Virus record (IMG/VR): IMGVR_UViG_3300033406_000043
Span: 1-24,730 of that record
DNA from: a virus
Lineage: Duplodnaviria > Caudoviricetes
Strand: one strand, 5' to 3'
Length of the DNA: 24,730 bases
Shown here one piece after another: positions 1 through 24,730 of the stretch. Under the pieces are notes generated by a model, which ran no database searches, was not told the origin of the DNA, and saw only the letters and a list, made by a program, of their open reading frames with translations. The position numbers and the translations under genes are program-made. The first letter of the stretch is position 1. Each line of letters opens with the position of its first letter.

Positions 1-463
1 TTTCCATGTTGTCACGAATCTTAACCCATAGGCTAGAAGTGGAGTCGATTTCGGTTTCTAGCTCGGTAATGACAGTTGCTACAGCCTCAGTTGAAGCATT
101 ACTAATCAGGTCGGACAGTTCACTCAGTACAGCAGTAATAACCGAAGTTACTGCGCTGGCAGTGGTTGCGACCATTGTGATAGTTCCGGTTACAGTATCG
201 CCAGCTTCTACGGTCACGGTAGCAGTATTAGAAGTGTACCCGTCCAGTGTTGCGGTAAAGGTCTGGCTCCCGGCCGCCAAGTCGCTAAAGGTTGCAGTAC
301 CATCGGTCCCGGTAGTAGCCGTGGTGGTCACTTCATCAATTGTTACGCTGACAGTCGCCCCGGATAACACCGTTTCGGCACTGTTTTGCACCGTGATGGT
401 GACAGCTCCGGTTGAAGCCGTTTCAGTATCGGCAAACCTCTGTAAATTAAAATTCGTTTTCAT
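1..463 (-). CDS. Ig-like (carboxypeptidase-regulatory/Big-type) beta-sandwich protein, truncated at window edge; N-terminal FNLQRFA motif
   Basis: Not in the ORF track because it has no stop in the window. Manual translation from ATG 463 (RBS AAGGATGTG): MKTNFNLQRFADTETASTGAVTITVQNSAETVLSGATVSVTIDEVTTTATTGTDGTATFSDLAAGSQTFTATLDGY...LWVKIRDNME. The GATV...TGTDG.A.F..L..G...TATLDGY pattern is typical of this fold. Confidence 0.75.
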   Translation of the reverse strand, partial: MKTNFNLQRFADTETASTGAVTITVQNSAETVLSGATVSVTIDEVTTTATTGTDGTATFSDLAAGSQTFTATLDGYTSNTATVTVEAGDTVTGTITMVATTASAVTSVITAVLSELSDLISNASTEAVATVITELETEIDSTSSLWVKIRDNME

Positions 464-673
464 GTTAAAAACACATCCTTTTATATTTTTTATTGTCCAC
501 CGCAGTAAACGGGCGATGGTCCGTAAACCAAACGGGACGGCCTTAGCCGCCTCCGCTTCGATCACATTAATAATCGCCACCCTTGCGGCCTGTAGTTCAG
601 CCTGCACTGGTGGCGACTCAGCAAGTTTTATGAGGTATGGTAACACCTGTTTTTCAACTTCTGCTATATCCAT
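464..673 (-). CDS. 70-codon helical hypothetical segment, in frame with the 463 gene (N-terminal extension or separate gene)
   Basis: ATG at 673, 2 nt after the protease stop, with RBS AGAGGT. MDIAEVEKQVLPYLIKLAESPPVQAELQAARVAIINVIEAEAAKAVPFGLRTIARLLRWTIKNIKGCVFN reads without a stop into ATG 463. Confidence 0.6.
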
Positions 674-675
674 GG

Positions 676-1419
676 CTAACCTCTGCTTGTCCAGCAATCA
701 CTGGAATATTTATCGTAGTAATCATACGGCAAATAAAAATAACCCAGGTCTCCCCAGGTTAGGCCCCAACTGTTCCTTACTATTAGGTGGGCTTTTTCAT
801 CGTCATAGCCCACTACTAATACTGCGTGACCGCCTAAATCTTGTTCTTTCGTGGTATCCGGCATCGGCACTATTCCAGTGCTGGTAACTCCGTCAGACTC
901 AAAGGATTCAAATACCTCAATACCGATAACAACTGGCAAGCCCTCTGCCAAGGCCGCTTTTAGTTGGGCCAAATCTGTTATGCGGTGGTATTCTTTTACC
1001 TTATACGGTGCGGCATCGGCAACCATTTTGTCAGTCGGTGGATTAGTGAACGTGGATATATCGTAGGGCCAGTCAGTCTCAGGGCACACGCCAATTTGAT
1101 TCAGTACTTTCATACCGTCCCGAATCATAGCGCCGCTGTCCTCGCTGACGGAATCCTCCATAAGACGTTCCTGGTAGTACAGAAACAGCCGGGAAAGTTG
1201 CAGCCACTTGGTCTCTTTGTTAATGAGCAAATACTCTCTGAGGCCGCTGGCAATCGCATTAGCCGTGCAGGAGCCTAACTCGCCTTGATTTACAATTGGA
1301 CTACATTTCTTTCGCAGGTCAACACTTGCCGGCAGTTGTTCTGTTTTTTTGAAACAGGCTGAACAAAATACATGATCGCGCATATCTGGGGTATCTTTTT
1401 TGAGTAGGTATTTACGCAT
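676..1419 (-). CDS. Papain-family (C1A) cysteine peptidase, xylellain-like
   Basis: Oxyanion Gln and catalytic Cys in NQGELGSCTANA, catalytic His in GGHAVLVVGY, Asn in IVRNSWG..WGDLGYFYLPY; DTPDMRD N-terminal segment; RBS AAGGAG; no signal peptide visible. Confidence 0.95.
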   Translation of the reverse strand: MRKYLLKKDTPDMRDHVFCSACFKKTEQLPASVDLRKKCSPIVNQGELGSCTANAIASGLREYLLINKETKWLQLSRLFLYYQERLMEDSVSEDSGAMIRDGMKVLNQIGVCPETDWPYDISTFTNPPTDKMVADAAPYKVKEYHRITDLAQLKAALAEGLPVVIGIEVFESFESDGVTSTGIVPMPDTTKEQDLGGHAVLVVGYDDEKAHLIVRNSWGLTWGDLGYFYLPYDYYDKYSSDCWTSRG

Positions 1420-1436
1420 AGAATCACACTCCTTAT

Positions 1437-1473
1437 AAAATTAAAAGCCGTCTACATTGATAGTAGCGGCTTT
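1437..1473 (-). terminator. Probable intrinsic terminator between endolysin and protease
   Basis: Minus strand AAAGCCGCTAC-TATCAAT-GTAGACGGCTTTTAATTTT: bulged stem followed by a U-rich tail. Confidence 0.55.
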
Positions 1474-1938
1474 CTAAACTAGATTAGGTAACATGGCATA
1501 CAAAGTATCGCCTGGGCAGTCTGTAGCATCACTTGGGTCATTAACAATGCCAGCAACGTCCCTGTGACCGATTATCTGAGCGTTGGGGTACTTGGCTTTA
1601 AGATCAGATAAGTTGTCTTTTAAGGCGGCAATTTGAGCATCTGTCGGTGTGTCTACGCCTTGAAAATTTCCTTCAAGCGTTATGCCAATCGACGTTTTGT
1701 TAACCCCATAAGCATGAGCGCCAATAGTATCATCCGGGCGGCCTTGAACCGTTGTGCCATCGCCTTTAATAACCCGGTGGTAAGCAATGCCATTATCTCC
1801 AATATTGATATGTTCTTGCCATATTGCTTGGGTATCTTGATTTTGTGGTCCATCGGTATGATGCACCACAATGTAATCAGTTGAGTTTCGCTGAGTAAGT
1901 TCGTGAGGCCAAGGCCAATCCTTTTGTACGATATTCAT
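1474..1938 (-). CDS. Endolysin, N-acetylmuramoyl-L-alanine amidase (Amidase_2, T7 lysozyme-like), catalytic domain only
   Basis: IVVHHT, IAYHRVI, GRP...GAHA, IIGHRD and TDCPG Zn-amidase motifs; directly follows the holin. Confidence 0.95.
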   Translation of the reverse strand: MNIVQKDWPWPHELTQRNSTDYIVVHHTDGPQNQDTQAIWQEHINIGDNGIAYHRVIKGDGTTVQGRPDDTIGAHAYGVNKTSIGITLEGNFQGVDTPTDAQIAALKDNLSDLKAKYPNAQIIGHRDVAGIVNDPSDATDCPGDTLYAMLPNLV

Positions 1939-2112
1939 TTATAACCTTTCCTTTCTAAAAAGTTTTTTCGTTAAATAAATAATCTGCAAGGCAAGATATA
2001 CCATGGTAAGAATATAAACCCAATCCGCTAATTGAACGTTTAAAAACGTTAAGGTTGACACTGCAACAGGTGGAATAGATTGTTTTACGAAACCCTCTAC
2101 CTCATTTCCCAT
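1939..2112 (-). CDS. Holin, T7 gp17.5-like (57 aa)
   Basis: Below the ORF track cutoff. MGNEVEGFVKQSIPPVAVSTLTFLNVQLADWVYILTMVYLALQIIYLTKKLFRKERL has the L..W.Y....Y...QI pattern of T7-type holins and a basic C-terminus; RBS GGGAGGGTG; its TAA abuts the endolysin ATG. Confidence 0.85.
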   Translation of the reverse strand: MGNEVEGFVKQSIPPVAVSTLTFLNVQLADWVYILTMVYLALQIIYLTKKLFRKERL

Positions 2113-2127
2113 CCCTCACCCTCCCCA

Positions 2128-2150
2128 TAAAAAATAGGCCTCATGGCCTT
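2128..2150 (-). terminator. Weak intrinsic terminator between tail and lysis modules
   Basis: Minus strand AGGCC-ATGA-GGCCT-ATTTTTT. Confidence 0.5.
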
Positions 2151-2430
2151 AACTTTCTAAAACATCAGTTGCATCTGAAAAATCATCAGTTGTTTTGAGA
2201 TATACATAGCCTTGTTTGATGAAGTTCGCACCTGTAGAAGTTATGTCCGGTGTAAATGTATAGTTTTTTGACGGAGCAAGCGCACTTGAACCTGCATAAA
2301 ACTGCGTTCGCGAGACATAGTAGTTAACCGTCAAGCGAACAGAGTCTCTACCAGCTTGATTATCAATACGTACATACACATCCGATACGGTCAACCCGCT
2401 GTCTAAGGTGATGGTCTTTGTTAAAGCCAT
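2149..2430 (-). CDS. Small tail-spike-associated protein (possible chaperone), 93 aa
   Basis: Start revised to ATG 2430 (RBS GAAAGGAGGG). MALTKTITL...NFIKQGYVYLKT.DDFSDATDV resembles small proteins found after phage tail spikes; the function is positional inference. Confidence 0.7.
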   Translation of the reverse strand: MALTKTITLDSGLTVSDVYVRIDNQAGRDSVRLTVNYYVSRTQFYAGSSALAPSKNYTFTPDITSTGANFIKQGYVYLKTTDDFSDATDVLES

Positions 2431-2447
2431 TTTATAACCCTCCTTTC

Positions 2448-5336
2448 TTATACTAAATAAGTAAACTGTAACCATACAAGTACAGTTGCGGCTTGGATGT
2501 CCGAGCCTTGTACCAATGCGGTGTTGTAAGAACTGTTAATCGTGGCAAGTTGAATATAATTTGTTCCGGAAACCGCAAACGCTGACCTTAAAACTCCACT
2601 CGACCCCCAGCCGGATTGCCTGCCTATTGTAATCGATGTATCAAAACTAAACGTAGACGGTAACCCAGAAATTCTAACATTGCCATCAATCGTACTGTCA
2701 ATTGTAGCAGTTATTGCAACATGCCCAAAAATAACATTACCAATTTTGGTATACGTGCCTTCCTGCACCGTATAAGTATGGCTCCCGGCTGTGGTAGAGC
2801 CTATTATTTTTGGGGTGAAAGTGCCACCCGTGACCACTGTACCGAGTACTTGCCAATCAGTTTTAGCACTTGTGCCATTTGCCAGATACGTATATCCATT
2901 AGTATTAATAAGTGATTGCCCTATAAATTTTGGTGCAGAGGTGGGTGCAGCAGTAGCTAATACTGGTTTTATGCCACCAAAAACGGTTTGTGTATATTCC
3001 GTTCCGTCAGGCAATGCTGTAATTAAGGACGCATCGTTTACAAAACTAACCTCCGAATACGCTGCAGTTAACCGCCATGGTTTGAAATTGCTAAGAATAA
3101 CATTTGAATAAGTTTTGTTATAACAAATATAGAAATCAATCACTTTATATTTTGTCGCTTCTTCAGTAACAACCCCAAAAACTGAAATTAAATTACTGGC
3201 GTTATTTTCTTCAACATTATTAGCGATTCGAAGAAAAGCCAAATCGTCTGTAATTGTGGATGCAGCTTGTATTTCAACCGATATGTTACCAGCTTGCGCG
3301 TAACTACCAGAAGTATTAGTCAAAAGATAATCTACTTTGAAACCGCACTCGCTTGCTCTTATTTTAACGGTTGCAAATTGAATATAACTTGTACTGCTGG
3401 TGCTCGAATTTGGCAGAACCACATTATCTGTATTACCAAACCTATTTCCGTTACAATCAACCCGTTCCCACGTTTCACCGGTTACATTTCGGTTGCCAGT
3501 ATCGATAAAATTTCCCTTGCACATTACCGCATCTCTCATATTTACAATAGGCACATCGAGAGACTTTATATATTGAATCAACGCTCTATAATCTGCAATT
3601 TCATCGTCGGTATCTACGTTTTGCGGGTGGGTGCAAAAAACTAACAGTAAATCATTCTCAATTGCGTAATCAACATCGGCTTTACATTTAGCTAGAGTAA
3701 CATTATCTTCGCCAATTCCACCACGCCGTTCGATATGATAATTATCAAATATACCTGTACGGCCTAGACCGGTAGTATCGTCTGCACCATCTACAAAGCC
3801 ACCGCCACTAACAAAGCCACAACGAAAATGTTTTCTTATAACCCGATCAGACATTTCGTTGTATTTTCCGTTAGGCGCGAAATAAAAATCATCGTCACAG
3901 CCATGTGCCGCTAATAATTTTTTTGATAATACAACATCAACTTCAAATTCTGTCTCTGTCACTGCCGTAGCATCAATGTGCGAATGAGAGTGAGAGGCAA
4001 CCGTCCAACCCGCTTTTTTCAACGCCACCACTTGGTCCCATGTTAAAAAATATGAGCTTACGCCAATGCTCTTAGTAATTATAGGTATTGTGCAGGGTAC
4101 ATTTTCAGCCTTTGGCCCAAAGATTTTCTCATAAAATACACTCCAAGCAGTTTTTTGACCATCATCACCAACGAAGGCAACCATAGCCCCCTTATAAGTG
4201 CCGCCAGGATGATTCGTTAGAGAGCCTTTAAACCATCTTAAATCAGTAATATCATCATCAGTAATCGTCGTTACTCCGGCATCAACCGCAATTTGAGCCA
4301 AAGCTAATGCACCATCTGGCAAGTCAGGAGCCGTTGAACTTGCCGCCGTACTAGTTGTTGCTGTTCCTTCTGTAATTACGCCAGTGCCAGTCACCGTCAT
4401 ACTTCCCGGAGTATTGCCGTCTCCTGCTGTATTCTCGGTTATGGTTATAACGCCGTCACTCGCGGTTGCCGTATATGTAGCACTAACAGTTGAGTTAGCG
4501 TTTAAAGCGGTTGCGAAATTAGTCATTGAAGTTGCTATATCAGAACCCAAAACAAAGTCCGCAGAATCTTGTGTCGCTGTTGTGACTGTGATGGTTATTC
4601 CGTCAAAAACAATTGTGTCACCGCTTGCGAAATTAGTTGTCAGCGTATAAGCGCAACTGCCAGCTACCGCCGCCGTGCCAAGATCACCAGCTAGGTAAGT
4701 AATTTCACCCGCCGAACTTACATATATTAGGTCAGTTCGCGGTAATGCGCTATCTGCTGTATCGATTGCCTGCGCTGATACTTCTGCTATTTCATAACGC
4801 TCACCACTTGACGGATGAATAATCCCTGCAGAAATAGCTACCGTCATATCTGCCGTTGATTGTGCCGTTACCGCAAGACCATATATTACACCATATCCGG
4901 TAGATTCTTGTATGGTAGTCTGCACAGTATCTAGCGGGTAGGCTGTGCCTTGCTGCGCTACCTCTTGAGCAATGGCCGCTGAAGCAGCAGAGTTAGACGC
5001 GCTATTTGTCGCTGAGGTTGCAGAAGCCGCCGCTGCCGTTGCGCTTGTTGCCGCGTTCTCTTCACTGGTTTTTGAATTTGCCTCATACGTAGCAAGTAAT
5101 GTTTCGGCAGCTGCCACTGTATCTGCTGCCGCTGTGGTCGCCGCCTCGGTTGCTACAACAGAGTATGCCGCCGATTCTGTTGCGCTTGCCGCGCTTGCAG
5201 TAGCATGGGCTAACGCATTGGCCTCGCTTGTGGCGGCATCTGTGGCACTGGTTGAGGCGGCATCCGAATAGTTTAGCACTTTTTGGGCCACTTTCTTATC
5301 TACAGTGGAGATTTGAACGCTTACAACTTCGCTCAT
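2448..5336 (-). CDS. Tail fibre/spike receptor-binding protein with internal CE4 (NodB-type) polysaccharide deacetylase domain
   Basis: Ala/Ser/Thr-rich N-terminal stalk (ATSEANA, KTSEENAATSA); CE4 motifs FVGDDG, ASHSHSH, FAPNG, FCTHP; C-terminal GTFTP...GTYTKIGNVI...ISGLP beta-sandwich typical of tail fibre ends. Confidence 0.85.
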   Translation of the reverse strand: MSEVVSVQISTVDKKVAQKVLNYSDAASTSATDAATSEANALAHATASAASATESAAYSVVATEAATTAAADTVAAAETLLATYEANSKTSEENAATSATAAAASATSATNSASNSAASAAIAQEVAQQGTAYPLDTVQTTIQESTGYGVIYGLAVTAQSTADMTVAISAGIIHPSSGERYEIAEVSAQAIDTADSALPRTDLIYVSSAGEITYLAGDLGTAAVAGSCAYTLTTNFASGDTIVFDGITITVTTATQDSADFVLGSDIATSMTNFATALNANSTVSATYTATASDGVITITENTAGDGNTPGSMTVTGTGVITEGTATTSTAASSTAPDLPDGALALAQIAVDAGVTTITDDDITDLRWFKGSLTNHPGGTYKGAMVAFVGDDGQKTAWSVFYEKIFGPKAENVPCTIPIITKSIGVSSYFLTWDQVVALKKAGWTVASHSHSHIDATAVTETEFEVDVVLSKKLLAAHGCDDDFYFAPNGKYNEMSDRVIRKHFRCGFVSGGGFVDGADDTTGLGRTGIFDNYHIERRGGIGEDNVTLAKCKADVDYAIENDLLLVFCTHPQNVDTDDEIADYRALIQYIKSLDVPIVNMRDAVMCKGNFIDTGNRNVTGETWERVDCNGNRFGNTDNVVLPNSSTSSTSYIQFATVKIRASECGFKVDYLLTNTSGSYAQAGNISVEIQAASTITDDLAFLRIANNVEENNASNLISVFGVVTEEATKYKVIDFYICYNKTYSNVILSNFKPWRLTAAYSEVSFVNDASLITALPDGTEYTQTVFGGIKPVLATAAPTSAPKFIGQSLINTNGYTYLANGTSAKTDWQVLGTVVTGGTFTPKIIGSTTAGSHTYTVQEGTYTKIGNVIFGHVAITATIDSTIDGNVRISGLPSTFSFDTSITIGRQSGWGSSGVLRSAFAVSGTNYIQLATINSSYNTALVQGSDIQAATVLVWLQFTYLV

Positions 5337-5344
5337 AAAATCAC

Positions 5345-5680
5345 CTACCTTTCTATAGGAATTGAGCCTTCCATGTAGCGGTCAGTAGTGCTGGAATTAG
5401 CCAACGACAAGGAATAATGTGCGGTTCCCACACTCAGAGATGCGGTCGTGGTGGCATCAATTTCGCACTCAATTGTCCCTGCTGTACCGCCAAGGGTTAG
5501 ACCATCTGAGCTGGTTAGAGTCAAAATAGCATCGTCAGTGTCGGCGCTCTCGGTTATGGTCAGTGTGGCGGTGTAGTCGGTTAAATCTTTTAATCTTCCA
5601 TCGACGTACATGTATATAGTCGGGTCCCAGCTACAGCCGCGCTTGATTGCTGGCAGATTGACATGGGCCGTAGTAATCAT
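5345..5680 (-). CDS. Small tail protein, BppU-N/LtfC-like Ig-fold adaptor (111 aa)
   Basis: Start revised to ATG 5680 (RBS GAAAGGAGGA); IKRG.....DLTDYTA...T..L....HYSL......RYMEG.I pattern; precedes the spike gene. Confidence 0.65.
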   Translation of the reverse strand: MITTAHVNLPAIKRGCSWDPTIYMYVDGRLKDLTDYTATLTITESADTDDAILTLTSSDGLTLGGTAGTIECEIDATTTASLSVGTAHYSLSLANSSTTDRYMEGSIPIER

Positions 5681-5701
5681 GCAATTCCTCCTTTCTGGAC
5701 A

Positions 5702-5733
5702 TAATAAAAGAGAGTAGCGCGAGGCCACTCTCT
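5702..5733 (-). terminator. Intrinsic terminator-like hairpin at the moron boundary
   Basis: Minus strand AGAGAGTGGC-CTCGC-GCTACTCTCT-TTTATTAT. Confidence 0.55.
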
Positions 5734-5770
5734 GGGATATACTGTAAATAAAATTGTATGGGGTGCTGAT

Positions 5771-6091
5771 ATGGGCATATTAAAAAATATAGCCTCTAAC
5801 TGGTTTGTTCTTGCATTTTGGGGAGTAATAATATTGCTTGGTGTTTTTTATTCACACGACTTATTGTTTTATATAGCCTGTATTTTCGGCGCATTAATGT
5901 TAGCTGGCTTTATATTATCTATTTTGTGGTGGATAGTCTCATTGAAATATGGGAAAGAATTTTTAGTGTGTTTTGTTTTTTTGTATTTGGCTGTATCAGC
6001 AATAATTATCCTGTTTAAACAACCGCACACTCCTTCTTTTATCGAAGATCAGGAACAAGAAGAACAATATGAACGGTCAAGGAGGTATTAA
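5771..6091 (+). CDS. Moron: small membrane protein with three predicted TM helices
   Basis: Only credible plus-strand gene; visibly AT-rich; three hydrophobic segments and a charged C-terminal tail; RBS GGGGTG; TATACT at 5738-5743 is a candidate -10. Confidence 0.75.
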   Translation: MGILKNIASNWFVLAFWGVIILLGVFYSHDLLFYIACIFGALMLAGFILSILWWIVSLKYGKEFLVCFVFLYLAVSAIIILFKQPHTPSFIEDQEQEEQYERSRRY

Positions 6092-6102
6092 CCTCCTTGT
6101 TT

Positions 6103-9100
6103 TTATTTACCCAGCATAACGGTTTTGTAATAAATGTTAGCTTTTTCTAGTTCCTTTAATTGTTCTCCATTCAATGACTGTTTGAATTTAACTTTGTCAG
6201 CTTTATTCAGGCCAGAAAGAGGATCAAGCGAATCAAGTGATTTTTTTAACCCTTTTTTATTGCCGCCAAGTTTAGTGTATTGGTCAAGATAAAAAGCCGC
6301 GCTCTGTTCGTCTTTAAGCCGCAAAGCCATCTTGTAATTGCGTAACGCGTCTGACTTAGGAGAACTAAAATCACCGTCGCCGCCTTTACCAATATCTTTT
6401 AGAAAATCTCGTTTTTTATCTTGAATGTTGTAATATGCTACTTGGCTAGGGTCTGATTTGTAGTAGATAAAATTTTCCCCTGTATTTTCTGTAAAATATG
6501 GTTTGCTTGGTCTAGGATTTATTCCCAATGCTTGGGCTGTGTCTGTTTTAGACAATGATTTGAATTCATTTCCAAGTCCCAAACTATCAGCAATGTATTG
6601 ACCATTATCATGTATGGTCTTAGGGTTAAATACATCAGGGTATAACTTTTTGCCAGATAGCATTTCAAATGGGCTTTTTATAAACGGAGACATCCCCTGG
6701 GCAACTTTATTTACAGGGCTTTTACCCCAATCTATAGCAATCTCTTTCATACTTCGGCTGCCGTCGAGATAATCTTTAATATCTTTAACAGGGGTGTCTA
6801 ATCCAAACCATTCTAAAAAGTCAGGAATCGAACCTAATCGGTTAAAGTATCTTACCTTACCATCTTTATCACGGCCTAAAATAATATGCGGGCTTGCTTG
6901 TTCATCCGGAGGCAATTCGTTTTCTTCACTTGGAAACATGAGATTATTATAGGCTTGTAGTGCGCCCCACATTATCCCGGCTTTAACGGTAAATGTTCCT
7001 AACGCATACGCATAATACGGGCTACGTATCAATACATTCCCAACAAGTTTCCTAGATATTGCGGCGCCAACTCCTGTCCAACTATCATCTTTTTGATTTT
7101 TAAAGAACTGAGCATAACGCTTAAAGTTGGTTTCTACGAATGACCAGAAGGGCCAAATATGTTCACGCAATTCCTTGCCGATAACTGAAATGTTGTCATA
7201 TGCGCCTAAAACATCATTGGACAATTTAAAAGCCCTGTCCCGTATATCGGGCAGAGCCATTATCTCCTCTGGTTTTGAAGCACCAAAATTTTTCGGCCTA
7301 CCACCTTTTTCTTGCATCTGCTTTAGATAATCTAAGTAGGTAGCGTATCGGAAAATAGCTTCTCTAAACTGCGTTGCTCGGTTAGCAGTACCCCAATACT
7401 TTTCCCATGCCTTTTTAATGAAATTAGGGTCTTTATCTGCAAACTTTTCAAACATGCGAAGACCGTTAATGTCGGTTAACTCCTGTACTGGTGAAGTCGT
7501 TTCCATGCCGCCGCGCCTGAACCATTCGCCCATTTCAGGAGACATGGCCCTGTCACCGTAAATAGTCTGGTACAGTTCTTTTGTGGCCTGTGGCACTCGC
7601 AAAAATGCGGTTCGGTTCATGGTAAACAGTGCATCAGCATCGCCAGTAACATTTCGTAGGTTATATTTTATAATCCTGGTCGGCGAAATTAGCGTCCAGA
7701 CCTTCCATAAACCTAATAGTTTTTTACTGTATTTGCTTAAAAAGTTGTCTGCCGGCTGTTCACTGATTTTATTCAACGTCTTGGCTACTTCATCTTTTAC
7801 GACTAATTCTTTAAACGGAGAACCTTTAGCAAGAACCTGTCTAACCTGATCGGCGGAAACGCCTACTTCTTCAAGTGCGCCACCTAACAATTTAGAAGCC
7901 AATGTCTCCGGTATTGAATTAGCCATATAGAACGAGCTGCCTTCGCGCGGCTGCCATAAGGTGTAACCGTCGGGAATATTCTCGCGCCACTTGTCACCAA
8001 ACGTATCGAATAATTCATTGCGAATACTGTAGTTTTTATCTACTTTCTTAATTGTGCGGGCTAGTTCGGTGTCATGTATCATTTGGGCCACTACTTCAAA
8101 TTCAGCTTGTAAATAATTAGCGTTTATATCCATTTCTGAACCTTCGCGGCCCTTTAAAAATCCACGATTGGTAGGAGTTTTAAGCCGCTGGCCTGTTCCA
8201 GTTACAGCCCTAAGATTGGCATAGTCTAAAACCTGGTGCCGGAAATAATCTTCACGGTTCATACGGTCAGACACATCAAAGCCAATATCTTTCATGGCCT
8301 GGATATAGTCTTGTTTTAATGCTTCTTGCATCCTTTTACGATTTGCTACTGCTTCGGCTACCACTGGATTATCCTTTACCGCATTATCAACTAGGGATTT
8401 TTCTTTTGTCAGCGTTTTTGGTGTTAGTCCAAAGGGTAAATCTCCTTCGGTTTTGGCTAAGTCGTCAAGGATTACCTTTCGCGTGAATAAATCTAGCCCC
8501 GGTTTATCCAGCTTGATTGTGATACCTTGCAAAAGTCGGGTAGTGCGATCACCAGCAACCGCCTTTTGCTTTTGGAGGTAAAGTAAATCATTTTTTAGTT
8601 GCGAAAATTCAGCTGAGTTTGGCAAATCTTCAAATACTCGAGTAGATTTTTGCCAGAAGGTTTTAACTGCTTCTTTGACTTTAGATATTATGCTTTCCTT
8701 TTTCAAACCTTTAGACGCTTCTTGCCAGCGTTTTTCTATTTCTGGATCACTAAACTTAACACCCTTGGTTGGCTCGGCAATTCCTTTAGTTTCCTTAACC
8801 GTCATGCCTATAGGTAAGTTAACGGGTTCAATTTCTTTGTTAACGGTATTGGCTAAGTCCCGTTCTACATCGCCTAATTTACCTTCGCCTAACTTTTGAG
8901 TTAATTCCTTATCCATATAGGTTGGCGGTTGCTCCATTGTAAGGGGTTGTCTTCCATTGACTTTACCCTTCCCAGCAGATATATTTGTCTTGGAAGATGT
9001 CAGGCTGCGTTCGGGTGTTGTAGGGCGGGCACCGTTCGATTCGGACGTATAGGGAGGGCTGGATTTTTCCGGCACGATCTGCGCAGAAGGCTTCTTCCAC

Positions 9101-11178
9101 ATTGTTTTACTGCGAAGTACACCCTTCTTTGGTATTACTGCTTCGACATAATAAACAGAGCCATTAATCCGCTTTTGATAAATTACAGATTGATGGCTTC
9201 CACTTGGCGATCCCTTTTTAATTGAGTCATACGAATTAATAATTTCCGGTATTTTTTTGAGGTCATCTGCCGTAAGGGGTAGCTGGCCTCTTTCTGATTC
9301 TTTTATTTCATTGCCATGCTCATTTATAGCATGGCGGATTTCATTTGTACTAATTTCGTGAGTAAATCCATCAACATCGACATGAGTTAGCTTTTTGATT
9401 GTAGCCGCTTCTTCGGGAGTCACTTCCCTTAATGGCATTGTTTCAAACTTAGAAGGATTATCTAAAGCGTTATCAACAAAACTGCTAACCTTTTCAGTAT
9501 CAATATTTGTAGTTGGGGCCTCGCCTATCATTTCTGGTTTAGCTTCACTTCGTTCTAAACCCGTTGTATCGTTGTCTGCTGTGGTTTCTGACTGGTTTTC
9601 TTCTTCTGATAATACAATTGTGTCAGCCTCATCTTTTTCTGCCGCTACAGGCGATTTTTCAAGGCTGATTTTCTCACCATCTAACGGCCTGCCGTAACCT
9701 GCAATCTTGCTCTGCCAGTAGTCAGTGTTAAGGTCAGTATACCCTACGCCATGCGAACCAGCATGAAGCATTTTGCCATCACCAGCGTAAATACCAACGT
9801 GAGTGATCTCCTTGTATCCGGTATTGTCAGAATAAGTATTTTTGAAGAATACCAAGTCGCCCGGTTGTAATTGGCTTGGATCGTCAAAGGTTTTGCCTTG
9901 TTCTTCTAGCCCTTTAAATTGTAGATCAGCGCGGCGAGTATTTAACTCAATGCCGTTCTGCGCAAATACGTCCAGCGTAAACTTGCCGCAATCGGTTGTA
10001 TCAGTACCATCGCCGCCCAATTGATACGGTTTGCCCAATTGTTGTTCGGCAGTAGTTATAATGTTATCGCCACCTGCTGATGTTTCGGAGGTTGCTGCCG
10101 CTTCATTATTACTTGGTCGCCGCCATTCACCAAATCCATCAATCACATTTTGAACTTCTGGCGGTGGAGTACGATCAATTTCGCCAGGCGGCACAATAGT
10201 AGGGCGGTCTGCTTCTGTTACTACTCCTTCTTTACCTGTTTCCGTTGGTTTCCCTTTAAGCCCCTTCAATCCACCGTATGCACCAAATATAGGTACAGCA
10301 ACATTAACGCCGCCCATAACCACATTTGCGATTGTAGCGGCAGGGTGTTCAGCTAACTTCTGCTGAAAATCTGGAGCGTTAACGGTTTGCAATAAAGGAT
10401 CAAGCCATATGCTTTTTATGCCTAATCCCAAAGATGTTGCTGGCCCATAGCCTTGCTGTGTCGCTTCTTGCGCCCCTTTGTAAAGTCCCTCGCCAGCTTG
10501 TAAACCGAAGGCCGCTTCTGCCGCTAGTGAACCTCCAGCAGTAAACGGAGCTGCCGCCACGCCTGCCGCCATTACGCCTGGGTATAAGGTTTCATTTCTA
10601 AAATTTGAATTTGCTTTGTCTAATAAGGTCTGTGCCGTGTCAACATCTTCCTGGGAATAACCAGGTTTAGGGACATATTTACCAGTAGCCGAATCGTACA
10701 TAGCAACAGCATCAAAACGGTTATTCTCTCTAGCCACTTCCTGGTAGCCCTGTATTGCACCAGTGCCGTAATTGGCAATACTATTACCAACATCGCTGAC
10801 AACGGCTGCGCCGCCTTCATTTTCTGCGTTAGTGGCGGCGTTGTATTCTTGCCCTACGTTTTTAATGCCATCTTTTATTGCGGCTAAAACAGGGTGATTT
10901 CTCTTAAATCTAAAATCCTTAAAGCCGTCGACAAAATCGCCAAAACCGTCAACAATATCGTTGTTTTTTGTTTTCGGGGTAATTTCATTTTCAATAGCAT
11001 TACCAACAGATTCAGCAGCATTACTTACGGCAGTATACTCCTGTTCATTGCTGGCATGAATTGCTTCATTTGCTTTTGTTTCTTGTTCAGAAAGATAATT
11101 ATAACCATCAACTAATTTATTTTTTGCATATTCGGCATTATTAGTTATAAAATCCCACGTATCAGTTAAAAGGCTCAT
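6103..11178 (-). CDS. Large internal virion (ejection/DNA transfer) polyvalent protein with NlpC/P60 peptidase and PBECR-like domains
   Basis: Third gene of the ejection cluster, about 1690 aa. NlpC/P60 motifs LGKPYQLGG..TDCGKFT, LQPGDLVFF, ITHVGIY, MLHAGS; IRHAINEHG..GQLPLTADDLKKIPEII PBECR-like segment; long helical C-terminal region resembling large polyvalent proteins. Start set to ATG 11178. Confidence 0.8.
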   Translation of the reverse strand: MSLLTDTWDFITNNAEYAKNKLVDGYNYLSEQETKANEAIHASNEQEYTAVSNAAESVGNAIENEITPKTKNNDIVDGFGDFVDGFKDFRFKRNHPVLAAIKDGIKNVGQEYNAATNAENEGGAAVVSDVGNSIANYGTGAIQGYQEVARENNRFDAVAMYDSATGKYVPKPGYSQEDVDTAQTLLDKANSNFRNETLYPGVMAAGVAAAPFTAGGSLAAEAAFGLQAGEGLYKGAQEATQQGYGPATSLGLGIKSIWLDPLLQTVNAPDFQQKLAEHPAATIANVVMGGVNVAVPIFGAYGGLKGLKGKPTETGKEGVVTEADRPTIVPPGEIDRTPPPEVQNVIDGFGEWRRPSNNEAAATSETSAGGDNIITTAEQQLGKPYQLGGDGTDTTDCGKFTLDVFAQNGIELNTRRADLQFKGLEEQGKTFDDPSQLQPGDLVFFKNTYSDNTGYKEITHVGIYAGDGKMLHAGSHGVGYTDLNTDYWQSKIAGYGRPLDGEKISLEKSPVAAEKDEADTIVLSEEENQSETTADNDTTGLERSEAKPEMIGEAPTTNIDTEKVSSFVDNALDNPSKFETMPLREVTPEEAATIKKLTHVDVDGFTHEISTNEIRHAINEHGNEIKESERGQLPLTADDLKKIPEIINSYDSIKKGSPSGSHQSVIYQKRINGSVYYVEAVIPKKGVLRSKTMWKKPSAQIVPEKSSPPYTSESNGARPTTPERSLTSSKTNISAGKGKVNGRQPLTMEQPPTYMDKELTQKLGEGKLGDVERDLANTVNKEIEPVNLPIGMTVKETKGIAEPTKGVKFSDPEIEKRWQEASKGLKKESIISKVKEAVKTFWQKSTRVFEDLPNSAEFSQLKNDLLYLQKQKAVAGDRTTRLLQGITIKLDKPGLDLFTRKVILDDLAKTEGDLPFGLTPKTLTKEKSLVDNAVKDNPVVAEAVANRKRMQEALKQDYIQAMKDIGFDVSDRMNREDYFRHQVLDYANLRAVTGTGQRLKTPTNRGFLKGREGSEMDINANYLQAEFEVVAQMIHDTELARTIKKVDKNYSIRNELFDTFGDKWRENIPDGYTLWQPREGSSFYMANSIPETLASKLLGGALEEVGVSADQVRQVLAKGSPFKELVVKDEVAKTLNKISEQPADNFLSKYSKKLLGLWKVWTLISPTRIIKYNLRNVTGDADALFTMNRTAFLRVPQATKELYQTIYGDRAMSPEMGEWFRRGGMETTSPVQELTDINGLRMFEKFADKDPNFIKKAWEKYWGTANRATQFREAIFRYATYLDYLKQMQEKGGRPKNFGASKPEEIMALPDIRDRAFKLSNDVLGAYDNISVIGKELREHIWPFWSFVETNFKRYAQFFKNQKDDSWTGVGAAISRKLVGNVLIRSPYYAYALGTFTVKAGIMWGALQAYNNLMFPSEENELPPDEQASPHIILGRDKDGKVRYFNRLGSIPDFLEWFGLDTPVKDIKDYLDGSRSMKEIAIDWGKSPVNKVAQGMSPFIKSPFEMLSGKKLYPDVFNPKTIHDNGQYIADSLGLGNEFKSLSKTDTAQALGINPRPSKPYFTENTGENFIYYKSDPSQVAYYNIQDKKRDFLKDIGKGGDGDFSSPKSDALRNYKMALRLKDEQSAAFYLDQYTKLGGNKKGLKKSLDSLDPLSGLNKADKVKFKQSLNGEQLKELEKANIYYKTVMLGK

Positions 11179-11180
11179 AA

Positions 11181-12689
11181 TCAACCGCCCGCCTCTTGTA
11201 TTTTCTTAGTCATATAGGCTTCGATTTCTTCGGTTGTGGCATCTGGATACTTAGCTTTTATAGCATTTGCTACAGTATAATACCAAGTCGCGTTCGGATC
11301 GTCTTGTGGTGCTGATAGGCGAGGCTGTTCTGGTTGACTATTACCTCCAATAATCGAAAGGTAATGGTTTACTCTTGATTTTAATAAGCTATAAGCATTC
11401 CATTTTGTATCGGTAAAACTTTCTGGATCGGCATTATATTCGCTTTCCAGTTGCTGTATTTTTAATGTATCGTTTGTTAATTGTGATTTACCATATTTAA
11501 TTGCCCACGACTCATCAGATGTAGCTGTTCCTTTTGCATTCTTGGTAATAATTTTAACTTTGCCATCTATAAAGCGTTGACAGGTTAATCTATCAGAAGG
11601 TTGTAAATCAGCCTTGTCTAAAATACTTTGCATAGTAGCAGGGTCATTTGTATATTTTAACATTTCGCCCAAGGTACTTTGGTAAGTAGCTTTATTATTT
11701 GCCGTTTGAGTTTCCCTTGCAAAAGCTAAATTAGAACGGTAGGTTTTAAAATATGTATCAAATTCTTCTTTGTTGCCGTATTTATCTTTTAAGTATTTAA
11801 GTCCTTTATCACCGTCTGTTCCGAACATTGAAATAAGACTATCAGATATTTTCTGGGCAGTTTGTTTTGTAATAGCAGGTTTAAGTTTTGCCTCAATGTC
11901 GGCATAAGTGCCAGCATCTACTTTGTCATTAAACCATTTTAATTCTGAATTTGCCGCATCTATATTACCGTCAGTTATTAATCCTAAAATGCTACTTTTG
12001 ATTGCACTATTCCAACGGGTTGAAACATTATTATCTATTTCCTGTTGAGTTAATCCATTTTTTTGGCCAAAGCTTTGTTCATTAGCTTTAATATCTAACA
12101 TATTTTGGTCAGCTAATTTCAAAATAGCATTATTAGAATCTAACTGCCCTTGCTGTGATGCTAATGCCATATTGCTTTGAAACGAACGTCCCAACGTATC
12201 ACTGGTGGCCGTGTAGTTATCTTTAAACGCTACGTCTTGCTGCTGGTGCTGATGTTCCATTGCTGCTTGTTGGTATTTTGCTGATGGTTCTGCCCACGAT
12301 CTGGTGAATATAGCCTGTTGGCGTGGATTTAGCGATTTTAGCGCATCATTTTTAATTTGGTCTAAAGCCGTGGTGCTCTGTTGGGTCATGCTCGGTATTG
12401 CGGCTTGGTCTGGAGTCGCTTCTTTGCCAAGCGCGTTAGCACCTTTTAAATAAAAAAGCCCATTATCGCCATAAAACGAATCATGGACTTTATTCATTGC
12501 ATCATTATAGGCCGTGGTAACAGCCAAGGTGTCTTGATTATCTTGGTAAGCTTTCATGCCTTGCCCTAGTGTTTCCATGCCCTTAAAGGCACTTGCACCA
12601 AAGGCATCAGGGCCAACATTTACACTTGCCCTAACCGAAGGGGCTTGGTTAATTTGTACGGAAGTTTGATATGTTGGTATTTGGGGCAC
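11181..12689 (-). CDS. Internal virion/ejection protein (T7 gp15 positional analogue)
   Basis: Start revised to GTG 12689 (RBS AAGAGGTG), giving MPQIPTYQ...; helical, Gln/Ala-rich; lies between the gp14-like gene and the large ejection gene. Confidence 0.7.
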   Translation of the reverse strand: MPQIPTYQTSVQINQAPSVRASVNVGPDAFGASAFKGMETLGQGMKAYQDNQDTLAVTTAYNDAMNKVHDSFYGDNGLFYLKGANALGKEATPDQAAIPSMTQQSTTALDQIKNDALKSLNPRQQAIFTRSWAEPSAKYQQAAMEHQHQQQDVAFKDNYTATSDTLGRSFQSNMALASQQGQLDSNNAILKLADQNMLDIKANEQSFGQKNGLTQQEIDNNVSTRWNSAIKSSILGLITDGNIDAANSELKWFNDKVDAGTYADIEAKLKPAITKQTAQKISDSLISMFGTDGDKGLKYLKDKYGNKEEFDTYFKTYRSNLAFARETQTANNKATYQSTLGEMLKYTNDPATMQSILDKADLQPSDRLTCQRFIDGKVKIITKNAKGTATSDESWAIKYGKSQLTNDTLKIQQLESEYNADPESFTDTKWNAYSLLKSRVNHYLSIIGGNSQPEQPRLSAPQDDPNATWYYTVANAIKAKYPDATTEEIEAYMTKKIQEAGG

Positions 12690-13240
12690 TAAAACCACCT
12701 CTTAACCTTGGTGTTTTTACCAAGCCAATCAATATTAGGGCTTACGCCACTGGCGCCAGTTGCAACCTTGCTTTTTGCCGTGTCGCTAACAGTACCTTGA
12801 CCTGCTAAATATTGGCCTGTTGCGCCTAATACGCCGCCCAGCATTGAAGACGTGGCTGCGGAATTATAAACAGAGGCTTGATTGCGGTAATTGGTTGCCT
12901 CGGCCCTGTAGCCCCATTCTTCCGTTTGGGCGTTAGTATCTGTACGGTTAATATCTTCCTGGGCGTTTACTGCCGTGTCAGTGATTGCGGCAAGTCCGCT
13001 ACCGGAACTGGTGTCAGAACCATTTGCCGCGAGTGCCGCCCGTTGTGCGCCCTGTACCTGAGACTCTTTCGCCCTAATATCATGTTGCTGTTGCTGTTTT
13101 ACTTCCTCAACCTGATTAGCCTGGGCATTCGCCAATACAGCATTATTGTTTGCTATTTGCGCCTGGGCTTTATATGATTGCTGACCAGCATAACCCTGAG
13201 CAGCAGAACCAACGGCGGCTATTGCAGTAGGATCACACAT
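12689..13240 (-). CDS. Internal virion protein B-like (T7 gp14-type ejection protein)
   Basis: Start revised to ATG 13240 (RBS GGAGGTG), MCDPTAIAAVG...; Ala/Gln-rich helices; QRAALAANG...SGSG motif. Confidence 0.8.
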   Translation of the reverse strand: MCDPTAIAAVGSAAQGYAGQQSYKAQAQIANNNAVLANAQANQVEEVKQQQQHDIRAKESQVQGAQRAALAANGSDTSSGSGLAAITDTAVNAQEDINRTDTNAQTEEWGYRAEATNYRNQASVYNSAATSSMLGGVLGATGQYLAGQGTVSDTAKSKVATGASGVSPNIDWLGKNTKVKRWF

Positions 13241-13244
13241 ATAA

Positions 13245-13682
13245 TCACCTCCGAAACTGGAATATATGAAACGGCTCATTGTTAATAAAAATTTGATTCT
13301 TAATATCAAACCCTAACCATTTAAGCCATTTGATTGATACTTTATTCTCAGCATGAACAAAATTCATCAGTACCTTATGACGGGCTAACCACTTTTTGAT
13401 ATAATGTTGAGAATGTTTAACAAATCGGAAGCCGATCTTATTAATACCATCAGTTGAGAGCATCCAGGGTATACCAAATTTGTAATCATCACAGCCAAAT
13501 AAAATAGTCGGTACATTGTCTACTAAAACGCATATGCACTCCGCTGTTTTTAAGCATCTATTAACTGTATCTATTGGTTTTGACCTTGTAGAGGCCCATA
13601 TTTCATGTTTATCGGCATCGCGCATATGTGCGGCTATATATTCAGCATCGTCTTTTGTGGCATTACGAATATTAATTTCCAC
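13245..13682 (-). CDS. T7 gp13/DUF2833-like GNAT-fold virion assembly protein
   Basis: HMRDADKHEI, PWMLST and LMNFVHAENKVSIKWLKWLGF motifs; immediately after the nozzle gene. Confidence 0.85.
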   Translation of the reverse strand: MEINIRNATKDDAEYIAAHMRDADKHEIWASTRSKPIDTVNRCLKTAECICVLVDNVPTILFGCDDYKFGIPWMLSTDGINKIGFRFVKHSQHYIKKWLARHKVLMNFVHAENKVSIKWLKWLGFDIKNQIFINNEPFHIFQFRR

Positions 13683-16110
13683 CTGTCGTCACCTTCGGGG
13701 CCACACCAACTATGTGCATGGGCATTATCCCCGACCCTTTCATTATGATCTGACCGTCAAAATTAAAGTTGGTGGTCAGTACAATGTCGTTTAAATCGCC
13801 AGTATATAGGCCCGTGGTGTCGTAAGGCAGTGAAACAAACGGTCCTTTTTCTAACGTAGCAGCTTCGCCGCCTTGACTGTTAACAACCGACACAACCAAC
13901 CCATTAGTCAACTTTTTGCGGTCTGTGCCTACATCAACCGAAAGCGTTTTTAGCAACCATTCAAATTCCTTGCCGATTGTGACCGTAGTTGCCGCCGTAT
14001 TCAGCGTAATTTTGCCATTTGATACTGTTCTCTTGGATACTTCCACGCCATCAGCTAATATAGCAACCTTTTCACCTTCCAGCCAATCTAGACCGCTAAT
14101 CGTGGTTGTTGCAGGGTCATAGGTCCAGGTTATACCGCAATCTACACCGAAATAGGCTGATTTGCTGGAAACATCACGTTCTACCAGCATTTCAATATAG
14201 CGAACGGTAGAACCATTGATTGTACGCTTAACTTCGAAATAAACATCGTCCTGCGTATCACCAGGGATAACCGACACGCGTTCATAGCAACCGTCTGTTT
14301 TATGGTGCGCCCAGGCCCAAACATCGTGCTCCTTATGGAAGGTAAAGGATAATAGCACACCATCAGAACGCACCGCCCAAAGTATGCCATTTGGGTACTG
14401 CTGGAAGGCCCAGTTTATTACTTCATAACCTTCAAATAGGTGATTGGCTAAGATTGATAGGTCATTGCCTGTATATCCGTCAATGTCGTATGAGTAGCCT
14501 AACGAGCGCACCTTGGCGGCATTGCGCTGCAAAAATAAAATAACTTCGCCGGAGACAACGGGCTTAACCTCGCTGTCACTGCCGAAGTATGTTTGACATG
14601 TTTGAATTTTATCTTCATATGTAAACGCCCCGGAACTTCCGGGGCTTATGGACCATTCACTATCAGTAGTCAGGGCCACTAATGCCCTTGTTGGAACTAA
14701 CCAGTTTATTGAATTGACACGCCTTGCAAGTAACCTATCGGTAATTTCATCATCGTCTTCCTGGGTTATTTCCACTAGGAAATTTTCGTAATCGTCGATA
14801 ACACTGGCCCACCACGTATTAGGCGCATAATCATTGCCGCCAAATACTAACCGGTTCTGGAAGAATGTTACGCAGTAAGGCCAACCGCGGTAATCAGACC
14901 ATGCACCCTCGGCCCACGATTTATACGCTGAACCGCCCTTATTGAAATTAGTCTGCATTGTCCCTGTAACTACAGTGCTGGACGTATATCCAGTGACCTT
15001 AAAACAGGCCCACATTTGCTTGCCTGTGACCTCAAATGTATATGTGCCATAGTCGGCGCTGGTAGAGGCGTGTGTAACTCGAATTAGACACTCATCATCC
15101 TCTGATCCCGTTACCTGCGTTACCGAGGTATCGCCGGATTGATAGGTAACCGTATTGAGTTTAAACCACGTGTCCCCTTCATCAACCGACTTCTCGATGT
15201 AAACAGGAACAGAATCCAGCTGTGCGGACGAATCCGGTTTGATTGTACATGTCCAATCACCAATTACCCGGTAGGAATCACTTGTAAATTCAGTGCTTAC
15301 AGGTAATGTCCCGGAATAATTCTCGGCATATGCTCTATATCTGATACCCCATATTGAGCCAACATGCGTAGATTCAAAAATAGCAGAGGATGCTGTCGCT
15401 GTGACCGCTCCATCTTCATATAGCCAATCGTCACCATCTGTATTACTCAATGTAATAGTAGTATCGGTGTCGTTCTCTTTCATCAGCGGCCCATTCGTAA
15501 AACTGCATTTGCTTATTGTCCAGGCCGTATGATCTGTTCTGGTGAGTTTCCGCGGCATGTAACTACTATGGACCATGTATAAAGTGTCGGCAGATTGCTC
15601 GAATTTAACTAGGGCTAAATCATCTATCGAATATGGCGAAGCAATTTCATAAATGTCATTCTGTACCCAATACGTTGCCCAATTCGTACCTGTTCCGGGT
15701 TCATCATCGCTGGTGGACGTATGCGCCGTTATACAACGATATACCAGGCTGTCAATAATTACATAGTCATAGGCCGCATAAGCCGTACCGCTGGCCCATG
15801 CGTCCGTAGTGGTCGAATCCATTATGATCTGACCACCATCTTTGATAAAGCGTATATAATAGTCGCCAAACTCCAGCAAATAAGCCTGGGTTATGGAAAA
15901 AACAAAATCGACCAGGTAAGCACCAGTGGTCGAATCTTTTATTGCACATATATATCTTGTACCGCACCTAGCCTGCACACCGCCCTGAGGTAGCACAATC
16001 ATGTTCTTGATGGTGTCAGCCCCGACAGCATACTTTTGCAGGTCTACCCTGCGCCTTAACTCCGGCGCCAACTCGCCGCCAGCGAAAGAGGTTTGATATT
16101 TTGTAACCAT
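13672..16110 (-). CDS. Tail tubular protein B / nozzle (T7 gp12, P22 gp10-like), 812 aa
   Basis: Start revised to ATG 16110 (RBS AGGAGGT); QTSFAGGELAP, QSADTLY, GWPYCVTFFQNRLVFGG and WAWAHH motifs. Confidence 0.9.
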   Translation of the reverse strand: MVTKYQTSFAGGELAPELRRRVDLQKYAVGADTIKNMIVLPQGGVQARCGTRYICAIKDSTTGAYLVDFVFSITQAYLLEFGDYYIRFIKDGGQIIMDSTTTDAWASGTAYAAYDYVIIDSLVYRCITAHTSTSDDEPGTGTNWATYWVQNDIYEIASPYSIDDLALVKFEQSADTLYMVHSSYMPRKLTRTDHTAWTISKCSFTNGPLMKENDTDTTITLSNTDGDDWLYEDGAVTATASSAIFESTHVGSIWGIRYRAYAENYSGTLPVSTEFTSDSYRVIGDWTCTIKPDSSAQLDSVPVYIEKSVDEGDTWFKLNTVTYQSGDTSVTQVTGSEDDECLIRVTHASTSADYGTYTFEVTGKQMWACFKVTGYTSSTVVTGTMQTNFNKGGSAYKSWAEGAWSDYRGWPYCVTFFQNRLVFGGNDYAPNTWWASVIDDYENFLVEITQEDDDEITDRLLARRVNSINWLVPTRALVALTTDSEWSISPGSSGAFTYEDKIQTCQTYFGSDSEVKPVVSGEVILFLQRNAAKVRSLGYSYDIDGYTGNDLSILANHLFEGYEVINWAFQQYPNGILWAVRSDGVLLSFTFHKEHDVWAWAHHKTDGCYERVSVIPGDTQDDVYFEVKRTINGSTVRYIEMLVERDVSSKSAYFGVDCGITWTYDPATTTISGLDWLEGEKVAILADGVEVSKRTVSNGKITLNTAATTVTIGKEFEWLLKTLSVDVGTDRKKLTNGLVVSVVNSQGGEAATLEKGPFVSLPYDTTGLYTGDLNDIVLTTNFNFDGQIIMKGSGIMPMHIVGVAPKVTTGGN

Positions 16111-16111
16111 A

Positions 16112-16705
16112 CTACCTCCTGGCCCTGATGTAGTGGTTATCAGAGCGCAACGGCTGTTTCTTTTCTGCGCCTGACAAGTATTTAGCACGTTCGACTATGC
16201 CTTGTTGAATTTGCATGGCATTTTGCGCTATCTGTGGCGTTTTTGCTAGTCCAATAGCAATCATGCCGCCTAATTTCCAGGCTAGCGCCTCAGTAAAATA
16301 AGCTGGCATCAAGTCAGTATTTTCAACATTGACAATGTATTCAGCCATTGCATTTTTTAGATTACAGACAATTCTTTGTACGCTGTCGGTATCAGTGTCG
16401 GTATAGATAATCTTGAAAGGTTCTTTATGGTGATCGCCAAGGCCAACGCTCAAAATGCGTATGGCATCGTCGGGATATTCATAGACATATTGATATTCTT
16501 GATTTGCTTCATCAGTAACCACCGTCAAGGCGGTATAAGATTGCTTGGCAAAATTCCAATCAGTTTCATTAAGTAGTGATTTTCTCGCTATATCATAGAA
16601 TCTACCGCATATAGTAGCCTCGGTAGATTGATCTGCAAAACTAGAAATAGGACGGGTAGAGCCAATAAAAGTTAAGGCCATATTACATATATCGTATTTG
16701 GTCAT
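16112..16705 (-). CDS. Tail tubular protein A / head-tail adaptor (T7 gp11-like)
   Basis: DICNMALTFIG, WNFA, YEYPDDAIRI and F.EALAWKL motifs; precedes the nozzle. Confidence 0.9.
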   Translation of the reverse strand: MTKYDICNMALTFIGSTRPISSFADQSTEATICGRFYDIARKSLLNETDWNFAKQSYTALTVVTDEANQEYQYVYEYPDDAIRILSVGLGDHHKEPFKIIYTDTDTDSVQRIVCNLKNAMAEYIVNVENTDLMPAYFTEALAWKLGGMIAIGLAKTPQIAQNAMQIQQGIVERAKYLSGAEKKQPLRSDNHYIRARR

Positions 16706-16717
16706 ATAAACCCCTCC

Positions 16718-16749
16718 AAAAAAGGAATAGGGCGAGTTTCCCCGCCCCC
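16718..16749 (-). terminator. Intrinsic terminator after the head genes
   Basis: Minus strand GGGCGGG-AAA-CTCGCCC-TATTCCTTTTTT, directly after the cement gene stop. Confidence 0.6.
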
Positions 16750-16752
16750 AAC

Positions 16753-17160
16753 TTACAATTCAGGTGAATCGTTTATATAGGCAACAATACTGCCAGTGGT
16801 CATGGTCGCCGATGCAGTGAAGTACAGTCTGTAATACTGTTCTAAATCTTGTATTGGGAATGGCACTACAACATGATAACCAGCGGTTAGGCTAGAATGG
16901 TCAACCGCGCTTACTGGGGTAAGCATTGTAGCGGCACTAGAAAAACTAGTATTATCATCTGATTGCAGGGCTACTGTCAGGGTCGCGCCAGATGTAGCCG
17001 ACTCAAACGCATCTAGCACCCGAATGTGCAAATAGGCAGGCTCAAAAAAATTACCGTCAGAGCCAAAGTCTAAATAATTGGTAGACGCGGCTGTTACGGT
17101 AATTGTCTGTTCATCTGAGCCATCCGTTTGCCGGGTGAAACTTAACGCAACATCATACAT
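16753..17160 (-). CDS. Capsid cement/decoration protein (BPP-1 Bbp16-like)
   Basis: ASTNYLD, LTVALQSDDNTSFSS, L.AG and YYRLYF..T.GSIVAYI pattern; directly after the capsid gene. Confidence 0.85.
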   Translation of the reverse strand: MYDVALSFTRQTDGSDEQTITVTAASTNYLDFGSDGNFFEPAYLHIRVLDAFESATSGATLTVALQSDDNTSFSSAATMLTPVSAVDHSSLTAGYHVVVPFPIQDLEQYYRLYFTASATMTTGSIVAYINDSPEL

Positions 17161-17175
17161 ATAATTTTTTCCTCC

Positions 17176-18168
17176 TTACGATACCAAATCTTCGTCTGCA
17201 TCTAGGACTTCGCATAAGCGAATAGGTACGCCCAAAAATGCCGGGGATACCCTTTTGTTCGCCATTTCTTCCATTGTGAGGAATGCGTTAGTCTTGTTGA
17301 TCGCTTTTTTAACAAAGGCGGTTTTTACTTTTCTGCCGGTATAGAATCGAGCGCGTGGTGAAAGGTCAGGAATGGTTTCTATTGCTTCTATCATTAAATT
17401 GAGCAAATCTGCGCTAGTATCAGAGGTTTGTCCAGCGGCTGACAATGCAGAGGCATCAATATTTGCAATACGAATTACTTTCTTGTAATTGCGTACTGCA
17501 ATTCCGGCACGCCATTCCCACAAATCCCGATACGCAGGCCAATAAGAACCATCATCCAATTTGATTAATTCTTCGCCGTAGTCTTTATGTTGCAAGCCAA
17601 CCTCTGTATTTTTAGGATAAAAGGCGCAGCAGGAATCTTCGCCCCAATCGATCAGCCAAATAGACCGATTGTCGGTGCCAGTTCCGTCAGCAGTAAGGAC
17701 ATAATCGCCAAAATCTTCTTTGCTAGTGGAACTATAGAAAGTTTCAAGGCCATTAAATGCCTGGGCATCGTCTGCTTTTGAACCTTTAAACAGCTGATAT
17801 GCTAATTTCTTACCCATTGCGCCGATATAAGGCCTGTTAACATTAGCCCTAAATCCGGCTTTATCCTCGGCAGCATTGACTAATTCTTTATCAACCAAAC
17901 CCAGTGCTGTGAACAAAGCCGCCTCGACCTTAAGTTGTTTAAATGTGCCTTTAGTTCCAGTAGCACCTTCATTCACGCCGCGAATCGTTACGGTTGGGTC
18001 AGTAGCCTGTTGGGTTGTTTGCAACCCATATTCTTTATTACCTGGCACGACAAACATATCGTCAATAATGTCGTTACGTTCTGCTAAAATATCGATAACT
18101 TTAGCGGCCATACCGTTTGCATCTTTTTGGGACGCATAGTCTTTCCATGTTATCTTTGAATCTGCCAT
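17176..18168 (-). CDS. Major capsid protein (BPP-1 Bbp17-like, HK97 fold)
   Basis: 330 aa; N.IIDDM, VDKEL, FNGL, SIWLIDWG, GIAVRNY...RIANID and FLGVPIRLCE motifs; between scaffold and cement genes. Confidence 0.92.
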   Translation of the reverse strand: MADSKITWKDYASQKDANGMAAKVIDILAERNDIIDDMFVVPGNKEYGLQTTQQATDPTVTIRGVNEGATGTKGTFKQLKVEAALFTALGLVDKELVNAAEDKAGFRANVNRPYIGAMGKKLAYQLFKGSKADDAQAFNGLETFYSSTSKEDFGDYVLTADGTGTDNRSIWLIDWGEDSCCAFYPKNTEVGLQHKDYGEELIKLDDGSYWPAYRDLWEWRAGIAVRNYKKVIRIANIDASALSAAGQTSDTSADLLNLMIEAIETIPDLSPRARFYTGRKVKTAFVKKAINKTNAFLTMEEMANKRVSPAFLGVPIRLCEVLDADEDLVS

Positions 18169-18181
18169 GTTCTAGTCCCTC

Positions 18182-18865
18182 CTATTTCATATTTGGATAC
18201 AATATTTGGCCTAGCGTTTTAGGCCCTGATGGTGCGCCCTGCCCTAGCCTAAACTGAGGGTCAGCCGCATCTTTGCTCATCTTCACGATGGCATTAAAAA
18301 ACGGCCCGACTGCATCAGGAGCAAATCCGCTCAGTGCTGTCATAGCCGCTTGGAAATATTCCGGCGTTTTATCATCGCCGTACTTGGTCATTAGTGAATT
18401 GATTTGGCCCATGTTTTTTTCGAAGTTGCGCCCCATTTCACCCTTAACGCCGTCAATAAACTCTGCGTAGGTATTTTCGCAGTTCTGGGTAATATTAGCC
18501 GCAATACGCTGTGGCAGGTCTTTTACACTGTCGCAGTACAAACCTACTAGCTTATTTGCTTGGTCTGGGTTAAGGCCCAATTCAGAGGCAAGTGGTTTAA
18601 ACGCATCAAGTGATTCCTGGTTGATAGTAAAACCTTCTGGAATAGTTGGCTTATAGTCTGAGAGGTTAGGCGGTTCTACAGGTTCTGTTGGCTCTTTTTG
18701 TGCTGGGTCTGCCGGTGGATCAGTCGGGGCAGGTGGCTCTACCGGATTAACTGGGTCTTGGTTAATCGGCTCAACTGGTTCAACTGGTTCTACCGGGGCT
18801 GGGTCTTCTGCAAATAATTGCAGGTCAATTGTGGCTAGGCTGTTACGCTGTGCCATATCGTTCAT
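18182..18865 (-). CDS. Capsid scaffolding protein
   Basis: Pro/Glu-rich disordered N-terminus (PVEPVEPVEP), ELGLNPDQANKLV, C-terminal LYPNMK; directly before the capsid gene; N-terminal IDLQLFAE. Confidence 0.8.
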   Translation of the reverse strand: MNDMAQRNSLATIDLQLFAEDPAPVEPVEPVEPINQDPVNPVEPPAPTDPPADPAQKEPTEPVEPPNLSDYKPTIPEGFTINQESLDAFKPLASELGLNPDQANKLVGLYCDSVKDLPQRIAANITQNCENTYAEFIDGVKGEMGRNFEKNMGQINSLMTKYGDDKTPEYFQAAMTALSGFAPDAVGPFFNAIVKMSKDAADPQFRLGQGAPSGPKTLGQILYPNMK

Positions 18866-18871
18866 AAATAA

Positions 18872-19177
18872 TCACTCCTTCTTTGCTTCTCGCATCATCA
18901 ACTCAAATTCTTCCGGGCTGATGGCGTACATGGTGTTATAAATATCAATAGCTGCGGCTTGTTGCGCGGCTATGCGATATGCTTCGGCACTATTAAATAG
19001 ATTTTTTTCATTCCATTTGAGTAATCCCAGTATCCACATGACGAATTTGCGCCCATGGACGGTACTCATTTGGCTTTTCAGCATGGCCTCAAATAATTCC
19101 CGTTTGAGTTTGCGCTCATCGTCCTTGGCTTTTTCAGATGGATTATTATAGTGAACAACCCTGTTTGGCTGTATCAT
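18872..19177 (-). CDS. Bbp19-like small protein between portal and scaffold
   Basis: MSTVHGRKFVMWIL and FELMMRE motifs; conserved position in BPP-1-like head modules. Confidence 0.75.
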   Translation of the reverse strand: MIQPNRVVHYNNPSEKAKDDERKLKRELFEAMLKSQMSTVHGRKFVMWILGLLKWNEKNLFNSAEAYRIAAQQAAAIDIYNTMYAISPEEFELMMREAKKE

Positions 19178-20860
19178 CTACTGCACCCCCAAGAATCTTG
19201 TTAACGCAGTGTCCTGGTCCATCGGCATCTTACTGGCGGCTGAACCTACGTTGGCGGCGGTCTGCGCCATTTCTGCGGCTTGTTGCATCTGCTGTTGTTT
19301 TGCCCTATTCTGTCTGATCTGCACTACTGCTTCATCACTCCTAATAATAGAACCAGGTGCGCCGGTCATATCCGCGACTTCATCAATTACTTGGTCAGAA
19401 TCAAGTTTATCCATGACGGTTGGGTCAAGTCCAGCCAACTTCTCGCCATACGCTATCACCTGGTCAATGCGGCCTAAGTCTACTATCTTCTGCGCCTGGG
19501 CCATTATCGAGATATAGTCGGTCTTGATGTTTTGTCCTTGCAAATACTGCAAATCTGATTCGCTCACATAATTACGAATGTCCGGATAAACACCAGCCTC
19601 CATGCCGTAGTCAAAGAGGATTTCTGTAGCCGGATTGAGGAATTCATCGTGCATGTTTTCCAGTGCTGGTCCTAAAGCCATCATGCGTTCACCAGATATA
19701 GCCCTGACTTCCTCGGCTGTCATCTGCTTATCTTCGCGCATCGATACTGACATAAACAAGTCTATATAAAAATCCTCACTGATCTGCTGTTTCTTGTCCT
19801 GTATTGCCTGCCACATGACCGCTAATTGTGGGTTAATCTCAACCAACCGTTTTATAGTTGCATCTGGGCCTGTTGGATTGATCTTGTTATAGTCTCCGGG
19901 GATGGTACTAACCTCACTCAAATCAGCCGTTCCCTGTGTTGCTGGATTCAATTCCTTATTGATTGCATCCATGTAGTCATACATCATCGACTGCAATTGT
20001 TTGCAGTTACCAAGACTATTACGACCTGGACACATCTTGCCGTAAGTCTCGTTGTTGTTGACATACCAACGCGGCGATACAAATGGTTTGCGGTTATATC
20101 CCTTGATTTCTATTATCTGTTTATCACTCTTACCACGAAGATAATAGAGACTAACATAAGGTTTTTTGAATGGCGCTATGTGCATATCATCAGGCGCAAT
20201 CACATGTACAACAGTATTACTTCTATTGCCCACAGGGTCATCTTCGGTAATACTGTCTGTGATCGTGCCCGGTAGATTATCCTCGCCAAACAGTTCTACT
20301 AACTGTGCCGCTGTATATTCAATCTCGCGATATAGTGAGTCAACTATGCCTTTCCCATCAATATCCAACCAATACTCGCCGACATTCAATGTTGTACAAT
20401 GAACGATATTTTCATAGTCCTTATCAATAATCATTACCGCTGTGCCGATATTTGGCAGGTGCAGGTACATTGTGTGTGCCCGCGGGTAAAAGTTAGATTC
20501 ATGCAGTATTGCATAGTCAGTCTTGGTCACATCATCAAGCCACGCTCTAACGCCTGGAATCTCGTTAATTCGCGCATTACTCATTTTACGCTGAAGCCAG
20601 GGCCTAGAGGGTGACGATATAGAAGCAAACATACCAGCCGAACACTTCTGGCTATAAGAGGCAGGCGCATTGTCGTAGATGTATTCGTCAGTTCGTTCGC
20701 CCTTGTCCTTACGTTCAGTTATCAGATAGCCCTTCAAATCTGGAGCAATATGGTTCATGATGTCTTCCCAGTCGTGCTCATACGTCTGACGGACTTCCTT
20801 GGCGTGTCGGAGTTTTGCCTCATAATATTTGATGATCTTATCCTTATCCATCACGGTCAC
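19178..20860 (-). CDS. Portal (head-tail connector; T7 gp8 / Bbp21 family)
   Basis: 560 aa; SPSRPW, SNFY, GTAVM, PRWY...ETYG and MTAEEV...E.MMALGP motifs. Confidence 0.95.
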   Translation of the reverse strand: MTVMDKDKIIKYYEAKLRHAKEVRQTYEHDWEDIMNHIAPDLKGYLITERKDKGERTDEYIYDNAPASYSQKCSAGMFASISSPSRPWLQRKMSNARINEIPGVRAWLDDVTKTDYAILHESNFYPRAHTMYLHLPNIGTAVMIIDKDYENIVHCTTLNVGEYWLDIDGKGIVDSLYREIEYTAAQLVELFGEDNLPGTITDSITEDDPVGNRSNTVVHVIAPDDMHIAPFKKPYVSLYYLRGKSDKQIIEIKGYNRKPFVSPRWYVNNNETYGKMCPGRNSLGNCKQLQSMMYDYMDAINKELNPATQGTADLSEVSTIPGDYNKINPTGPDATIKRLVEINPQLAVMWQAIQDKKQQISEDFYIDLFMSVSMREDKQMTAEEVRAISGERMMALGPALENMHDEFLNPATEILFDYGMEAGVYPDIRNYVSESDLQYLQGQNIKTDYISIMAQAQKIVDLGRIDQVIAYGEKLAGLDPTVMDKLDSDQVIDEVADMTGAPGSIIRSDEAVVQIRQNRAKQQQMQQAAEMAQTAANVGSAASKMPMDQDTALTRFLGVQ

Positions 20861-21039
20861 GTCCCTAACTGGGTTTTGGCTGTTGGCGCAGCCGTTGACA
20901 GTCCGCCTGCCGATGTTGCTATAGTAGTCTGGAAACCACGGCGTTTCTTCTCTTGTTCTAGCTGGCTGGCAACCGGATCTTCATTGCTAACTGTCTTGGT
21001 GGTTACTGGTGTGATGGTCTTAATGTCCGGAGTACACAT
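20857..21039 (-). CDS. Small virion protein preceding portal (T7 gp7.3-like), 60 aa
   Basis: ATG 21039 with RBS GGAGG; MC start, KKRRGFQTTI.T..GG and KTQLG ending; its stop overlaps the portal start. Confidence 0.7.
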   Translation of the reverse strand: MCTPDIKTITPVTTKTVSNEDPVASQLEQEKKRRGFQTTIATSAGGLSTAAPTAKTQLGT

Positions 21040-21040
21040 G

Positions 21041-21856
21041 TTATCGCCTCCTATACGGGTCATGTCTTGATTTGGCCTTTACGATTGTGGGCTTATGGTC
21101 CACATTAAAAATAGACGCCGCGACATAGCCGATAGCGTCCATCATATGGGAATATTCGTTTTTGTCCGGTTCTTCTAGCAGCACACCAGCGACTTCCTTA
21201 CGATGGTAGCCGCCAGTAAACGCACCTATAATCCAAGTACAGCGCGGATCAATCAGTATCATCGGCTGACCGTCCGGAGTTAAACTGGTTAGTTTCTTCC
21301 TGACAGCCTCCCAACGGGCCATAGCCGCCACTGGTCCTGGTAGTACCGTAATGCTATATTCACTGCGTAACAACTCATTTGCTGTCTTTTCATCGTTTTG
21401 GCTACGCTGGTTGCCTGCCGGATCGCCGTAATCGTTGAACTGATACCCAGGGAAGTATGTACCTGACTCAGCCCTAACCACCTGACCGTGTGCAAGTATA
21501 CCGCAATCCGTTGACTGCAACTCAGGGTATAGTATCAATAGCTGGCCCTTGGCTGTGGTCTGGCAGAAACAGGTCGCAGGAGTTAACCCATAGTCCCAAC
21601 CTCTTACCACTGGTCTGCCTTGTACTGGCTGTAGTGGTTCTTTGGCTACATGGAAATCCATGCGAAACTCAGGATACCATGGTTTGCCAGGATACACATG
21701 GAAGTTTATTTCATATTCCCTTTCCCACTGCGCCTGGGTCAACCCCTTGCGCTGCTCTGCTGCCCACTCGGGTGTGGATTTGTCAGGGTCGGCAGTGTAA
21801 TGCAACCGCAAAATGTGGACACCCTGCGGCGTTTTATATTCAGTGATTCCTTGCAT
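21041..21856 (-). CDS. terL: Terminase large subunit, C-terminal part (lid segment plus RNase H-like nuclease)
   Basis: RLHYTADP..WEREYEINF, RGWDYG (catalytic Asp), GDPAG, IDPRC, SHMMDAIGY; own RBS AGGAGG 7 nt before the ATG. Confidence 0.9.
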   Translation of the reverse strand: MQGITEYKTPQGVHILRLHYTADPDKSTPEWAAEQRKGLTQAQWEREYEINFHVYPGKPWYPEFRMDFHVAKEPLQPVQGRPVVRGWDYGLTPATCFCQTTAKGQLLILYPELQSTDCGILAHGQVVRAESGTYFPGYQFNDYGDPAGNQRSQNDEKTANELLRSEYSITVLPGPVAAMARWEAVRKKLTSLTPDGQPMILIDPRCTWIIGAFTGGYHRKEVAGVLLEEPDKNEYSHMMDAIGYVAASIFNVDHKPTIVKAKSRHDPYRRR

Positions 21857-21878
21857 TTCCTAGCCTCCTGGCACTACA

Positions 21879-21906
21879 ACGTCCGATAACAATCGTTATG
21901 ACAACC
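21879..21906 (+). other. XerC/XerD dif-like recombination site (11-6-11)
   Basis: ACGTCCGATAA-CAATCG-TTATGACAACC; each arm matches 8/11 to B. subtilis dif as recalled (ACTTCCTAGAA / TTATGTAAACT), with the inner ATAA-N6-TTATG core intact. Confidence 0.7.
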
Positions 21907-21944
21907 AAAAATCTGTTTATACAGCGTATGCAATGGTTTTGACC

Positions 21945-21989
21945 TGCATTTTTGATAGTTTTATGCAAAATATGCAGTATAAATATACA
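21945..21989. promoter_or_regulatory. ARG-box-like palindromes, putative Xer accessory sequence
   Basis: AGTATAAATATACA (21976-21989) and TGCAAAATATGCA (21964-21976) plus further TGCAT half-sites, resembling the ArgR/AhrC consensus TGMAT-W4-ATKCA. Confidence 0.4.
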
Positions 21990-22032
21990 AAAACACTGTT
22001 TTAGCAGTGCCAACCGCGAACGCATAAACCTA

Positions 22033-22680
22033 TCATATTTCACCCTCTACAATTCGTTGAAAAAATCCTGGTCCTGCGCTAGAAATCAGCGTAACTTTAC
22101 CGCCGCCCTGTATGATTGGCTTCAATGCTCCCCAAGTTTCTTCCGCTGATTCCCAGAACGCAAATTCATCTAGCATAGCATAAGAGGCGGTGTACTGTCG
22201 CAACTGGTCAGCACCTTGGCCTATTGCCTTGACATACGAACCGTTGTTGAACGCTAATTCATATTGTTTGCGCTTGCACTCAGGCCAAGGATAACCTTCC
22301 GGCAGGTGGTCATATATAAACTTCATGCGCTTATCGCTAATCAGAAAGTCGCTATCATCAGCTTTCTTTGATTGCACAAATACTGCGCTGTTGGGTCTAA
22401 ATACAGCCGCCCATAAATGAAGTCCAAGCATAATCCAGGTCAGCATCATGCGGCGCGTCTTAGGGATTGCCAGTATGTTCTCGCGCTCCCACACTTCGCA
22501 AGTGTACCGTAAATAGTCCTTGTCAGGGTATCGCTTCACCAGGCCGTTGTCAGCTTCGTCGACTGTCAGGCAACAGTCTAATATCCATCGCCAAGGGCTA
22601 TTAGACCATACTTTCATTTCTTGGCGGCGCAATAACTCCTGTTTAACCTTAACCTTCTTTTCAAGCGCGGCCCTATTCAT
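22033..22680 (-). CDS. terL: Terminase large subunit, N-terminal ATPase part
   Basis: Variant Walker A IPKTRRMMLTW, NNGSYV, Walker B AMLDEFAF, coupling motif LISSA; stops 13 residues later. Confidence 0.9.
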   Translation of the reverse strand: MNRAALEKKVKVKQELLRRQEMKVWSNSPWRWILDCCLTVDEADNGLVKRYPDKDYLRYTCEVWERENILAIPKTRRMMLTWIMLGLHLWAAVFRPNSAVFVQSKKADDSDFLISDKRMKFIYDHLPEGYPWPECKRKQYELAFNNGSYVKAIGQGADQLRQYTASYAMLDEFAFWESAEETWGALKPIIQGGGKVTLISSAGPGFFQRIVEGEI

Positions 22681-23089
22681 CTAATATCGCTTGCAATTCT
22701 TCATCGGTCATTTTGCTAAAGTCATCGTCTTTAGAAGTATCATCAGCACCAGAATATTTTAGCCGTGTATCAATTACCTTGTTTAGCCGATCAAACACCA
22801 TCAGTCGTTCACTGATTCGCAAATTATCATCATTAAACCAGTTATGCAATTTATCACGGGTATTTTGCAATATGTCCAGGTCAGTAGTGACCGTCTGCTT
22901 GATGTGCTCGTTGATAGTCTCTTTAGTCTGCGCTGACCGCTCTTTGCGGTGTTCGTTAATGATTTTGCCGATGCTAACATTGCTAACTTTAATTCCCTGA
23001 TTGCTAAGATAAGTCTCTATTTGCCGATTAGACATTGTTGCCGATAAAGCTAGTATTTGCGCGGATACTTCGGGTGTTATTCTAGCCAA
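22673..23089 (-). CDS. terS: Terminase small subunit (HTH-containing)
   Basis: TTG start with RBS AAGGGGTG; N-terminal HTH-like MSNRQIETYL..VSNVSIGK; C-terminal DFSKMTDEELQAI; overlaps the terL start. Confidence 0.7.
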   Translation of the reverse strand: MARITPEVSAQILALSATMSNRQIETYLSNQGIKVSNVSIGKIINEHRKERSAQTKETINEHIKQTVTTDLDILQNTRDKLHNWFNDDNLRISERLMVFDRLNKVIDTRLKYSGADDTSKDDDFSKMTDEELQAILDE

Positions 23090-23122
23090 GTTAGCACCCC
23101 CTTTTTTGCTAAGTTTTGATAA

Positions 23123-23326
23123 TTAAAATTGGCTAACAGATTTCAGCGTACTCTGCAACGCTGACTTTCTTTCTTTCAGTATCTTCAGCTTGAAGTCGCA
23201 TTCAGTTGCCCTCATCTTCGCCTTAATAAGCTCCGGCCCTAACTGCTCAATCTCTCGCTCAATCTCTAATAGTGCGCGTTGCAATGCAGCAGGGTCGCGC
23301 TCTTGCCGCTCTTGGTCAGTTAGCAT
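23123..23326 (-). CDS. Small coiled-coil hypothetical protein
   Basis: 67-aa heptad-rich ORF co-oriented with the operon; true start uncertain (see findings). Confidence 0.6.
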   Translation of the reverse strand: MLTDQERQERDPAALQRALLEIEREIEQLGPELIKAKMRATECDFKLKILKERKSALQSTLKSVSQF

Positions 23327-23472
23327 AGCGTAAACTCTTCAACTTTCACTTCTCATCACTCCCCATAAAAAATACAATAAAAACGCCTCCATGATTTTCA
23401 GGGTAATATCTGGGCAAATATTAAATACGTATAGCGCTGTTGCTATAGCCCACCCAACAATAACAATGATTT

Positions 23473-23703
23473 TCATTGCCTGCGCCTCACTATCTCCCGC
23501 AGCTCATCCCGGCTAATATTGCCGTCATGCACTATTCTATGGCATTGCCAGCACAGCAATATAAGGTTGCCCGGCACATCATCGCCTCTTGCCCCACGGC
23601 TCTTTATGTGATGCGCTTGCAAATTAAAATGGCTACCGCAATATTCGCAGTAGCCTATCTGATGTATGCGCTGTATTAACTTTTTATCAACAATCCGTTT
23701 CAT
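23473..23703 (-). CDS. HNH endonuclease (packaging-associated type)
   Basis: CEYCG, AHHIKSRG..G.D...NLILLCWQCHRIVH; upstream of the terminase genes. Confidence 0.9.
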   Translation of the reverse strand: MKRIVDKKLIQRIHQIGYCEYCGSHFNLQAHHIKSRGARGDDVPGNLILLCWQCHRIVHDGNISRDELREIVRRRQ

Positions 23704-23873
23704 TTCAGCACACCATTACGCCTGCCCTGCCTAACTGGTTCATGGTTGAGTGCCGTACTACCTCGCGGCTCATACTTGGTACACTGTCCCTTGACCAGCT
23801 TCACCCTTTTAGCTGTGCAATTGTCTATGCCGTGATGCTCACAGTCGCGGCGGTCACATTCTACTGTCGGCAT
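23700..23873 (-). CDS. Small Cys-rich protein, DUF1540-like (57 aa)
   Basis: Below the track cutoff. MPTVECDRRDCEHHGIDNCTAKRVKLVKGQCTKYEPRGSTALNHEPVRQGRRNGVLK; RBS GAGGTG; ATGA overlap with the HNH gene. Confidence 0.7.
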   Translation of the reverse strand: MPTVECDRRDCEHHGIDNCTAKRVKLVKGQCTKYEPRGSTALNHEPVRQGRRNGVLK

Positions 23874-23884
23874 ATTATCACCTC

Positions 23885-23916
23885 AAATAAAAAAGCACTC
23901 GCCAATTAGCAAGTGC
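23885..23916 (-). terminator. Intrinsic terminator upstream of the first late gene
   Basis: Minus strand GCACTTGC-TAATTG-GCGAGTGC-TTTTTTATTT. Confidence 0.7.
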
Positions 23917-23979
23917 CGTACTTTACAACGGGGCCGAAGCCCCAAAAGGAAGGTAGTAATGAACAAACTTCTTAATATC

Positions 23980-24018
23980 ATAGTAACACGGAAAAAACGC
24001 TATTGAGTATGATACTCA
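23980..24018 (-). promoter_or_regulatory. Putative activator-dependent late promoter
   Basis: Extended -10 TG-T-TACTAT (23988-23980), no consensus -35, and a perfect palindrome TGAGTAT-N-ATACTCA (24004-24018) over the -35 region, right after the activator stop. Confidence 0.55.
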
Positions 24019-24510
24019 TTAAAAACAGCCTCGTTTATACGCTAATATCCTGGTCAGCCCTACTATTTCTTTCCACCAGGATGTCAATGTCTGGTCGCTT
24101 ATCCACCATCGGTCTATCATGCTGCTGTTATTTAATTCAGCCATTCTTTCTGCATAATGCCGTTGTACATATACTCGCCAAACCTCATGCCCATTTACTG
24201 TCATGTTCTTTTGCCTAGCTTCTCGGCGAACGTCAAGGAATGTCCTCTTTTTCGGGCCAAGCATACTTTCTACCAACTCAATAGTAAGCAGCCACTTTTC
24301 AGCCTGGTCAAGTTCCTCCAAACGGACAACCTTCTGCACAACCACATTGCCAGCGCCTGTCCTTACGTAGACCTCAGGCATAGAGCGCTCATCCTGGATA
24401 TAGTTAAGGTCGCTAAAATACTGTTTCTTGCGGTCTTCGTAGAATAGTAGCCATTCGGCAGCCGTTTCAAAGTCTTGTCCAATTTCTCTCAAAATATCTT
24501 CTCTCCCCAC
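24019..24510 (-). CDS. Late transcriptional activator, ArpU/RinA-like
   Basis: Start revised to GTG 24510 (RBS GGGAGGGG); EKWLLTIELVESMLGPKKRTFL and C-terminal HTH-like ISDQTLTSWWKEIV...AYKRG; last gene before the packaging module. Confidence 0.75.
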   Translation of the reverse strand: MGREDILREIGQDFETAAEWLLFYEDRKKQYFSDLNYIQDERSMPEVYVRTGAGNVVVQKVVRLEELDQAEKWLLTIELVESMLGPKKRTFLDVRREARQKNMTVNGHEVWRVYVQRHYAERMAELNNSSMIDRWWISDQTLTSWWKEIVGLTRILAYKRGCF

Positions 24511-24533
24511 GCTAACCCCTCCCCACAAATCAA

Positions 24534-24728
24534 TTAAATCTCAAACGTAGTTGAACCGTACAATACTAATTCTCTATACACTCTAGTACTTTCGTTGAGT
24601 ATTTTCCGATTGCACTTTTCAAACCACTTATACATATCTTTAGTGATTATTGTGCTATGTTTTGGCCTTATAACCCACAAATAATTAATTTGCTTTTTGT
24701 ACTCTCTTGATATTAGCCGCTTTCTATT
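24534..24728 (-). CDS. 3' end of a hypothetical protein running off the window
   Basis: 64 open codons (NRKRLISREY...YRELVLYGSTTFEI) ending in TAA just upstream of the activator RBS. Confidence 0.5.
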   Translation of the reverse strand, partial: NRKRLISREYKKQINYLWVIRPKHSTIITKDMYKWFEKCNRKILNESTRVYRELVLYGSTTFEI

Positions 24729-24730
24729 GT

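What the first reader, a model, noticed from the sequence alone, without database searches (positions are those of the whole stretch)
21879..21906. Xer dif-like site sitting inside the terminase locus
Seen: a 28-bp 11-6-11 element ACGTCCGATAA-CAATCG-TTATGACAACC in the non-coding gap between the two terL parts, with 8/11 identity per arm to B. subtilis dif and a divergent spacer. Established: host XerC/D resolves plasmid multimers at cer/psi and integrates IMEX elements such as CTX at dif. Inference: this tailed phage uses host Xer recombinases. The spacer differs from the dif spacers I know (TATATA, TGTATA) and the site is in mid-operon, so multimer resolution of circular phage DNA is more likely than use as attP. 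A Xer site coupled to packaging genes could control the monomer/concatemer balance.
Basis: partly seen in the sequence, partly recalled or inferred. Interest (0 to 1): 0.85.

Follow-up and report, generated by a model that had tools for sequence, protein, structure and literature searches.

The report
Borrowed host Xer site beside terminase
This soil podophage carries, in a short insert between the two halves of its DNA-packaging gene, a close copy of the site where bacteria's own XerC/XerD enzymes separate fused chromosomes, and similar copies cluster beside packaging genes in many other phages, so host enzymes likely close incoming phage DNA into a circle and keep it single.

Summary
The 28-bp element is real. 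Its XerC-side arm matches the chromosomal dif candidates of two MAGs 10/11 and 11/11; the phage contig is binned in one of them. The XerD-side arm matches 7/11, the spacer 1/6. It scores 22.6 bits (next best in the window 6.2; 2 of 2000 simulated windows reach it).

It sits in a 177-bp insert between two genes of a naturally split terL; the closest terL relative lacks it. Three related phages carry their own single site near terS. One is a complete phage-plasmid-like genome (ParA, RepA, no recombinase found), 97% identical just upstream but with a different terL.

In 26 independent viral records, 13 dif-like sites lie near the terL start, against 5.3 expected.

Best reading (0.5): a Cre-less 'loxP'. 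Host XerCD would join the two copies on a headful-packaged chromosome and also resolve prophage dimers. The divergent spacer argues against integration at dif. Binding, recombination, pac position and packaging mode are untested.

This scan noted the same pattern earlier on other genomes; my paper searches found no description.

The parts
21879..21906 (+). dif-like Xer core site, 11-6-11; single copy in the window
   Evidence: 22.6 bits, next 6.2
21879..21889 (+). XerC-side arm; 11/11 to the G002 dif candidate, 10/11 to the G001 candidate, identical in 20 of 32 class sites printed
   Evidence: arm assignment by analogy to E. coli/B. subtilis dif, PMC5357621 passage
21890..21895 (+). 6-bp spacer, 1/6 identical to either host dif candidate
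21896..21906 (+). XerD-side arm, degenerate (7/11 to host dif candidates); the identical arm recurs in viral loci L357/L362
21857..22032 (.). AT-rich gap (37.5% GC), 177 bp longer than the stop/start overlap of the nearest kin; no other copy found in G001 or G002; no Rfam match
21864..21869 (-). ribosome-binding site inside the insert, 7 nt before the terL nuclease start; would replace the lost translational coupling
   Evidence: sequence; function inferred
21992..22011 (-). terminator-like hairpin just after the terL ATPase stop; chance level (4 found, 2.9 expected in the region)
22033..22680 (-). terminase large subunit, ATPase half (215 aa)
   Evidence: phrog_2/phrog_5989 E ~1e-6; T4 gp17 E 6e-5
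21041..21856 (-). terminase large subunit, nuclease half (271 aa), separate gene
   Evidence: 19 of 42 family members hit phrog_6672 terL; fused to the ATPase half in 41 loci; GenBank relatives annotated TerL
22673..23089 (-). probable terminase small subunit and predicted location of pac; its start is 1.2 kb from the site
   Evidence: position and 70% identity to the same-position gene of L004; no family hit, so inferred
23472..24536 (-). HNH and late-regulator region, 93-97% identical in three blocks to phage-plasmid-like G236

Best explanation
The element is a close copy of the host's XerC/XerD core site, lying in a 177-bp insert 1.2 kb after the start of the probable small-terminase gene, and host XerCD likely recombines two copies of it on the same phage DNA, which would close a headful-packaged, terminally redundant chromosome into a circle and would also split dimers of a predicted plasmid prophage. 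Shown: arm identity to host dif, divergent spacer, single copy, insertion status, recurrence near terS in relatives, enrichment near terL in unrelated phages, and plasmid genes with no detected recombinase in the closest complete relative. Inferred: headful packaging; pac in or near terS; redundancy long enough to duplicate the site; Xer binding and activation (FtsK-type translocase or XerC-first exchange); a plasmid lifestyle for this phage. The divergent spacer would keep the site from recombining with chromosomal dif.
For: (1) Left arm 11/11 and 10/11 to the best-scoring dif candidates of G002 and G001; both genomes have XerC-like and XerD-like genes; the phage contig is binned in G001 and a related prophage lies on a 229-kb G001 scaffold. 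(2) Relatives G152 (26.5 bits) and G236 (30.4 bits) each have one site between the probable terS and terL, and G153 (16.0 bits) has one just before terS. All lie in the same orientation, with different spacers. (3) G236 has a different, single-gene terL yet a site in the same region. Its lysis and late-regulator regions are 82% and 97% identical to the window's two ends. It has ParA, RepA_C and a repressor pair, and no tyrosine, large serine or resolvase hit. G152 has a 71% identical ParA. (4) Two phages sharing the same late regulator but with lambda-GpA-type terL (cos packaging, recalled) have no site above 10 bits in the loci scanned (n=2, one a fragment). (5) Of 50 top-scoring viral sites, 37 records had a terL hit; 20 of 37 sites lay within -2.5 to +2 kb of its start (4.5 expected). 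After collapsing clones and weighting for non-coding space, 13 of 26 (5.3 expected, P 1.6e-4). A second pattern gave 12 of 17 (5.7 expected). (6) Precedent: Bacillus phage B83 (headful, circular plasmid form, cut just upstream of terS) has its own Xer-family recombinase gene between terS and terL (PMC6669507 passages), with a 13-6-13 inverted repeat beside it. Phage L has pac in terS and about 2.5 kb of redundancy (PMC8022706 passage).
Against: The site scores below all 13 chromosomal training sites and has changes in the XerD arm, so it may be weak or decaying. Only three identical copies of the insert were seen (window, L001, L007), so selection on it cannot be tested. Most terL kin lack a site: none above 13 bits in L002, L003, L004/L009, L006, L008, L019, L020, L029, L104 (several are short), and only one of 41 fused-terL loci (L106, 14.5 bits). 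G153 has both a site and a tyrosine integrase. Many sites lie upstream of terS (G153; several), which needs pac to lie further upstream. Half of the sites in the 26-record test are not near terL. Orientation is not fixed (17:3:8). G236 and G152 encode Sak4-like annealing proteins that could circularise by homology. Chromosomal dif needs FtsK and plasmid sites need supercoiling and accessory proteins (PMC5357621 section 9; PMC2800217 passages); no accessory motif was found. Packaging mode, pac and this phage's early region were not seen (record 47% complete). Short IMG/VR records may be enriched for terL, and my ORF-based non-coding null is crude.
Confidence: 0.5

Rival explanations
1. Functional host-Xer site used only to resolve dimers of a circular plasmid prophage or of theta-replicating DNA (cer/psi or chromid-dif style); its place by the terminase genes is incidental.
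For: The two nearest site-bearing relatives with no detected integrase both carry ParA, and G236 also RepA_C. Most plasmid prophages carry their own Xer-like recombinase for dimer resolution (PMC8026635 passages); G236 has none detected. Integrating relatives G154 and G155 have serine integrases and no site.
Against: ParA in only 2 of 50 records. Dimer resolution works at any position, yet sites cluster at terL after correcting for non-coding space. Here the site sits in a normally coupled junction. No ARG-box-like signal.
Confidence: 0.25
2. A real but decayed or passenger Xer site, brought in with a scrap of foreign DNA and no longer used.
For: Lowest score against the training set and a changed XerD arm; absent from the closest terL relatives; no second variant of the insert to test conservation.
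Against: The XerC arm is intact 11/11, the same XerD-arm variant recurs in L357/L362, and three relatives independently hold a site in the same region.
Confidence: 0.1
3. attP for integration at chromosomal dif (IMEX, like CTX, VGJ or TLC).
For: Arm pattern (good XerC arm, divergent XerD arm) resembles TLC and GGI attP; VGJ attP has four spacer differences (PMC5357621 passages). Few site-bearing records have an integrase: 5 of 50 tyrosine, 3 of 50 large serine. G152's spacer equals a common host spacer.
Against: Spacer 1/6 identical to host dif. Integration here would split the terminase genes. The G001 dif flanks show no phage genes in 1.5 kb each side (ORFs inspected, not family-scanned). 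One site per record, no attL/attR pair.
Confidence: 0.07
4. The site is bound by XerC/XerD without recombination and acts as a roadblock or regulator for FtsK, RNA polymerase or the packaging motor.
For: XerCD bound to dif stops FtsK without cleavage or synapsis (PMC2800217 passages); the site is 22 bp from the terL nuclease start.
Against: Position relative to genes and orientation vary among phages; nothing links binding to expression.
Confidence: 0.05
5. Chance resemblance.
For: Matrix partly circular; the two arms are only 5/11 palindromic.
Against: 2 of 2000 simulated windows; non-coding position; matching sites in relatives.
Confidence: 0.02

Closest known systems
Phage P1 loxP/Cre (circularisation of headful DNA and plasmid dimer resolution)
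   Same: Single tyrosine-recombinase core near the packaging genes. P1 is a headful plasmid prophage with Cre (PMC8026635 Table 1). Two lox sites in one head allow circularisation at the next infection (PMC2841073 passage). loxP's place within the redundancy is recalled, not read.
   Different: No recombinase gene in the window or in complete relative G236; the site mimics host dif, so the host enzyme would be borrowed.
Bacillus phage vB_BtS_B83
   Same: Bacillota host, headful, circular plasmid form, Xer-family function placed between terS and terL (PMC6669507 passages).
   Different: B83 encodes its own recombinase; its candidate site does not resemble this dif matrix (best 2.6 bits).
Plasmid Xer sites cer (ColE1) and psi (pSC101)
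   Same: Host XerCD core with a non-dif spacer, on an extrachromosomal element, single copy.
   Different: cer has an 8-bp spacer and about 180 bp of accessory DNA for PepA/ArgR. Here the spacer is 6 bp, only 22 bp of the insert lie on the XerC side, and no ARG-box-like signal was found.
IMEX attP sites (CTX, VGJ, TLC, dif-type DJR phages)
   Same: Phage-borne dif mimic with intact XerC arm.
   Different: Described for filamentous and other non-tailed phages (PMC12715192 passages); here a tailed phage, spacer 1/6 to dif, site between terminase genes, no integration seen.
Chromosomal dif of the host class
   Same: 11-6-11 layout, left arm identical to the modal arm.
   Different: Divergent spacer and outer XerD arm; on a phage.

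Membership tests
XerCD core site (dif-like) | 11-6-11 layout with arms matching the host's dif above chance | tested here: met
XerCD core site (dif-like) | host encodes XerC and XerD | tested here: met
   G001 and G002 each have best hits to TIGR02224 and TIGR02225; catalytic domains only, below whole-protein cut-offs; host link rests on binning and a related prophage
XerCD core site (dif-like) | binds and is recombined by XerC/XerD | not testable with these tools
   needs EMSA and recombination assay
Chromosomal dif | on the chromosome, with the conserved spacer | tested here: not met
   phage contig; spacer 1/6; a separate chromosomal candidate exists in G001
cer/psi multimer-resolution site | about 180 bp accessory sequence with ArgR/ArcA and PepA sites | tested here: inconclusive
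   best ARG-box-like match reached by 267 of 500 shuffles, recalled consensus; no shared flank among four related sites; accessory factors in this host are unknown
cer/psi multimer-resolution site | carried on a circular autonomous replicon | tested here: inconclusive
   early region missing from the window; nearest complete relative has ParA and RepA_C; no close ParA homologue in G001
IMEX attP | integration at dif, giving attL/attR hybrids | tested here: not met
   not seen: single site, no second copy, no phage genes beside G001 dif; assemblies are incomplete
IMEX attP | no integrase of its own | tested here: inconclusive
   none in the 47%-complete window; none in G236; one in G153
pdif module | pair of sites flanking a cargo gene | tested here: not met
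   one site in the window and one in each of 28 site-bearing records scanned whole
P1 loxP-like cyclisation site | lies within the terminal redundancy after pac | not testable with these tools
   no reads listed; 1.2 kb from the probable terS start fits a 2.5-kb redundancy as in phage L
P1 loxP-like cyclisation site | headful packaging | tested here: inconclusive
   ATPase half hits phrog_2 and T4 gp17 weakly, not lambda GpA; these families do not fix the mode
P1 loxP-like cyclisation site | phage-encoded recombinase next to the site | tested here: not met
   none in window or G236

The most novel reading that the evidence does not exclude
Many unrelated tailed phages have independently placed a host dif mimic next to pac so that host XerC/XerD, not a phage recombinase, circularises their terminally redundant DNA on entry: a widespread 'loxP without Cre'. 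This phage would have re-acquired such a site inside its split terL after a head-module swap removed the one its plasmid-like backbone carried.
Probability: 0.4. Interest if true: 0.88.

Novelty: new variant of a known kind. Interest (0 to 1): 0.72.

Why it matters
Host Xer is known to serve plasmids and non-tailed integrating phages. If tailed phages use it to circularise or monomerise their genomes, xerC/xerD/ftsK become host factors for infection. It would also explain how headful phages and phage-plasmids without a recombinase manage, and dif-like arms would become a sequence marker for host assignment and for pac position. About 960 IMG/VR stretches match one 14-base pattern. The unspecified dif positions are enriched among them (89 of 120 and 60 of 120), so the class is large and testable with a simple two-site assay.

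Tried and rejected
Intron, structured RNA or mobile element in terL: no Rfam match (best E 5.3); fold z -1.3 on the coding strand and -2.5 on the other; no second copy in G001/G002; the split is a family trait.

67-aa ORF across the insert: no family hit; an open frame appears in 64 of 1000 shuffles on that strand; left open but unlikely.

ARG-box accessory site: chance.

KOPS/SRS-type polarity (recalled motifs): 4 versus 0 octamers on the coding strand in the window and in G236, confounded by purine-rich coding strands, so not used.

Fixed orientation relative to terL: suggested, contradicted; rejected.

General plasmid lifestyle of site-bearing phages: rejected.

Rest of the genome: G001 contigs C72, C154 and C9 resemble G236's early region but do not overlap the window.

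Cultured phages with the same site: none by blastn (low sensitivity at this length).

Sequencing runs: none was listed.

The terL nuclease profile had no PDB hit.

Paper searches for this arrangement returned nothing on point. A search for the packaging mode of related podophages gave two listings that I did not read. The D6 paper (PMC5800970) was not held.

Full report
OBSERVATION. The 28-mer is at 21879-21906, with 8/11 identity per arm to the B. subtilis dif listed by Kono et al. (PMC3025954, supplement 2 rows). The window is a 24.7-kb, 47%-complete fragment of a podophage with GP7 capsid, Bbp16 and Head-tail_con portal. All head genes are on the minus strand.

SETTING. The two flanking ORFs are the ATPase half (215 aa) and the nuclease half (271 aa) of terL. 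Of 168 loci with a nuclease-half match, 30 show two separate genes, 41 show one fused gene, and 97 distant loci gave no ATPase-half match and were not classed (many loci are redundant). The nearest kin have overlapping stop and start codons, and some others have whole genes in between. The window therefore holds a 177-bp insert that brings its own ribosome-binding site. It is not a recognised RNA and has no second copy in G001 or G002.

IS IT A XER SITE? An identical phage contig is binned in MAG G001, and a related prophage lies on a 229-kb G001 scaffold. G001 and G002 each yield one strong non-coding dif candidate and XerC-like and XerD-like genes. The window's left arm matches them 10/11 and 11/11, the right arm 7/11 and the spacer 1/6. 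In 151 genomes of the class, 70 had a match to a dif pattern against 12 for the reversed control. The spacer, which the pattern left free, came out as a T....TA type in 27 of the 32 sites printed. A matrix from 13 distinct sites scores the window site 22.6 bits, the next best 6.2; 2 of 2000 simulated windows reach it. All training sites score higher (27.8-36.1), and the training patterns were partly shaped by this site. The published Symbiobacterium dif has the same left arm.

RELATIVES. A scan of 1.29 Mb of terL-family loci at 13 bits or more found, besides copies of the window, L018 (26.5), L030 and its duplicates (16.0), L022 (15.7) and L106 (14.5). Most kin, including the closest (L004/L009, record G154, a provirus with a serine integrase), have none. 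L018's site lies between the probable terS and terL; L030's lies just before terS. G153 (L030) also has a tyrosine integrase. A search with the late-regulator gene found G236, a complete circular 45.3-kb record. It is 97% identical to window 23915-24536 and 82% to window 1-1434. It has a different single-gene terL, yet one site (30.4 bits, other spacer, same orientation) between its probable terS and terL. G236 encodes ParA, RepA_C and a repressor pair, with no hit to phrog_1, PF07508 or PF00239; 43 of its ORFs were also scanned against PHROGs. G152 (L018) has a 71% identical ParA. The window's head module is G154-like while its two ends are G236-like. I infer, without seeing the missing half, a plasmid-type backbone that swapped head modules and holds a new site in the new module. 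Two phages with the same late regulator but GpA-type terL have no comparable site.

WIDER PATTERN. A 14-base pattern gave 120 viral matches (about 960 estimated). Unspecified dif positions were enriched: 89 of 120 and 60 of 120. I kept the 80 records of 14.8 kb or more, leaving out one duplicate, and ranked them. Of the top 50, 37 had a phrog_2 terL hit; 20 of 37 sites were within -2.5 to +2 kb of its start against 4.5 expected. That window was my choice, not fixed in advance. I then dropped 7 clonal records (all near) and 4 records over 100 kb (all far) and weighted by non-coding space with a crude ORF caller: 13 of 26 against 5.3 expected, P 1.6e-4; each record had a single site. Among the 30 weaker sites, 17 had terL and 4 of 17 were near (distances worked out by hand). 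A second pattern gave 25 matches; without the window's own copy and duplicates, 12 of 17 were near a terL against 5.7 expected. Two of those terL calls are weak (L364 at E 2e-5; L373 by position), two are the relatives above, and many records are short. Orientation was 17:3 in the first set and 4:8 in the second, so it is not fixed. Tyrosine integrases were found in 5 of 50 records, large serine recombinases in 3 of 50 and ParA in 2 of 50; these are overlapping but different sets, and many records are incomplete.

MECHANISM. In headful phages pac lies in or near terS and the first chromosome of a series carries the DNA after pac twice, about 2.5 kb in phage L (PMC8022706 passages; PMC6669507 passages). 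A recombination core placed there is duplicated in direct repeat, and one exchange gives a unit circle. P1 does this with loxP/Cre (position recalled; PMC2841073 passage; PMC8026635 table). B83 has its own Xer-family gene between terS and terL, with a 13-6-13 inverted repeat beside it. The window's site is 1.2 kb from the probable terS start, and those of G152 and G236 are 0.57 kb from theirs. I therefore favour host-Xer circularisation, with dimer resolution of a plasmid prophage as a second use (0.5). Against this: activation on linear DNA would need FtsK-type help or a XerC-first route; Sak4-like proteins offer another route; some sites lie upstream of terS; and neither pac nor packaging mode was observed. 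Rivals are dimer resolution only (0.25), relic (0.1), attP (0.07), roadblock (0.05) and chance (0.02).

WHAT IS KNOWN. Papers seen: PMC3025954 (supplement 2 part 1 and searched rows); PMC5357621 (passages and section 9); PMC11652158, PMC2841073, PMC8022706, PMC12715192, PMC6669507, PMC9703825, PMC2800217, PMC8026635, PMC11769102 (passages); others as search listings only. Searches found no account of host dif mimics beside terminase genes in tailed phages. The library lacks most subscription journals and bioRxiv supplements are closed, so this is not proof of absence. This scan's own earlier notes report the same pattern on other genomes. They are unchecked and not independent evidence, but they moved me from 'position incidental' to testing position.

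VERDICT. It is a real host-type Xer core and one member of a large class of terminase-adjacent sites that I did not find described. It works most likely like P1 loxP but is not a member of that system (no phage recombinase), nor shown to be cer/psi, pdif or IMEX. New variant of a known kind; interest 0.72.

Noticed in passing
window 21041-22680; L023-L051, L097-L119; L021, L029, L030, L123, L135, L144: terL family that occurs fused (41 loci, 506-522 aa), split with overlapping stop/start, or split with whole genes between the halves (HNH-like ORF in L030; several ORFs in L029, L021, L135).
   Followed up: partly
G236 (L477-L479): Complete 45.3-kb podophage with ParA, a partner ORF, RepA_C and a repressor pair but no detected recombinase: a candidate phage-plasmid of this host class.
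   Followed up: yes
L504:1880-1911 (Bacillus phage B83): 13-6-13 inverted repeat (11 of 13 matched) just upstream of the phage's recombinase gene, between terS and terL; candidate target site, or an operator.
   Followed up: partly
L455:3955, L456:3382, L216, L218, L221, L449, L450, L451: Second dif-like sites with variant spacers in host-class chromosomes. Those in L455 and L456 lie just upstream of tyrosine integrases; L221's directly follows a 326-aa ORF that looks recombinase-like (not scanned).
   Followed up: partly
window 21840-22043 (-): 67-codon frame open across the whole insert; no family hit; 64 of 1000 shuffles give an open frame on that strand.
   Followed up: partly
window 21916-22035: Overlapping inverted repeats (21953-21966 with 22022-22035; 21916-21929 with 21970-21983) and a terminator-like hairpin on the XerD side of the site; fold z-score -2.5 on the plus strand.
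   Followed up: partly
window 6103-11184 (-): 1693-aa probable internal virion protein with NlpC/P60 and PBECR3 nuclease-like domains.
   Followed up: no
window 2448-5336 (-): 962-aa probable tail protein with a polysaccharide deacetylase domain.
   Followed up: no
window 1-1475; L464, L465: Papain-like peptidase and carboxypeptidase-regulatory-domain genes 72-76% identical to two places in G002 and 82% to G236.
   Followed up: no
G001 contigs C72, C154, C9 (L499-L501): Small phage early-region contigs 70-95% identical in blocks to G236; not linked to the window.
   Followed up: partly
one search hits (5-7 kb records, some named microvirus): Several small virus records carry near-copies of this host class's dif in unannotated DNA.
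   Followed up: no
L009:10820-11110; window 21064-21075: The same ribosome-binding motif precedes three successive small ORFs between terL and portal in the related prophage, and one in the window.
   Followed up: no
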